Below are positions 1 to 64,000 of a DNA stretch of 64,000 nucleotides, piece by piece (position 1 is the first letter of the stretch; each line of letters starts with the position of its first letter). The notes beneath the pieces are model-generated. The model was not told the DNA's origin and did no database searches. It saw only the letters and a program-made list of their open reading frames with translations. The translations under genes were made by a program, and so were the position numbers. This DNA comes from an uncultured Gammaproteobacteria bacterium (GTDB taxonomy: Bacteria; Patescibacteriota; Patescibacteriia; Magasanikbacterales; UBA922): NCBI GenBank assembly GCA_965231005.1, contig OZ246405.1, positions 738,709-802,708 on the forward strand. The letters are read 5' to 3'.

Positions 1-597
1 ATTCTTTCAGGTGTAAAAAAACCACAGATAGTTATTTCGCCTGCATATGCAGACGATCAAGTCTTTCGAGTTTTTGACACCTTAGGAAATCAAATTGATG
101 AATATAGTATTGACGGTTTGCATGCAGGAGTAGACATTGCACTCGTCAATGCGCCCGATGGAAAAGAAAACATTGCAGCTGTTTATAAAGAAAAAAATGG
201 TGTTCACATTACACAATTCAATAGGGATATGGAGCCATCTTCGCATATTCCAGTTTCCTTTATTAAAAAACAGGCAAGACTTGAGGCAGGAGATATTGAT
301 GGTGATGGGCTTGAGGAATTTGTATTAAGTGGTGGAGTGGCTGAGACTCCTTGGGTTGCTACATACGAAATGGATGGTTCTTTGCTCAGACAGTTTTGGG
401 GGACTGATCCAGGATATACTCGTGGTATAGAGGTCAAACTAGGGGATTATGACCAGGATGGAAAAGATGATATATTTATTCTTAAATCACATGGAGCAGA
501 GGAAATAACAGTTATGAGCGCTCAGGTAAGACCTATTAGTAGTGCAAATATTTCTGATAAAATGGCTAAAAATGGGCTTTTACTGCTTGTTGACTAG
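1..597 (+). CDS. FG-GAP/VCBS-like repeat protein, 3' portion; the reading frame is open back to window position 1 so the gene begins upstream
   Basis: The frame of the 118..597 ORF has no stop back to nt 1, and the track 'M' at 118 is TTG. Repeated DGDG/DQDGKDD Ca-binding-like motifs flanked by hydrophobic beta-strand segments (DIDGDGLEEFVLSGG, GDYDQDGKDDIFILK) are typical of FG-GAP repeats. Confidence 0.45.
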   Translation: MLSGVKKPQIVISPAYADDQVFRVFDTLGNQIDEYSIDGLHAGVDIALVNAPDGKENIAAVYKEKNGVHITQFNRDMEPSSHIPVSFIKKQARLEAGDIDGDGLEEFVLSGGVAETPWVATYEMDGSLLRQFWGTDPGYTRGIEVKLGDYDQDGKDDIFILKSHGAEEITVMSAQVRPISSANISDKMAKNGLLLLVD

Positions 598-705
598 GAG
601 ATCTTGACGAAGATGCAAAAATACGCTATACTCTTTGCACCTTAGCTATCTAGATCTGACCAGAGTGGATGAGTCAGATTCAATATCCTTATATAATAAA
701 AAAAT

Positions 706-1011
706 ATGTTTGCAGTAGTTCAGACAGGTGGAAAACAGTACTTGTTAAAGACTGGTGACACCATTTCAATCGAAAAAATTGATGGAGATGTTGGTTCAGC
801 AGTTGAGTTTGACAAAGTCCTTTTGACAGCAAATGACGATGGAACTGACGTAAAAATCGGGACTCCATACTTGGATGGTGTTACTATCAAAGGAACTGTC
901 GAAGCGCAGGGTCGTGATAAAAAGATTCGTGTTGTAAAGTATAAACGAAAAGTACGATATAAACGTGTCCTTGGTCATCGTCAGCATAAGACAAAAGTGA
1001 CAATAGCGTAA
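706..1011 (+). CDS. rplU: 50S ribosomal protein L21
   Basis: The N-terminus MFAVVQTGGKQYLLKTGDTI and the ~100-aa length match bL21. Confidence 0.9.
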   Translation: MFAVVQTGGKQYLLKTGDTISIEKIDGDVGSAVEFDKVLLTANDDGTDVKIGTPYLDGVTIKGTVEAQGRDKKIRVVKYKRKVRYKRVLGHRQHKTKVTIA

Positions 1012-1047
1012 TTACACCTATTAAAAAATTCCCCATATTGGGGAATT

Positions 1048-1653
1048 TTATTTTTTTGTCGATGTCCTGTGTTTTAATGCACTTGCCAATGTTATTTCAT
1101 CTGCATATTGCAGATCACTCCCCATTGGAAGTCCACGTGCCAGGCGCGTTATCTTGACGCTCGGAAATTCTCGAGAGATATGCTGCTCTAAAAACATCAT
1201 TGTTGTTTCACCTGTCATATCTGGACTAAGTCCTAATATTACCTCTGTTACTCCGTGTGTCTTTATTCGATGAATGAGTTCTTTTATTTTCAAATGATGA
1301 AGTTTTGTTTCTTTTGCTGGATTTATCACTCCTCGGAGAACATGATATAAACCAGCATATGCGTTTGTCTTTTCAATAACTTGAACATCTTGAGAAGCAA
1401 CCACAACACAGATTTTTGTTGTATCTCTTTTTTTGTCTGAACACACCATACATGGTGATTGGTCAGAAAAGTCCCAACAAACATTGCAACTTTTTATTGT
1501 TTCAATAAGTTTCTTTAAAGAAAGTGTCAGTTCTGCTACATCTTTTTTTCCTGATTTCAGCAAATAGAAAACAAACCGCTCAGCAGTTCTTTGCCCAACG
1601 GTTGGTAATTTACTAAACGAACGAATGAGTTGTTCAATAGGTTCTGGATACAT
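1048..1653 (-). CDS. recR: recombination protein RecR
   Basis: A helix-hairpin-helix N-terminus (LPTVGQRTAERFVFYLL), a C4 zinc finger (CNVCWDFSD...CMVCSD) and a Toprim-like C-terminal half, at ~200 aa. Confidence 0.9.
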   Translation of the reverse strand: MYPEPIEQLIRSFSKLPTVGQRTAERFVFYLLKSGKKDVAELTLSLKKLIETIKSCNVCWDFSDQSPCMVCSDKKRDTTKICVVVASQDVQVIEKTNAYAGLYHVLRGVINPAKETKLHHLKIKELIHRIKTHGVTEVILGLSPDMTGETTMMFLEQHISREFPSVKITRLARGLPMGSDLQYADEITLASALKHRTSTKK

Positions 1654-1669
1654 GCTGTCTTGGATTGGT

Positions 1670-1966
1670 CTAATTTAGGCCAGGAATGTTTGGTAGTCCA
1701 CCCATTTCTTTCATTTTCATTGCCATAATACGTTGCATTTTTTTCAATGCATCCTTATGAGCGTCTTTTATTGCATGTTCTAACTTTGTCTTCATATTTA
1801 CTGCTAACAGGTCTTCATCAATGCTGATATCTGTAAGAGTAAGATTGCCATCGAGTGTCAGCGCAACGCCAGATGATTTTACTGTTGTCTGTTCTTTTGA
1901 AAGTGCATCCTGCATGGTTTTTGCTTGTGATCGGATGTCTTTGAATTGTTTGAGTTTGTTGAACAT
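1670..1966 (-). CDS. ybaB: nucleoid-associated protein YbaB/EbfC
   Basis: A 98-aa protein running MFNKLKQFKDIRSQAKTMQDAL ... GGLPNIPGL, which is characteristic of the YbaB family. It lies immediately upstream of recR, as is typical. Confidence 0.85.
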   Translation of the reverse strand: MFNKLKQFKDIRSQAKTMQDALSKEQTTVKSSGVALTLDGNLTLTDISIDEDLLAVNMKTKLEHAIKDAHKDALKKMQRIMAMKMKEMGGLPNIPGLN

Positions 1967-2057
1967 ATAAAAAGGCTTAAAAGGCTTTAAACGCCATAAA
2001 GGCCTAAAAGGCTTTTGTATTTAGCCTTTTGAGCCTTTATAGCTTTTTTAGCTTTTT

Positions 2058-3497
2058 TTAGAATGATGGAATACTTGTTGTTGGTTGTGGTGGTGATGAA
2101 GAAGGTGGTGGTGCATATCCATGGTGCTCAGTATCAAGGTCTTGGAAACTTGCCATTGTTTCTTCAAAAAATACCTTTACTTGTCCTGTTGGACCATTTC
2201 TATGTTTTGCAATATGTATTTCTGCAATATTACGTTCATCTGGAGGTATTTCTTCTAGTCGATAATTTCTGTCTGCAGCTTTTCTATACAAAAACATAAC
2301 AACGTCAGCATCTTGTTCAATACTACCAGATTCACGCAAATGTGCAAGTTTTGGTATAGCAGGCTTGCTTTGTTCCACCGCACGAGAGAGCTGTGAAAGT
2401 GCAAGAACAGGAACATCGAGCTCTCTGGCAATTCCTTTTAAATTTCTACTCATAACAGCAACTTCTTGTACACGATTGTTTGACCATTTTGAGTTGTGTG
2501 ATTCCATAAGTTGCATATAGTCAATCACAATCAGTCCTAGACCATGTTCTGCTTGGAGTCGTCGGGCTTTGCTTCGGATTTGCATAACAGTATTTCCAGG
2601 TGTGTCATCAATGAAAATTTTTGCTTCAGAAAGAACACCCATGGCTTTTCCAATTCTTGGAAAATCTTCACTTCCTGGTCTGTCAGAAAGATTCCCAGTA
2701 CGGAGTTTCCAAAGATCAACACCAGCTTCTGCACACAAAAGACGATCAACAAGTTGTTCCTTGCTCATTTCCAGTGAGAAAAATCCAACAGATGTTTTTC
2801 CATGTAAGGCTGCTTCACGAACAAAATCTAACGCAAGAGATGTCTTTCCAACAGATGGTCTGGCAGCAAGAATAATAAGATCAGACTTTTGTAATCCAGA
2901 AAGAAGGTTATCAAGTTTTTTAAATCCTGTTGGCACACCGCGCATTTTTCCTTTGTCTCTGTGGAGTTCATCAATACGTTCAAATGCACCACTAAGTACG
3001 GTTGTAATAGGTGTGAAACTTTGTCGGAGGTGTTTTTGTGTTACAGAATACAGCTGTTGCTGCGCTTCATCCAAAATTTTATCAACATCATCTTTTTCTT
3101 CATCATATCCAAGTGCAGTAATATCGTGTGCTGCTTGAAGTAATTTTCTTAGTGTTGATTTTTTTTCAATGATTTTTGCGTACTGTCCTATGTGTGAGGT
3201 CGTTGGGACAGCATTGCTTAGTTTGATAAGATAGCTTCTTCCTCCAACATCATCTATTTGATTTTTTTCTTCAAGTCTATTTCCAACTGTCAGCACATCA
3301 ATAGGCTCATTTTTATTGTGAAGTTCAAGTATTGTTTCAAAAATGGTAGAGTGAGCTTTTTTATAAAAATCCTCAGGAGAAATTGCATCTGAAATTTTAA
3401 ACATTGCTTCTTTATCAAGCAAAATAGAACCAATAAAAGACATCTCAGCTTCGAGGTTTTGTGGAGGTATTTTTCCTGTGTCTAATGTGGAGGTCAT
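2058..3497 (-). CDS. dnaB: replicative DNA helicase DnaB, with an unusual C-terminal Pro/Ser-rich tail
   Basis: The DnaB N-terminal motif PPQNLEAEMSFIGSILLD is present. The Walker A (AARPSVGKTSLAL) and RecA-like C-terminal domain are present. The ORF-track start at 3542 was trimmed to the in-frame ATG at 3497 (MTSTLDTGKIPPQN). The protein ends with ...HHGYAPPPSSSPPQPTTSIPSF. Confidence 0.9.
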   Translation of the reverse strand: MTSTLDTGKIPPQNLEAEMSFIGSILLDKEAMFKISDAISPEDFYKKAHSTIFETILELHNKNEPIDVLTVGNRLEEKNQIDDVGGRSYLIKLSNAVPTTSHIGQYAKIIEKKSTLRKLLQAAHDITALGYDEEKDDVDKILDEAQQQLYSVTQKHLRQSFTPITTVLSGAFERIDELHRDKGKMRGVPTGFKKLDNLLSGLQKSDLIILAARPSVGKTSLALDFVREAALHGKTSVGFFSLEMSKEQLVDRLLCAEAGVDLWKLRTGNLSDRPGSEDFPRIGKAMGVLSEAKIFIDDTPGNTVMQIRSKARRLQAEHGLGLIVIDYMQLMESHNSKWSNNRVQEVAVMSRNLKGIARELDVPVLALSQLSRAVEQSKPAIPKLAHLRESGSIEQDADVVMFLYRKAADRNYRLEEIPPDERNIAEIHIAKHRNGPTGQVKVFFEETMASFQDLDTEHHGYAPPPSSSPPQPTTSIPSF

Positions 3498-3647
3498 AGT
3501 ACAAAAATATGCCCTCCTGAATCCATCATATCGTAAGCACATACATTATTCAAACACCATTCTTGGATAAGATGTGGGGAATATGTGAACAATATGAGAA
3601 ATAGCCTTAGATTGCTTCTTTTTGATCATTCTTTTATAATCCAAGGT

Positions 3648-4835
3648 ATGAAAATATGTATCATAAATAATCTCTACCCTCCGAACGCGCGAGGTGGTGC
3701 AGAGCAGGTAGTAAGTAAGACCGTCGAAGGTCTTGTTCATGCTGGACATGATGTTGTTGTCATTACAACCACGCCAGATGGCGATTGGTCAGAGGCAAAT
3801 GATCAGGTTACTATTTACAGATTTAAACCAAGAAATATCTATTATTATATACATGCGCATAAGCATAATATTTTGTTTAGATTTATGTGGCATGTTGTAA
3901 ATATGTTTCATGTTGGGGCTGCCCGGCATGTAAAAAAGATTTTGCAAATAGAAAAGCCTGATGTTGTTCATACGCATAATCTTATGGGACTCAGTTTTCT
4001 TATTCCAAGAATTATAAAACAACTTGGTTTGCGACATTTGCATACGGTACATGATGTCCAATTAGTTGAACCAAGTGGTGTTATTTTAAAGTCAGAAGAA
4101 ACAAGTTGGCGGTACAATGGGTTTCCAACAAAAATATATAGTTGGATTACACGAACATTGTTTGGTTCTCCAGATGTTGTTATTTCTCCTTCGCAATTTT
4201 TGTTAGACTTCTATTCATCAAGAAATTTTTTCAAGAATTCTCCATACGTTGTTGTTCGCAATCCAATTCCATTTGATTTTTCTTCTGAACGTCATAACCT
4301 AGAAAAAGGAGAAAAGTTTCGATTGTTATATGTTGGACAAATCGAACATCACAAAGGCATTGTGTTTCTTGCAGAAGTATTTTCATCGTTAACAAATATT
4401 GATGCCGAGCTGCACATTGTTGGAAATGGGTCATTGTTTGATGATGTGAAAAAGATTGCAAATGACAATGAAAAAATTCATGCGCATGGACGTTTGAACA
4501 GACAAGAAGTTGCCTCATTGTTTCAACAGTCTGACATGACAATTGTTCCTTCGCGATGTTATGAAAATTCTCCAACTGTTATTTTTGAAAGTTTTTATTT
4601 TGGTGTTCCTGTCCTTGCGAGCAGAATCGAAGGTATTGCTGAGTTGATCCGAGAAGGGGAGAATGGTGTAACATTTGTTGCAGATGATAAAGAATCATTA
4701 AAAGAAAAAATACTATGGTGCACACAGTCAAAAACACATCTTGAAAATATGGCAAAAAAAACACGCGATTCTTTACGCGGGTTGTCAGAAGGGGAGTATG
4801 TTGAGCGATTGTTGTCGCATTATAAAAATAATTAA
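3648..4835 (+). CDS. GT4-family glycosyltransferase (GT-B fold)
   Basis: The N-terminus MKICIINNLYPPNARGGAEQVV and the ~400-aa GT4/GT1 architecture. The start was trimmed from 3585 to the ATG at 3648. Confidence 0.8.
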   Translation: MKICIINNLYPPNARGGAEQVVSKTVEGLVHAGHDVVVITTTPDGDWSEANDQVTIYRFKPRNIYYYIHAHKHNILFRFMWHVVNMFHVGAARHVKKILQIEKPDVVHTHNLMGLSFLIPRIIKQLGLRHLHTVHDVQLVEPSGVILKSEETSWRYNGFPTKIYSWITRTLFGSPDVVISPSQFLLDFYSSRNFFKNSPYVVVRNPIPFDFSSERHNLEKGEKFRLLYVGQIEHHKGIVFLAEVFSSLTNIDAELHIVGNGSLFDDVKKIANDNEKIHAHGRLNRQEVASLFQQSDMTIVPSRCYENSPTVIFESFYFGVPVLASRIEGIAELIREGENGVTFVADDKESLKEKILWCTQSKTHLENMAKKTRDSLRGLSEGEYVERLLSHYKNN

Positions 4836-6913
4836 ATCGTATACTCAAAAATCCAAATATCACCATCATCAATAACATGCCAACTATCGGCTGTTTTTTT
4901 TGCGCCTTCTATAATCTTGTCTGAGTCTGCCCAATACGAATTAAGAACAAAATAAGCTTTTTCTGCTCCAGTCATACTCATTGCCTTTTCCATATATTCT
5001 CTTTTTTGTCCTTTGTATAGCATATTTCCATATTCTTGATACAATGGACCGCCAGTAGGAATGGAATAATAAAAAAGTTCACCTTGATCTGTTTGAAAGT
5101 GGTGGGCAAAACTGTAGTACTCGAGCGCTGCTGCAGATACTAATTGATTTGCAAGGACAACATAATTGTATTCACTATTTTGATCATGGATCCACTGTAC
5201 AGCGCTTGCATCGGTAGCTGTTACATTTAATCCTGGAAAGCGAGCTTTTTGGTTGTGCTGTGGATAGGCAAGATACAAAGAGAGCATTAGTATGACAGAT
5301 GAGGAAATGACAACAAAGGATTGATATTTTTTGTTTTTTATTTTTTCAAGAACAATATACAGTCCGTACATTGCACATGGGAACAAGAAGAGCAGTGATG
5401 CCTTTATTAGGCGCAATGGATAATCACCTTGTTCATATGCAGCAACGTTTGGAAATACAAACCAACTTCGTAACAGCCAGGCACTTGCTATCATTCCCAA
5501 AAAAGCTGCAACAAGAAGCTGGATTGTCGCATTCTTTCTCTTTTTTATAAAACCAATAAAAGCAAATATCAAAAATACAACCGGAATAAGAGATTGCCAT
5601 GTGTACAAAACTTCAAAATATATTGCTGCTTGTTTTGCATACCAATATGGCTGTGCAAACAGAGAAAGAACATGGTCAATAGAAGTAAATGGATTTTGAA
5701 TGTTGGGAAGTGGCTGACCAGATAACAATAATTGTAGTGTAAAAAGAATTGGAAGAAGAATTGCAATGTCAAATATAAGAGATAGGAGCAAACTTTTTAT
5801 TGCTTTTTTTTCATTATATTTTTGTATTAAAAATGCATAAAACACGAAAAGGACGATTGGTGCCCCTATGAGTGGGTGGATTGATATTGCTGTTATTGAT
5901 AAAAGAATCGGGATATGAAAAGGAATACTTTTCTGTAAATAAAGGATAGTTGAAAAAATTGTTATGAGACTTATGAGAAGGGCAAGATTGTATGGTGTTG
6001 TAAGGTGAAAGAATAAAAATGGTAGAAAAATAACAAAAAGTGCAAGCGGATGTGCGAATTTTTTTGTAATAGCAAATCCATGTTTTAATGTTGCTGGAAT
6101 GATTGCTGGGAGTGTAAGCGATGCAAGGACAGGGACAAGATACACATCAATATAAAATAAAGGAATTGCAGTTACATTTGATAGCCAAACAACAAAACTA
6201 TATTGTCCAATGTAGTATGGTTGTTTTGGGTGGATAAAACCAAAAATTTGAATCCATTGTTCTGTTGCTCGGTGAATAAATGCATCAAATCCAAAGCCAA
6301 GTTTATAGATTATTGCTGCAACACTGTATGTGGCAAAGAAATGTACGGCAATAGATATGAACCGTGTTATAGTATTTTTGCTTTTGCTTACAAACATCAA
6401 TAGCAACCCTGTTGCGAGTGCATACAAAATAAAAAATTGAGGTGACAATGCATGCCATGGTGAACGCAAGAGTCCATCAGTACTTCCCAGAAAGAGCATT
6501 GCTATGAGTGCGATTTCAATTAAGACAAAAAAAACAAACGTTCGTTGTGTTGTTTCTTCTTCTTTTTTCCAAGATATTTGCGGAAGTTCTAGATGAGAAA
6601 TAAATCTAAAACCAGTGATGATAGGAAGCCACAAAACAAACAGGCTTGTTACTGGGGTTATTGCATGTATATAATAGAGAAGTGAGTTCGCAATAATAAG
6701 ATAAAGAAGCGATACAAGCATTGACCAGGCGAACACCTGTGTTTGTGCTTCAATCTTTTTTTGAATAATACTTGCGATTATTGTTGTTAAACCAAAAACA
6801 AAAATAACAAGTCCAGTAATGCCAAGGATAATTCCTTGTGAAAAAAGATTTGCACTCAAAAGAAACGCTCCAACAGCATATATTGAAATAAGTTGTCGTC
6901 TTGCAAGATACAT
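4832..6913 (-). CDS. polytopic membrane protein (>12 predicted TM helices) with a C-terminal soluble domain; putative GT-C-type glycosyltransferase
   Basis: A 693-aa protein with an extremely hydrophobic N-terminal ~520 aa followed by a ~170-aa hydrophilic C-terminal domain. It sits inside a glycan-biosynthesis locus. The family assignment is inference only. Confidence 0.4.
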   Translation of the reverse strand: MYLARRQLISIYAVGAFLLSANLFSQGIILGITGLVIFVFGLTTIIASIIQKKIEAQTQVFAWSMLVSLLYLIIANSLLYYIHAITPVTSLFVLWLPIITGFRFISHLELPQISWKKEEETTQRTFVFFVLIEIALIAMLFLGSTDGLLRSPWHALSPQFFILYALATGLLLMFVSKSKNTITRFISIAVHFFATYSVAAIIYKLGFGFDAFIHRATEQWIQIFGFIHPKQPYYIGQYSFVVWLSNVTAIPLFYIDVYLVPVLASLTLPAIIPATLKHGFAITKKFAHPLALFVIFLPFLFFHLTTPYNLALLISLITIFSTILYLQKSIPFHIPILLSITAISIHPLIGAPIVLFVFYAFLIQKYNEKKAIKSLLLSLIFDIAILLPILFTLQLLLSGQPLPNIQNPFTSIDHVLSLFAQPYWYAKQAAIYFEVLYTWQSLIPVVFLIFAFIGFIKKRKNATIQLLVAAFLGMIASAWLLRSWFVFPNVAAYEQGDYPLRLIKASLLFLFPCAMYGLYIVLEKIKNKKYQSFVVISSSVILMLSLYLAYPQHNQKARFPGLNVTATDASAVQWIHDQNSEYNYVVLANQLVSAAALEYYSFAHHFQTDQGELFYYSIPTGGPLYQEYGNMLYKGQKREYMEKAMSMTGAEKAYFVLNSYWADSDKIIEGAKKTADSWHVIDDGDIWIFEYTI

Positions 6914-6952
6914 TGCTTTTTCAAATATTTCACAATATAATATAGCAGAATT

Positions 6953-9196
6953 ATGAAAATATTACGAAAGTACAATCATCTTATATCGCTGTTGCTAGCG
7001 CTTGTTTCTCTCTATGGCCTATATATGGTCTTAGGGCCAGGGTCTCACCCTATTGTGGGCTGGCTATCTTTTTTTCTCTATATTGGCGTTGTTGGATATT
7101 GGTGGCAATGGATTTTTCATCGTATCTTTGGCATACATAGGGGTTCGCTTATTGGGAGAGCATACAGTTATATTTCTGCAATACTATTACTTGGATTTGT
7201 TACGTCTATATGGGTTGTGTGGTATAGGATTACCCCAGAGATCCTGTGGTGGAATTATACTGCGGTTGGATTTCTGAGTTATGGGTTGACCTATGTTTCT
7301 CGTTCTCTTAAGTCAAAAAAAATAAAAATAAAAAATACTCGTCCATATTTTACAGCAAACAATGGGTTAATACTCTTATATGTTGTTTCTTGGATTATTG
7401 GGATGTACCTTCTCTTTTCTTCAAAGAGTGGCGAGATTCTTTTTTCTCCATGGCAAACAATTTCGTCTTGGTTTTTCTTAATATACTTCTTTGCTTTTTT
7501 CTTACTGGGTATTATCATTTGTTCTCGTCATAAAAAGATTGTTATTTTAGGACTCCTCATATTTCATTCTTTTCTTATCCACGCGTATCTTCCACTTTCA
7601 CACACACAACCGTGGGGTGGTGATGTCTGGCGTATTATTGCTGCAGAAGAACAGTTATCAAACGGCGAGGCAATACTTCCTGTTATTGCAGGTCCTGAAA
7701 TGAAAACGCGTCCACTCTTTGGTATGGATGTGCCAGAAGCACTCTTGATTCCACATAAATATACATATGGACATCTTTGGGGAACGTCTATCCTTTTTGA
7801 AAAAACACTGCAGGTTGATTTGAAAACAATCAACATATGGCTTGTTCCACTGTTGTGGACCTTAGCTATACCAATTATTTTTTATAGAATAGGAATTCTC
7901 TTATTTCATTCAGAACGGCGTGCGTTAACATTGGTGTGGTTAAGTAGTATTCCATTTTCCTTGCAAGCACTTGGCGCATTAACACTCCCAGTGAGCTTGG
8001 GGTATATTGTTTTCTTTTTTGTGCTTAGTTTGCTTATACAATATATCCAAGAAGAAAAGCCATGGCAACGAAATGTTGTATTGTTGTTTTCTTTTCTCAT
8101 GTTTTTTGGCTATGCACTTCACGCGATACTTATATGGGTGAGTATGTTGTGTAGTTTCTTATTCATATTTCTTGCAAAACAATCATTTATAATGAAGCTA
8201 AGTAGAAAAGTGTCATGGAAGCGGATTGTCCGAGGTATTTTTACAATATTGGCAATTGGTATTATTCCTGTGATTGAATATGTTTCAATTGGCAAGGCAT
8301 ATCTTTCATCTGATATTATTGCTCGAATCAAACAAATGATAGGGCAATTGAGTGGATGGTTTTATGCTAGTATGATTCGTCCTCATGATATTGTGAGTGG
8401 AAATATTATTTTCAATCATACACCTGATTATGCATTCGTTGGAAATATATTTTCAACCATTCGTTTCCACGTTCCATTTTTCATGGTATTGATTTGGATA
8501 CTATTCATGTGTGCATGGGTTTATTGGTTTGCACATACAGAAAAAAAACAGTGGCATGTATTTGCATGCCTTTCTAGCACAGTAGTTGGTGGATATATTA
8601 TTGGCTGGTTTGTACTCGAAGGTGACCGATTATTTACTCGGCGATTAGATACAATGATATCTTTTCTTCTTATTATTGCTGCAATATATACTGCAAAAAA
8701 ATATAGAGGACATCTTAAAAAATATTTTTCACCCCTAACGGTTCTTATTAGTATTTTTCTTTTGAGTTGGTTTGGAACAACGACATTTGCTTCAGGGCCT
8801 GACTTGCGTGTGATAAGTAATGATGAATATCATATGGCATCATTTGTTTCTTCACAGATAGATCAACATGCATCACATCATTGTATTCTTGCTGATTCGT
8901 GGTTGCTGTTGTCAGTAGAAGCACTTACACATGGAAGAATCGTTGGAGGTGGTTTTCCAATTGATTATCAATTTGGTCAACCAGAGTTAACAAAGCTGTA
9001 TTCATCATTTCCTGATAATCCAGAACAGACTGTGCAAGATATGGCATTGGTAACACAGTCAGATAGTTGTATTGTAGTACTTGCAGGATTATCGCCAGAA
9101 AAAAAGGAAAAGATAAGTGATTTTGTGGGTGAATCCATTGGGTCATTTGGAGAAACGATTGCATGGAATATGGACTTGAAAAAACCAAGTGAGTAG
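6953..9196 (+). CDS. polytopic membrane protein (multi-TM) with a C-terminal soluble domain; putative GT-C-type glycosyltransferase, divergent from its neighbour
   Basis: A 747-aa protein with many hydrophobic segments and a hydrophilic C-terminal ~200 aa. It is divergently transcribed from the similar-architecture gene at 4832..6913. Confidence 0.4.
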   Translation: MKILRKYNHLISLLLALVSLYGLYMVLGPGSHPIVGWLSFFLYIGVVGYWWQWIFHRIFGIHRGSLIGRAYSYISAILLLGFVTSIWVVWYRITPEILWWNYTAVGFLSYGLTYVSRSLKSKKIKIKNTRPYFTANNGLILLYVVSWIIGMYLLFSSKSGEILFSPWQTISSWFFLIYFFAFFLLGIIICSRHKKIVILGLLIFHSFLIHAYLPLSHTQPWGGDVWRIIAAEEQLSNGEAILPVIAGPEMKTRPLFGMDVPEALLIPHKYTYGHLWGTSILFEKTLQVDLKTINIWLVPLLWTLAIPIIFYRIGILLFHSERRALTLVWLSSIPFSLQALGALTLPVSLGYIVFFFVLSLLIQYIQEEKPWQRNVVLLFSFLMFFGYALHAILIWVSMLCSFLFIFLAKQSFIMKLSRKVSWKRIVRGIFTILAIGIIPVIEYVSIGKAYLSSDIIARIKQMIGQLSGWFYASMIRPHDIVSGNIIFNHTPDYAFVGNIFSTIRFHVPFFMVLIWILFMCAWVYWFAHTEKKQWHVFACLSSTVVGGYIIGWFVLEGDRLFTRRLDTMISFLLIIAAIYTAKKYRGHLKKYFSPLTVLISIFLLSWFGTTTFASGPDLRVISNDEYHMASFVSSQIDQHASHHCILADSWLLLSVEALTHGRIVGGGFPIDYQFGQPELTKLYSSFPDNPEQTVQDMALVTQSDSCIVVLAGLSPEKKEKISDFVGESIGSFGETIAWNMDLKKPSE

Positions 9197-9232
9197 GGTA
9201 AGGTAGGGGTAATAATATAACCATACATAAAT

Positions 9233-9637
9233 ATGAATGATTGTATTTTTTGTAAAATTGTTAACAATGAAATTCCTAATCATACTGTGTATGAAGATGG
9301 ACAAACATTGGCATTTTTAGATATTCATCCGCGTTCAAAAGGACACACAGTTGTCATTCCAAAAGTTCATGCAGAAACGTTATTTGATTTTGACGAAGAG
9401 TTAGCAAAAGCAATGCTTCCTGCAGTTAAAAAGACAATGGAAAAAATCAATAGTGTTCTTCACCCAGATGGATATAGTGTTGGATGGAATCATGGAGAAG
9501 CTGGTGGGCAAGTCGTCCCACATCTTCATGTTCATATTATGCCTCGCTGGAATGGTGATGAGGGAGGCAATCAACATTCCATTATAAATAATCCTGGTGA
9601 CAAGACTGTTGAAGAGGTTGCTCAACTATTTGCCTAA
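9233..9637 (+). CDS. HIT-family (histidine triad) nucleotide hydrolase/transferase
   Basis: The HxHxHxx motif HLHVHIM and the N-terminal CIFCKI at ~130 aa. Confidence 0.85.
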   Translation: MNDCIFCKIVNNEIPNHTVYEDGQTLAFLDIHPRSKGHTVVIPKVHAETLFDFDEELAKAMLPAVKKTMEKINSVLHPDGYSVGWNHGEAGGQVVPHLHVHIMPRWNGDEGGNQHSIINNPGDKTVEEVAQLFA

Positions 9638-9638
9638 T

Positions 9639-10238
9639 ATGCCAAAACAATTGAAAAAGATTTCTGAAGAAGTAGTTCATGAGAATCCTTGGTTTTTATA
9701 CAAGCATGATAAATATGAACTTCCCGAAGGTGGAGAGGGTGATTATTATTATGCTGAAACAAATGGCGCTGCTATTGTCGTCCCTGTCCGAGAAGATGGA
9801 AGAATTGTTCTGGTTGTGCAGAGTCGTTATCTGGCTGAAAAACAAAGTATTGAATTTCCTGCAGGGTCGGTTCTCCATGGAATGGAGATCGTAGATACAG
9901 CTCGGGCAGAACTGCGAGAAGAAACAGGTTGGGAAGCAGATGAGATGCAAAAGATAGGTGTGTTTGCAGAGTCCAATTGTTATATAAAAGGAATGCAACA
10001 TGTGTTTCTTACCAATGTTACTGAGCAACATCAGCAAGATCCAGAACCAGGTGAAGACATTGAAGTTATCTATAGAAGACCAGATGAGATTGTTGATATG
10101 ATTGAACGAGGTGATATTTGGTGTGGAAATACACTTGCTGCATGGGCACTCGCACAAAATTATTTTTTGTCTCGAGGATCTTCAGAAGCTGCCCCAAAAT
10201 TTAATGCATTATTTAAATTTTTCTTAGGAGAAGAATAG
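9639..10238 (+). CDS. NUDIX hydrolase (ADP-ribose pyrophosphatase-like)
   Basis: A Nudix box GX5EX7REUXEEXGU is present (ELREETGWEAD). The start was trimmed to the ATG at 9639, one nt after the HIT stop. Confidence 0.8.
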   Translation: MPKQLKKISEEVVHENPWFLYKHDKYELPEGGEGDYYYAETNGAAIVVPVREDGRIVLVVQSRYLAEKQSIEFPAGSVLHGMEIVDTARAELREETGWEADEMQKIGVFAESNCYIKGMQHVFLTNVTEQHQQDPEPGEDIEVIYRRPDEIVDMIERGDIWCGNTLAAWALAQNYFLSRGSSEAAPKFNALFKFFLGEE

Positions 10239-10242
10239 ATAT

Positions 10243-10683
10243 ATGGTGTACAAAAAAGAAGACGAACGCGTAAGCGTATCAGTTGGTGCAATTGTTTTGA
10301 ACAAAGATGGACACGTTCTTTTATCAAAAAGAGCAAAAGATCCATTTCGAGGTGCGTGGGTATTGCCGAGTGGCTTTCTTCAAACACATGAGAGAACAGA
10401 AGAAGGGGTTGTCAGAGAGGTATATGAAGAAACAGGATTAAAGATAACATTGGATCGTTTATATGGTGTGTATTCTACCCCTGGTCGAGATCCACGGTCA
10501 CACGTAGTATCACCATACTACGTTGCTCATGTTGATAGTGGAAGTATTATTAATACCATAGAAGCAAAGGATTCAGATTTTTTTCCTCTAGACAAATTGC
10601 CAAAAGGAGAGTACGCTTTTGACCATGAACAGATTCTCAAAGATTTTGTGTCATCACCAGAAAAACAACCATTTTCTCCATAA
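10243..10683 (+). CDS. NUDIX hydrolase
   Basis: The motif GAWVLPSGFLQTHERTEEGVVREVYEETGLKI is a Nudix box. Confidence 0.8.
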   Translation: MVYKKEDERVSVSVGAIVLNKDGHVLLSKRAKDPFRGAWVLPSGFLQTHERTEEGVVREVYEETGLKITLDRLYGVYSTPGRDPRSHVVSPYYVAHVDSGSIINTIEAKDSDFFPLDKLPKGEYAFDHEQILKDFVSSPEKQPFSP

Positions 10684-10694
10684 TCCTATGGCAT

Positions 10695-11096
10695 ATGGAA
10701 ACTGCAAAACAAACACTTTTTATTCAACAGTTTCCTTTTGAACGCGATATTAGAGAAGATGCAAGAGCATTAGAAACCGCCAAAGTGGGGGATGTCCATA
10801 TTTCTCGGATAGAAATAAAACCGCAAGCAATCATTGGCAATCTTTATTACAACACAACAGATGTTATTTTTTTTCTGGAGAGTGGAAGTCTACGAATGAA
10901 ATTTTTTCAAATTCATACACACGAAGAAAAAGAAGTCATATATAATCCAGGGGACGGCATTATTCATTTGCCAGCGCAAGTTGCATTTGCATTTTCAAAT
11001 ATATATGATGTATCTGCAGTATTAATTATGTTTTCAAATAAGTCTCTTCAGTCTGACGATGATACATCGTTTCCACTGTATACAACAGGAATTTAA
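10695..11096 (+). CDS. small cupin-like protein, possibly a WxcM/FdtA-like sugar ketoisomerase
   Basis: A 133-aa beta-rich protein whose ...FPFERD... segment is reminiscent of WxcM-like domains. It lies directly upstream of rfbB. The assignment is weak. Confidence 0.3.
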
Positions 11097-11107
11097 CTAA
11101 TGTATTT

Positions 11108-12112
11108 ATGAAGTTACTAGTAACGGGTGGTGCAGGATTTATAGGATCAAATTTTATTCGATATTATTTACAGAATCACGCAGATGATTCTATTATTAAT
11201 GTTGACATACTTACCTATGCTGGAAATTTGGAAAATCTAAAGGATATAAAAGATGATCCAAGATATTCTTTTGTAAAAGCAGATATTTGTGACAAAGAAA
11301 CAATAGAAGACCTTGTCAAAGATGTTGACATAATTGTTCATTTTGCAGCAGAGAGTCATGTTGACCGATCAATTATGGATCCAGGTGCATTTATACGAAC
11401 AAATGTATTAGGGACACAAGTATTATTAGATGCTGTAAAAAAGTACAAAAAAAGGTTTCACCATGTTTCAACGGACGAAGTGTTTGGTGCATTAGGACCA
11501 CATGATCCACCATTTGACGAACAAACACCGTATGATCCAAAAAGTCCTTATTCAGCTTCCAAAGCAGCTTCAGATCATCTTGTTCGTGCGTATCATCATA
11601 CGTATGGATTAGAAATAACAATTTCTAATTGTTCGAACAACTATGGTCCATATCATTTTCCAGAAAAAATAATTCCGCTTTTCATTTCAAATCTTATGGA
11701 AGGAAAATCAGTTCCTGTGTATGGAGACGGTGGACAGATTCGTGACTGGATTTATGTTGATGATCATAGCCGTGGTATTGATATGATTTTGCAAAAAGGA
11801 AAAAGTGGTGAAACATATTGTCTTGGTGGGGGAAACCAACCTACAAATCTTGAGTTAACAAAGAAACTTATTCATCTTCTTGATCGTGATGAATCGTTCA
11901 TTGAATTTGTAAAAGATCGTCCTGGACATGATCGTCGGTACGATGTAGACTACAGCAAGGCAAAACATGAGCTTGGATGGGAGCCACAAGTTTCTCTTGA
12001 CGAAGGATTGAAAAAGACAGTTGATTGGTACAAAGAACATCAAGAATGGGTTGCTCGCTGCAAGAGTGGTGAATATATGAAATACTACGATGAGTGGTAT
12101 GGCCGTACGTAA
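11108..12112 (+). CDS. rfbB: dTDP-glucose 4,6-dehydratase
   Basis: The N-terminus [16 protein letters not shown], the catalytic YxxxK (YSASKAASD) and [11 protein letters not shown] match RmlB. Confidence 0.9.
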
Positions 12113-12116
12113 TACT

Positions 12117-12986
12117 ATGAAGATACTTATTATTGGAAATGGATATGTTGGAAAACGCTGTGCAGATGCATGGGACAATAGTATCCTTTCCACAAAAAAA
12201 ATTTATACAAAACAGGATGCCCTGGATATTATTGAAGAACATGGGCCAGATGTTGTCTTAAATGCTGCTGGAGTGCGTGGTTATCCAAATGTTGACTGGT
12301 GTGAAGACAATCAACTGCCGACAATGATTGGAAATACAAAATTGCCAATTCTTATTGCAGAAGCATGCCAAGAAAAAGGAATATATCTGCTTCACATTGG
12401 GTCTGGTTGTATTTTTTATGGTGATTCTCCTCATCCAGACAAAAAATGGAGAGAACATGATTTTGGAAATCCTGATGTTGTATATTCTCGCGCAAAATGG
12501 GCAGCTGACTTAGTTCTTTCTACACTTGATAATGTTGGTATTGCTCGGATTCGCATGCCGATTGACTGGATTCCTGCACAACATAATCTCATTGATAAAT
12601 TAGCAACATATCCAAAAGTTATTGATGTTGAAAATAGTGTAACAATTATTGATGACATGATTGATGTATTTTATAAACTTATGGAGAAAAATGCTTCTGG
12701 AATTTTTCATGTGACCAATCCTGGAACAATGAAGCATAAAGAACTTATGGCATTATATGAAGAATTAGTTGATCCAAATCATACAAATGAATGGATTTCA
12801 AATGATGATTTAGTCAAACAGGGGCTCGCAACAAAAGGACGCTCAAATAATTTTTTACATTCAGAAAATTTAGCAACATTTGGAATTGAAATGAGGAATG
12901 TACAAGATGCCTTGAGAGATACTATGGAAAAATACGCAAAAGCAAAAAAAGCAGGAAAATCGTCAGAAGATATTCTTTCTTGCTAG
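12117..12986 (+). CDS. NAD(P)-dependent sugar reductase/epimerase, RmlD (dTDP-4-dehydrorhamnose reductase)-like
   Basis: An MKILIIGNGYVGK Rossmann N-terminus at ~290 aa. It is adjacent to rfbB. The start was trimmed to the ATG at 12117. Confidence 0.6.
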   Translation: MKILIIGNGYVGKRCADAWDNSILSTKKIYTKQDALDIIEEHGPDVVLNAAGVRGYPNVDWCEDNQLPTMIGNTKLPILIAEACQEKGIYLLHIGSGCIFYGDSPHPDKKWREHDFGNPDVVYSRAKWAADLVLSTLDNVGIARIRMPIDWIPAQHNLIDKLATYPKVIDVENSVTIIDDMIDVFYKLMEKNASGIFHVTNPGTMKHKELMALYEELVDPNHTNEWISNDDLVKQGLATKGRSNNFLHSENLATFGIEMRNVQDALRDTMEKYAKAKKAGKSSEDILSC

Positions 12987-13084
12987 ATATTAATATTAAA
13001 GGAGCTCTATTTATTGGAGCTTTTTTTGATCTTGTTTTTTAGGCTCAAATAAGGTAATATGGGCTTACTATTAAAATAAATTAT

Positions 13085-13432
13085 ATGGATTATTATATTG
13101 ATGAACGACCTTGGGGTTGGTTTAAAATTCTCTTGGATTCACCAAATCACAAAGTTAAAGAAATGATGATTAAACCAAAGAGTCGTTTTAGTTATCAGTT
13201 GCACAAAAAAAGGAATGAACATTGGGTTGTAGTTTCAGGGAGCGCTGTTGCAATTGTTGATGGAAAAGAAAACTACCTTGAAAAAGGTGACAGCATAAGT
13301 GTTCCAATTGGTGCAAAACACCGCATGGAAAATCGTACAGACAAAGATCTAATTTTCATTGAAGTACAAACAGGAGATTATTTTGGTGAAGAAGATATTA
13401 TTCGGTTTGAGGATGATTATAATCGTATTTAA
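13085..13432 (+). CDS. cupin-domain protein homologous to the C-terminal cupin of mannose-6-phosphate isomerase / GDP-mannose pyrophosphorylase (ManC)
   Basis: ERPWGWFKILLDSPNHKVKEMMIKPKSRFSYQLHKKRNEHWVVVSG...IPIGAKHRMEN...IEVQTGDYFGEEDIIRFED aligns closely to the ManC C-terminal cupin. Confidence 0.75.
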   Translation: MDYYIDERPWGWFKILLDSPNHKVKEMMIKPKSRFSYQLHKKRNEHWVVVSGSAVAIVDGKENYLEKGDSISVPIGAKHRMENRTDKDLIFIEVQTGDYFGEEDIIRFEDDYNRI

Positions 13433-13435
13433 TGT

Positions 13436-14293
13436 ATGGATTTAAGCGTTGTCACTGTTACATGGAATTCTGAAAAACAAATTGCAAGACAAATTCGTTC
13501 TGTATTTTCTGGTTGTAAAACAATTTCTTGCGAAGAAATTGTTTCAGATAGTGGTTCAACAGATAGCACCGTTGATATTATTAAAACACAGTTTCCAGAA
13601 ATAACCATTTTCGATAACAAAAAAAATATTGGTTTTGGTGCAGGAAACAACCAAGGACTTGCAGCATCAACCGGTGAATTTGTTCTTTTTCTCAATCCTG
13701 ACATGAAGGTTGAGCCAAGGAGTTTAGATACTATTATTGACTGGATGAAAAAACATCCTGATGTTGGCATTGTCAGTCCAAAACTTATAGATCAGCATGG
13801 AAATATAAATAGTGAAGCAATGCCAAGGCGTTTTCCAAAATTGTGGGAACAAATTGCCCTTATTTTAAAAATTCCTCATATATTTCCTCGTCTTCTAGAT
13901 TCATATCATATGAAAGATTTGGATGCAGAAAAAGAACAAGAAGTAGATTCAGTGCGGGGCTCTTTCATGCTCATGCGACGTGAATTCATAGACAAACTTG
14001 GTTGGGCCTTTGATCCACGTTATTTTATTTGGTACGAAGATGTTGATATTTGTCGTGAAGCAAAAAGACATGGATACAAAGTAATGTATACTCCAATTAT
14101 TTTTTGTGTAGATTATGTTGGGCAAAGCTTCAAAAAACGCAAGACGCTTTGGAAGCAAAAGCAATTTACAAAAAGTATGATCATCTATTTTAAGAAGTGG
14201 GAACCGTGGTACAAATGGATGTGGATTGCACTCTTTCGACCATTTGGGATTGCTATGGCGTGGGCAAATGATTTATTAGTAAGGAAAACATGA
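13436..14293 (+). CDS. GT2-family glycosyltransferase
   Basis: The GT-A N-terminus LSVVTVTWNSEKQIARQIRS, plus DxD-like motifs. Confidence 0.8.
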   Translation: MDLSVVTVTWNSEKQIARQIRSVFSGCKTISCEEIVSDSGSTDSTVDIIKTQFPEITIFDNKKNIGFGAGNNQGLAASTGEFVLFLNPDMKVEPRSLDTIIDWMKKHPDVGIVSPKLIDQHGNINSEAMPRRFPKLWEQIALILKIPHIFPRLLDSYHMKDLDAEKEQEVDSVRGSFMLMRREFIDKLGWAFDPRYFIWYEDVDICREAKRHGYKVMYTPIIFCVDYVGQSFKKRKTLWKQKQFTKSMIIYFKKWEPWYKWMWIALFRPFGIAMAWANDLLVRKT

Positions 14294-15330
14294 AGAAACT
14301 TTCAGTACATTTGGTAACATGGAATGGTGCGAAATATATTCCACATCTTTTTGAATCTCTAAGAAAACAAACATACACAAACTGGAATTTGGTTGTACTT
14401 GATAATTGTTCAGACGACAACACTGCCGAAGTAATAGAAAAAGAGTTGGGCAATTTTTCTGTTCAATATTTTTTTAAGAAATACAAAAAGAATACAGGCT
14501 TTGCAGGTGGACATAATCTCTTGTTTCAGGAAACAGATTCAGAATATGTATTGTTGTTGAATCAAGACATGTACCTTACATCAAATTGTTTTGAACAATT
14601 GGTGGCATATGCAGATGCACATAAGAACATTGCAGCTGTATCTCCAAGATTGATGAGATGGAATTTTTCTGCTGTAAAAGATGATCCATCGCAAGGGTTT
14701 ACAGATCATATTGATGCACTTGGTTTAAAAGTATTTCGTTCGCGACGTGTTATTGAACAATATACAAAACAGACGTGGACTCAAACCAAACATATCTTTG
14801 ATACAGATGTGTTAGATGTTTTTGGTGTTTCCGGTGCGTTTCCTTTGCTGAGAACATCATTGGTTAAGCAAGTAGTATTTGAAGACGGTTCACTGTTTGA
14901 CGAGAGCTATCACGCATACAAAGAAGATGTTGATTTGGCATTTCGATTGCGTGCTGCAGGATATAGTGCAAGTGTGCTTCTTGATGTTGTTGCATATCAT
15001 GATAGAACAGGTGCAGGGGCAAAGCGTCTTAGTGATAGAGCATCTATTCAAAACAAGAAAAAACAGTCGCCCTGGGTTACCTATCACAGCTATAAAAATC
15101 ATCTTGTCACATTGTACAAAAATGAATACCTTCAAAATCTCCTTCTTGATCTTCCTTGGATTGTGTGGTATGAATTAAAGAAGTTTTTATACTTTCTTAT
15201 TTTCGATATAAGAGTGGTAAAGGGACTATCTGAAATATGGAGTAGTAGAGTGGAGATAGAAAAGAGACGTTTGTATATTAAAGATAAAAGAACAGTCAAT
15301 GCACTTACCATGAGGCATTGGTGGACATAG
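14290..15330 (+). CDS. GT2-family glycosyltransferase
   Basis: VHLVTWNGAKYIPHLFESLRKQTYTNWNLVVLDNCSDDNT. It is coupled by a 4-nt overlap to the previous gene. Confidence 0.8.
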   Translation: MKKLSVHLVTWNGAKYIPHLFESLRKQTYTNWNLVVLDNCSDDNTAEVIEKELGNFSVQYFFKKYKKNTGFAGGHNLLFQETDSEYVLLLNQDMYLTSNCFEQLVAYADAHKNIAAVSPRLMRWNFSAVKDDPSQGFTDHIDALGLKVFRSRRVIEQYTKQTWTQTKHIFDTDVLDVFGVSGAFPLLRTSLVKQVVFEDGSLFDESYHAYKEDVDLAFRLRAAGYSASVLLDVVAYHDRTGAGAKRLSDRASIQNKKKQSPWVTYHSYKNHLVTLYKNEYLQNLLLDLPWIVWYELKKFLYFLIFDIRVVKGLSEIWSSRVEIEKRRLYIKDKRTVNALTMRHWWT

Positions 15331-15331
15331 T

Positions 15332-16177
15332 ATGAAAGACATAAATATTGTATTTCTTAATTATTTCATGAAAGATGACATACTCAATGCCATTGATTCT
15401 TTGGTTCGAGATATTGCAGATTGTCCTTATGATGTTCAAATCACAGTTGCTGATAATTCAGAGAACAAAGACGGCATTCGGCAAGATTTAACAGCGCGAT
15501 TCCCGCAAGTACTTTATATTAATTCATATGGAAATGTAGGGTTTGGAAAAGGAAATACAAATGGATTTAAAGAAACAGAAGCACGATATTATTTTTCATT
15601 AAATCGTGACACAATTATTCCAGAAGATTCAAAAACGATAGAACGGATTGTGCGTTTTATGGATGAGCATCCTAAGATTGGATGTATGGGCCCTAAGTTG
15701 CTTAACATGGATGGAAGTTTGCAATACTCCTGCTATCGGTTTGACCTTCCATCAATTTTGATCAAACCATTTAAACAGATGAATCTAGACAAAAAATACA
15801 AATGGGTTAAGAAGTATACAGACCGATTACTTATGAAAGATTTTGACCACAATAAAACACAACCAGTGGATTGGGTTTTGGGTGCTGCACTCATAGTGCG
15901 AAAAGAAGTCGTGGATAAGATTGGTTGGTTTGATGAACGATATTTCATGTATTTAGAAGATGCAGATTGGTGTCACACTATGTGGGAACATGGATGGCCA
16001 GTCTACTATGTGCATGATATAGTTATTAAGCATATGCATGCAAGACAATCAGCGCAAGTGCCTGGAATTATAAAAGCACTATTAAAAAATAAATTAGCAC
16101 GTATTCATCTTATGAGTTGGATCAAATATCTGTTAAAGTGGCGTGGCAATCATAAATATTATGCAACACTATCCTAA
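15332..16177 (+). CDS. GT2-family glycosyltransferase
   Basis: INIVFLNYFMKDDILNAIDSL ... DAD. The start lies 2 nt after the previous stop. Confidence 0.75.
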   Translation: MKDINIVFLNYFMKDDILNAIDSLVRDIADCPYDVQITVADNSENKDGIRQDLTARFPQVLYINSYGNVGFGKGNTNGFKETEARYYFSLNRDTIIPEDSKTIERIVRFMDEHPKIGCMGPKLLNMDGSLQYSCYRFDLPSILIKPFKQMNLDKKYKWVKKYTDRLLMKDFDHNKTQPVDWVLGAALIVRKEVVDKIGWFDERYFMYLEDADWCHTMWEHGWPVYYVHDIVIKHMHARQSAQVPGIIKALLKNKLARIHLMSWIKYLLKWRGNHKYYATLS

Positions 16178-17261
16178 AATAGCAATAATCTATCTTTCCT
16201 TTCATTGTGAACCATACATCGACGATGTTGTATCTTCACTAAAAAAACTTACCTATCCAAAAGATAAGATTGAGTTTATTGTGGTAGACAATCCTCATCC
16301 AACACATGGCTCATCAATGCGCTATTTAGAAGAACATGTCATGCCTTTGTCTGGTAATGAAATTCCACATACAACACTTTTAGGACAAAAGGAGAATTTG
16401 GGATTTGCTGGTGGAAATAATGCTGGGGTTGATTGGGCGATTGAGCATGGTTTTGACTATGTCTATTTTCATAATAATGATGGATTCATGGCTGCAAACT
16501 CTCTTGAACCAATTGTAAATGCAATGGAGACTGACAAAACAATTGGAGCTGCTCAGTCACTCATGTTATTACATCCTGAAACAGAATTACTTAATAGTGC
16601 AGGAAATTCATATCATTTTCTTGGATTTGGATTTTGCGATGAATATAGAACACATATAAAAGATTTGAACGTACCAGAAATAAAGGAAGTATCATATGCA
16701 AGTGGTGCAGCATTTATGGTCCCAATCAAATTGATTAAAGAATTTGGTTCTTGGGATGAAGATTTCTTTTTGTATCATGAAGATTTGGAGTGGTCGTTTC
16801 GTCTACGTGCAGTTGGATACAAAATTGCACTCATTCGTGATTCAGTCTTTTATCATAAGTATCAATTTAGTCGTAGCATTGAGAAATTTTATTGGATGGA
16901 ACGAAATAGATATGGAGTGTTGCTTATGTTCTTCAAAATTCCAACACTTTTATTACTTCTTCCAATGCTTGTTGTTATGGAGTGTGGTCTATGGATTTTT
17001 GCACTGAAAGGTGGTTGGCTCGATAAGCGCATTGAGGTCTTGAAATATTGGATCAATCCAAAGCATTGGAGTATTTGGCTCAAAAAAAGAAAAAAAATTC
17101 AACAAATTCGCAAAAAATCAGATCGTTTCTTACTTTCTTTTTCTGTACCAGAAATTCTTTTTCAAGATGCCTCAATGAAAAATCCATTACTCTTATATGT
17201 TGGAAATCCAATCATGAAAGTATATTATTGGATTGTGGTTAAAGGACTTATTTGGTGGTAA
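16143..17261 (+). CDS. GT2-family glycosyltransferase with a C-terminal membrane segment
   Basis: IAIIYLSFHCEPYIDDVVSSLKKLTYPKDKIEFIVVDN. It overlaps the previous gene; an alternative start is the ATG at 16161. Confidence 0.75.
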   Translation: MAIINIMQHYPKIAIIYLSFHCEPYIDDVVSSLKKLTYPKDKIEFIVVDNPHPTHGSSMRYLEEHVMPLSGNEIPHTTLLGQKENLGFAGGNNAGVDWAIEHGFDYVYFHNNDGFMAANSLEPIVNAMETDKTIGAAQSLMLLHPETELLNSAGNSYHFLGFGFCDEYRTHIKDLNVPEIKEVSYASGAAFMVPIKLIKEFGSWDEDFFLYHEDLEWSFRLRAVGYKIALIRDSVFYHKYQFSRSIEKFYWMERNRYGVLLMFFKIPTLLLLLPMLVVMECGLWIFALKGGWLDKRIEVLKYWINPKHWSIWLKKRKKIQQIRKKSDRFLLSFSVPEILFQDASMKNPLLLYVGNPIMKVYYWIVVKGLIWW

Positions 17262-17263
17262 AT

Positions 17264-18355
17264 ATGAAAATTAGAAAAGCAATTCTTACTGGTGGGGGAA
17301 GGGCAACACGACTTCACCCAATTACAAGTACAATCAATAAGCATCTCCTTCCGCTGGCAAATAAACCAATGATTTTTCATGCTATAGAAAAAGCAGTTGC
17401 TGCTGGAGTAACAGAAATATTTATTAATACAAATCCTGGTGAAACAGAATTGCAAAAATATATTGGCGATGGTGGCCATTGGGGGATTTCAATTAAATTT
17501 TTTGAGCAAACAGGTGGCCCACAAGGAATCGCACATGTGGTCAACGAGGCAAGAGATTTTATTGGAAAAGATCCATTCATGTTTTATCTTTCAGACAATA
17601 TTTTACTTGGAGATCTTCATGGACTTTTTGATACATTCCACAAAGGAAAATATGATTGTATGCTTGCACTGTCAGAAGTCAATGATCCACAACGGTTTGG
17701 CATTGCAACGTTTGATGATAATGGAACTATTTTAGATGTAATTGAAAAGCCGAAAAATCCACCAAACAATCTTGCTGTAACTGGAATTTATTTGTATGGT
17801 CCTCGTGTATTTTTTGATGCATTCAATCGCATTGAAAAGAGTCATCGTGGAGAATATGAAATTTCTGATATCCATTCGCTTTTTTTAAAAGAAGGAAAGC
17901 GTGTTGGGCATAAAGAAATAACAGGGTGGTGGAAGGATACTGGAAAGGCAGAAGACTTATTGCTTGCCAATCAATTGCTGCTCGATCAGATAGAACCAAG
18001 AAGCGAACATGTCGGCGTTATGATTGATACGGATGTTCATATTGAAGGGAATGTCCATATTGGTGCTGGATCACAAATAAAAAAAGGAACTATTGTAAAA
18101 GGTCCTGTAATCATTGCAGAGAATTGTATTATTGACGGTGCGACTATTGGACCGCATGTGACGATTGGTGCTGGTACAGTTATTAAGGATGCCAAGATTA
18201 AACAGTCAATTTTGCTTGACAATAGTACTATTGATTGTGACATGCATATTACAGACAGCATGCTTGGGCGAGGAATTACCTTGAAAAAAAGAGATCACCA
18301 ATATCAAGAAGGAAAGAGAATGATTATTGGTGATAAAACAATATTGGAAGTCTAG
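17264..18355 (+). CDS. sugar-1-phosphate nucleotidylyltransferase, long form with a C-terminal left-handed beta-helix (glucose-1-phosphate thymidylyltransferase-like)
   Basis: The N-terminus MKIRKAILTGGGRATRLHPITSTINKHLLPLANKPMI and C-terminal hexapeptide repeats. The start was trimmed to the ATG at 17264. Confidence 0.8.
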   Translation: MKIRKAILTGGGRATRLHPITSTINKHLLPLANKPMIFHAIEKAVAAGVTEIFINTNPGETELQKYIGDGGHWGISIKFFEQTGGPQGIAHVVNEARDFIGKDPFMFYLSDNILLGDLHGLFDTFHKGKYDCMLALSEVNDPQRFGIATFDDNGTILDVIEKPKNPPNNLAVTGIYLYGPRVFFDAFNRIEKSHRGEYEISDIHSLFLKEGKRVGHKEITGWWKDTGKAEDLLLANQLLLDQIEPRSEHVGVMIDTDVHIEGNVHIGAGSQIKKGTIVKGPVIIAENCIIDGATIGPHVTIGAGTVIKDAKIKQSILLDNSTIDCDMHITDSMLGRGITLKKRDHQYQEGKRMIIGDKTILEV

Positions 18356-19680
18356 TACGAAAGTTCAAATAGTCCTTGTGCATGGCCAATGGCACCAAGA
18401 AAGAATATATTTCTTTCTTTTTTGTTTATGCCTGTCTTTTTAATAATACCGTTTTCAAATAATTCATGACGTACATTGTACTCTGGATCAAAAGAGGCTA
18501 ACGAATCATCAGTGGAAATTCCAATTGTCCCGTGTTCATCAATAGTATTTGCAAATGAAATTTCTTCACTTACTCGATTCAAAAGTGTTGATTCGCCAGT
18601 TTCATTAATACGCCAGATTTCCCATGGAGACCACGTAATCCATTCTTTTCTTTCGGCATCATATACAATTTCACTTGTGGGAAGTTGTGTTTGTTGTCCA
18701 TTTTCTTTATATGGGATGATTACAACGTGTTTACTTGTTTTCCCAATGAAAAGATCATCAGTAATAACAAATATTTCTCTTATTGGATCACCAGTAAGTT
18801 GAATACTTTTTTCCTTGTCTTTATTGGAAACAACGTTATTTTTTTGATTATATTCCCAAATTGAGAGATCAGCATCTACAAAAAATATTTTGCTGTCTGC
18901 TTCTCCAATATGTTCCTTTCCTCTTGGTGAATAATAAGAAATATTTCCTTTGTGAAGAACTGCTATTGCGTGTTGTCTATGATCAATCCATTGAAAGCTT
19001 TTATTATCAAGTGGAGCAGAAAGTGTGAATGATCGCTTCCCTTGAACATTATTTGCATCAAATATCTCTAAAAGATTTTTTGTTGCAGTGTCATATTGTA
19101 TAACGGCTGTATTGTAGTATGGAGACCAAGATATTCGTGGCTGTTTTGCGCTCTGAGATCGAGTAAGCAACACATGCGTTTGTCTTTTTGTATCGTATAC
19201 ATATACTTCAAACGCCTTTTTTTCTTGCGTTAAAAAAATAATATATTTTCCATCGTACGAAATATGTGCATCCAAAATATTTTTAAATTGTTCGTCAACT
19301 ATACGGATTGGCAAGGAGGAGCGTGGGAGAATAATATCTTTAATATATGTTGTTTGTTTACTTTCAATTTTCACCTCTTTTTCCCATGTGTGATATCCCT
19401 CTTTTTCAACTTTTACATGATATTGTCCAGGCGCATAATTTGTTAGTTCTATTGGAATGCGTTGATCGAGAAGGACGTTATTTAGTGTTACTGTTGCATC
19501 ATCTGGCTTAAGATCAATCGTGAGTACACCTGTTTTTGTTAGTCTCCCTTCTTCTGCGTTATATCGGTATCCAATAGTATATAATATGATGATTGGTGAA
19601 ATAATAAAAAAGATAACAATCAAAAAAATCATGATTGCTATTCTGATTGGTCGGGTAAGAATTGTATCTGGATATGGCAT
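18352..19680 (-). CDS. membrane-anchored PEGA-domain protein with a C-terminal beta-propeller-like region
   Basis: An N-terminal TM helix is followed by a PEGA-like segment (GVLTIDLKPDDATVTLNNVLLDQRIPIELTNYAPGQYHVKVEKEGYHTWEKEV). The beta-propeller-like assignment for the rest of the protein is an impression only; no repeat motifs were checked. Confidence 0.5.
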   Translation of the reverse strand: MPYPDTILTRPIRIAIMIFLIVIFFIISPIIILYTIGYRYNAEEGRLTKTGVLTIDLKPDDATVTLNNVLLDQRIPIELTNYAPGQYHVKVEKEGYHTWEKEVKIESKQTTYIKDIILPRSSLPIRIVDEQFKNILDAHISYDGKYIIFLTQEKKAFEVYVYDTKRQTHVLLTRSQSAKQPRISWSPYYNTAVIQYDTATKNLLEIFDANNVQGKRSFTLSAPLDNKSFQWIDHRQHAIAVLHKGNISYYSPRGKEHIGEADSKIFFVDADLSIWEYNQKNNVVSNKDKEKSIQLTGDPIREIFVITDDLFIGKTSKHVVIIPYKENGQQTQLPTSEIVYDAERKEWITWSPWEIWRINETGESTLLNRVSEEISFANTIDEHGTIGISTDDSLASFDPEYNVRHELFENGIIKKTGINKKERNIFFLGAIGHAQGLFELSY

Positions 19681-19748
19681 AAAAAGTGCAATTGACTTCA
19701 GAGGTCTTCTGCTGTATAATTGTAGCGTATTTTTAGGGAAAAAACAAT

Positions 19749-21050
19749 ATGTCTACCTTTGTAATTACAGGTGGAAAAAAGCTCCAGGGAAGCATTGAAA
19801 CCATGACTGGAAAGAACGCACCAATTGCTATTTTGTGTGCTTCTCTTTTGATTAAAGGGACTGTGGTGTTAAAAGACATGACCCATGTAGAAGAGGTCGG
19901 GAGAATGCTTGAAATTCTTTCAAGTATTGGAGTTGAATATTCATGGAAAGGAAATACACTTACACTCGATACAAGTAAAAAGCTTGATCTCGATGCTATT
20001 GATAAAAAAGCATGTGAAATCACACGGGCGTCACTGTTACTTTTTGGGTCAGCAGCATCTCGGTCGACATCATTTAAAATTTATAAATCTGGTGGATGTA
20101 AATTAGGAGAAAGAAGTATTCGACCACATACACTTGCCCTAAAAGAACTTGGAATCACTGTTACATCAAAACCTGGATTTTATCACGTAAAAAGAACAAC
20201 ACTGAAGTCTGGCCACATTGTCATGTATGAATCTGGAGATACCGCAACAGAAAATGCAATTATTGCAGCTGTTCTTGCACCAGGAACAACAACAATCAAA
20301 TTTGCATCTTCAAATTATATGGTTCAGGATTTGTGTTATTTTTTGGAAAAAGCAGGCGCAAAGATCGAAGGAATAGGAACAACAACACTTACGATTACAG
20401 GAGTAAAGAAACTACAGAGTGTTTCAGAATTTTATGTAAGTCCAGATCCTGTTGATGCCATGGCATGGATTTCTCTTGCAATTGCAACCAAATCTCCATT
20501 GACTATTAAAAATTGTCCTATTGAATTTCTTGAATTAGAATTGCAAAAGCTTTCAATCATGGGGCAAAAATATATTATTAAGAATAAACGTCGTTCAAAA
20601 AATAAAAAGTTCGATGTCGTTGATATAAAAATTGTTCCTTCTGATCTTGTGGCATTACCTGATAAATTGTATGGACGTCCATATCCAGGATTAAATATTG
20701 ATAATGTTCCTCTTTTTTTGCCTTTTCTAACACAAGCAAAAGGAAAAACACTGGTCCATGATTGGTGTTATGAAAATAGGGCAGTGTATTATTCTGAATT
20801 AAAAAAACTTGGTGCAAATGTTCTTCTTCTTGATCCACATCGTGTTCTTGTTGAAGGACCGACATCACTAAAAGGAAATACACTTATTTGTCCACCAGCA
20901 ATTCGTCCAGGAATGGCAGTGTTTATTTCCATGCTCGCAGCAAAAGGAAAATCAGTATTAAAAGAGTGTTATCCACTTGAAAGAGCGTATGTTGATTTGG
21001 TTGAACGATTGCAAAATGTTGGTGCAGAAGTAGAAAGACATGACGATTAA
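19749..21050 (+). CDS. murA: UDP-N-acetylglucosamine 1-carboxyvinyltransferase
   Basis: An EPT fold with the active-site Cys motif KSGGCKLG (E. coli PGGCTIG) and the N-terminus ITGGKKLQGSI. Confidence 0.85.
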   Translation: MSTFVITGGKKLQGSIETMTGKNAPIAILCASLLIKGTVVLKDMTHVEEVGRMLEILSSIGVEYSWKGNTLTLDTSKKLDLDAIDKKACEITRASLLLFGSAASRSTSFKIYKSGGCKLGERSIRPHTLALKELGITVTSKPGFYHVKRTTLKSGHIVMYESGDTATENAIIAAVLAPGTTTIKFASSNYMVQDLCYFLEKAGAKIEGIGTTTLTITGVKKLQSVSEFYVSPDPVDAMAWISLAIATKSPLTIKNCPIEFLELELQKLSIMGQKYIIKNKRRSKNKKFDVVDIKIVPSDLVALPDKLYGRPYPGLNIDNVPLFLPFLTQAKGKTLVHDWCYENRAVYYSELKKLGANVLLLDPHRVLVEGPTSLKGNTLICPPAIRPGMAVFISMLAAKGKSVLKECYPLERAYVDLVERLQNVGAEVERHDD

Positions 21051-21056
21051 TTATTT

Positions 21057-22280
21057 ATGACAAAAAAAAGTGTTATCAATGTTGTTGTGTTACTCCTCGT
21101 ATTTGCAGGGGGTGTTTTTTTTGGTCAAACATGGTCAGTATATGGTTTTTTAACAAACGATGATGGGGCTGTTGAAATTACAAAGGTCATTGATTTGTAT
21201 TCTAAAACACGATCGCCAGAAGTGACATTTAGTCAATTTTGGGATGTGTGGGACAAAGTAAAAGATCGTCATGTTGAACAGCCTGTAGATGAAGTCAAAT
21301 TATTTTATGGAGCAATTCAAGGTCTTGTAGATGGTTTAGAAGATCCATATTCTATTTATTTGGACCCTGAGCGAGCAAAAGAATTCTCATCAGAATTATC
21401 TGGAAAATTTGAGGGAATAGGTGCAGAAATTGGTATTCGTGAGGGTTTTCCTACAGTTATTGCTCCTTTGCCAGGCTCACCTGCTGAAAAAGCTGGATTG
21501 CGTGCTGGTGATAGAATATTTGCAATTGATGAAGACGAAGCTTATGGTATTAGTGTTGAAGAAGCAGTAATTAAAATTCGTGGGAAAAAAGGCACACCAG
21601 TTGTATTAACAGTTAGTCAAAATGGACTTGCGAGTGCAAAAGATATTACCATTATACGAAATACTATCAAGATTCCAACAATACATTCAGAAATGAAAGA
21701 AGATGCTGTTGGATATATTCGAATTTCCCATTTTAACGATATCACATTGAAGGAGTTTAAAAAGGCTGTCATTGATATATTATCAAAATCTCCTCGTGGA
21801 ATTATTCTTGATTTGCGGAGTAATCCGGGTGGATACTTGCAAACATCCATTGATGTGGCAAGTGAATGGATTCAAGAAGGAACAATAGTAAAAGAACGTT
21901 TTAAAGATGGAAAAGAAAAAATATATCCATCTACAGGAACGCATCGTCTGGTTGGAATGAAGACTATTATTTTGGTTGATGGGGGAACAGCCTCTGGTTC
22001 TGAAATAGTTGCTGGTGCGCTCAAAGACCATGATGCTGCAGTTATTGTAGGAGAAAAAACATTTGGAAAAGGATCTGTTCAGGATTTTGAAATTATGCCA
22101 GATGGGTCTGCATTAAAATTAACTATTGCAAAATGGTTTACGCCAAAAGATCAGGCAATTGAAGGAGAAGGAATTAAACCAGATGTTGTTATTGAAAAGA
22201 TGTTTTCTGATCCAGAAAACGAAGATGATGATCCAATTGATCATGGTTTGGAAAAAGCACTGGAATTACTGAAAAAATAA
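21057..22280 (+). CDS. carboxyl-terminal processing protease (S41 family) with a PDZ domain
   Basis: An N-terminal TM helix, a PDZ domain (GIGAEIGIREGFPTVIAPLPGSPAEKAGLRAGDRI) and the S41 catalytic region (VLVDGGTASGSEIVAGAL...KGSVQ). Confidence 0.85.
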   Translation: MTKKSVINVVVLLLVFAGGVFFGQTWSVYGFLTNDDGAVEITKVIDLYSKTRSPEVTFSQFWDVWDKVKDRHVEQPVDEVKLFYGAIQGLVDGLEDPYSIYLDPERAKEFSSELSGKFEGIGAEIGIREGFPTVIAPLPGSPAEKAGLRAGDRIFAIDEDEAYGISVEEAVIKIRGKKGTPVVLTVSQNGLASAKDITIIRNTIKIPTIHSEMKEDAVGYIRISHFNDITLKEFKKAVIDILSKSPRGIILDLRSNPGGYLQTSIDVASEWIQEGTIVKERFKDGKEKIYPSTGTHRLVGMKTIILVDGGTASGSEIVAGALKDHDAAVIVGEKTFGKGSVQDFEIMPDGSALKLTIAKWFTPKDQAIEGEGIKPDVVIEKMFSDPENEDDDPIDHGLEKALELLKK

Positions 22281-22295
22281 TAGTATACTATACAA

Positions 22296-22506
22296 CAATT
22301 AACAACTAACAAAAAACAATTAACAACATTTAAAGAAAGAATGTCTTTTAATAAGATAGTTATTAGTTACTAGCTAATAGTTAATAGACGATATAAGAAA
22401 GAAATAAACCTAGTTATCTAATAACTAGTAGCTAATAAATAATACTTCTTTCAAAGAGAGTTATTCTGTACTATTTTGTTAATTGTTAGTTGCTAATTGT
22501 TAATTG
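22296..22506. repeat. MITE-like element, copy 1: ~30-bp terminal inverted repeats (CAATTAACAACTAACAA...TTGTTAGTTGCTAATTGTTAATTG) enclosing nested AT-rich palindromes
   Basis: The arms are reverse complements of each other. Internal palindromes include TTATTAGTTACTAGCTAATAG / CTAGTTATCTAATAACTAGTAGCTAATAA. A shorter copy with the same termini is at 60130..60216. Confidence 0.5.
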
Positions 22507-22514
22507 ATATTTAT

Positions 22515-22841
22515 ATGGGCAAATTTAAAAAAGGAGCATTCCTTGGCAGTGTTGTTGGCGCTGGTATTATGTGGATGTTCACAACAAAAAAAGGGCGCAT
22601 GGTGCGAGAGAAGATGCTTGATCATGCAGGAGTTGTTTATGACGATGTAAAATCTAAAGTGCTTGCGTCAGAACAATGGAAAACATTTACAAAACAAAAA
22701 TATCTTAAAACTGTTGAAAAAGCAGTAGATAAGTATATAGCTAAGTATCCTGCAGCAAAAAAAGCAAAGAAGATGATGATAAAGGTTATTGCAGCGCAAT
22801 GGAAAAATGTACAGGCAGAGCTTAAAAAGAAGAAGAAATAA
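22515..22841 (+). CDS. YtxH-like small membrane-associated protein
   Basis: MGKFKKGAFLGSVVGAGIMWMF is the characteristic YtxH N-terminus, followed by a Lys-rich helical tail. The start was trimmed from 22497 to the ATG at 22515, which avoids overlap with the upstream inverted-repeat element. Confidence 0.6.
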   Translation: MGKFKKGAFLGSVVGAGIMWMFTTKKGRMVREKMLDHAGVVYDDVKSKVLASEQWKTFTKQKYLKTVEKAVDKYIAKYPAAKKAKKMMIKVIAAQWKNVQAELKKKKK

Positions 22842-22907
22842 TATATCTAAGACATCTCTTGAAAAAGAGGTGTTTTTTTATTTTCAGCATATTTGGTACA
22901 ATAGTAT

Positions 22908-23000
22908 CGGAAATCAGAAATCGGAAACCAGGGATTGAGCGAGATTATAGATTTATTCTCGAAACGTATCCCTGATTTCTGGTTTCTTGTTTCTGATTTT
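22908..23000. promoter_or_regulatory. long imperfect palindrome built from four inverted heptamer repeats per arm (CGGAAAT/CAGAAAT/CGGAAAC/CAGGGAT ... ATCCCTG/ATTTCTG/GTTTCTT/GTTTCTG) around a 32-nt spacer, ending in a T-run just before the PBP start
   Basis: Read directly from the sequence; no ORF is present. Confidence 0.45.
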
Positions 23001-24789
23001 TACAATGCCTACACGTATATACGGACAATCAAGTCTTGGTCGTCATAGACGACAAAATCAAGATGATAAACGAATCACATTTCTTTCTGGTATGTGTATT
23101 CTTTTTGTTATCGCTGTCTTTTTTAGACTGTTTTTCCTTATGGTAATTCAGCACAGCTTTTATGTTGCACTTGCTGCTGGAACACAAGAAATATATGCAA
23201 AATTGATCCCTGAAAGAGGAGACATCTATATTCAAGATACAAGATCTAGAGAAGAGTATAAATTGGCCATTAATGCAGACTATTTTGTTGTATTTGCTGA
23301 TACTCGTCTTATTACATCAGACGATATGGCAGAAACTGTTGCAGAAAAAATTAGTGAGGTGTTTGAATACAATGATGAAGAAAAATTAGCATTGTATGTA
23401 AAATTGAATAAGCGAGATGATCCATATGAGCCAATTGAGCAAAAGGTTCATCAAAAGGTAGTAGATACTATAAAAGCGCTTGAATTGCCTGGAATTGGCT
23501 TTATACGTCGCTCATATAGATATTATCCAGAAGGCACGCTAGGAGCCCATATTATGGGCTTTCTTGGAAAAGATGATGCAGGAGAGCGTGATATGGGGAG
23601 ATATGGTATAGAGGGGTATTGGAATGCTGAGCTTTCTGGAAGTGGAGGATTCTTAGAAGGAGTGAGAAGTGCTTCTGGGGGATGGATTTCTTTGGCAGGG
23701 AAATCATTTAAACCAGCAAAGGATGGAGTGGATATGTTGCTCAGTATTGATAGAACACTGCAGTTTAAGGCCTGTGAACGGCTTAGGCAGGGTCTTATAG
23801 AATACAAAGCAACAAGTGCCTCGTTGGTTATGATGAACCCAAAAACAGGTGCAATAATTGCCATGTGTTCACTTCCAGATTTTGATCCAAATGAATATAA
23901 CAAAGTAGAGTCAATTGATGTATACAACAATACAGCTGTATTTACCCCATATGAACCAGGTTCAATTTTTAAGCCAGTTATTATGGCTGCTGCCTTAAAT
24001 GAAGATGCTGTTTCTGTAAATAGTGTTTTTTATGACTCAGGTGCGCGCGCTGGTGTTTGTCAAAAACCAATTAGAAATGCAGATGGAAAAGTATACGAAG
24101 ATCAGACAATGTCTGGCATTCTTGAAAATTCAATAAATACTGGAATGGTATATATTGCCGAGAAAACAGGAAAAGCAAGGATGAGAGAATATATTGAACA
24201 ATTTGGCTTTGGTACAAAGGAAGGTCTGGAAATTGATACCGAACGTACAGGGACATTGAAAACCTTGTCGATTAATAGTGATGAACGGCTGGATTGTTAT
24301 GCTGCAACTGCATCATTTGGGCAGGGGATTACTGCAACACCGCTTCAAATGGTAACAGCCTTTTCTGCCATTGCAAATGGGGGAATGCTCGTAAAACCAT
24401 ATATTGTTGAAGAGCTACGGCATGCTGATGGAAAGATTGAACAAACAAAGACGCAGCATCTTCGACGTGTAATAACAACGCGTACAGCTCAACTTGTTCG
24501 AGGTATGCTTGTAAATGTTGTGGATAGTGGACATGCTGGAAGGGCTGGAGTGAAGGGATATTATGTTGCAGGAAAGACAGGGACGGCGCAGATTGCAGGG
24601 AAAGGTGGATATACAGAAGAAACAAACCATTCCTTTGTTGGTTTTGCACCAGTAGACGATCCAAAATTTGTTATGATTGTAAAATACGAAAAACCTCAAC
24701 GTCGTTTTTCAGCAAGTACTGCTGCAAATGTTTTTGGAGATATTGCGAATTTTACCCTCAAATATTACCAAGTTCCACCTTCGCGCTAG
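22987..24789 (+). CDS. class B penicillin-binding protein (peptidoglycan D,D-transpeptidase, FtsI/PBP2-like)
   Basis: An N-terminal TM helix, the SxxK motif (SIFKP) and KTGTA; an SxN motif is expected between them but was not located. Length is 600 aa. An alternative start is the ATG at 23005. Confidence 0.85.
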   Translation: MFLIFTMPTRIYGQSSLGRHRRQNQDDKRITFLSGMCILFVIAVFFRLFFLMVIQHSFYVALAAGTQEIYAKLIPERGDIYIQDTRSREEYKLAINADYFVVFADTRLITSDDMAETVAEKISEVFEYNDEEKLALYVKLNKRDDPYEPIEQKVHQKVVDTIKALELPGIGFIRRSYRYYPEGTLGAHIMGFLGKDDAGERDMGRYGIEGYWNAELSGSGGFLEGVRSASGGWISLAGKSFKPAKDGVDMLLSIDRTLQFKACERLRQGLIEYKATSASLVMMNPKTGAIIAMCSLPDFDPNEYNKVESIDVYNNTAVFTPYEPGSIFKPVIMAAALNEDAVSVNSVFYDSGARAGVCQKPIRNADGKVYEDQTMSGILENSINTGMVYIAEKTGKARMREYIEQFGFGTKEGLEIDTERTGTLKTLSINSDERLDCYAATASFGQGITATPLQMVTAFSAIANGGMLVKPYIVEELRHADGKIEQTKTQHLRRVITTRTAQLVRGMLVNVVDSGHAGRAGVKGYYVAGKTGTAQIAGKGGYTEETNHSFVGFAPVDDPKFVMIVKYEKPQRRFSASTAANVFGDIANFTLKYYQVPPSR

Positions 24790-24843
24790 GCATAATTGAC
24801 ACGGCTATTTATATTGGCTACAATTCTTTCGATCGATTAGCAT

Positions 24844-24915
24844 GGCCCCATCGTCTAGTGGTTAGGACAGATGGTTCTCATCCATCAAACAGGGGTTCGA
24901 TTCCCCTTGGGGCTG
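24844..24915 (+). tRNA. tRNA-Glu (anticodon CUC)
   Basis: A hand-folded cloverleaf: acceptor stem GGCCCCA/TGGGGCT, D-arm GTCT...AGAC context, anticodon stem GATGG/CCATC, loop TTCTCAT, T-arm AGGGG-TTCGATT-CCCCT, discriminator G. The CCA is not encoded. It closely resembles bacterial tRNA-Glu. Confidence 0.8.
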
Positions 24916-24935
24916 CTTAATACTTAAATTTTTTT

Positions 24936-25256
24936 ATGGATTACAATAAAGAACATTTGAAAAAAGAAAGTTTTGTCGATGGAAAACAAGCTGATATGCT
25001 TGCAGCAGTTCGGCAAGGTGATTATGAAGCTTTACGACAGCTCATCTCTTCTTCTGGCGAAGTGCTCACCGGTGTTTTGTCGGGACCAGGAGATGCTGAT
25101 TATGAAGGGTGTGTTGATAGAGAAGATTTTGATATTGTTGCTGCTGGAGAGGAGCCTTTTTCAAGTGTAATGCTTCACTTCCCTGGGGGGAGAAAAGATA
25201 TGATCAGACGAAATAAAAATGGTGAACTGGAGTACGTTGCAAGACTAAAGGGATAA
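24936..25256 (+). CDS. hypothetical protein (106 aa)
   Basis: A clean ORF with start ATG; no recognisable motifs. Confidence 0.4.
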   Translation: MDYNKEHLKKESFVDGKQADMLAAVRQGDYEALRQLISSSGEVLTGVLSGPGDADYEGCVDREDFDIVAAGEEPFSSVMLHFPGGRKDMIRRNKNGELEYVARLKG

Positions 25257-25384
25257 GATCAAAGACACTTTGATGGATACCTTCATCTTGCTTATCTAAT
25301 TTGGATGAGGGTTCTAAACTCATTTCTACATACCTGCAAAAAGATAAAACACTGCTTACACAGTGTTTTTTTCGATATCTATTT

Positions 25385-25603
25385 CTACTCTTCAATACCA
25401 AGTTGTTCATTGAGTTCAGACAACTCTTGTCTTAGTTCCTCTTTTCTTCTCTCATTTTCCTGTGCAGCTTCGTAATCAGCATCATCATATTCTTCAGCAC
25501 CTCCTGGACCTCTGTACTGTCTACTCATACGCTCTTTAAGATTTGCTAAAACTTCTTCTCTTCTGGCAATTAAAGACTGTTTTTTTGCTTCTAGATTTTC
25601 CAT
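25385..25603 (-). CDS. hypothetical small acidic coiled-coil protein (72 aa)
   Basis: An ORF with ATG; highly charged E/R/K-rich helical sequence. Confidence 0.4.
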   Translation of the reverse strand: MENLEAKKQSLIARREEVLANLKERMSRQYRGPGGAEEYDDADYEAAQENERRKEELRQELSELNEQLGIEE

Positions 25604-25714
25604 ATATTATATATTTATTAATAACTATTAGATATATGATAGAGTGATTTACAAATATTTGCAAATGAAGATATTGACAATATGTCTTTCTTCGATTAAA
25701 CTAGTGTCTAGCAT

Positions 25715-25791
25715 GTCAGGGTAGCTCAGTTGGTAAGAGCGCAGGATTCATAACCCTGAGGTCGGGAGTTCGACTCTCCCCCCTGACACCA
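25715..25791 (+). tRNA. tRNA with anticodon CAU (elongator Met or lysidine-Ile2); CCA encoded
   Basis: A hand-folded cloverleaf: acceptor stem GTCAGGG/CCCTGAC, D-arm GCTC...GAGC, anticodon loop TTCATAA, T-arm GGGAG-TTCGACT-CTCCC, discriminator A plus CCA. G1-C72 is paired, so it is not an initiator. The A31-C39 mismatch in the anticodon stem is noted. Confidence 0.8.
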
Positions 25792-25800
25792 AATAAAAAA

Positions 25801-25822
25801 CCGAGCAAGCAGCTCGGTTTTT
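25801..25822. terminator. bidirectional rho-independent terminator between the tRNA (+) and hup (-)
   Basis: The hairpin CCGAGC-aagca-GCTCGG is flanked by an A-run upstream and a T-run downstream. Confidence 0.6.
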
Positions 25823-25835
25823 GGATTGATATGTC

Positions 25836-26204
25836 TTAGAAGTCGGATGGTGCACTTGCTGGTTCACTAGGTGCATCTGTTGCTGGTTGGCTAGGAGCCG
25901 CAGGACTAGCGCTTCCACCTTTTTTTAATGCATCTTTCAATGCTTTTCCTGCTTTGAACTTTGGCACAGTCACAGGAGGGATCTGAATTTTCTCTGATGG
26001 ATTTTGTGGATTAACACCTACACGCCCTGCTCTTGTTTTTGCGCTAAAAGCACCAAATCCAGAAATAGTTACTTGTCCACCATTTACCAATGTATCTGTT
26101 ACTATTTGTGTAAATGCTGCGACAATATCTTCCCCTTCTTTTTTTGATAGGCCAACTTTGTCAGCAATAGCTTGTGCCAAGGCTGCCTTGTTTACTGTGC
26201 TCAT
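25836..26204 (-). CDS. hup: HU family DNA-binding protein with an Ala/Pro/Ser-rich C-terminal extension
   Basis: MSTVNKAALAQAIADKVGLSKKEGEDIVAAF...ISGFGAFSAKTRAGRVGVNPQNP is canonical HU. An extra ~35-aa tail (GGSASPAAPSQPATDAPSEPASAPSDF) follows. Confidence 0.9.
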   Translation of the reverse strand: MSTVNKAALAQAIADKVGLSKKEGEDIVAAFTQIVTDTLVNGGQVTISGFGAFSAKTRAGRVGVNPQNPSEKIQIPPVTVPKFKAGKALKDALKKGGSASPAAPSQPATDAPSEPASAPSDF

Positions 26205-26242
26205 ATGTTTCTATTAAAAACGAAATGTTTAAATATAGTGTT

Positions 26243-26275
26243 ATTTTACATAAATTTAAAAAATGTGTCAATAAA
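26243..26275 (-). promoter_or_regulatory. candidate sigma70-type promoter for hup (TTGACA-17nt-TAAAAT on the minus strand)
   Basis: On the minus strand, TTGACAcattttttaaatttatgTAAAAT lies ~40 nt upstream of the hup ATG. Confidence 0.3.
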
Positions 26276-26334
26276 GCTAAATAATTATCATGCACATATT
26301 TCTTGACAAGTATAATTTTTTTTGCAAACAAAAA

Positions 26335-26352
26335 AGAAGGTCTTTTGACCTT
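26335..26352. terminator. bidirectional hairpin terminator downstream of rny
   Basis: GAAGGTC-tttt-GACCTTC is flanked by A- and T-runs. Confidence 0.5.
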
Positions 26353-26361
26353 CTTTTGTTG

Positions 26362-27933
26362 TTATCTAGCGTATTCAATCGTTCTGGTTTCTCGTATGAC
26401 ATTGACCTTGATCTCTCCAGGATACGAGAGTTCATTTTCAATTCTTCGTGCAACATCTTTTGCAAGATTGTATGCTTGGTAGTCATCAACTTCGTGTGGG
26501 TTAATGAAGATGCGTACTTCTCGTCCAGCTTGGATAGCATACACCTTGTCTACACCAGGGAAGTCTTTTGCAGTATTTTCAAGCTCTGTGAGACGAGCAA
26601 CATATTGCTCATAACTATCACGTCTTGCACCAACACGAGATGCTGAAATTGCATCTGCTGCCATAACCAATTTTGTAATAAGAAGAGGTGGGTTAGTGTC
26701 GTGGTGTGTAAGTGCTACTTGCGCTGTATCTTCATCAAGATTAAATTTCTTCAAAATAGTATATCCAATCTCAGTGTGTGTTCCTTCTGTTTCATGGTCA
26801 ACTGCTTTTCCAATATCATGGAAAAATCCAGCTCTTCGTGCCTTTGCAGGATCCATACCAATTTCTTGTGCCATAATTCCAGCAAGGTATCCAACTTCTA
26901 AACAATGGTTCAAGACGTTTTGCCCATAACTTGTTCTATATTTTAAACGTCCAACAATAGATGCAAGTTTTGGTTCTGTGGCAATAATACCCATTTTGTG
27001 GAGTGCTTCTTCACCAGCCTTTTTAAGATCAACAGCAAGTTCTTTTTTGGCTTCAAGCACGTACTCTTCAATTTTTGCTGGTTGAATTCTTCCATCTTTA
27101 ATCAATTTTTTAAGTGCTATTGAACAGACACGTCGTCTAATAGGTGAGAAACTTGAAATCAAGAGCAGTTCTGGTGTTTCATCGATAATCAACTCACATC
27201 CTGTAAGCTTTTCAAGTGTTTTAATATTTCGTCCTTCTTTACCAATAATACGTCCTTTCATTTCATCACTTGGAAGTGGGACAGCAGTTGATGTTGTTTC
27301 ATGTGCATGGTTTGCAGCAGTACGTTGCATTGCACAGACCATAATGTCTTGTGCTTTTGCTTCTAGTGTTTCGTATCCTTGTCGCTCTAGTTTCAATACA
27401 CGATTCATAAGATCTTCTTGTGAAGATTCTTTGATTTGTTCAAACAATTGCTCTTTTGCTTGCTCAGGAGTAAAGTTAGAGATTTCTTGCAACTTCTTGA
27501 TTGCTTCTTCTTGTTTCTTTTCAATCGCTTCTTTGATAGTTTTTACTTTGTCTACTTTTTCTTGTAGACCTGTTTTTTTGTCTTCAAAATCAAGCAATTG
27601 TTTATCAAACATTGCCTCACGTTTTTGAATTCTATCTTGAAGGATTTTAATCTCCTTGCGACGTTCTGCCTCGTCTTTTTTTGCCTCGTCAATGATTTTG
27701 ATGGCTTTTTCTTTTGCCTTTAAAATCACTTCTTGCTCCTTACTTTTTGCTTGTATAAGTTTCTTTTCTGCAATAGCTTCAACAGTATTTGCACGTGAGG
27801 CAGCAATTTGTCTGCGGAGAATATATCCGAGAACCAATCCAAGACCTCCCGTAGCAAGACTGATGAGTATTGCGATAACGGTTTTTGTAAATATCATACG
27901 AAAAAATTCCGAAGTCTGTCCGGATTGATACAA
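26362..27933 (-). CDS. rny: ribonuclease Y
   Basis: An N-terminal TM helix, a coiled-coil region, a KH domain (IIGKEGRNIKTLEKLTGCELIIDETP) and an HD domain (HDIGKAVDHE...H). An alternative start is the ATG at 27897. Confidence 0.9.
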   Translation of the reverse strand: MYQSGQTSEFFRMIFTKTVIAILISLATGGLGLVLGYILRRQIAASRANTVEAIAEKKLIQAKSKEQEVILKAKEKAIKIIDEAKKDEAERRKEIKILQDRIQKREAMFDKQLLDFEDKKTGLQEKVDKVKTIKEAIEKKQEEAIKKLQEISNFTPEQAKEQLFEQIKESSQEDLMNRVLKLERQGYETLEAKAQDIMVCAMQRTAANHAHETTSTAVPLPSDEMKGRIIGKEGRNIKTLEKLTGCELIIDETPELLLISSFSPIRRRVCSIALKKLIKDGRIQPAKIEEYVLEAKKELAVDLKKAGEEALHKMGIIATEPKLASIVGRLKYRTSYGQNVLNHCLEVGYLAGIMAQEIGMDPAKARRAGFFHDIGKAVDHETEGTHTEIGYTILKKFNLDEDTAQVALTHHDTNPPLLITKLVMAADAISASRVGARRDSYEQYVARLTELENTAKDFPGVDKVYAIQAGREVRIFINPHEVDDYQAYNLAKDVARRIENELSYPGEIKVNVIRETRTIEYAR

Positions 27934-28128
27934 AAAAATTGTGGAAGTTAAATCTTGCGTTTAGATGCGCAATAAGCTCGCATGGTATTGTGCGAGAAAA
28001 TTATAATGTTTCTGAGAGTTTGAGATTGACATTTTTTTGCTAATCTAAGCGAATTTTTCCACAACAGTATCAAATCCGATTCAAGACAATTAATTTATTA
28101 CTATTGTAGGAATACTTTATCACAGAAT

Positions 28129-28809
28129 TTAGCTTTTGTCAATCATGAAAAGACGCCCTTCTATGTTGGCTTTATCAAGCTTTTTTGGCTCGATTGCCTT
28201 ATCCACAGTATATGGGCCTATTGAGGTTCTTCGGAGAGTTTCACAATATGCTCCTGTTTTTAATTTTACTCCAATATCATGACAAAGTGTTCTAATGTAC
28301 GTTCCAGTAGAGACTGCAGCTTCTAGGGTAAGAGAGGGAAACGCGTACTCGATTAGGTTGATATTGCTGATTGTAATATGATGAGGTTTTCTCTCAATCT
28401 CAATTCCTTTTCTTGCAAGTTGATAAAGCTTTTTCCCATCAACTTTTTTTGCAGAGTACATTGGTGGAATTTGGGTTTGTTCTCCTTCAAATGTTTCTAA
28501 CACAGTTTTGATTTGGGTCATTGTTGGCTCTTTGGTAACATCTTGTTTTTCGATTGTCCCAGTTTTGTCATAGCTATCAGAAACAGCCCCAAGAAATAGA
28601 GTGCTGACATAGGTTTTCTCGTATTGATGAAACGAATCAAGTTGCTTTGTTGCTTCTCTTCCAATAGCAACAATAAGAAGTCCAGTTGCAAATGGGTCTA
28701 GTGTTCCAGCATGACCAATTTTTTTTATCTTTGTGACACCACGTAAATATCCAACCACATCGTGGCTGGTCCAATCTACTGGTTTGTCTATGAGAATAAA
28801 ACCGTGCAT
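28129..28809 (-). CDS. truB: tRNA pseudouridine(55) synthase
   Basis: MHGFILIDKPVDWTSHDVV...GHAGTLDPFATGLLIVAIG contains the catalytic Asp motif. Confidence 0.9.
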   Translation of the reverse strand: MHGFILIDKPVDWTSHDVVGYLRGVTKIKKIGHAGTLDPFATGLLIVAIGREATKQLDSFHQYEKTYVSTLFLGAVSDSYDKTGTIEKQDVTKEPTMTQIKTVLETFEGEQTQIPPMYSAKKVDGKKLYQLARKGIEIERKPHHITISNINLIEYAFPSLTLEAAVSTGTYIRTLCHDIGVKLKTGAYCETLRRTSIGPYTVDKAIEPKKLDKANIEGRLFMIDKS

Positions 28810-28853
28810 AATCGTTACTTGCTATTATCTCTATTATGATATACTAGTCTCGT

Positions 28854-29855
28854 ATGAAACACAAAAATAAGAAAAAGCAAACTGCTCTTGGTTGGGGTGA
28901 GACAGGGGAAGATAAAGGTGAAATGTGGGATGCTCCGCCGTTGTTTACTGGTCCATCAGTTAGTACAAAAGATAGATTGAAATTATTATTTTTTCCCAAA
29001 AAATTTCTTTTGTATGGGTATGTAAAAAAGGCAGTACGTCGCGCAAAAAAGGAAGGACGGAAAGCTCGTATTGTTGATGTTGGATGTGGGACAGGTGGTG
29101 CAGTTATTGATATGAAAAAAATGTTTGGACGTTCTGTTGAAGTCATAGGCTTAGATGTTTTGCAGCTTCAAATCGATGTTGCAAAAAAGAAAATAAAAGA
29201 ACATGGGGTGTGGGCAGAAATCATGTGGTTTGATGGGAAAACATTTCCATTTTCAGATGGTACAATCGATGCTGTCTATTCTTCAGATGTCCTTGGTCAT
29301 GTTCCAGATGTTCCAGCATGGCTAAGAGAAATATCTCGTATTCTTCGTTCTGGTGGTACACTTGCCATGTTTGCAGAGTCAAAACTTGGAAAGCATGCAT
29401 ATATTCGGAATTATCTTATGGAAAACGGTTTAAACACCGATCCTCATGCAAAGTATCATGTGTCTCTTTATTCAAAACAAGAACTTATAGATTTGCTCGA
29501 CAACACAGGGTTTGTCATTAAAAAAATGTATTCAGTTTTTTGGGCAAAGTTTTTTGTTCATCCAGATGAGTTATATCCTGCGTTTAAGGGACAAAAAGGG
29601 TTCTTGGTTTTCAAAATAATAAATGCCATTCTTCACTTTATTAAGAAAATAACAAAACCAGTCTCGCTTGCCATTGCTGAGTTCTATGGTTTAATAGAAA
29701 TGGTTACTATTGGTCGTTGGATTGAATCGCAAGGGTATATTGTTTTAGCAACAAAAGAAAAAGAAGCTGTGAAAATTCAGGAAGAAGAACGAATTACTCA
29801 TTTTACTTCTATTGCAATGGAAATTCCAACTGCAGTGCGGGAGGTTGAATCATAA
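28854..29855 (+). CDS. class I SAM-dependent methyltransferase
   Basis: The motif I VDVGCGTGGAVIDM is present. The N-terminal ~60 aa are low-complexity, so the true start may be internal. Confidence 0.6.
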   Translation: MKHKNKKKQTALGWGETGEDKGEMWDAPPLFTGPSVSTKDRLKLLFFPKKFLLYGYVKKAVRRAKKEGRKARIVDVGCGTGGAVIDMKKMFGRSVEVIGLDVLQLQIDVAKKKIKEHGVWAEIMWFDGKTFPFSDGTIDAVYSSDVLGHVPDVPAWLREISRILRSGGTLAMFAESKLGKHAYIRNYLMENGLNTDPHAKYHVSLYSKQELIDLLDNTGFVIKKMYSVFWAKFFVHPDELYPAFKGQKGFLVFKIINAILHFIKKITKPVSLAIAEFYGLIEMVTIGRWIESQGYIVLATKEKEAVKIQEEERITHFTSIAMEIPTAVREVES

Positions 29856-29859
29856 TCAT

Positions 29860-30210
29860 ATGAAAAAAAATATTCTCAGCATATTTATTGGCATGACAGG
29901 AATTATATCAGCTGTGCTCGCATACTATGTGTTAACAATTTCTCTTTCTTCATTACTTACCATCGTCTTTGGTGCAGTTTACGTATATAATTATCCGACA
30001 AAAAAAGACTTCGAATCAAGTTTATACATATTGCTTACATATGTCATTGCCACTCTTGTTGTTCATCTTCCCACAACTTTCTTTCTACTTGCAGGCACAG
30101 GGTGGGAACAAGAATTTGCATGGATAATTGCTGCTATTCTCATTTTTGCAACAATAATTCTTGCGCTTGGAATCAATTACGCAATATACAGAATTAGATC
30201 AAAAAAATAA
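29860..30210 (+). CDS. small integral membrane protein (about 4 TM helices)
   Basis: Hydrophobic segments. The start was trimmed to the ATG at 29860, after the stop of the preceding gene. Confidence 0.45.
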   Translation: MKKNILSIFIGMTGIISAVLAYYVLTISLSSLLTIVFGAVYVYNYPTKKDFESSLYILLTYVIATLVVHLPTTFFLLAGTGWEQEFAWIIAAILIFATIILALGINYAIYRIRSKK

Positions 30211-30219
30211 TTTCATTCA

Positions 30220-30591
30220 ATGATTGATAAAAAATACAACTCATTAACTCCTGAGGAAGAGGGGATTATCCTTCAGAAAAAAACAGAACGTCCTTTTTCT
30301 GGTAAATACAATGACCACTTTGAAAAAGGATCATACTTGTGTAAACAATGTAATGCGGTATTATATAAATCAGACGACAAATTTGATTCACATTGTGGTT
30401 GGCCAAGTTTTGATGATGAAGTTGAAGGCGCAGTAAAAAGAATTCCTGATGCAGATGGAAAACGAACAGAAATTATTTGTGCAAATTGTAATGGCCATCT
30501 CGGGCATGTATTTACCGGAGAAAATCTTACAAAAAAGAATATTCGCCATTGTGTGAATTCTCTGTCATTAATATTTAAAGAAAATGAATAA
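30220..30591 (+). CDS. msrB: peptide-methionine (R)-S-oxide reductase
   Basis: CGWPSF and two CxxC pairs (CKQC...CANC); RxCxN-like HLGHVF. Confidence 0.9.
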
Positions 30592-31078
30592 AACAGAAAA
30601 AGCGATTTTTGCGGGTGGATGTTTTTGGGGTGTTGAATATTTTTTTCGAAAGCAGGAAGGTGTTCTTGCTGCTGTATCAGGATATATTGGTGGTCATGTA
30701 GAAGATCCAACTTACAAAGAAGTGTGTACAGGAACAACAGGACATATAGAAGCTGTAGAGGTTACGTTTGATCCATCAGTTATATCATATAAAAAACTTG
30801 CAAAATTATTTTTTGAAATTCACGATCCAACACAAAAGAATGGGCAAGGTCCTGACATTGGTGAGCAGTATTTGTCCATTATTTTTTATGTAGATGAAGA
30901 ACAAAAAATTATTGCTCAAGATTTAATTAGTATTTTAAAAGAAAAAGGATTTGATGTGGTAACTGAGTTGCGGAAAGCAACAACGTTTTGGAAGGCAGAA
31001 GAATATCATCAAGACTATTACACAAAGAAAGGGGCAACACCGTATTGTCATATATATACAAAACGTTTTGACGATTAG
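30584..31078 (+). CDS. msrA: peptide-methionine (S)-S-oxide reductase
   Basis: The active site is [15 protein letters not shown]. It overlaps msrB by 8 nt. Confidence 0.9.
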
Positions 31079-31087
31079 TATTATCAT

Positions 31088-31606
31088 ATGATCATCCCAA
31101 CAGCGTATATTATTATTTTTCTTATTCTTCTCGGCTTATTTCTACCGTCGTTAACGTTTGCACCGTGGGTCCCTGCAAGAAAAAAGGATTTGAAAAGAAT
31201 TTTCCGTTTAGCAGAACTCAAAGCAGGGGACGTGTTTTATGATTTGGGTTGTGGTGATGGCAAAGTTGTTCTTTATGCAGCAGAACATGCAAATGTAAAC
31301 GCAAAGGGGATTGAACTTGCATTTCCAATGTATGTTATTTGTCAGATACGAAAATTATTTACAAAAAATAACAATGCGTCGTTTATATTTGGAAATTTAT
31401 TTAAAGAAAATTTTTCTGATGCAGATGTGGTATATGTGTGGGGTATGCCTGACACGTTAAAAGGGAAGTTCAAAGCTAAAATTGAAAAAGAAATGAAAAA
31501 AGGGTCAAAACTCATTTCTTATGCGTTTAAGATTCATGGATTTGAGCCAGTATTGATTGATAAGCCACACAAGGATGATGTGTCAATTTATGTGTATGAA
31601 TTTTAG
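31088..31606 (+). CDS. small class I methyltransferase-like protein with an N-terminal TM helix
   Basis: The motif I-like FYDLGCGDGKVVLYAA. Confidence 0.5.
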   Translation: MIIPTAYIIIFLILLGLFLPSLTFAPWVPARKKDLKRIFRLAELKAGDVFYDLGCGDGKVVLYAAEHANVNAKGIELAFPMYVICQIRKLFTKNNNASFIFGNLFKENFSDADVVYVWGMPDTLKGKFKAKIEKEMKKGSKLISYAFKIHGFEPVLIDKPHKDDVSIYVYEF

Positions 31607-31706
31607 GACTTAATAAATTATTTTACAAACAAAAACAGCCTTGTATAAAGCTGTTTTTGGTTTTGGTCGAATGTTAATTCGACCGAGCCCCTTTGTTTGT
31701 TTTGAG

Positions 31707-31946
31707 TCATTTTTTTCTGTTGTTCTCGCTACTTGTCCTTTTTGGGCGAAGTGCTAGCCAAATCATCAGGAACATGACAAAAGAGGTCCCACCTGCCTGA
31801 ATCCACTGGTTGAGCGGTCGCTCAGGTAGGAAGGCTTCAACAAGATATTCCCAGTATGCACCAACCGCAGCTGCACATATCCCCATGAATGATAGCACCC
31901 AGATTGTGAGTTTTCGTTTCCTTGGTCGCTCTGCTGGTTTATTCAT
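31707..31946 (-). CDS. small membrane protein (79 aa, 2 TM helices)
   Basis: An ORF whose ATG overlaps the stop of an upstream 45-aa ORF (ATGA). It has hydrophobic helices and a basic C-terminus. Confidence 0.45.
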   Translation of the reverse strand: MNKPAERPRKRKLTIWVLSFMGICAAAVGAYWEYLVEAFLPERPLNQWIQAGGTSFVMFLMIWLALRPKRTSSENNRKK

Positions 31947-32089
31947 GATTTCGCCTTTTTGCGCTTGTCATGACGCATTTTCTGGCGTTCAGCAGCAAGC
32001 CGACTGTCTCGGTTTGAATACCACCAGCCTACAATGACATATGCCGCAGCAACAGCTAGGATCGAATAAAAGATGACTTTCGCGATCAT
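31943..32089 (-). CDS. 45-aa single-TM peptide ([48 protein letters not shown]); not in the ORF track because it is under 60 aa
   Basis: Hand translation of the minus strand. It is translationally coupled by an ATGA overlap to the 79-aa gene, and sits just upstream of and opposite to hppA. Coordinates are approximate to within 3 nt. Confidence 0.35.
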
Positions 32090-32231
32090 GTGTACCCCCT
32101 GGTTTTTGATAGGTGTCAGGATAGCATATATATTGTTCTTTGAAAAGGGGTTGATTTATTCTTCCTTTTTCTGTATTATTGCTGTGTTCATAAACATTAC
32201 TAATCACCCCAATAGGGGAAACATATACTCT

Positions 32232-34220
32232 ATGTTAGTGACTCTTGCCCTTGTGCCAGCAATTCTGGCAATTATCTACGGCATTTTCTTAATGCAGTGG
32301 ATTAAAAAACTACCTGCAGGTTCAGACCGTATGCAGGCTATTGCTCGAGCTATCGAAGAAGGAGCTCGTGCATATTTGAAAAGACAGTACCAGACTATCT
32401 CTATAGTCGGAATTATTGTCTTTGCATTTTTATGGTATTTCTTTAATTTAAATACAGGAATTGGTTTTCTTGTTGGAGCAGTATTCTCAGGACTTTCTGG
32501 CTATCTAGGGATGATTATCTCTGTAAAAGCAAATGTCCGAACAACAGAAGCTGCAAAAACAGGGTTGAAAAAAGCACTTGATGTGGCAGTAAAAGGTGGA
32601 TCAGTAACAGGTCTTCTTGTTGTTGGTCTTGGCCTTCTTGCTGTTGCAGGGTTTTATATGATCTTCAACGATGTTGATGCACTTATTGGTCTTGCATTTG
32701 GTGGAAGTTTGATTTCTATTTTTGCAAGAATCGGTGGTGGAATTTTCACAAAGGCTGCAGACGTTGGAGCAGACTTGGTTGGAAAAGTTGAAGCTGGTAT
32801 TCCAGAAGATGATCCAAGAAATCCAGCAGTTATTGCTGACAATGTTGGTGATAATGTTGGTGACTGTGCAGGAATGGCAGCAGACCTCTTTGAAACATAT
32901 GCGGTTACTGCTGTTGCTACTATGGTTCTTGGGTATTTAACATTTGAAAATAAAGAGGCAGCAATTGCATTCCCACTTCTTATTGGTGGTGTATCAATCA
33001 TTGCTTCAATTCTTGGAACATTCTTTATTAAGCTTGGAAAAGGAAAAAAGAACATCATGGGGGCATTATATAAGGGGCTTGTCGTGGCATCACTTCTTTC
33101 ACTAGTTGGTATTTATTTTATCAGCGGTGAGTACTCATCAGAACTTGGTGTAAGTACAAACGCACTATTCTTAAGTGCATTCGTAGGAATTCTCCTAACT
33201 GGACTCATGGTTTGGATTACAGAATACTACACATCTACAGAACATAAGCCTGTTAAAGCAATTGCAAAAGCAAGTAGTACTGGACATGGAACAAACGTGA
33301 TTGCAGGACTAGCTGTTTCTATGAAAGCAACAGCATGGCCTGTCTTATTCATTGTTGCTGCAGTTCTTGTCACATTTAGCATGGCAGGACTTTATGGTGT
33401 AGCAATCGCAGCTATGGCAATGCTTTCACTTACAGGTATTATTGTTGCCATTGATGCCTATGGGCCAATTACAGATAATGCTGGTGGAATTGCAGAAATG
33501 AGTGAACTAGATGCAGATGTTCGAAATACAACTGACAAACTTGATGCAGTTGGAAATACAACAAAGGCAGTTACAAAAGGATATGCAATTGCTAGTGCAG
33601 GATTAGCTGCGCTTGTGCTATTTGCAGATTACACACACAAACTTTCAGATTATGGTATGGCAAGTGTATTTAAGATCGATGACCCAAATGTTCTTGCAGG
33701 ATTGTTTATTGGTGGTCTTATGCCATACTTATTTGGTGCATACCTTATGGAATCAGTTGGAAAGGTTGCAGGAGATGTTGTTCGTGAAGTTCGAAGACAG
33801 TTTAAGAGCATAAAAGGAATTATGGATGGTTCTGGCAAGCCAGACTATGCAAAATGTGTTGACATTGTTACAAAAGGTGCAATTGGTCAAATGATTTTAC
33901 CAGCACTTATTCCAATTGTTGTTCCTGTTGCTGTTGGTCTTATTCTTGGAGCAGAAGCACTTGGTGGACTCCTTGTAGGAACAATTGTTACTGGACTATT
34001 TGTAGCAATTTCAATGACAGCTGGTGGTGGTGCATGGGACAATGCAAAGAAATATATTGAAGATGGTCATCATGGTGGAAAAGGAAGCAATGCACATGCT
34101 GCAGCAGTGACAGGAGATACTGTTGGTGATCCATACAAAGACACTGCAGGTCCTGCTGTAAACCCTATGATTAAGGTTGCAAATATTGTTGCACTCCTTA
34201 TTGTTGGAATGCTCAAATAA
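32232..34220 (+). CDS. hppA: membrane-bound proton/sodium-translocating pyrophosphatase
   Basis: Canonical H+-PPase motifs are present: [30 protein letters not shown] and the N-terminal ...[21 protein letters not shown]. The start was trimmed from 32073 to the ATG at 32232 ([12 protein letters not shown]), matching H+-PPase N-termini. Confidence 0.9.
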
Positions 34221-34241
34221 GTAGAATTCAAAAAACAAAAA

Positions 34242-34265
34242 ATCCTCCGGTTGGAGGATTTTTTT
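34242..34265. terminator. bidirectional terminator between hppA and the convergent permease gene
   Basis: ATCCTCC-ggtt-GGAGGAT has an A-run on the 5' side and a T-run on the 3' side. Confidence 0.6.
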
Positions 34266-34385
34266 ATACCCTCGTTTCATCTTAATTACTATTTAAGAAG
34301 AAACGAGGGTAGGCAAGGACTGCACGTACCCAAGCGGTATAGTCTGTGGCTTCCAACCACGACTTTTCCGGTGTTTTGTGTCTTT

Positions 34386-35777
34386 CTACAGGATGTGACT
34401 CAGGATGCTGACGTACGCCATTCCCATGAGCATAAGCACGATGCCGATGCCAAACGCGTGGCGCATCCAGTCGAAGAACGAGATTTTGGTCCCGTGCTTT
34501 CCCATGATCACGACAATGACGATGTTCGAAGCTGTTCCGATGATGGTGTGAACACCACCGGTCAGGCTTGCCCATGCCACTGAGATCTGCTGGAGCAGGT
34601 CGTTCTGTGTGATAGCTTCTTTGCCGAGTTCGAAAACAGCAAGTGCATTGTCTGCAAAAGCGCTAAATCCGTGTGTCGTGGCATACTCAGAAATTGCTCT
34701 GAATGCTCGCTGTGGAGGGAGCATGGTGCCAAAGGCCTGAATGGCCATATAGCACATACCACCCATGAACATAAGCGCAATGAGGAATCCACTGACAAGT
34801 CCACTCTCAATAGCTTCGCCAAACACATGCGTGACTGGATTTTTCTGTCCAGGCTGAGTTTTGCGAACTTCAGGGCGCAGTGCATGAAGAAAGTTGATGG
34901 GGAAGCAGACAGCAAAGACGACGATCATTCCAAGAATGGACTTTTCACCACCAAGCATGTCTGCGAAGACACCAAAGTAGAGAACTCCAGCCCAAAGCAC
35001 CAGATTGACCCAGTCAATGGCCCAAAAGGGTTTTGTCTCAATCTTTGGCGAGTTTTCGCAGTTGTCAGCAGTCTTGTATGCCCACCAGCCAGTAACCAGA
35101 AGACTTGCCAGGACGATCGGTCCGAGGTATCTGAGTGTATCCCAGGTTGTCCAGCCAAACATGCCTGCAGCAATCACAATGCTTGGTGCAGCAAAGTTGG
35201 TCAGACCACCGCCAACCCCGATTCCAACACCATGCAGGACGCCGAGTTTCTTCTTGGTTTCTTCGGTCTGGTTTGCGTTGACTTGTGCAAAGCCGCCTGT
35301 TGATGCGGCAGCAGCAGCTACCTCAGAAATGACTGATGCCAGTCCACCAACGAGGATCATGACCATGGCACTAAACTTTCGTTCATCTCCCCCTGCGAGA
35401 TGCTGGAGGAATGCAACCATGTGATTCACGAAACGCTTGAGCTGCAAAGAGGTGAACATGAGCGTTCCAACCAATATTGCAGCGTGCATGTCGATGTGAT
35501 GGCTTACGCTGTTAATGACTTCTTGAGCTCCGCCGCTTCGGGTGAACGAGACCCACATGAACACGGCACCGATGATGATGAGGACTTCTGTCTTTGTCGC
35601 GACCTCGATGAGGGACATTGCTTTGCCGTTGAGAAAGCCGAGCACATATCCGTTGTTTTTGCCGTTTCCATTGCCTCCGAGTTGGATCAAGCGTCTTGCG
35701 AGACTTTGTCCGACAGCTGCGAGCAACAGAAAAAAGGCCAAAATGCCCAGGTTCTGCCAATCGAGTGGTGACATCAT
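34386..35777 (-). CDS. ArsB/NhaD/CitMHS-superfamily ion permease (putative Na+/H+ antiporter or anion transporter); GC-rich, probably horizontally acquired
   Basis: A ~460-aa polytopic protein with two repeated halves and glycine-rich hairpin-like segments (GVGIGVGGGLTNFAAPSIV). The track start at 35849 is TTG and was trimmed to the ATG at 35777 (MMSPLDWQ). Coding GC is ~52%, against a ~36% background. Confidence 0.6.
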   Translation of the reverse strand: MMSPLDWQNLGILAFFLLLAAVGQSLARRLIQLGGNGNGKNNGYVLGFLNGKAMSLIEVATKTEVLIIIGAVFMWVSFTRSGGAQEVINSVSHHIDMHAAILVGTLMFTSLQLKRFVNHMVAFLQHLAGGDERKFSAMVMILVGGLASVISEVAAAAASTGGFAQVNANQTEETKKKLGVLHGVGIGVGGGLTNFAAPSIVIAAGMFGWTTWDTLRYLGPIVLASLLVTGWWAYKTADNCENSPKIETKPFWAIDWVNLVLWAGVLYFGVFADMLGGEKSILGMIVVFAVCFPINFLHALRPEVRKTQPGQKNPVTHVFGEAIESGLVSGFLIALMFMGGMCYMAIQAFGTMLPPQRAFRAISEYATTHGFSAFADNALAVFELGKEAITQNDLLQQISVAWASLTGGVHTIIGTASNIVIVVIMGKHGTKISFFDWMRHAFGIGIVLMLMGMAYVSILSHIL

Positions 35778-36090
35778 GCCTACCTCCTCTGTTTGGGGTT
35801 TTGCGTTTATCCTATAGAGGAAATCTATAGAGATCAGTGAAAATACCAAACGTTGATAGACTCACTGACCTCTATAGGTTTATCCTTGCCTTGTAATGAA
35901 CAGGTATTCCAAGACAATATGTCCTTGAATACACCTACCGTACAAGAAAGGTACGGCAATGCAAAATGGTAGCATATTTTTTTCTTTCCGTCAATACTGT
36001 TTTTATTTTTTTGGCTTAATATTGACAAATTAGCAATTTATCCGTATAATCTACACTACTTGAACTATTTATTCCTCTAGACATATCCAC

Positions 36091-38118
36091 ATGAACGTCA
36101 CAGAGCTAGCTCGGCGTCTCAGAATTCATCCCAAGAAACTTTTGGAAATCCTCCCTGAGTATGGTTTTGATATTGGAAAGAAGGCAATTAAGATTGATAA
36201 TAAAGTTGCAACACAGATTTTGAAACAATGGAAATACATTAAACAAGATATTGAAAAAAAGCGTATTGCTGAATTAGAAGAAAAAAAGAAAAAAGAACGT
36301 GAAATGCGTAAGGAAACAGGTGCAAAGATTGTATTGCCAGAAAGAGTTACTGTAAAAGAATTTGCAGAAAAATTAGAAATTCCAATTGCACAACTCATTA
36401 GTGAGTTAATGAAAAACGGAATCCTTGCAAATCAGAATCAACATATTGATTATGATACAGCAGCAATTTTGGCAGAAGAGTTAGGATTTGGTGTTGAAAA
36501 AGAAGAAGGTGAAAATGCAGCTCAAGACGATGCAGGAGTTGACCAATTAGAACAAGCACTTGCTCGTGGAAAAAAACAAGAACGAAGAGCTCCAGTTATT
36601 GTTGTTATGGGACATGTTGATCATGGAAAGACACGTCTTCTCGATACAATTCGTGAAGCAAATATTATTGATACAGAAGCAGGAGGTATTACACAACATA
36701 TTGGTGCATACCAAACCGTGTGGAAAGATCCAAAAACAAAAGAAGAACGAGCACTTAGTTTTATTGATACACCAGGACATGAAGCGTTTACTGTAATGAG
36801 AAGTCGTGGTGCAAAAGTTGCTGATATTGCCATTCTTGTTGTTGCTGCTGACGATGGGGTAAAGCCACAGACAAAAGAAGTTATTCAAATTATTAAAGCA
36901 GCAAAACTTCCATTTGTTGTTGCTATTAATAAAATTGATAAAGAAACAGCAGATGTACAACGTGTAAAAACAGAACTTTCACAGCATGATGTACTTCCAG
37001 AAGATTGGGGCGGAACAGTACCAATGGTAGAAATTTCTGCAAAAGAAAAAATAAATATTGATAAATTGCTTGATCTTCTCTTGCTTATTACAGACTTACA
37101 TGAAAAAGAAATTGTTGCAGATCCATCTGTTGCTGCAGCAGGAACAATTATTGAATCTCATGTAGATAAAGGAATGGGACCAGTTGCAACAGTGTTGGTT
37201 CAGGCAGGGACACTTAAAAAGAATGATAAACTTGTTGTGAACGGAGAAATTTATGGAAAGGTACGTGCAATGAAAGACTACAATGGTGATTCAATTGATA
37301 AGGCAGGACCATCTGTTCCAGCGCAAATCATTGGATTTAAAGTTGCGCCACAAGTTGGTGATATTTTAGATGTTGCTCAAGGTGCAAATGCAAAGAAAAT
37401 TGATGTAAAGGCAAAACGCATTGAACAAAAGGGTGCTGAAAAACATGGTATTGTTCAAGCAGCAAAAGATGAATCAGACGAAGAAGATAAAGGAAAGAAC
37501 ACACTTAATCTTCTTATTAAAGCAGATGTGCTTGGATCACTAGAAGCTATTATTGGATCGCTCGAAAGCATTGTACACGATGAAGTTGGTGTAAAGATTA
37601 TTGGAAAAGGACTTGGAAATATTACTGAAGATGATGTAAACAAAGCAGAAGCTGCAGCTGCACATGTTATTGGATTTAATGTAAAAGCAAGTCCAATTGC
37701 AGAAGAAGTTATGAGAGATAAAGATATTAATTTTTTGCAGTACAGTATTATTTATGATTTAATTAATTGGGTTAAAGATGAATTAGAAAAATTATTAGAT
37801 CAAGAAAAAATCGTTACAGAACTTGGTATTTTGAAAGTATTAGCAATTTTTAGAACAGACAAGGGAGCAATGACTATTGGAGGAAGAGTAGAAAGTGGAA
37901 AAATTATTCCAGCGCTTGCTCGTGTAAAACGAGATGGAGACATAATTGGAACTGGAAAAATTACTGAGTGTCAGATTGGAAAAAGTAAGGCAAAAGAAGT
38001 TCCATCTGGGACAGAATGTGGACTTCGCTTTGAAGGAAAAACGCGGATCGAAGAAGGTGATGTGCTCGAAGTATACTCAGAAGAAGTAAAAACACGTAAG
38101 ATTGAATTTAAAACATAA
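36091..38118 (+). CDS. infB: translation initiation factor IF-2
   Basis: The G-domain ([29 protein letters not shown]) and C-terminal beta-barrels. Confidence 0.95.
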
Positions 38119-38131
38119 TATATTTATTTCT

Positions 38132-38452
38132 ATGCCAGAAGTAATTCTTACAGATGATAATTTTGAAACAGAAGTTTCACAAGCAGATCTTCCTGTTCTT
38201 GTAGATTTTTGGGCACCATGGTGTGGTCCTTGTAAAATGATGGGACCAATTGTAGAAGAACTTGCAGGAGAATATGAAGGGAAAGCAAAAATCGCAAAGG
38301 TAAATGTTGATGAACAACAAGCAACAAGTGGAAAGTTTAATGTTATGAGTATTCCTACATTTCTTCTTTTCAAAAATGGAGAAGTGGTAGATCAAACAGT
38401 TGGTGGGGTTCCAAAAGAAAAATTGAAAGAAATGATTGATAAACATCTATAA
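38132..38452 (+). CDS. trxA: thioredoxin
   Basis: WAPWCGPCKM active site at ~106 aa. The start was trimmed to the ATG at 38132. Confidence 0.9.
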   Translation: MPEVILTDDNFETEVSQADLPVLVDFWAPWCGPCKMMGPIVEELAGEYEGKAKIAKVNVDEQQATSGKFNVMSIPTFLLFKNGEVVDQTVGGVPKEKLKEMIDKHL

Positions 38453-38565
38453 AGAATTTATAAATTTTTTTTAAAAAGTATCTGTTCATCAGATATTTTT
38501 TAATATTGACAATTGTTATAAAACATGCAATACTAATTTTACATTTATTTGTAATATATTTTCAT

Positions 38566-38994
38566 ATGAAAAATAAGGAGGGCGGGATTAGCCCAACACA
38601 ACAGTCTATAATGAACGTAGACAAAAAATTTGATCAATTTATGGTCAAGATGGATCAATTTATGTTGAAAGTAGAGAAAAATTTTCAGCAGGTCGATCAA
38701 AAATTTGAAAAGATTGACCAAAATTTTCAAGAGATTGGAGAGAATTTTAAAAAGGTTTTTGCTGCTATACAAAGAAATGAAGATAATATAGGAAGGAATA
38801 CAGGAGCAATAAATCGTTTGGAAGCAAAAACAGAATACCGTTTTGCAATATTAAATGAAAAAATTGAAGAGATAAGAGACATGATTATTAACATTGATAA
38901 GAAATCAAGCGAAGATATCTCTGCAGTTATGATGGATCAGGATACATTAAAAAAACGGATAGATGTACTAGAGAAGCACACACTACCAACATAA
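38566..38994 (+). CDS. hypothetical coiled-coil protein with internal heptad-like repeats (FDQFMVKMDQFMLKVEKNFQQVDQKFEKIDQNFQEIGENFKK)
   Basis: An ORF; the TTG-start track ORF at 38506 was trimmed to the ATG at 38566. There is no family assignment. Confidence 0.4.
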   Translation: MKNKEGGISPTQQSIMNVDKKFDQFMVKMDQFMLKVEKNFQQVDQKFEKIDQNFQEIGENFKKVFAAIQRNEDNIGRNTGAINRLEAKTEYRFAILNEKIEEIRDMIINIDKKSSEDISAVMMDQDTLKKRIDVLEKHTLPT

Positions 38995-39115
38995 AAAAAG
39001 GCGCCTATGGCGCTTTTTTCTTTTCCAATTCAGACTGTGTTTGTCAATATTATTATTTGCATAGATTTATCCTACATAGTACAATGAATATCCCTATAAT
39101 TAATAACGTAATGAT

Positions 39116-40342
39116 ATGAGCAATCCTTTTGAAAATGCCATGAAGCAGTTAGATAAGGCTGCATCAGTTATGAGTTTAGACAAAAACGTTCATGAAGTAT
39201 TAAAACATCCTGAGCGTGTTATTAAAATGGCGATTCCAGTAAAAATGGATAGCGGGGAGACAAGAGTGTTTACTGGATTCCGTTCACAGTTTAACAATGC
39301 ACTTGGTCCGTACAAAGGGGGAATTCGATATCACTGGAATGTAACAGAAGATGAAGTAAAAGCACTTTCGTTTTGGATGATGGTAAAATGTGCAACAGTA
39401 AATATTCCAATGGGCGGAGGAAAAGGTGGCATTATTGTAAATCCAAAAGAAATGTCAGAAGGTGAGCTCGAAAGACTATCTCGTGGTTTTGTGCAAAAGC
39501 TGTGGCGTAACATTGGATCAGACAAAGATGTGCCAGCTCCAGATGTGTACACAACACCGGAAATTATGGGATGGATGCGAGATGAATATGAAAAACTTGT
39601 GGGACATAGTGATCCAGGAGTTATTACAGGAAAGACAATTGAAAATGGTGGAAGTGAAGTTCGTGGATACTCAACTGCGCAGGGTGGTGTGTACTGTGTA
39701 GATGAACTTGCAAAGAAACTAGGACTTCAATCATCAGAAACGACTGTTGCCGTTCAGGGGTATGGAAATGCAGGAAGTTTTATGGCAAAAATTCTCTCAG
39801 GTCTTGGATATAAGATTGTTGCAGCAAGTGATTCAAAAGGCGCTGTATATAATCCACAAGGTCTAGATGTTTCTGCACTTTCTGAGTGGAAAGTAAGCAA
39901 CAAAACTGTTGTTGGATTTGCAGGAACTGAAGAGATTTCAAATGAAGCGATTTTAGAACTTGATGTTGATATTCTTGTTCCAGCAGCACTTGAAAATGTT
40001 ATTACAAAAGATAATGCTGCAAATGTAAAAGCAAAAGCTGTTGTAGAATTAGCAAATGGACCAACAACACCAGAAGCAGATGAAATTCTAAAAGAAAAAG
40101 GTGTTATTGTTGTGCCAGATGTTCTTGCAAATGCAGGTGGTGTGACAGTAAGTTATTTTGAATGGGATCAAAATGTAAAAGAAGAACATTGGTCAGAGCC
40201 AGATGTTCTTGCAAAATTAGAAAAAATTATGCGTGATGCATTTACAGAAGTATGGGAAACAAAAGAAAAATATAATGTTGATATGAGAACTGCGGCGTTT
40301 GTAAAAGCTATTGAGCGTGTTGCAGAAAAAATGGACATCTAA
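39116..40342 (+). CDS. gdhA: Glu/Leu/Phe/Val dehydrogenase family; glutamate dehydrogenase
   Basis: The catalytic Lys motif GGGKGGI and the Rossmann motif GYGNAGS at ~408 aa. Confidence 0.85.
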   Translation: MSNPFENAMKQLDKAASVMSLDKNVHEVLKHPERVIKMAIPVKMDSGETRVFTGFRSQFNNALGPYKGGIRYHWNVTEDEVKALSFWMMVKCATVNIPMGGGKGGIIVNPKEMSEGELERLSRGFVQKLWRNIGSDKDVPAPDVYTTPEIMGWMRDEYEKLVGHSDPGVITGKTIENGGSEVRGYSTAQGGVYCVDELAKKLGLQSSETTVAVQGYGNAGSFMAKILSGLGYKIVAASDSKGAVYNPQGLDVSALSEWKVSNKTVVGFAGTEEISNEAILELDVDILVPAALENVITKDNAANVKAKAVVELANGPTTPEADEILKEKGVIVVPDVLANAGGVTVSYFEWDQNVKEEHWSEPDVLAKLEKIMRDAFTEVWETKEKYNVDMRTAAFVKAIERVAEKMDI

Positions 40343-40366
40343 ATGTAAATTAATAAAAAGATAAAA

Positions 40367-40399
40367 GGCAGGTTGCGCGAGCATGTCCTGCCTTTTTTT
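40367..40399 (+). terminator. rho-independent terminator of gdhA
   Basis: GGCAGG...CCTGCC hairpin followed by T7. Confidence 0.55.
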
Positions 40400-40434
40400 G
40401 CTCCTTATGGTTGTATTGCTTTTTCAAAAAAGTT

Positions 40435-41019
40435 CTAGTCGCCTTTCCATCCTTCTACATTTGCAGCGATCAGTGCAAAGGATATGCCGAATGCTCCTGC
40501 CCCGAGCTTTTCAAGTTGTTCGAACATAGGATGTGATCTGATCATCATGTATAGGACCAGCAAGATCATCAGTGCACTGGGTGCCATGAAAAGACCGTCG
40601 TAGCCATCTTCATGCACTCCTTTGCTTTCTGCATCACCAACGCCCTCGTAGTAGACGATCGGATCTTTGAACGAGTCATCCACATCTGTTCTCACAACGA
40701 TCAAAGACATCATTTCTTCCAGTGGAAAGTAGTTGTGCTCAAGCAACCGGGTCAATGCTTCGGTGAGAGCCTCTCGTCCGCTGTCAGACAGTCCTTGAAT
40801 GTACTCTCGAAGTTCTTTGCGTAGCGTAGCGTCTGGCTTCAGGTTCACCACACCACCGAGTGGTCCATATTCAGACACTCGAATGTGTCGATTCCTAATG
40901 CCAGTCAACGCATGCTCACCAAATGCCTTCATTCCTGAGATTGCGAAGAGCGGCGCCAAAGCCATCTTTCCGAGATTCATATTGCCCCCTTGTGGAAGTG
41001 TTTGTTCGGAGTCTAGCAT
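40435..41019 (-). CDS. hypothetical protein (194 aa) with C-terminal hydrophobic segments; GC-rich (~48-50%)
   Basis: A clean ORF whose codon usage is distinct from its neighbours. No motif is recognised. Confidence 0.4.
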   Translation of the reverse strand: MLDSEQTLPQGGNMNLGKMALAPLFAISGMKAFGEHALTGIRNRHIRVSEYGPLGGVVNLKPDATLRKELREYIQGLSDSGREALTEALTRLLEHNYFPLEEMMSLIVVRTDVDDSFKDPIVYYEGVGDAESKGVHEDGYDGLFMAPSALMILLVLYMMIRSHPMFEQLEKLGAGAFGISFALIAANVEGWKGD

Positions 41020-41087
41020 TTTGGGTCAACTTCGTCAATAAAATTACCTTGCATTTTTAGCTGATTTTCTATACTATAAGTACTGTT

Positions 41088-41852
41088 ATGGATACATTTT
41101 TGAAGAAAATTATCAAAGAGGGAGGAATGATAGCAAAGAAATTTTTTGATAAAGGTGTTACTCACACAACCAAGGCGCATCTTGGGGATTTGCTTACAGA
41201 AGCTGATATGGAAGTAAGTAATTATTTAGTTACGCAGATTCATAAAGCATACCCAGACCATCATATTTTTAGTGAAGAAATGGATGAAGAAATTAATCCA
41301 GGAGCGCAATATGAATGGGTAATTGATCCAATCGATGGTACACGGAATTTTGCAATGGGAATTCCAATGTGGTGTGTACTTGTTGCTGTTTTGAAAGATG
41401 GTGAACTACATATGAGTGCTGTGTACAATCCAACTGCAGATGAATTATTTTTTGCAGAAGCTGGAAAAGGTGCTACCATGAATGAAAAAGAAATCCATGT
41501 CAACAATACAGAAACAACAGAACATGGTTTTGGCATTTGTGCACGTAGTTCAACAGATTTTCCTTTTAGAGAAGAGTTTGTTCGCGCGATGAATGAAATC
41601 GTTGATAACACAAACACGTGGGTTCATTCTTTTGGCACAATGCTTGGTGTCTGTTATGTTGCAAACGGTGGTATTGATTTCTTTTTTGCAAATACAGGAT
41701 ATGATTTTGATAATTTAGCTCCTGCACTTATTGCAAGAGAAGCTGGTGCGCTTGTTACAGACTGCGATGGAAATGAATGGAAGCGAGATCGACATGATAT
41801 TGTTATTGCAAATCCAAAACTACATCCGAAACTTATGGAATTTTTTAGATAA
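41088..41852 (+). CDS. inositol monophosphatase family protein
   Basis: IMPase motifs WVIDPIDGTRNF and ...DGE... Confidence 0.85.
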   Translation: MDTFLKKIIKEGGMIAKKFFDKGVTHTTKAHLGDLLTEADMEVSNYLVTQIHKAYPDHHIFSEEMDEEINPGAQYEWVIDPIDGTRNFAMGIPMWCVLVAVLKDGELHMSAVYNPTADELFFAEAGKGATMNEKEIHVNNTETTEHGFGICARSSTDFPFREEFVRAMNEIVDNTNTWVHSFGTMLGVCYVANGGIDFFFANTGYDFDNLAPALIAREAGALVTDCDGNEWKRDRHDIVIANPKLHPKLMEFFR

Positions 41853-41856
41853 ATAT

Positions 41857-44838
41857 ATGAAGACATATCAAGATTTTTTAGACAACAAAGGGGAGCAAGA
41901 ATGGCAGAAAAAGTGGGAAAAGAATGGCACATTCAAAACTCCAGAAAAAGTAACTGCAAAAAATAAATATTATATTTTGCCGCAACTTCCATATCCATCT
42001 GGAAGCGGTCTTCATGTTGGTCATGCAGAAGTATATACTGCGTGCGATATTTATGCGCGGTATCAACGCATGAACAAAAAGAATGTTCTTCAAGTTATTG
42101 GTTGGGACTCTTTTGGTTTGCCTGCAGAAAATTATGCTATTAAAACAAATGTTCATCCGCGCAAAAGTACAAATGATGCAGTAGATAATTTTCGCTCACA
42201 AATAAAAGCACTTGGAATTTCTGTTGACTGGGAAAGAGAAACAGCAAGTCATAGTCCTGAGTATTATAAATGGACGCAGTGGTTTTTCTTGCTCATGTAC
42301 AAACGTGGACTTGCATACAGAAAAATGCAAACAGTAAATTGGTGTGAAAGTTGTAAAACTGTTCTTGCAAATGATCAAGTAAAAGAAGGAAATTGTGAAC
42401 GTTGTGATACTGTTGTTGATCAAAAAGAAATGGAACAATGGTTCTTGAAAACAACACAGTATGCTGACCGTCTTTTAGAAGGGTTAGATGATCTTGACTG
42501 GCCAGAAGAAACAAAAAAACGACAGCGCGATTGGATTGGTCGTTCTGAGGGAGTTAATTTTAAAATGAAAGTAAAAGGATCAGATGTTCATTTTGAAGTA
42601 TATGATTCGGTCCCTCAGACATATACAGCACAAACATTTGTAGTCATTGCGCCAGAACATCCAAAATTACCAGAATTGGTAAGGGGTACAAAGCATGAGA
42701 AAGAAGTGTTGGATTTTGTAGAAAAAGTAAAAAAGAAAAAAAAGGAAGGGAACAAATTTGAGGTTGAGCAGGAAATTGACGGTATATTTACTGGTCTTTA
42801 CATGGATGATCCATATGGCACAGGTGATTTACCTCTCTGGGTTGCATCATTTGCCATTGTAGACTATGGAAGCGGTGTTGTAGGTTGTAGTGTTCATGAT
42901 GAGCGTGATTTTACTTTTGCAAAAAAATTTGATATTCCACTTCGGCCAGTCATGTTTCCAGATGATAAGGCAGAAGCAAAGAAAGTCAAAAATCTTGAGT
43001 ATTGTTATCATCATGATGTTAATGCAGTTTTAGCTTCCCCAAAAGAATTTGAAGGAAGAAAATGGGGTGAAGCACGAGATGAAATAATAGATTTTTTAGT
43101 AGAAAAGGGGATTGCAACACGTGCAGTTCAATACAAACTCCGAGACTGGTCAATTTCTAGACAGCGTTTTTGGGGTGCACCAATTCCAATGTTGTTTAAT
43201 GAAGAAAAGAAGAATAAAAAATATAAATATCTTTGTATTCATGGATTTACAGCAACAAGTCAATCAGTATTTTGGAATTCTGTAAAAAACACACTAGAAG
43301 CACAAGGACATGAAGTATATTGTCCTGATTTACCAAATACTGATGCACCAACCATGAATGAACAAGTAGATTTTATTATAGATAATTTTGATCTTACAGA
43401 CGACACTGTTATCCTTTCTCACAGTCACGGTGCAGGTGTTGCTATGCGACTGCTTGAAAAAACTGAAAAGCATGTTGCAAAGGTTGTATTTATTGATGGG
43501 TTTATTCGTCCAGAATTTAATGACAAAAAAAGACCACTTGTTGAAAAGAGTGGCAAATGGAAATTTGATTTCAAAAAAATTAAAACATTATCCGATGAAT
43601 TTGTTGTTATTGGAGATAATAAATTTCCAGTTATTCCAAAAGACCAGTTAGAAGAAATGGCAGAATTATTCGATGCACAACTTGCATATGTTCATGCAGA
43701 AGATGAACATTTTAAAACAGCAAATGAACCATCACTTCTAGAATATATTTTTGTAGATGGATGGAAAACAGTTCCAGAAGAAGATCTTCCAGTTGAATTG
43801 CCAGATGATGTTGACTTTAAACCAACAGGGGAGTCACCACTCAATTATTCAAAAGATTTTCAAAAAGGAGTTGAAAAGAAATATGGAAAAGGGTGGAAAC
43901 GTGAACCAGATACACTTGATACATTTATGTGTTCAAGTTGGTATTACTTTAGATATCTTGATCCACACAATGATAAGGAATTTGCATCACCAAAACAATT
44001 AAAAACATGGATGCCAGTTGATTTTTATCTTGGTGGTGCAGAACATGTAAATGGACACTTGCTTTATTCACGTTTTTTCACAAAAGTACTTCATGATGCA
44101 GGATATATTGATTTTGATGAACCATTTACAACGCATCGTCATCAAGGAATTATTCTTGGTGCAGATCATAGAAAAATGAGTAAGCGGTGGGGCAATGTGG
44201 TCAATCCAACAGATGTTGTAGATCAGTTTGGTGCAGACACGTGTCGCATGTATGAGATGTTTATGGGGCCGCTTGAAGATGCAAAGCCATGGGACACAAA
44301 TGGGGTAAAAGGGGTAAGACGGTTTTTAGACAAAGTTTGGAAGTTGCAAGAGAAAGTATCAGACAAAGCATCATCAAAACAAATTATAAAAATATTGCAC
44401 CAAACAATTAAAAAAGTTGGTGATGATACCAATGAGTTGAGGTTTAATACTGCGATTGCAAAACTTATGGAACTTGTAAACGCATATAGCAAGGAAGAAA
44501 GCATTGCAACAAGTGAATATAAAGCGTTTTTGATCATGCTTTCTCCATTTGCACCACATATTACAGAAGAACTTTGGAATCGACTTGGAAATACGAAAAG
44601 TATCTCATTTGAAAAATGGCCAACATACGATGAAAAGAAAATTGTTGAAGATACAATAACACTGGCTGTGCAGGTGAATGGAAAAGTACGTGCTACAATG
44701 GAAGTCGCAGCTGATATTTCAGAAAAAGATGCGCAGGCACAGGCACTTGAATTAGAAAATGTTCAGAAATGGTTGGATGGAAAAAAACCAAAAAAAGTTA
44801 TTTATGTAAAAGGGAAGTTAATCTCTATTGTTGTATAA
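41857..44838 (+). CDS. leuS: leucyl-tRNA synthetase carrying an inserted YdeN/RBBP9-type alpha/beta-hydrolase domain
   Basis: HIGH (HVGH), KMSKS (KMSKR), the CP1 editing domain (GSGVVGCSVHDERDFTFA, YKLRDWSISRQRFWGAPIP) and a C-terminal anticodon-binding region. The start was trimmed to the ATG at 41857. A ~180-aa insertion lies at approximately nt 43195-43755. Confidence 0.9.
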   Translation: MKTYQDFLDNKGEQEWQKKWEKNGTFKTPEKVTAKNKYYILPQLPYPSGSGLHVGHAEVYTACDIYARYQRMNKKNVLQVIGWDSFGLPAENYAIKTNVHPRKSTNDAVDNFRSQIKALGISVDWERETASHSPEYYKWTQWFFLLMYKRGLAYRKMQTVNWCESCKTVLANDQVKEGNCERCDTVVDQKEMEQWFLKTTQYADRLLEGLDDLDWPEETKKRQRDWIGRSEGVNFKMKVKGSDVHFEVYDSVPQTYTAQTFVVIAPEHPKLPELVRGTKHEKEVLDFVEKVKKKKKEGNKFEVEQEIDGIFTGLYMDDPYGTGDLPLWVASFAIVDYGSGVVGCSVHDERDFTFAKKFDIPLRPVMFPDDKAEAKKVKNLEYCYHHDVNAVLASPKEFEGRKWGEARDEIIDFLVEKGIATRAVQYKLRDWSISRQRFWGAPIPMLFNEEKKNKKYKYLCIHGFTATSQSVFWNSVKNTLEAQGHEVYCPDLPNTDAPTMNEQVDFIIDNFDLTDDTVILSHSHGAGVAMRLLEKTEKHVAKVVFIDGFIRPEFNDKKRPLVEKSGKWKFDFKKIKTLSDEFVVIGDNKFPVIPKDQLEEMAELFDAQLAYVHAEDEHFKTANEPSLLEYIFVDGWKTVPEEDLPVELPDDVDFKPTGESPLNYSKDFQKGVEKKYGKGWKREPDTLDTFMCSSWYYFRYLDPHNDKEFASPKQLKTWMPVDFYLGGAEHVNGHLLYSRFFTKVLHDAGYIDFDEPFTTHRHQGIILGADHRKMSKRWGNVVNPTDVVDQFGADTCRMYEMFMGPLEDAKPWDTNGVKGVRRFLDKVWKLQEKVSDKASSKQIIKILHQTIKKVGDDTNELRFNTAIAKLMELVNAYSKEESIATSEYKAFLIMLSPFAPHITEELWNRLGNTKSISFEKWPTYDEKKIVEDTITLAVQVNGKVRATMEVAADISEKDAQAQALELENVQKWLDGKKPKKVIYVKGKLISIVV

Positions 44839-45391
44839 CACTATGAAAAGCAGAATTGGCCTGTCAGTCGTTCTTCTTGTACTTCTTGTAACTGCAGGAT
44901 GTGGATGGGGATACAAAGATAAAAAAGGTGGAGCATATTCAGTTGTGTCTGTAGAGTATCGTGCGCAGATTGAAAAACTTGTGTATGATCAAGCAAAGGC
45001 ATGGGAAACAGGGGATATAGAATTACTTAAATCTACCATGCATCCAGATATTGTATTTGCATATCCTGGTCGGCGTTTAAATTTCGATCAAGTTGTTGAA
45101 GATTTGGAATATTACAAAGATCATTTTGCAAATACAAAAGTATATATTCACAACATCATTATTGATGGTGATATGGTTGCTGTTGAATGGCAGTTTGCAT
45201 CAGATAATTTAGAAAAAGGAAAACGTACAGCAGTGAGTGATGGTATTATTGGAAAAATAAAAGATGGAAAAATAATCATGTGGAAAGAATATTTGGACGG
45301 GCGAGTGAGTAGAAGTCAGTTAGTTGATGAACTTCCACTAGAAGAAGGGGAAGAACCATTTCCAACACCAAACAAACCTAAAAAAAATTAA
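44828..45391 (+). CDS. lipoprotein with a SnoaL-like/NTF2-fold domain
   Basis: Signal peptide plus lipobox LVTAGC; QAKAWETGDIELLKSTMHPDIVF...GDMVAVEWQF is typical of SnoaL-like folds. Confidence 0.6.
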   Translation: MLYNTMKSRIGLSVVLLVLLVTAGCGWGYKDKKGGAYSVVSVEYRAQIEKLVYDQAKAWETGDIELLKSTMHPDIVFAYPGRRLNFDQVVEDLEYYKDHFANTKVYIHNIIIDGDMVAVEWQFASDNLEKGKRTAVSDGIIGKIKDGKIIMWKEYLDGRVSRSQLVDELPLEEGEEPFPTPNKPKKN

Positions 45392-45448
45392 TTATTTTAT
45401 CGAATGGAACGCGGATCTAACGGATCAAACAGATAAAAACGGATTAAT

Positions 45449-45841
45449 ATGTTAAGGGGGGAAACAACTGAGAAAATAATCAAATCTTATTATACTGTAT
45501 ATAATAAGCTCGGGTTTGGATTTTTGGAAAAAGTGTATGAAAATGCGATGTTGATTGAATTGAGAAGGATTGGTGTTTATGCTGATAAACAGGTTCCAAT
45601 AGATGTCTTGTATAATGAAAAAATTGTTGGAAAATATTTTGCAGATATTATTGTAAATAGTGAAGTTATCATAGAATTAAAAGCTGCAGAATCATTGAGG
45701 GTAGAAGACGAAGCACAATTAGTTAATTATCTTAAGGCCACTTCTGTTGAAGTAGGTCTTTTGTTAAATTTTGGGAAAAAACCTGAATTTAAAAGAAAAA
45801 TTTTTGAAAACAAATACAAAGATCCGTACAAATCCGTTTAA
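45449..45841 (+). CDS. GxxExxY family protein (PD-(D/E)XK-like)
   Basis: ...GFGFLEKVYENAM...ELKA...N at ~125 aa, matching the GxxExxY family. Confidence 0.7.
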   Translation: MLRGETTEKIIKSYYTVYNKLGFGFLEKVYENAMLIELRRIGVYADKQVPIDVLYNEKIVGKYFADIIVNSEVIIELKAAESLRVEDEAQLVNYLKATSVEVGLLLNFGKKPEFKRKIFENKYKDPYKSV

Positions 45842-45854
45842 TCCGTGTTCTATT

Positions 45855-47288
45855 ATGGAGGGGATACTACAATCAAAAAGCAAAAGATTTATAGTCTTTT
45901 GTTTTTGTTTTTTAATCGGTGTTGCTGTTTCATCACTTGCAGAGATAACGATAGCTTCTTATATATTACTTTTTCTTTCTTTCCTATCTGTTTCAATACT
46001 CATTTTAACCTATTCAAACAAAAAATATTTCTTTATTTTTTTGTCTTTCAGTTTTTTATTTTTTGGAATCGCAAGACATTCCATTGCACAACCAGCAAAA
46101 ATAGATTCATCTTTTGAAATTCAAACATTACAAGGATATGTTGCTGCAGAACCAGATGTGCGAATGGATGGTGTACGCTATATTGTTAAAACAAAAAAAT
46201 TGGGACGCATTTACCTAAAAACACATTTGTATCCTCGATATGATTATGGAGATGTGTTGCGTCTCAAATGTCGTCTTAAAAGACCTGAACCAATTGAAGA
46301 CTTTCGATATGATATGTATCTTGCTCGCTATGGTGTATTTCAAATTTGCACACAGCCAAAGATTGAGAAAGTAGGTGAAAGCGAGGGAATTTTTTTGCTT
46401 GAAAAAATTTTAAAAGCAAAAGTTGTTATTGCAAAACAAATAAATCTTTTGTGGCATGAACCGCACGCAAGTTTTATGGCAGGACTGTTGTACGGATATC
46501 GTGGAGGACTTGGAAGTTTAAACGAATTATTTAGTAGAACAGGAGTCACACACATTGTTGCAATATCTGGATATAATATTACGATTATTTCTCTGATTCT
46601 AAGTTCTTTTTTAGTTGATTTGTATATTCCAAGAAAAAAAGCATTTTATATTATCATTATTGGTATTTCATTATTTGTTATTTTTGCAGGACTAAGTGCA
46701 TCAGTTGTGCGTGCAGGGATTATGGGTGTTATTGTTTTGCTTGCTAAACAAATGGGACGTGCATCACAAGTAGGAAACGTTATGCTTTTGACAGCTGTTC
46801 TTATGACAGTACATAATCCATTTATTTTGTTATGGGATGCAGGATTTCAATTATCTTTTATTTCAACACTTGGACTTGTATATATAAGCCCGATGCTGCA
46901 ACCGTTTTTTAAAAAAATTCCAGAAGTACTTGGTTTTCGCGAATCAATTGAAGCAACATTGAGCGCGACCATAGCAACACTTCCACTTATTCTTTTTCAA
47001 TTCAAACGACTATCCATTGTTGCAGTAATTGTAAATGTTCTTATTCTTTGGATTATTCCTTTTTTAATGTTGCTCGGGTTTTTAGCAGTGCTGTTCAGCT
47101 TTGTATTTAAACCAATTGGATTTATTATTTCTTGGCTGGCATGGCTTGGATTGAGTTATGTTATTGTGGTTGTCAAATGGTTTGCAGATTTATCATTTGC
47201 TGCTGTTGATTTACATTTACCATGGTGGGGGATGGTATTTGGATATATTGCATTGTTTGTAATGATATGGAAACATACAAAAAAATAG
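45855..47288 (+). CDS. comEC: ComEC/Rec2 DNA-internalisation channel, membrane (competence) domain only
   Basis: A DUF4131-like N-terminus, then the competence domain (GVTHIVAISGYNITII...) and many TM helices. The start was trimmed to the ATG at 45855. Confidence 0.75.
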   Translation: MEGILQSKSKRFIVFCFCFLIGVAVSSLAEITIASYILLFLSFLSVSILILTYSNKKYFFIFLSFSFLFFGIARHSIAQPAKIDSSFEIQTLQGYVAAEPDVRMDGVRYIVKTKKLGRIYLKTHLYPRYDYGDVLRLKCRLKRPEPIEDFRYDMYLARYGVFQICTQPKIEKVGESEGIFLLEKILKAKVVIAKQINLLWHEPHASFMAGLLYGYRGGLGSLNELFSRTGVTHIVAISGYNITIISLILSSFLVDLYIPRKKAFYIIIIGISLFVIFAGLSASVVRAGIMGVIVLLAKQMGRASQVGNVMLLTAVLMTVHNPFILLWDAGFQLSFISTLGLVYISPMLQPFFKKIPEVLGFRESIEATLSATIATLPLILFQFKRLSIVAVIVNVLILWIIPFLMLLGFLAVLFSFVFKPIGFIISWLAWLGLSYVIVVVKWFADLSFAAVDLHLPWWGMVFGYIALFVMIWKHTKK

Positions 47289-48166
47289 CTTTCTATAGCA
47301 TAATCCTTCTTATTAGTATTTCTCTTCTTTTTTTGTATACATCAAATGATGTCAAAAAGGATGAGGATGCTCATCTCAAAATGATTTTTCTCGATGTTGG
47401 TCAAGGAGATGCAACATTTATACAATTTCCAAACGGAGAACAAATGCTTATTGATTGTGGAATTGATGCAGTTTCGATTGAAGCACTTGGTCGTGTTATG
47501 CCATTTTATGATCGAGACATTGATTATCTTCTTGTGTCTCATCCAGATCTTGACCATTATGGTGGATGCATTGATGTACTGAATCGTTTTGATGTTCATC
47601 ATATTCTTTACAATGGAGAACAAAAACAATATAGTCAGCTTTGGCAAAGTTTTATGCGTGCTATTCAAGAGGAACAGGCTATGTATTCTATTGTAAGTAG
47701 TTCAGTGCATTGGAATATTGCTGGTGTTGGAATAGATTTTTTATATCCAGATCATTCCATTGAAAAGAATAAAAATATTCCTGGAGTGAAAAAAGATGTT
47801 GGAAGCAACAATGCATCTATTGTTATGAAATTAAGCTATGGTGATCAAGATACATTACTCACTGCAGATGCCGAAGCTGAGTTGGAGGAATATCTTGTAG
47901 ATGTATATGGAGAAGAACTGGATGTTGAAATACTCAAGTTAGGTCATCATGGATCATTAACGTCTTCAATTCAGCCATTTCTTGATGCAGCAACACCGGA
48001 GACAGCAGTTGCTTCTGCAGGAATGGAGAATAAATTTCATCATCCATCAGAGCGAGTTATTCGAAGAGTAAAAAGGATGGGGACAGAAATTTGGAGAACA
48101 GACATAAGTGGTGATATAATGGTATCTATAACAACATCAACACATTCAGTTGATTCTCAAAAATAA
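47267..48166 (+). CDS. ComEC-type metallo-beta-lactamase domain protein, as a separate ORF with its own N-terminal TM helix
   Basis: FLDVGQGDATFIQFPNGEQMLIDCG...HPDLDHYGG is the MBL fold typical of the ComEC C-terminus. It overlaps the upstream ORF by ~20 nt in another frame. Confidence 0.75.
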   Translation: METYKKIAFYSIILLISISLLFLYTSNDVKKDEDAHLKMIFLDVGQGDATFIQFPNGEQMLIDCGIDAVSIEALGRVMPFYDRDIDYLLVSHPDLDHYGGCIDVLNRFDVHHILYNGEQKQYSQLWQSFMRAIQEEQAMYSIVSSSVHWNIAGVGIDFLYPDHSIEKNKNIPGVKKDVGSNNASIVMKLSYGDQDTLLTADAEAELEEYLVDVYGEELDVEILKLGHHGSLTSSIQPFLDAATPETAVASAGMENKFHHPSERVIRRVKRMGTEIWRTDISGDIMVSITTSTHSVDSQK

Positions 48167-49574
48167 TATGAAGATATTTCGATATTTTTTTATTCTCAGT
48201 GCCTTTCTTTTGTTGACGTCTCATGTTTCTGCAGCTCCATTTAGTTTTGTTGTCAATCAAAATATTTGGCTATCTGGGTCTACAAATTTTGAAGGTGATA
48301 CAGTAAAAGTATATACCGTAATCGTAAACAATAATTTTGAAAATTTAACTGCAGAAGTTCAATTTTTAAATAATGGTCAAATTATTGGAAAAACATCTGT
48401 AGCAAATCTTGGTTTTGAAGAAGCAAAGCAGGTTTGGGTTAACTACAAACTTCCTGCTGGATCGCAGCAATTTACTGTTCGTTTGCGAAACGTAAAGGTT
48501 GTTGAAGAAGGTGATGAACAAACGCTTTCTCAAACACAGGTGGCACAGTTTGATGCAGAGTCATCATATGATATTGACACTGACACAGATGGTGATGACA
48601 TTGGAAATAAAGTTGATGAAGACGATGATAATGATGGACTCAGTGATGCAAAGGAAAAAGAAGTTGGAAGTAATCCATTAAAAGTTGATTCAGATGGAGA
48701 TTCTCTTGATGATAAAACAGAGGTAGATAGGGGATTGAATCCTGCTAAAAAAGATTCAGATGGAGATAGCCATAATGACAATGTAGATTTATTTCCGGCA
48801 AATAAGGGAGAGTGGGCAGATGCTGATAAAGACGGGATAGGTGATAATAGTGATCCAGATGATGATAATGACGGATTGAGTGATGTTGATGAAAAAAAAT
48901 TGGGAAGTAATCCACATAAAAAAGATACAGATGGTGATGGACTAACAGATGGAGACGAAAAGAAGTATGGAAGTAGTCCAACAAAAAAAGATACAGATGG
49001 TGATGGGATTGATGATAAACAAGAAATTGCAGATCAAACAAATCCATCAAAAGCTGACTCAGATGATGATGGGCTAAGAGATAATGATGAAAAAAAATAT
49101 GGCACAAATCCAAATAAAAAAGACACAGATGGAGATGGACTTTCAGATGGTGACGAAGTAGAAAAAGGGACAAGTCCAACAAAGAAAGATACTGATGGTG
49201 ATGGTGTTTCAGACTTAACAGATGTATTTCCATTAGATGCAAAAGAATCTGTCGATACAGATTTAGACGGGATTGGAAATAATGCGGACGAAGATGATGA
49301 CAACGATGGGCTAAGTGATGCAGAGGAAAAAACACATAAAACAGATCCACTCAATATTGATTCAGACGATGATGGTATTTCTGACACAGATGAAATTGAA
49401 AAGGGAACAGATCCTCTTGCCGGTGATACAGATGGAGATGGAAGTAGTGATAGTGAAGATGCAGAACCATTGGTTGCTTCTAAACTTGATGCAAAAAAAG
49501 CTGTTCAATATGGGGCTGTCATTTCCTTTGTTCTTGCAGTAGTATTTTACGGCTTGTATAGTGCCAAGAGATAA
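48150..49574 (+). CDS. secreted, C-terminally membrane-anchored protein with ~12 tandem thrombospondin type-3-like Ca-binding repeats
   Basis: Signal peptide; repeated KKDTDGDGLSDGDEKKYGSSP units (DxDxDGxxDxxE); C-terminal hydrophobic helix plus KR. Confidence 0.7.
   Translation: MILKNNMKIFRYFFILSAFLLLTSHVSAAPFSFVVNQNIWLSGSTNFEGDTVKVYTVIVNNNFENLTAEVQFLNNGQIIGKTSVANLGFEEAKQVWVNYKLPAGSQQFTVRLRNVKVVEEGDEQTLSQTQVAQFDAESSYDIDTDTDGDDIGNKVDEDDDNDGLSDAKEKEVGSNPLKVDSDGDSLDDKTEVDRGLNPAKKDSDGDSHNDNVDLFPANKGEWADADKDGIGDNSDPDDDNDGLSDVDEKKLGSNPHKKDTDGDGLTDGDEKKYGSSPTKKDTDGDGIDDKQEIADQTNPSKADSDDDGLRDNDEKKYGTNPNKKDTDGDGLSDGDEVEKGTSPTKKDTDGDGVSDLTDVFPLDAKESVDTDLDGIGNNADEDDDNDGLSDAEEKTHKTDPLNIDSDDDGISDTDEIEKGTDPLAGDTDGDGSSDSEDAEPLVASKLDAKKAVQYGAVISFVLAVVFYGLYSAKR
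48560..49480 (+). repeat. tandem coding repeats (~75-nt units) encoding TSP3-like motifs
   Basis: Visible periodicity of gatacagatggtgatgg... units in the DNA. Confidence 0.6.
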
Positions 49575-49653
49575 GACGTTTTTACAAATACAAAATGCCC
49601 GGTGAAAAGAATAGCGTTTGCTATATTCACCGGGTTTTCTTATATATGTTGTT

Positions 49654-50538
49654 ATGGATGTAATAAAGAGGAAAATATTTTCGTGGTACAAAAAAAATAG
49701 ACGTGATTTGCCATGGAGAAGAACAAGAAATCCTTACCATATTTTGGTAAGTGAAGTTATGCTTCAACAAACACAGGTGTTGCGAGTTATTGTAAAATAT
49801 AAAGAGTTTCTCAAAGCATTTCCAACAGTAAAACGTCTTGCTGAGGCAGCTCCTGCTGAAGTAATTAGGGCTTGGAAAGGGCTAGGATATAATCGGCGTG
49901 CATTATTTTTGCAGAAAACAGCTCGTACAATTAGGCGTGAGCACGGTGGACGTTTTCCCAAAACGTACAAAGAACTGATAGCATTGCCTGGAGTGGGTGA
50001 TTATACTGCTCGAGCTATTCTTTCGTTTGCATTTGATAATCCTGTAGCAATGATGGATACAAATCATCGGCGGTTTTACCAAAGAGTTTTTTTTGGTTTG
50101 AAAAAAAAGAGGGATCAGTACTTATTGGTAAAGGGTGATAAGATAGTTTCATCATTTTCAAAAAATAAAAAAAATAATATTGTTTCTCGTGCATATATTT
50201 GGAATCAAGCCCTTATGGATTTCGGTTCTCAAATTTGTACAACACAAAAACCTGGATGTCATGTATGTCCTATTCAAAAACATTGTAAAGCATTTCCTCG
50301 AATTCTGACACAGAAACATATTCAAGTAAAAAAGAAATCAATTCCTTTTAAAGAAACTGATAGGTATGTCCGTGGGAGAATAATAGATGCGCTTAGACAA
50401 AAGAACAATATGAAGATAGTTGTATTGGAGAAAAAATTTCCTGATGTTGATCCCAATCGATTCCAGCGGATTTTATCTCGCCTAGCGTATGATGGCTTGA
50501 TTTCTCTAAAGAAAGATCGTATACTATTGCCAACATAA
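49654..50538 (+). CDS. HhH-GPD DNA glycosylase with a 4Fe-4S cluster (MutY/EndoIII-like)
   Basis: VSEVMLQQTQV, the HhH-GPD motif LPGVGDYTARAIL and a Cys cluster CTTQKPGCHVCPIQKHC. The start was trimmed to the ATG at 49654. Confidence 0.75.
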   Translation: MDVIKRKIFSWYKKNRRDLPWRRTRNPYHILVSEVMLQQTQVLRVIVKYKEFLKAFPTVKRLAEAAPAEVIRAWKGLGYNRRALFLQKTARTIRREHGGRFPKTYKELIALPGVGDYTARAILSFAFDNPVAMMDTNHRRFYQRVFFGLKKKRDQYLLVKGDKIVSSFSKNKKNNIVSRAYIWNQALMDFGSQICTTQKPGCHVCPIQKHCKAFPRILTQKHIQVKKKSIPFKETDRYVRGRIIDALRQKNNMKIVVLEKKFPDVDPNRFQRILSRLAYDGLISLKKDRILLPT

Positions 50539-50553
50539 TCGCATGACAAACAT

Positions 50554-51243
50554 ATGAAAAAAAGAACAATTATCTCAGTCGGTGGATCAATCGTTATTCC
50601 CAAAACAGGATTTGATGTTCCATTTTTGAAAAAATTCAAAACACTTATTCTGAAGCATGTAAGACGGGGTCATCAGTTCATTCTTGTTATTGGTGGTGGA
50701 GGAACGTGTAGAGATTATCAGCAAGCAGCAAAGAAGACAGTGTCTTCGTTGACAAAGCAGGATCTTGACTGGATTGGTATTCATAGCACACATTTTAATG
50801 CACAGTTTGTTAAATATCTATTTAAAGGACATGCTGCTCCAGATATTATTGTAAATCCACATAAAATTATTCGAAGCAAAAAACCAATCATTATCGGCGC
50901 AGGGTATAGACCTGGGCATTCTACAGATATGGATGCTGTACTTTTGGCAAAAAAATTTAAAGCAAAGCAAATCTTAAACTTATCAAATATCGACTACGTG
51001 TACACGAAAGATCCAAACAAATACAAAGATGCAAAAAAAATAAAAGAAATTGATTGGGCTTCCTTTAGAAAAAATATTGTTGGAAATACGTGGGATCCTG
51101 GAAAAAACGCACCGTTCGATCCTATTGCAAGTAAAGAATCACAGCGTCTTGGTCTAGAAGTTGGAATCCTGCGTGGGACAAATCTAAAAGAAGTAGATCA
51201 TGCACTGTCTGGGAAAGTATTTAAGGGAACGATTATACGCTAA
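50554..51243 (+). CDS. amino-acid-kinase-fold protein (putative archaeal-type UMP kinase)
   Basis: ISVGGSIV...LVIGGGG carboxylate-kinase signature at ~229 aa. Confidence 0.55.
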   Translation: MKKRTIISVGGSIVIPKTGFDVPFLKKFKTLILKHVRRGHQFILVIGGGGTCRDYQQAAKKTVSSLTKQDLDWIGIHSTHFNAQFVKYLFKGHAAPDIIVNPHKIIRSKKPIIIGAGYRPGHSTDMDAVLLAKKFKAKQILNLSNIDYVYTKDPNKYKDAKKIKEIDWASFRKNIVGNTWDPGKNAPFDPIASKESQRLGLEVGILRGTNLKEVDHALSGKVFKGTIIR

Positions 51244-51277
51244 ACATCATCCAAAAAACTCTCGGTTATCCGAGAGT

Positions 51278-51979
51278 TTATTTTTTTTGTTTGCGAAGCT
51301 TGAGTATTATGAAGAAGAATTCGATAATATCTTTTTTAGAAAGTTTTGATTTTCCTTCTTGTCTGTCTACAAACGTTACAGGAATTTCCTTTACAGAAAA
51401 TTTTTTTTGTTCAGTTCTAAATAACATTTCTTCCTGAAATGCATATCCATTACTTTTAATAGTTTCTAATTCTATTGATTCCAGAACTTGTTTTTTATAA
51501 CATCGGAAACCAGCAGTAACATCTTTTGTTTGCAGTCCAAGGAGGATTCGTGAAAACCACATCGCTCCATTACTCATACTTTTTCTTACAAATCCCCAAC
51601 CAATGATTTTTCCTCCTTGTATTTTTCGTGATCCAATAACAAGGTCATATGTTTGCGCAGCAGCAATTATTTGGGGAAGATCTTCTGGGTCGTGTGAGAA
51701 ATCTGCATCCATTTCCAACATATGTGTTGCGTCAAGTTCTATCGCTTTTTTAAATCCAGCAATATATGCTGATCCAAGTCCACGTTTTTCTGGTCTTTCA
51801 ATAACATGGATAGGATAGGTTTCTCTTAATTGTTTAACAATGTCAGCAGTACCGTCTGGAGAGTTATCATCAACAACAATAATTTCCAAATTTGAAATAT
51901 TGATTTGGAATATTTTTTTTATTAATTTTTCTATATTTTCTCCCTCATTGAATGTGGGAATAACAATAATTGGCTTCAT
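51278..51979 (-). CDS. GT2 polyprenol-phosphate sugar transferase (DPM1/GtrB-like)
   Basis: PIIVIPTFNEGENIEKLIKKI...IIVVDDNSPDGTADIV and a C-terminal basic tail. The start was trimmed to the ATG at 51979. Confidence 0.75.
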   Translation of the reverse strand: MKPIIVIPTFNEGENIEKLIKKIFQINISNLEIIVVDDNSPDGTADIVKQLRETYPIHVIERPEKRGLGSAYIAGFKKAIELDATHMLEMDADFSHDPEDLPQIIAAAQTYDLVIGSRKIQGGKIIGWGFVRKSMSNGAMWFSRILLGLQTKDVTAGFRCYKKQVLESIELETIKSNGYAFQEEMLFRTEQKKFSVKEIPVTFVDRQEGKSKLSKKDIIEFFFIILKLRKQKK

Positions 51980-52055
51980 GCGTTTCTTGCAATCTCCCTG
52001 TCTATATGTAAATATATAAGGAGTGTATAAATTGACTGTTATTTTAGCATAGTAT

Positions 52056-53192
52056 ATGGATGAGTCAACGTACAAATTATATTCAACCTCAAGTCAGGCA
52101 TGGGATGCCATGTATGATGCGATAGAAGCAGCAACCAGTTCCATTTATTGGGAGCTGTATATTTTTATTGATGATTCTGCTGGAAAGAGGTTTTTTGATC
52201 TTCTTGAAAAAAAAGCAAAAGAGGGGATTGATGTAAAAGTCATTGTTGACTCAGTTGGAAGTTTTGCCTTATCAAGCAGAACTGTTGGTTCATTGAAACA
52301 AGCAGGTGTTGACATACGTTTTTTCCATCAAAGAAAATATCGTCATAGAGGTCTTTGGAAAAAGTTAGTTTCTAGAACACACAGAAAAATATTAATTGTT
52401 GATGAGTCAATTGGTTTCATTGGTGGAGTCAACATTCAAGCATCTATGAAAGATTGGCTAGATATTCACCTCAAAATTAAAGGAAGATCGGTTCATTCAC
52501 TTTTGAGAGCTTTTGCAAAAATGTATATTATTTGTGGTGGTGAGAAAGAATCAGTGAAACATCTTTTTAAATATCGTTTTCGTGTTAAGCAATCAATGGT
52601 TGATTTTATTTACGATGATCCAGAAAAAAATAAATCAAAGGCAAGAAAGAAATATATGGAGGCGCTTTTGAAAGCACGAGAAAGAGTCATTTTGTTTTCA
52701 CCGTATTATTTTCCAGACAAAAAATTTCTTTATGCCTTGTGGCGTGCTCGTAAGCGCGGTGTAAAAGTTGACTTACTTATTCCATTTCGTACAGATCTTC
52801 GCATAGCAACATATGCAAGTTATGGTTGGTTTTCACTTATGAGAAAATTGGGTGTTCGTGTTCATCTTGTAGATCAGATGATGCATGGAAAAGGAGTTGT
52901 TGTAGATGATGACTGGGCAATGGTTGGAAGTAGTAATATTGAACATGGTAGTTTTTATGATAATTATGAAGCAAATGTGAGAATTCGAGATAGAGAGTTT
53001 GTAAAGCATATTAAAGAGACAATATCAGACTGGATGAATAAATCCTTAAATTTAGAAGATATTAATTGGGAAAAAAGAGGGAAATGGCAACGATTCAAAG
53101 AATGGGTGGCTCGTCGGCTTTATGCAATTTGGCATCCTCGAACAGGGAAAATGGGACAGGGGGAGCATTATCGTTTCAAAAAAAAGAGATGA
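52056..53192 (+). CDS. phospholipase D-family protein (cardiolipin synthase-like), two HKD motifs
   Basis: HRKILIVDESIGFIGGVNI and HGKGVVVDDDWAMVGSSNIE. Confidence 0.75.
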   Translation: MDESTYKLYSTSSQAWDAMYDAIEAATSSIYWELYIFIDDSAGKRFFDLLEKKAKEGIDVKVIVDSVGSFALSSRTVGSLKQAGVDIRFFHQRKYRHRGLWKKLVSRTHRKILIVDESIGFIGGVNIQASMKDWLDIHLKIKGRSVHSLLRAFAKMYIICGGEKESVKHLFKYRFRVKQSMVDFIYDDPEKNKSKARKKYMEALLKARERVILFSPYYFPDKKFLYALWRARKRGVKVDLLIPFRTDLRIATYASYGWFSLMRKLGVRVHLVDQMMHGKGVVVDDDWAMVGSSNIEHGSFYDNYEANVRIRDREFVKHIKETISDWMNKSLNLEDINWEKRGKWQRFKEWVARRLYAIWHPRTGKMGQGEHYRFKKKR

Positions 53193-53286
53193 AATATTCT
53201 TTTTAGTTATCCACATTAAAACAGTCATTTTTCTCCATAATTAGGAGTTTTTTTGATATACTATGTTTGAAAAACTATAGACATCT

Positions 53287-54525
53287 ATGCATGCATTCAT
53301 GTTTGATTATAAAGTACAGACAATAACTTGGTTTTTTTTACTTACCTGTTTTTTTGTTTTACTTCCTTCTGCTGTAGGTGCAGCTTCAACATTTGGGAAT
53401 AATGTTTCAGTTGGAGGAACAGCCACAATTACTGGTACAACATTTATAACTGGGACAGTCCATATTGGGGTAGTAACAAATTTTCATGAGTCAAGGACTG
53501 CAGGTGATGTAAATATTGGTGGACAGTTGGCTGTAGATGATCAAATCTATGCAAGTTCAACTCTTGCGGTTCAAGGTGCTATTTATACAAGTAGTACAAT
53601 TACTTCAGATGGTGCGTTAACAGCAAGTGGAAATGTCACGCTTGGAACAGATGACACAAATTCTATCCAAATAAATGCAGATTTTACAACTGGCCCACAA
53701 CCAAATGCCAATAATACATATGATTTTGGAGCATTTGGAAAGGCATGGGGTGGGTTGTATGCTTCAGGAACAGTATATGTTGGACAAACATCTAGCTTTA
53801 ATCTTGGATCAGATGCTGGAGATGTGAACATAGGTGGACAATTAGTTGTAGATGATGAGATTTTTGCAAGCAGTACGCTTACTGTTCAGTCAACTGTAAA
53901 GCCATATTCGAGCAATCAAGTTGATCTGGGAACAGCCACAAATGGATGGAAGGATATCTATACTTCAGGAACAGTCTACATTGGAGATTTCACAAGTATA
54001 TATTCTGACACACTAGGTACGTATATTGAGTCGGATGTACAAGCAAGTTATCTTCTCTTTACCTTTGGTGGTACAATTCGAGGTACGTTATCCAATACAG
54101 GAAATTTAGATCTTGGTACAGCTACAGTAGATGGTGGTAATATTTCAATAACAAAAGGTAATCAATCTGGAAATCCAGCACTCAATATCATTCTTTCTAG
54201 TGATGCTAATGGTCATGCAACTTTTCAAACAGATGCTGGAGATGCAATATTTGATACAGCAGGAAATAATGTGAAGCCAGTCAATAACGATGATATTGCT
54301 CTTGGTGAGTATGGCAGTGCATGGAGTGATTTATTTGCATCAGGAACAGTTCACAGCGCCACAAGTTCAATATATAATGATGTTGGAACATCAACAATGT
54401 ATATGAGCAGTGGACTATCGGGTGTTGGTTCTGAGCTCATTTTAGAAGATAGCGATGGTGCTGGATGTTCTGCAATTATGGTTCTTAATGGAAATATAAC
54501 AGCAACGACAGTTGCATGTCCATAA
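53287..54525 (+). CDS. secreted repeat protein (paralog 1) with a signal peptide and conserved mature N-terminus ASTFGNNVSVGGT
   Basis: Signal peptide; internal repeats of ...SGTV[HY][IV]G...AGDVNIGGQLVVDDEIFASSTLTVQ...; two Cys near the C-terminus. Confidence 0.6.
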   Translation: MHAFMFDYKVQTITWFFLLTCFFVLLPSAVGAASTFGNNVSVGGTATITGTTFITGTVHIGVVTNFHESRTAGDVNIGGQLAVDDQIYASSTLAVQGAIYTSSTITSDGALTASGNVTLGTDDTNSIQINADFTTGPQPNANNTYDFGAFGKAWGGLYASGTVYVGQTSSFNLGSDAGDVNIGGQLVVDDEIFASSTLTVQSTVKPYSSNQVDLGTATNGWKDIYTSGTVYIGDFTSIYSDTLGTYIESDVQASYLLFTFGGTIRGTLSNTGNLDLGTATVDGGNISITKGNQSGNPALNIILSSDANGHATFQTDAGDAIFDTAGNNVKPVNNDDIALGEYGSAWSDLFASGTVHSATSSIYNDVGTSTMYMSSGLSGVGSELILEDSDGAGCSAIMVLNGNITATTVACP

Positions 54526-54566
54526 ATTTATTTAATAAAATATTATAAAAAATAATTAAAAAAACT

Positions 54567-55919
54567 ATGCAACAATCAACATTGCACAGGCAGGATAGAT
54601 TAGCTCGTCAAATATGGTTTTGGCTTGTCTCTATTGTGCTTTTCTTTTCTATTCCATTTGCTGCAAATGCAGCTTCAACCTTTGGGAATAATGTATCAGT
54701 AGGTGGGACTCTTACCCAGACAGGAGCAGCAACATTTGACGGAGTAATTCAACCAGCGTCAAACAATGGTGAAGACATTGGAGCATATGGTGCAGCATGG
54801 AGTGAAGTGTTTGCATCAGGAACAGTTCACATTGGTGAAGTAACAAGCGCAAATGAATCTACAACAGCAGGAGATGTAAACATTGGTGGACAGCTTGTCG
54901 TAGACGATGAAATTTTTGCAAGTAGTACGATTACAGTACAAACATCTATTCTTCCATATTCACACGATGGAGCTGACATTGGTACAAATGGTACAGCAGC
55001 ATGGAATGATCTATACACATCAGGGACAGCATTTATTGGTGATGTGAATAGTTCCAACCAGGCTACAACAGCAGGAGACGTAAACATCGGAGGACAACTT
55101 GTGGTAGATGATGAGATTTACGCAAGTAGTACGATTACAGTACAAACATCTATCCTTCCATACTCAAATAGTCAGGCAAATATTGGTGCATGGGACACTG
55201 CTTGGAATAATATTTTTGCCTCAGGCTCATCATATCTTGCTGGTGCGACTTTTAATAAGAATGGGACAATAACATTTGGGACATCAACTGCAGGTGCAAC
55301 TATTGGAGAGGTAGTCTTTAATTCTCCTTTAGCGTCAGATATTCCTATTGATACAGGAAATACAAGGTCAATTGGTAGTTACTTTGGTGCGCTTAAAGAC
55401 ATGTATGCATCAGGAACAATTTTTTCAAACTCAGTGAGTAGTACAGTTCTAGATGTAAGTGGGGTAGTAACTATCGGTACAATAGATAGCTCTAACGAAG
55501 CTTCAGCAGCAGGAGACGTCAACGTTGGTGGACAGCTTGTTGTCGATGATCAGCTCTATGCAAGTTCTACTCTGGCCGTGCAAGGTGCTATTTATGCAAG
55601 TTCAACAATTGTTGTTGATGGAGGTGTAACGGTTAATGCATCAAATGGTTCTGATGCTGATTTTCAAGTAAATAACAGTTTTGGAACAGCAATTTTGTTT
55701 ACTGATGTGTCAGAGGGTAATACAGGTATTGGTACGTCAACTCCAGAGGCTGGAATTGATGTGTTCAGTATTGCAACATCATCAGCTCGAATTGATTCTA
55801 AACATGAATCAAGAGGTGGTTGTCTCATTATCAAGGATCGTGATGGTGATGGATATTCTTATGGAACAGTTAATGATGGGGCTATTACTTGGTCAACAGC
55901 AGATTGCACACAAGGATAA
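54567..55919 (+). CDS. secreted repeat protein (paralog 2), same family as 53287..54525
   Basis: Signal peptide, then the identical ASTFGNNVSVGGT mature N-terminus, three or more TTAGDVNIGGQLVVDDEI[FY]ASSTITVQTSILPYS repeats, and two Cys near the C-terminus. Confidence 0.6.
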   Translation: MQQSTLHRQDRLARQIWFWLVSIVLFFSIPFAANAASTFGNNVSVGGTLTQTGAATFDGVIQPASNNGEDIGAYGAAWSEVFASGTVHIGEVTSANESTTAGDVNIGGQLVVDDEIFASSTITVQTSILPYSHDGADIGTNGTAAWNDLYTSGTAFIGDVNSSNQATTAGDVNIGGQLVVDDEIYASSTITVQTSILPYSNSQANIGAWDTAWNNIFASGSSYLAGATFNKNGTITFGTSTAGATIGEVVFNSPLASDIPIDTGNTRSIGSYFGALKDMYASGTIFSNSVSSTVLDVSGVVTIGTIDSSNEASAAGDVNVGGQLVVDDQLYASSTLAVQGAIYASSTIVVDGGVTVNASNGSDADFQVNNSFGTAILFTDVSEGNTGIGTSTPEAGIDVFSIATSSARIDSKHESRGGCLIIKDRDGDGYSYGTVNDGAITWSTADCTQG

Positions 55920-55940
55920 TAATAATTGACAATTAGTAAA

Positions 55941-55966
55941 AGACACCCAGCAGGGTGTCTTTTTTT
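55941..55966. terminator. hairpin terminator (AGACACCC-agca-GGGTGTCT followed by T7)
   Basis: Perfect 8-bp stem plus T-run; it also serves the minus strand with a flanking A-run. Confidence 0.65.
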
Positions 55967-55970
55967 GTCT

Positions 55971-56178
55971 TCCAGGAAACCCCGCACGGAGCGAACCTGA
56001 CGTACACGACAGATGTGGATGTGTTGTTGAGCAAGAGTGCGGGGATGAATGGTGCCGCTGGAGCCTGATGAAATACAGGCGATTTGCGCGAAGCGACAAC
56101 AAAAGGAAACCCCGGACGTGAGTCCGGGGAGGAGGTCATACCAAGCGGGGAAACCGAGTCCGTAAGGGCTCGGTAGGT
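55971..56178. ncRNA. GC-rich (~58% GC) ~200-nt non-coding island with three strong hairpins; candidate structured RNA of unknown class, strand unresolved
   Basis: Sharp compositional contrast to the flanks, with no plausible ORF. Hairpins: CCCCGCAC...GTGCGGGG, CCCCGGA-cgtgag-TCCGGGG and CCGAG-tccgtaaggg-CTCGG. It lies between convergent genes, bounded by a bidirectional terminator. Confidence 0.35.
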
Positions 56179-56180
56179 TA

Positions 56181-56609
56181 TTATATTTTTATTACACGAG
56201 TCTTTTCATCAATATGTTCAAGATAAAGATGCTTTGCCTTCCTATTTTTTAGCAAGCTCTGTATCTTATCTGGCCATTCAATAATAGTGAGTGTTTTGCT
56301 ATCTCCTAGGTAGTCTTCAATTCCAATATCAATTAATTCTTGTTCATGTTCTAATCTATATGTATCAATGTGTACCAGTTGTTCTATACTGTTTTTGAAC
56401 TCTGGTAGTGAATACATATTCATTAGAGAAAATGTTGGGCTCGTGATATCATTTGTTATTCCAAGTTCGTTTGCAATGAGTTTTGTGAGTGTTGTTTTGC
56501 CAGCACCAAGATCTCCATGTAGAAGCAGTATATCTCCGCCATGTAATCCACTAACAATATCTTCTGCAATTTTTTTTGTCTCTTCAATTGAGCGTACTGT
56601 ATATTCCAT
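56181..56609 (-). CDS. tsaE: tRNA threonylcarbamoyladenosine biosynthesis ATPase TsaE
   Basis: LHGDLGAGKTTLTKLIANELGI P-loop at ~140 aa. Confidence 0.85.
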   Translation of the reverse strand: MEYTVRSIEETKKIAEDIVSGLHGGDILLLHGDLGAGKTTLTKLIANELGITNDITSPTFSLMNMYSLPEFKNSIEQLVHIDTYRLEHEQELIDIGIEDYLGDSKTLTIIEWPDKIQSLLKNRKAKHLYLEHIDEKTRVIKI

Positions 56610-56610
56610 A

Positions 56611-57885
56611 TTAATTTGGAAGAGGGAAGTCTTTGCAAAGTTCTTTTACTTCTTCATGAATCTTTACAAGTGCTGCATCATTGTCAACGTTTGAAAGCGC
56701 ACTATGGATAAACCCAGCAACAGTCTTCATTTCTTCTTCTTTCATTCCTCTTGTCGTAAGTGCAGGAGTACCCATACGAATTCCAGAAGGATCAAATGGC
56801 TTTCTTGGGTCAAATGGAACTGTATTCTTGTTTACAGTAATTCCAGCTTTTCCAAGTGCTTTTTCACCTTGTTTTCCTGACAGGTTTTTATTGTTTAAAT
56901 CAATAAGAAGAAGATGTGTTTCAGTTCCACCAGTCACAAGGTTGTATCCATGTTGCAAGAGTTCATCTGCCAATACTTTGGCATTTTTTACAATTTGCTG
57001 TGCATATACTTTAAACTCAGGTTGCATTGCTTCCTTCAGAGCAACAGCAATGGCTGCTGTTTGATGGTTATGTGGGCCACCTTGGATTCCAGGGATAATT
57101 GCACGGTCAATCAATGTCGGGATGTTTTCTTTTGAGCGCTCTACCTTTTTGAGTGGAGTAGACGGGTTTCCGTTTGCAAGAATAAGTGCACCACGTGGAC
57201 CGCGAAGTGTTTTGTGAGTTGTTGTAGTAACAACATCTGCAATACCAACTGGATTTGGGTGAACACCGCCCGCAACAAGCCCAGCAACATGTGCCATATC
57301 TGCTAAAAGATATGCACCGACACTGTCTGCAACTTCCTTGTATTTTTCCCATTCATAGATTTGAGGATAGGCACTTCCTCCAGTAATAATTAATTTTGGT
57401 TTATGCTCTTTTGCAAGTTCATACATCTGGTCAACATCAATAAATCCATCTTCTTTTCTACACGTGTACTGGATACTATTGAAAAATGTACCTGAAAAGT
57501 TTAACTTTAATCCATGCGTCATATGTCCACCATGGAATAATTTTAATCCCATGAGTGTGTCTCCCGGATCAAGCAAAGCAAAAAATACTGCAATATTTGC
57601 AGGGCATCCTGAGTGAGCTTGTACATTTGCATGGTCTGCACCAAAGAGTTCTTTTGCTCTATCTCTTGCCAAATTTTCAACATCATCAACATTTTCACAT
57701 CCACCATAGTAGCGAATACCAGGATATCCTTCTGAATATTTATCAGTAAGACGTGATCCTGCTGCTTCCAGTACTGCTTCTGATGTATGGTTTTCAGAAG
57801 GAATCATTTCAAGTCCTTCTGCTTGTCGCAGGGTTTCTTTTTGTATCAGGTTATAAATGTCTGGATCTTTTTCTTGTAAATTCAT
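56611..57885 (-). CDS. glyA: serine hydroxymethyltransferase
   Basis: LEMIPSENHTSEAVLEAAGSRLTDKYSEGYPGIRYYGGCE, with the PLP Lys in TTTTHKTLRGPRG. Confidence 0.95.
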   Translation of the reverse strand: MNLQEKDPDIYNLIQKETLRQAEGLEMIPSENHTSEAVLEAAGSRLTDKYSEGYPGIRYYGGCENVDDVENLARDRAKELFGADHANVQAHSGCPANIAVFFALLDPGDTLMGLKLFHGGHMTHGLKLNFSGTFFNSIQYTCRKEDGFIDVDQMYELAKEHKPKLIITGGSAYPQIYEWEKYKEVADSVGAYLLADMAHVAGLVAGGVHPNPVGIADVVTTTTHKTLRGPRGALILANGNPSTPLKKVERSKENIPTLIDRAIIPGIQGGPHNHQTAAIAVALKEAMQPEFKVYAQQIVKNAKVLADELLQHGYNLVTGGTETHLLLIDLNNKNLSGKQGEKALGKAGITVNKNTVPFDPRKPFDPSGIRMGTPALTTRGMKEEEMKTVAGFIHSALSNVDNDAALVKIHEEVKELCKDFPLPN

Positions 57886-57972
57886 AAAATATTATCTAGT
57901 ATTTATTATCTATCATCTAATAGTTCATCAATTAATTGTGCTCAAGGTATCTGTAAATCATACTTTGAAATT

Positions 57973-58389
57973 TTATATGTTAGATAATGATTTGAGATAG
58001 TCATCAATAACGATTTTAACATTTGGTGCGCAGTCTTCAGGAAGGTTGTGAATGTCAAACCAACCCCATTCTACAACATCATCACCAATTGAAATTTCTC
58101 CGGTTCTTTTTGCTAGAAAATGAATAAGAATGGTATATCTGGTATCATCCTCAACCCGTTTCATCATGAGTGGTCGGAGTGGGCGTAATATTTCAACATC
58201 AATATTTAATTCTTCCTTTGCTTCTCGTATACAAACGTCTTCAAATGTTCCATTAAAATCTTCCATTTTTCCACCAGGAAAGAACCATGGGGTTATACCA
58301 AAATCTTTTTCTTCTTTATCAAGTAAAACCTTACCATCTTCAATGATTACAGGTCCACAGGCAATAATTGTATTTGGGGGAAGAGTCAT
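57973..58389 (-). CDS. NUDIX hydrolase
   Basis: Nudix box GGKMEDFNGTFEDVCIREAKEELNI. Confidence 0.8.
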   Translation of the reverse strand: MTLPPNTIIACGPVIIEDGKVLLDKEEKDFGITPWFFPGGKMEDFNGTFEDVCIREAKEELNIDVEILRPLRPLMMKRVEDDTRYTILIHFLAKRTGEISIGDDVVEWGWFDIHNLPEDCAPNVKIVIDDYLKSLSNI

Positions 58390-58539
58390 ATGTTATAAAA
58401 TTATGATACTAGGATAGCATACCGGGAGGTCGTCATCAAGACGTGGAATCAAACAAAAAACAGGCCTAGTAGACTTGTTTTTTTGGTTGATATTTGTGTT
58501 TATCTCAGAGTATATCTCTTTTTGCAAAAGAAATATGCT

Positions 58540-58578
58540 CCGAGCCCCGACCGAACGTTGTTCAGTCAGGGCCCTCGG
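58540..58578 (-). terminator. conserved 3' hairpin of cassette A (paralog at 59233..59269)
   Basis: CCGAGCCCCGAC...GTCAGGGCCCTCGG imperfect long stem immediately after the stop codon. Confidence 0.45.
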
Positions 58579-58594
58579 TTGAAGATTGAATTCG

Positions 58595-59029
58595 CTACTT
58601 CGCGTCGGGCATGTCGAAGTCGTCGTGTCCGGCGTGGACGTCCTTCATGTGGTAGATCTTGACGATGCATTTGCCACCGCAGTCGAAGGTGTCGCCATTG
58701 CCGACGTAGGAAACGCTGTGTCCGTCCGGGTTGGAGTTGCCCACCTGGAAACCGTGGGCCAGCCCCTTGGTCGTGGTCTTGACGGTGACCTTCGGGCAGC
58801 TGCTGTACGCGGCGACGAACGACGTTCGGCCCTGCGCCTTCTTCTCCAGCTTCTGCACGTTGTACGTACAGTCGCTCTGGAGGAAGACGGCATGGATGTC
58901 GTCGATGTCCATGTAGACGACGCTGGTGGTGGCCTTGCTGGTCTTGTTGTCGGGCTTGTCCTCGTCCGGAAGGATGGCGATGAGGATGGCTGCGAAGATC
59001 ACGAAAATGCCGATAGTTCTGCTATCCAT
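58595..59029 (-). CDS. cassette A: small secreted Cys-containing protein (144 aa, signal peptide, 4 Cys); GC-rich
   Basis: The minus-strand ORF has a signal peptide (MDSRTIGIFVIFAAILIAIL), a Shine-Dalgarno GAGGTG upstream and balanced composition. The overlapping plus-strand ORF is V/G/D/A-rich junk. Confidence 0.6.
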   Translation of the reverse strand: MDSRTIGIFVIFAAILIAILPDEDKPDNKTSKATTSVVYMDIDDIHAVFLQSDCTYNVQKLEKKAQGRTSFVAAYSSCPKVTVKTTTKGLAHGFQVGNSNPDGHSVSYVGNGDTFDCGGKCIVKIYHMKDVHAGHDDFDMPDAK

Positions 59030-59064
59030 GTAGCACCTCGAAAGAACAGACCTTTGCGGCCTGG

Positions 59065-59147
59065 GTAGTTGAATTCAAAAGGAACCGAGGTCAGCGCATG
59101 GCGCCAAGTCCCGGTAGAGGGATCCAGCGCACGATTGCTAACTGAGT
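59065..59147 (-). promoter_or_regulatory. conserved ~85-nt upstream leader module of cassette A (paralogous copy at 59971..60053)
   Basis: The two copies have 2 mismatches over ~85 nt, and each lies 35-45 nt upstream of its ATG. The module contains the GCGC-atg-GCGC hairpin and GAATTC / GGATCC palindromes. Confidence 0.55.
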
Positions 59148-59232
59148 GCAAGACACAGTATGTCTTTTGCTCAACTAACAATTAGCTGTATTTTCTCACG
59201 GTATACTTCCTTTCTTTGAAGGAAACATGCCA

Positions 59233-59269
59233 CGAGCCCCGACTGAACGTTGTCCAGTCGGGGCCTCGG
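59233..59269 (-). terminator. conserved 3' hairpin of cassette B
   Basis: CGAGCCCCGACTG-aacgttgtc-CAGTCGGGGCCTCG, a 13-14-bp stem. Confidence 0.45.
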
Positions 59270-59285
59270 TTAAAGGTTGAATTGA

Positions 59286-59924
59286 CTACCAGCGGCCGTC
59301 GATCTGATACACGCACTCGTCAGTCTCGCACGTGAGGTTCGTCGTGAGCTGAGTAGGTCGGATGCTGATCTCCTTGCCGTTGTGGAGCAGGCGGACGTCG
59401 CCAGGAACACGATCTTTGTCTAGGTTCTTGAACGTGACGCTGTCACAGTTCGGGAACGAAAGAGGTCGGTTGCCCCAGTAACTCCAGACGCTTGCGGAAA
59501 ACTCGCAGACCTTCGAAACGCGGACGGGGTAAGGGCTGTTCCACAGTGCTTCGTCAGAGCTCTTGATGCTGTGAACGACGCAATAGCCGAGGCACGTGTA
59601 CCGGCCTTTCCCGGTTTGGTCCACGTACTTGGCATCCTGTTCCGGAACCTCGGGATGGTAGAGGCTGATCGTGAAGTTCAAGCGAACATCCTGCGCATCC
59701 AGCGTCAGGCTGTCGCATCCCGGGAATCGGGCCGAACGCTCAGCGCCGTAGCGGTGTTGGAATTTGACGATGTCCAGCGTGCACTTGTGGACCTCTGGGT
59801 GGTACGTGAGGACCGGTTCGATCGGCTTCGAGTAATCGAACTTGATCGGTTCCGGCGCCGAATCGTCGCACGCAACGAGGTTGAGGACAAAGATGGACGC
59901 AAGGGACAAAAGGAAAATACGCAT
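59286..59924 (-). CDS. cassette B: secreted lipoprotein-like Cys-rich protein (212 aa, lipobox LVAC, 9 Cys, internally duplicated ~70-aa module)
   Basis: ORF with signal peptide MRIFLLSLASIFVLNLVAC; an SD GGAG upstream; it precedes the same conserved leader as cassette A. Confidence 0.6.
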   Translation of the reverse strand: MRIFLLSLASIFVLNLVACDDSAPEPIKFDYSKPIEPVLTYHPEVHKCTLDIVKFQHRYGAERSARFPGCDSLTLDAQDVRLNFTISLYHPEVPEQDAKYVDQTGKGRYTCLGYCVVHSIKSSDEALWNSPYPVRVSKVCEFSASVWSYWGNRPLSFPNCDSVTFKNLDKDRVPGDVRLLHNGKEISIRPTQLTTNLTCETDECVYQIDGRW

Positions 59925-59970
59925 GATAGCGCTCCAGATTGGGGCGGCCGTTCAAAGGGTGGGGCCGGCT

Positions 59971-60053
59971 GTAGTTGAATTCAAAAGGAACCGAGGTCAG
60001 CGCATGGCGCCAAGTCCCGGTAGGGGGATCCAGCGCACGTTTGCTAACTGAGT
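59971..60053 (-). promoter_or_regulatory. conserved upstream leader module of cassette B (copy of 59065..59147)
   Basis: Near-identical to leader A. Confidence 0.55.
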
Positions 60054-60129
60054 TCAGAAGAAATTCTTCTCTGCTCAATCAACAATTTTTTTGACTCGTT
60101 AAAGCTTTTTCAATTAATGTTTTAAAAAA

Positions 60130-60216
60130 CAATTAACAATTAACAACTAACAAACTTTCTTTCACTATTCTTTGATTCAAAGAGTTGTTATTTGTTTCTT
60201 GTTAATTGTTATTTGT
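60130..60216. repeat. MITE-like element, copy 2 (short form) inside the GC-rich cassette island
   Basis: CAATTAACAATTAACAACTAACAAAC ... TTCAAAGAGTTGTTATTTGTTTCTTGTTAATTGTTATTTGTT shares its termini and the internal TTCAAAGAG core with copy 1. Confidence 0.45.
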
Positions 60217-60266
60217 TCAGCAGTTTCTTTCTCTTCAGTATAGCACTGAAAAGAAGAAAACTGCAC

Positions 60267-60297
60267 GCCCGACGGTTTTGGATATTATCCGTCGGGC
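60267..60297 (-). terminator. conserved 3' hairpin of cassette C (GCCCGACGG-loop-CCGTCGGGC)
   Basis: A 9-bp GC stem with the same stem sequence as in cassette D but an unrelated loop; preceded by the shared (ACT)GCACG motif. Confidence 0.45.
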
Positions 60298-60321
60298 AGC
60301 AGGTTCGGTGTAGGGTGCCGA

Positions 60322-60441
60322 TCAGGCGAACGCGCCGCTGTTGATGAGCGGGCAGATGAGCGTTGCGGCCAACGTGCACGCTGCCAGGAACGTGATGAAG
60401 TTGGAGGAAACGTACTCGGTGGGGAAACAGCTCGGGATCAT
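60322..60441 (-). CDS. cassette C: 39-aa hydrophobic single-TM peptide (MIPSCFPTEYVSSNFITFLAACTLAATLICPLINSGAFA); not in the ORF track
   Basis: Hand translation. Its start context CATGGAAAGCTCC is identical to that of the cassette D gene, and it sits between a conserved 3' hairpin and a conserved ~250-nt leader. Coordinates are approximate to within 3 nt. Confidence 0.4.
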   Translation of the reverse strand: MIPSCFPTEYVSSNFITFLAACTLAATLICPLINSGAFA

Positions 60442-60690
60442 GGAAAGCTCCAATGTGCCGACCCAACATGGGCGGGCGAGGGAAAATGGTCTCGTGGACC
60501 AGGTTGTGGTCGCACGAGTCGACCGGGGAACAAGAGTCTCTAAGAAGAACCTTGTATCCCGGTCGAACTAACCTTGAAGCTGAACCTACACTGTAATGAA
60601 CCTGCGAGTGGATGAATCTGTATCTCAGAAGTTGAGTTATTGATTACTTATCTCACTCGTACATAGATGGCATTTATTCTATATACCAGT
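60442..60690 (-). promoter_or_regulatory. conserved ~250-nt 5' leader of cassette C (paralogous to 61000..61250), with a long imperfect hairpin
   Basis: About 85-90% identical to leader D by eye. It contains TCGACCGGGGAACAAG...CTTGTATCCCGGTCGA stem arms and TATATA at its distal end. Confidence 0.5.
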
Positions 60691-60753
60691 AGATAAGTTT
60701 TGTTTTGAACAGTTCTTCTCTCCTCAATTAAGAAGAGAAGAGAAGGACTGCAC

Positions 60754-60785
60754 GCCCGACGGAAATATGGAAGTTCCCGTCGGGC
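60754..60785 (-). terminator. conserved 3' hairpin of cassette D (GCCCGACGG-loop-CCGTCGGGC)
   Basis: As for cassette C. Confidence 0.45.
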
Positions 60786-60810
60786 AGCAGGTTCGGTCGT
60801 GTAGGAGTTG

Positions 60811-60999
60811 TTACTTGCTGGCGAGCTGGATCGGCGCATCGCTCGTGTCCACGTGGATGTGGACCGTACCGAGATCGATGCCGCGCTCGAGCTTGCTGCG
60901 CGAGCTGTTGATGGACAGCTGGCAAGCGCTCAGGACGCAGACGATGATCGCGGTCACGATGATGCCGAAAACGGTGCTCTTGAAGTTGACAGTACGCAT
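60811..60999 (-). CDS. cassette D: 62-aa small lipoprotein-like or TM peptide (MRTVNFKSTVFGIIVTAIIVCVLSAC...)
   Basis: ORF in the track; N-terminal hydrophobic helix with an LSAC lipobox-like motif; conserved leader upstream and conserved hairpin downstream. Confidence 0.5.
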   Translation of the reverse strand: MRTVNFKSTVFGIIVTAIIVCVLSACQLSINSSRSKLERGIDLGTVHIHVDTSDAPIQLASK

Positions 61000-61250
61000 G
61001 GAAAGCTCCAGAAGTGCCGACCCAACGTGGGCGGGCGAAAAGGCGGTCTCGTGGACCAGGTTGTGGTCGCACGAGTCGACCGGGGAACAAGAGTCTCTGT
61101 TAAGATCCTTGTACCCTGGTCGAAAAACCTTTGGAGTTTCTGTACCTACACTGTAATGAACCTGTGAGGAGATGAATCTGTATCTCAGTAATGAGATGTG
61201 GACTACTTATCTCACTCATACATAGATGGCATTGATTTCTATATATAAGG
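61000..61250 (-). promoter_or_regulatory. conserved ~250-nt 5' leader of cassette D
   Basis: Same organisation as leader C. Its stem arms TCGACCGGGGAACAAG...CTTGTACCCTGGTCGA carry compensatory differences relative to copy C. Confidence 0.5.
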
Positions 61251-61530
61251 GGACAAGCTTTTGAAGAGGAATAACTGTGGGTTTTTGTGTCTATATATGT
61301 TATAGATTTTTAAACTCTTTGTTATTTTTGAACAGCATAGTATAACACAAAAAAAGGATCTTGTCAAGCCCCTTGCGAAATAATTTGGCTTAAATAAGGT
61401 AATAAATAAAAAAATGGCTTTGTTAAGCCAAGTGAAATTTTACTAAATAAAGGTATAAGATTGCCGCGGTCCCTTTCGACTTAGGCAGGCTCAGGGTCCC
61501 TCGCAATGACAGTAAAGTCAAATTTGTTTT

Positions 61531-63225
61531 TTAAGCCTTTTTGCCTTTTAGCTTTTTAAGCCTTTTAATCATATATGTTCCAATCTTTCTATATCCTAAT
61601 TTTCTATAATATCCACGTACTCCAACACCAGAAATAACAGCAATTTTATTACCTTTTTTTGCTTTTACAAGGTTTTCAGCTTCCTTCATAAGCCTTTTTC
61701 CTACCCCTTTATGCTGAGAAGCTAGTTCATTTCTTTTTCCAATTGAAACAAGCGTTCCATATACATGAAGTTCTCTGACAAAAGCAGCTTTTTTGATTTC
61801 AGGTATGAGTTTAATTAGATCCTTGTTTTGATCAGAAGAGGGTATTCGTAGGCGTAAGAATCCGTAAACAGCTATTCTTTCTTTATCTTCTAGACTTAAG
61901 AAATATTCTGTCCCACCAATTGTCTCATATTCATCAATAAATAACTGTGGTTCTTCATTGGCATCCATAATATCTTTTTGACGTCCAATTTCTCTACAAC
62001 GAAGACAAACACATTTTTTGCCTTGTTCTTTTAGTTCTTTTGACAAATCTTCTCGAAGGTTTGTAATAGTATTTCCAGCATAGATTTCATTTGAAGGAAT
62101 ATCTCTGATCAATCTAGAAATTCTGCAATAACGTGGTGTAGCAAGTTTCATTGCAAGAAGTGCACGAAACAATCCTTCATCACCATATGGCTTGTATCGA
62201 CCATCTTTCCACCACTGATATAATTCTGCAGATTTAATAACAGTATTTGGATAAATTTTAATCATATCAGGACAAAGTCCAGGATCAGAAAAAATTGTTT
62301 TGTACATTTCAATATCATGTTCAGGAGAACTTCCTGGAAGATCTGGCATGAAATGAAGGTCAACCTTAAATCCAGCACTGCGCAAAAGTAGCATTGCATC
62401 TCGAAATTGCTGTACAGTGTGTCCTCGTTGAATCAATTCAAGGATGTTGTCATCTGGAGCTTGTAGTCCAAGTTCAATTCTTGTGCACCCTTGTTTTCTC
62501 ATGTGCTGAATTGTTTTTGGAGTTATTGCGTCCGGGCGAGTTTCAAGAGTTATACCAATAATTCTATATCCTGCTGTTTCATTGTATGTTTGTTCTTGTT
62601 CAAGTTCCTTTTGAATTTGTTCAAGAGTCTTTTTGGCACACTCTTCTTCAGTCTGTTCTGGAACCTCTTTTCTTCTTGTTAAATTATTGCAGGCTTTAAA
62701 TGATTCCAAGAGAAACCAATATTGATATTTAATAGGGTAAGCATTCCATGTTCCACCTTTAATGATATATTCAATCTTGTCAGCATTGTGGCCATTGCGT
62801 TCAAGCATTTGAATACGACGCTGCATTTGCGTGTAAGGCGAAAAATTGAGGCGTAAGGCTCTTGCAGCTGCTGGTTCGCTTGCAATATAGCTTTTTGGCA
62901 TTCGAACCTCTGTAGGGCAATATACGCATTTTCCAGGACAGGCATATGGCTTGACCAAGGATGTGATAATAGATACCCCAGAAAGACTTCGAATACTTGC
63001 CTTGAGCATGAATGATTCAAAGAGTTTGCTTTTAGGCACTCTTTTCTTTTTTACTAAATTTTGATAGGCTGATATAAGTTCTCTGTTTGCAGGCTTACTG
63101 ATTTTAAGAGAACCACAAACTTTTTGTGCTGCATCATTAAACTCATCCCTTGTTTTAGGATGAAGATCAACGATGCCCAGGACAATCGTTTCAAGTAATT
63201 TGTTATCAAGTTTGTTTGTAAACAT
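61531..63225 (-). CDS. elp3: Elp3-family tRNA uridine(34) carboxymethyl/acetyl-transferase (radical SAM + GNAT)
   Basis: The radical SAM CxxxCxxC (CPGKCVYCP), an Elp3-type N-terminus and a C-terminal GNAT acetyltransferase region at 564 aa. Confidence 0.85.
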   Translation of the reverse strand: MFTNKLDNKLLETIVLGIVDLHPKTRDEFNDAAQKVCGSLKISKPANRELISAYQNLVKKKRVPKSKLFESFMLKASIRSLSGVSIITSLVKPYACPGKCVYCPTEVRMPKSYIASEPAAARALRLNFSPYTQMQRRIQMLERNGHNADKIEYIIKGGTWNAYPIKYQYWFLLESFKACNNLTRRKEVPEQTEEECAKKTLEQIQKELEQEQTYNETAGYRIIGITLETRPDAITPKTIQHMRKQGCTRIELGLQAPDDNILELIQRGHTVQQFRDAMLLLRSAGFKVDLHFMPDLPGSSPEHDIEMYKTIFSDPGLCPDMIKIYPNTVIKSAELYQWWKDGRYKPYGDEGLFRALLAMKLATPRYCRISRLIRDIPSNEIYAGNTITNLREDLSKELKEQGKKCVCLRCREIGRQKDIMDANEEPQLFIDEYETIGGTEYFLSLEDKERIAVYGFLRLRIPSSDQNKDLIKLIPEIKKAAFVRELHVYGTLVSIGKRNELASQHKGVGKRLMKEAENLVKAKKGNKIAVISGVGVRGYYRKLGYRKIGTYMIKRLKKLKGKKA

Positions 63226-63967
63226 GAGTATTATTATGAATCAAGATGATGTCCGCCAAAGGCGGATCAGCCCTCGGCTGGCAAAACAATTGATTACCAT
63301 GAACCAAGAAACCTATGATAATATTGCAGATCAGTTTTCTGGTACAAGAGATTATCTTTGGGAAGATGTAAAAGCACTTGTACAGTATATCAGAAAAGGG
63401 GAGTCTGTTTTGGACCTTGGTTGTGGTAATGGAAGATTATATCAGATATTTGAAAAAAATCAAGGGAGCTATACTGGCCTCGACCAAAGTGCAAATTTGA
63501 TTACACTCGCAAAAGAAAAATTTCCTGCAGGTAGATTTGAAGTAGGGGAGTTTGCACTGCTTCCTTTTGATGATAATTCGTTTGATAGCATTTGGGCAAT
63601 TGCTTCTTTTCATCACATTCCATCAGAAGAATTGCGTATAAAAGCATTGCACGAAATGAAACGAATACTCAAACCAAATGGAAGGATTATTATGTTGAAC
63701 TGGAATATGTATGGTGAGTGGGTTCAAAATAAAGTCCAGTCTGGCGCATATAGAGAACCAGCTCCAGGAGACTTTATTGTTCCTTGGCGCGACGGTTCAA
63801 AAAAGAATTATGGTGATAGATATTATCATGGGTTTGTACCAAAGGAAATTGAAGAGCTTTGTAAACACGTTGAATTAAATGTTGTTGAGCAGTACTATAT
63901 AAAAATGCAGAAGAAAAGTAACAAAGAGGAAGGAGATAATCTTATAAGCATTATTCAAACAAAATAA
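63224..63967 (+). CDS. class I SAM-dependent methyltransferase (Methyltransf_11-like; Trm9-like candidate)
   Basis: Motif I VLDLGCGNGRLYQIF and post-I acidic D. It is divergent from elp3 with overlapping start codons. The start is at ATG 63224 or 63236. Confidence 0.7.
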   Translation: MSIIMNQDDVRQRRISPRLAKQLITMNQETYDNIADQFSGTRDYLWEDVKALVQYIRKGESVLDLGCGNGRLYQIFEKNQGSYTGLDQSANLITLAKEKFPAGRFEVGEFALLPFDDNSFDSIWAIASFHHIPSEELRIKALHEMKRILKPNGRIIMLNWNMYGEWVQNKVQSGAYREPAPGDFIVPWRDGSKKNYGDRYYHGFVPKEIEELCKHVELNVVEQYYIKMQKKSNKEEGDNLISIIQTK

Positions 63968-64000
63968 AATATCCGGTAGTACCGGATATTTTTGTTATTG

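Follow-up and report, generated by a model that had tools for sequence, protein, structure and literature searches.

Small hydrophobic peptide genes behind shared folded leaders in a Magasanikbacteria-like genome: type I toxin–antitoxin loci or envelope-protein cassettes?

Two neighbouring small genes, C and D, raise the question of whether they are type I toxin–antitoxin (TA) loci, as the original prediction proposed from their short hydrophobic products and structured leaders. They lie in a 64,000-nt stretch of DNA (the window), and the carrier genome is that of a Magasanikbacteria-like CPR bacterium. C and D belong to a 2.7-kb island of four cassettes, A–D, located between an Elp3-like gene and a NUDIX gene; all cassette features given below are on the minus strand. 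The four cassettes have a common plan: a promoter-like AT-rich head, a structured leader, a canonical GGAG/GAGG Shine–Dalgarno sequence (SD), a high-GC3 ORF, a short 3′UTR and a GC-rich terminator hairpin. One duplicated UTR platform underlies C and D and a second one A and B; the flanks are 80–100% identical within a pair, and within each pair the ORF is either replaced or diverged beyond recognition. With moderate confidence, we favour the reading that A–D are four self-contained, foreign-type cassettes for exported envelope proteins, built on duplicated UTR platforms, with mRNA locking like that of hok and aapA1.

ORF C (60322–60441) encodes a hydrophobic peptide of 39 aa (MIPSCFPTEYVSSNFITFLAACTLAATLICPLINSGAFA) and ORF D (60811–60999) one of 62 aa. 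Both are genuine coding frames, because their GC3 values (0.88 and 0.87) contrast with the 0.23 of host genes and because the period-3 signal begins and ends with the ORFs and is not seen beyond them (shuffle p<=5e-5; p=5e-5 for ORF C). GC contents at the three codon positions are 0.51/0.37/0.89 in A, 0.55/0.41/0.76 in B, 0.38/0.55/0.88 in C and 0.49/0.41/0.87 in D, and 47–62% of the third positions in the cassette ORFs are C. That the ORFs are GC artefacts is ruled out by the period-3 analysis. All four ORFs open with a hydrophobic segment, and GGAG or GAGG lies 6–7 nt ahead of ATG in each cassette (4/4). Such an SD is found in 1 of 35 host genes (6 of 47 when, more leniently, any in-frame start is allowed), and the host seems to lack SD-led initiation. 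Hiding the SD may then have no bearing on translation in this cell, where the cassettes could be weakly expressed or not expressed at all.

In peptide C, the hydrophobic stretch covers residues 15–33 and the best 15-residue hydropathy window residues 15–29 (2.24), which, with the period-3 signal of the frame, agrees with the claim that gene C encodes a 39-aa peptide forming a single TM helix; both C and D have the size (<~60–70 aa) and the one hydrophobic segment typical of type I toxins. The peptide has a lipobox-like LAAC (Cys22), an n-region without Lys or Arg and a single charged residue overall. The lipoprotein rule PROSITE PS51257 combines the pattern {DERK}(6)-[LIVMFWSTAG](2)-[LIVMFYSTAGCQ]-[AGS]-C with a Cys at positions 15–35 and a Lys or Arg within the first seven residues; C matches the core pattern (Cys22) and fails the K/R requirement. 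The product of C would be a membrane-inserted 39-mer or, if processed at Cys22, a lipopeptide of 18 residues. Peptide D passes PS51257 in full (TAIIVCVLSAC, Cys26, two K/R), and its N-terminus comprises R2, K7 and a hydrophobic core (hydrophobic stretch, residues 9–25) that runs into the lipobox LSAC ending at Cys26. By this rule D is a textbook lipoprotein precursor, which agrees with the proposal of a 62-aa product with a TM or lipoprotein N-terminus; lipid modification at Cys26 would yield a lipopeptide consisting of the 37-aa polar mature part. Peptides C and D have no significant similarity to each other.

Entericidins A and B and the colicin lysis (bacteriocin release) proteins are small bacteriolytic or envelope lipoproteins. 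D resembles them in a precursor of ~60 aa, in ..LSAC followed by Q and in a short polar mature part, and the tandem of C and D recalls the two small envelope-peptide genes of ecnAB. By analogy, the role of C and D could be at the surface, in host contact or lytic. However, C and D match neither Pfam Entericidin nor Lysis_col at E<=10, C has no charged n-region and the host is a CPR bacterium. In Pfam and NCBIfam as a whole at the same cut-off, C matches nothing and D only a sub-threshold Phr_nterm; the toxin families of these collections (Hok/Gef, Ldr, TisB, Fst, Ibs, ShoB and others) match neither peptide. A phage lysis cassette or a defence system was also considered and rejected, PHROGs and PADLOC giving no significant match.

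Searches with B returned nothing from sets of 5.8 billion proteins and 1.84 billion representatives, and D was unmatched in the 5.8-billion set. Nothing came up with tblastn (B against plasmids and phages, A against plasmids, A–D within the relatives' loci), nor when the nucleotide sequence of the island was compared with phages and plasmids by blastn. The antisense 129-aa ORF, standing in for gene calls that contain the leader, found no sequence other than its own. On these searches the cassette proteins are ORFans, so that no function is transferable to them. No description of such cassettes, of CPR type I TA systems or of GC-rich islands of this kind turned up in full-text literature searches.

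The leaders of C and D are 85.3% identical over 252 nt and 84.0% over 268 nt, in line with the proposed similarity over ~250 nt, and they include one fully identical 54-nt block. Their start contexts are identical over 14 nt (CATGGAAAGCTCCA; GGAG-CUUUCC-AUG on the mRNA strand), also as predicted. The similarity stops at ATG and resumes 5–8 nt past the stop codon. Each leader begins with an AT-rich 5′ part (C, 60593–60700, 34% GC; D, 61153–61262, 36% GC) carrying the same two predicted hairpins and the same 6-codon mini-ORF, MPSMYE. The GC-rich 3′ domain that follows (C, 60442–60592; D, 61000–61152, 56% GC) scores 188 bits in C and 193 bits in D with a covariance model. Its elements, in the order of the mRNA, are an anti-SD (60576–60579 in C; 61133–61136 in D), hairpin 1 (60519–60566; 61076–61123), hairpin 2 (60491–60518; 61048–61075), hairpin 3 (60457–60477; 61016–61036) and the SD GGAG (60448–60451; 61006–61009). 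The best sigma-70-like promoter match upstream of D (61339–61367; TTGACA-17-TATACT with TG, 11/12) sits ~75 nt upstream of the point where C/D similarity begins, and a weaker TTCAAA-N16-18-TATA(T/G)A is common to the conserved part of both leaders by direct reading. The terminator hairpins (C, 60267–60297; D, 60754–60785) combine differing loops with an identical 9-bp stem, GCCCGACGG/CCGTCGGGC (60267–60275/60289–60297 and 60754–60762/60777–60785), exactly as had been noted. In D, GUGCAGUCCUU and a second pyrimidine/purine hairpin (to ~60712) follow; in C, a second long AT-rich hairpin does. The possibility that the leader is coding DNA was rejected, since the plus-strand frame common to both leaders has 3 synonymous versus 8 non-synonymous differences, with frame-breaking indels upstream.

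All structures described here are thermodynamic folding predictions, with two copies per family. The whole leaders of C and D fold at −93.9 and −93.8 kcal/mol (z −5.8 and −6.1), and the long hairpin claimed for both is found as hairpin 1 (z −5.2 to −5.8 versus shuffles). A check for SD sequestration was positive in silico: GGAG is predicted to pair, across the three-hairpin domain, with the anti-SD CUCC ~125 nt upstream (P=0.96 in C and 0.99 in D). The SD is as closed in only 3–4 of 100 shuffled-upstream controls, and the pairing partner is the same in both copies. The claim that the hairpin differs between copies in a structure-preserving way holds in part: the differences are two one-sided changes, which read G-C<->G-U on the plus strand but give A·C mismatches on the mRNA strand. 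Among 46 predicted consensus pairs in C/D, 0 are changed on both sides, and there is no covariation evidence because the C/D family has only two copies. The anti-SD substitution is U-G<->C-G.

A helix between 5′UTR and 3′UTR that brackets the ORF is present in the MFE structure of the transcripts of all four cassettes. In D its arms are 61145–61163 (AGGUUC..GUGUAGG) and 60789–60805 (CCUACAC..GAACCU), the latter beginning 5 nt past the stop codon; in C they are 60585–60605 (GCAGGUUC..GUGUAGG) and 60299–60314 (CCUACAC.CGAACCUGC), the latter 7 nt past the stop codon. The duplex energies are −21.2 kcal/mol in D (20 of 2000 shuffles as good) and −25.5 kcal/mol in C (14 of 2000); over A–D they range from −18.8 to −25.5 kcal/mol, reached by ~1% of shuffles each, versus −3.7 to −13.2 in 25 host genes, the helix having been spotted first and its significance tested afterwards. 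A more generic comparison of duplexes between upstream and downstream flanks of 60 nt was not discriminating, its outcome being governed by terminators and length. At the corresponding locus of relatives, bracketing helices are found in both cassettes of L005 and are lacking in both cassettes of L009.

These predictions suggest a mechanism in which the full-length mRNA would close on itself, the leader pairing with the first nucleotides past the stop codon and the ORF being looped out. The closed transcript would be compact, nuclease-resistant and translationally repressed until opened, for which 3′ trimming, temperature or a trans factor are candidates. Ordinary bacterial mRNAs can also pair their 5′UTR with their 3′UTR, icaR of Staphylococcus aureus and hbs of Bacillus subtilis being examples. 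As in these, a 3′UTR segment right after the stop codon is predicted to pair with the leader, with an effect on translation and/or stability. In contrast to them, the C/D pairing leaves the SD uncovered and a separate anti-SD covers it; moreover, the pairing recurs here in two unrelated adjacent sequence families.

The second of these families is that of A and B. Cassette A (58525–59185) consists of a leader (59065–59150), an ORF (58595–59029), a 3′UTR arm (58573–58597) and a terminator (58540–58575), and cassette B (59215–60090) likewise of a leader (59971–60056), an ORF (59286–59924), a 3′UTR arm (59264–59288) and a terminator (59232–59267). ORF A specifies 144 aa with an N-terminal membrane anchor and 4 Cys; ORF B specifies 212 aa with 9 Cys and a lipobox-like LVAC that fails the strict PS51257 core pattern (LNLVAC). 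As judged from these features, A and B encode Cys-rich exported or secreted proteins on an architecture like that of C and D. An AlphaFold model of B computed without an alignment was unusable (pLDDT 48.8). The two proteins are 24% identical with four aligned Cys, whereas their flanks are 97% and 80% identical, a contrast that point mutation alone would hardly produce. The A/B similarity ends with ..AACTAC and picks up again at the GTAG stop codon, and each of these borders carries the palindrome TTGAATTCAA plus CTAC/GTAG. Substitutions in the A/B 3′UTRs keep away from paired positions (Fisher p=0.028).

Conserved upstream regions with variable coding parts are known from the 'upstream homology box' of Borrelia erp/ospEF and from variable lipoproteins of Mycoplasma. 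There, as here, a near-identical promoter/5′ region precedes different exported or lipoprotein ORFs in tandem. The island differs in that the signal peptides are not conserved, the 3′UTR is conserved and complementary to the leader, and codon and SD usage of the cassettes is foreign to the host.

This foreignness also fits a rival reading, in which the island is inert passenger DNA, recently acquired with its cassettes already duplicated from an SD-using, high-GC3 source such as a bacterium or its mobile element, so that the leader similarity would reflect duplication history and play no part in this cell; we regard this as unlikely. It would explain codon and SD usage wholly unlike that of the host, and the island is indeed an insertion compared with relatives: the Elp3|NUDIX gap is ~3.1 kb here versus 32–189 nt in several relatives that keep Elp3-NUDIX-SHMT. 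Other Magasanikbacteria have isolated genes with GC3 of 0.88–0.98, and no leader homologues were found in relatives. Run over the window and 22 loci of relatives, the covariance model built from the 3′ leader domain of C and D recovered nothing beyond the two copies and their hairpin read from the opposite strand, and exact 20–23-mers of the leader are absent from genome and viral contigs, with three chance matches of 23–24 nt in high-GC metagenome contigs. Against inert DNA, the four frames are intact and carry export signals, the flanks have stayed 80–100% identical around differing ORFs, and paired positions are spared by substitutions. Neither the AT-rich cassette heads (34–36% GC) nor one inter-cassette spacer (23% GC) resembles high-GC donor DNA; they look host-like. 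In addition, B and D are unmatched in the protein sets searched, so that no donor can be named, and other GC-rich, SD-bearing small-ORF cassettes recur at the Elp3|NUDIX junction in three other species (L005, L009 and L012).

This recurrence allows a bolder and improbable extension of the favoured reading, in which A–D and the analogous Elp3|NUDIX cassettes of other Magasanikbacteria form an undescribed class of 'bracketed' CPR gene cassettes, with C and D as hok-like locked membrane toxins or lysis peptides. Such a class would comprise ORFan envelope or secreted peptides with codon and SD usage foreign to the carrier, on reusable platforms of pairing 5′ and 3′ UTRs that would serve as panhandle-locked mRNAs or as sites of ORF-exchange recombination.

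The TA proposal in its strict sense states that C and D encode self-locked toxin mRNAs whose activated form is blocked by an unstable plus-strand antisense RNA or by a nearby trans-acting sRNA, and it is quite doubtful. The hok mRNA folds back, 5′ to 3′, and tandem copies of known type I families retain the toxin. The aapA1 mRNA has a 5′–3′ long-distance helix (PMC5416894). C and D share with hok/sok and aapA1/IsoA1 a small hydrophobic ORF (<65 aa) that is truly coding, a long, strongly folded and stable mRNA, an SD hidden in the full-length transcript and a 5′–3′ interaction enclosing the ORF (the RNA features being predicted here), as well as the tandem arrangement; both hairpin 1 substitutions, moreover, read as G-C<->G-U on the plus strand only. 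Yet the anti-SD substitution favours the mRNA strand, and the antisense RNA expected on the plus strand inside the leader was not found: consensus scans of 58300–61600, in a lineage whose promoters are uncharacterised, gave no promoter or terminator at tool threshold, and a relaxed 8/12 promoter scan gave one plus-strand candidate, 61076–61106, in D only, with none conserved in both copies. Rfam 15 at the gathering threshold returned only tRNAs in the whole window, and at E<=10 only chance miRNA/snoRNA-like matches far below threshold in 58300–61600. C and D also differ from the known systems in that no toxin family and no conserved mok-like overlapping (coupling) ORF is detected, in that the peptides are unrelated while the UTRs are conserved, the opposite of known families, and in that D has a full lipoprotein signal. 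The same locked-mRNA design next door, in A and B, encodes proteins of 144 and 212 aa. The TA proposal is thus partly supported: small hydrophobic coding ORFs, a hidden SD and a 5′–3′ helix make the resemblance to type I mRNAs real and stronger than the original prediction knew, whereas neither an antisense partner nor a toxin family, the defining parts of a type I system, was found by these scans, which leaves a partial likeness, on paper, to a type I toxin mRNA.

Very improbable is a role of the inverted repeats in DNA, with recombination swapping or flipping ORF modules inside a fixed promoter/terminator platform (a loose parallel being pdif modules or the shufflon-like phase variation seen in surface proteins): similarity between paired cassettes does end exactly at the ORF borders, where the A/B repeats sit, the A/B flanks do contrast with the proteins and the Elp3|NUDIX junction does carry different cassettes in different species, but the repeats are short and interrupted with G-U positions, the C/D 5′ arm lies ~145 nt upstream of ATG, off the border, no recombinase, transposase or integrase is encoded within ±8 kb of the island, and three public contigs with the Elp3 gene (two from ENA, one from Logan) show a single arrangement with 100% identity where they overlap the island. 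The neighbours on both sides are housekeeping genes. Integron gene cassettes are promoterless ORFs with an attC site, near an integrase and attI; each of A–D has its own promoter-like head, SD and terminator, and the neighbours scanned encode no recombinase.

Even if the cassettes are not expressed, the locus would stand out as a hotspot of repeated insertion. If they are expressed, the consequences would reach further. A hidden SD combined with 5′–3′ closure has been described chiefly for toxin mRNAs and for a handful of regulated genes, and to our knowledge almost nothing is known of RNA regulation in the CPR radiation, for whose post-transcriptional control this locus might offer a handle. 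SD-bearing cassettes with GC3 of ~0.9 in an SD-poor host also raise the question of how, and in which cell, they are translated, and bear on the means by which episymbiotic CPR bacteria gain surface proteins and put them to use. If expressed, the products would be genuine micro-proteins, exported by a CPR bacterium and at present overlooked by public annotation. On the ENA contigs, the gene calls at the island locus are antisense ORFs.

Cassettes A-D, four GC-rich minus-strand units at 58.5-61.3 kb that together form the island, lie in a bacterial genome with a window GC content of about 35% and encode ORF A (58595-59029, 144 aa), ORF B (59286-59924, 212 aa), ORF C (60322-60441, 39 aa) and ORF D (60811-60999, 62 aa). 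In the most economical reading, which draws on folds predicted in silico from one genome and two copies per family, the island would be an insertion of four autonomous envelope-protein cassettes on two duplicated UTR platforms, with transcripts predicted to close on themselves and, in C and D, also to hide the Shine-Dalgarno (SD) sequence. C and D are similar from an AT-rich head through a leader of about 250 nt to the ATG (85.3% identity over 252 nt, including one identical 54-nt block and a start context identical over 14 nt), and similarity resumes a few nt past the stop codon and runs through the terminator hairpin, whose 9-bp stem is identical; all sequence-level statements of the original prediction are borne out. 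Alignment of ORF C (39 aa) with ORF D (62 aa) revealed no relatedness. Cassettes A and B (58525-60090), which are of a Cys-rich, exported type, have the same build with a different leader sequence: they agree at 97% over an 86-nt block of the leader, the apex of its first hairpin differing between copies with pairing retained, the 3'UTR and terminator are about 80% identical, and the ORFs have only four aligned cysteines in common (24% identity, E=0.03). These sharp, ORF-delimited breaks in sequence similarity suggest module replacement or flank homogenisation over simple divergence.

GC at the first, second and third codon positions is 0.51, 0.37 and 0.89 in ORF A, 0.55, 0.41 and 0.76 in ORF B, 0.38, 0.55 and 0.88 in ORF C, and 0.49, 0.41 and 0.87 in ORF D, compared with 0.49-0.58, 0.36-0.37 and 0.23 in host genes; C occupies 47-62% of third positions in the cassette ORFs versus 12% in host genes. 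That the C and D peptides are artefacts of GC-rich DNA, which would have undermined the original prediction, is rejected because the period-3 signal is limited to the A-D ORFs (in phase with their third positions; shuffle tests p<=5e-5), GC3 is high and the SD is well placed, and both ORFs hold as coding. An antisense frame has the same third positions; C and D have no plus-strand frame in common, however, and their minus-strand ORFs both begin at the same ATG, 6 nt past the same GGAG.

GGAG or GAGG stands at the proper distance in 4/4 island cassettes, and A-D together with cassettes at the same junction in three relatives' loci (L005, L009 and L012) carry GGAG, GAGG or GGAGG 5-7 nt before the ATG. 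In host genes, an SD is found at 1/35 annotated starts, or 6/47 when any in-frame start is accepted, at a background rate of about 4% per 12-nt window. The cassettes are unlike the host in codon usage and initiation signal, and SDs do not seem to be used by the host, as judged from the genes of the window (the 16S 3' end lies outside it). The ORFs, SDs and hairpins of the island look foreign; the cassette heads, which are AT-rich (34-36% GC), and one spacer between cassettes (23% GC) look host-like. Given the host's apparent lack of SD use, the cassettes may be silent there or show weak expression, which we consider rather unlikely.

A hydrophobic segment opens all four ORFs. D conforms in full to the PROSITE lipoprotein rule (TAIIVCVLSAC, Cys26, R2 and K7), and processing at Cys26 would leave a polar mature part of 37 residues; C fits the core lipobox pattern (SSNFITFLAAC, Cys22) with no basic residue in the n-region and one charged residue in total, B carries LVAC, and A carries a predicted N-terminal membrane anchor. 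Likeness of C and D to entericidins and colicin-release proteins, which are small lytic or regulatory lipoproteins, would be a formal analogy only. Searches of Pfam, NCBIfam, PHROGs and PADLOC gave no family match for A-D; no homologue turned up for B in sets of 5.8 billion proteins and 1.84 billion representatives, nor for D in the first of these sets; tblastn gave no match for B against plasmids and phages, for A against plasmids, or for A-D against the relatives' loci. The ENA gene calls here are antisense ORFs of 129, 135 and 147 aa (58586-59068, 59571-59978 and 60767-61156 on the plus strand of the window; intervals 8587-8976, 9765-10172 and 10675-11118 of L001, a public contig of this locus), and the antisense-ORF protein P0001 is also on record from NCBI. 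Minus-strand ORFs B and D, the two looked up, are not on record in public gene calls, and the empty protein searches may partly be because the antisense ORFs were called.

Relatives found via the Elp3-like neighbour belong to Candidatus Magasanikbacteria and other Patescibacteria (<=71% identical) and conserve the gene order Elp3-NUDIX-SHMT. The Elp3-NUDIX gap is 32-189 nt in L015, L018, L020 and L022 and about 3.1 kb here; since it is short in several relatives, the island is an insertion. In other relatives among L004-L025 the gap is widened by 0.8-8 kb, and GC-rich, SD-bearing small-ORF cassettes of unrelated sequence occupy the same junction in L005 (11700-12715), L009 (11716-12500) and L012 (11660-12030); judged by these neighbourhoods, the junction is a recurrent insertion hotspot. 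No recombinase is present within about 8 kb of the island, and the flanking genes on both sides are housekeeping genes. Three public contigs with the Elp3 gene (two ENA, one Logan) are 100% identical to the island over the part or whole that they overlap, which counts against an assembly chimera. Related Magasanikbacteria (L010 704-1366, L015 3224-4210, L004 1813-2445) also hold isolated GC3-extreme genes (0.88-0.98), examples being a histidine-phosphatase-like ORF (0.88) and a 328-aa ORF (0.98), and a GC-elevated lipoprotein-like ORF (..FVGC).

The C and D leaders match no Rfam family and fold at -93.9 and -93.8 kcal/mol (z -5.8 and -6.1 versus shuffles). In the GC-rich 3' domain of the consensus fold, UGGAG pairs with an anti-SD, which reads CUUCA in C and CUCCA in D, in a closing helix with three hairpins inside, and the partition function places GGAG in this helix with probabilities of 0.96 for C and 0.99 for D; when the upstream sequence is shuffled, mean unpaired probability is 0.22 and 3-4/100 are equally closed. 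The SD sequestration for which the original prediction proposed a folding test is thus supported in silico. Among 46 consensus pairs of C/D there are no two-sided changes, and one pair has a one-sided change (U-G<->C-G in the anti-SD helix), consistent with the mRNA strand. At the two positions where the long hairpin differs between C and D, the plus strand has G-U pairs and the mRNA strand has mismatches, and the hairpin's stability is equal on both strands; these strand hints are opposed, each coming from single substitutions. Each leader has at its 5' end a 6-codon mini-ORF, MPSMYE (60656-60676 and 61212-61232, minus strand; ATG CCA TCT ATG TA(C/T) GAG TGA, one synonymous C/D difference), which starts about 7 nt past a TATATA box, could be leaderless and may be due to chance.

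A feature missed by the original prediction is a predicted 5'-3' bracket: in full-transcript folds of 4/4 cassettes, the leader pairs with the first nt past the stop codon, enclosing the SD-ORF unit. In C/D it pairs GCAGGUUC..GUGUAGG with CCUACAC..GAACCUGC (15 and 13 bp); in A/B it is composed of ACCUCGGUU..UUGAAUUC..CUAC and GUAG..GAAUUCAA..AACCGAGG, with the terminator hairpin nested within and one more helix beyond it. The duplexes have energies of -25.5, -21.2, -21.4 and -18.8 kcal/mol, values equalled in each case by about 1% of shuffled 3'UTRs, compared with -3.7 to -13.2 in 25 host genes; the complementarity was noticed before being tested, and when longer flanks were used a generic test did not discriminate. 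As the C/D and A/B families are unrelated in sequence, the brackets are two independent occurrences. A/B 3'UTR differences affect 3/6 unpaired versus 1/20 paired positions (p=0.028), and bracketing helices are present in both L005 cassettes and in 0/2 L009 cassettes.

The full-length aapA1 mRNA is inert, with its SD hidden by a 5'-3' long-distance interaction, and 3' trimming activates it for subsequent capture by a cis-antisense RNA (PMC5416894). The predicted folds of the C/D mRNAs match this description (PMC5416894), and as regards folding these messages probably work like type I toxin mRNAs. The original proposal, that C and D resemble type I toxin-antitoxin loci, is partly supported by this likeness to a type I toxin mRNA, but the defining antisense gene is undetectable: scans of the leaders gave neither a promoter nor a terminator on the plus strand, the sole candidate at a relaxed threshold lying in the loop of hairpin 1 in D and being absent from C. 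Moreover, no toxin family matches, peptides C and D are unrelated, D is an ordinary lipoprotein precursor, C and D conserve no overlapping coupling ORF (only MPSMYE is common), and the same locked-mRNA design also serves A and B, which are larger secreted proteins; that C and D are type I modules is therefore unlikely. Still less probable is a role of the repeats in DNA recombination, considered because the A/B repeats fall at the borders of conserved flanks and variable module.

In the preferred reading of inserted envelope-protein cassettes, the C/D leader would be an orphan structured 5'UTR outside known families, placed on foreign-type micro-protein cassettes together with a 5'-3' bracket. 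SD-occluding structured leaders and horizontally acquired surface-protein islands are known kinds, and the system would not be demonstrably new.

Several other elements were observed. A putative Na+/H+ antiporter-like gene (34386-35849, minus strand; flanks 34220-34390 and 35850-36030) is GC-elevated (GC3 0.57); its 3' flank has GTGCAGTCCTT (chance expectation of the match, 0.16) and then a pyrimidine-rich hairpin in common with cassette D, and its leader shares with the C/D leader the 10-mer GTTCATTACA, which is not significant. A 194-aa ORF (40435-41019, minus strand) with elevated GC (GC3 0.50), for which Pfam, NCBIfam, PHROGs and PADLOC gave no match, may be another acquired gene. Directly downstream of the Elp3-like gene, a short GC-rich element (61464-61510; ATTGCCGCGGTCCCTTTCGACTTAGGCAGGCTCAGGGTCCCTCGCAATGAC) without an Rfam match adjoins a terminator-like hairpin (61415-61430). 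The 23% GC spacer from the C terminator to the B leader contains an AT-rich inverted repeat (60124-60217; 30 nt, 87% complementary; AAAAAACAATTAACAATTAACAACTAACAA / TTGTTATTTGTTTCTTGTTAATTGTTATTT).
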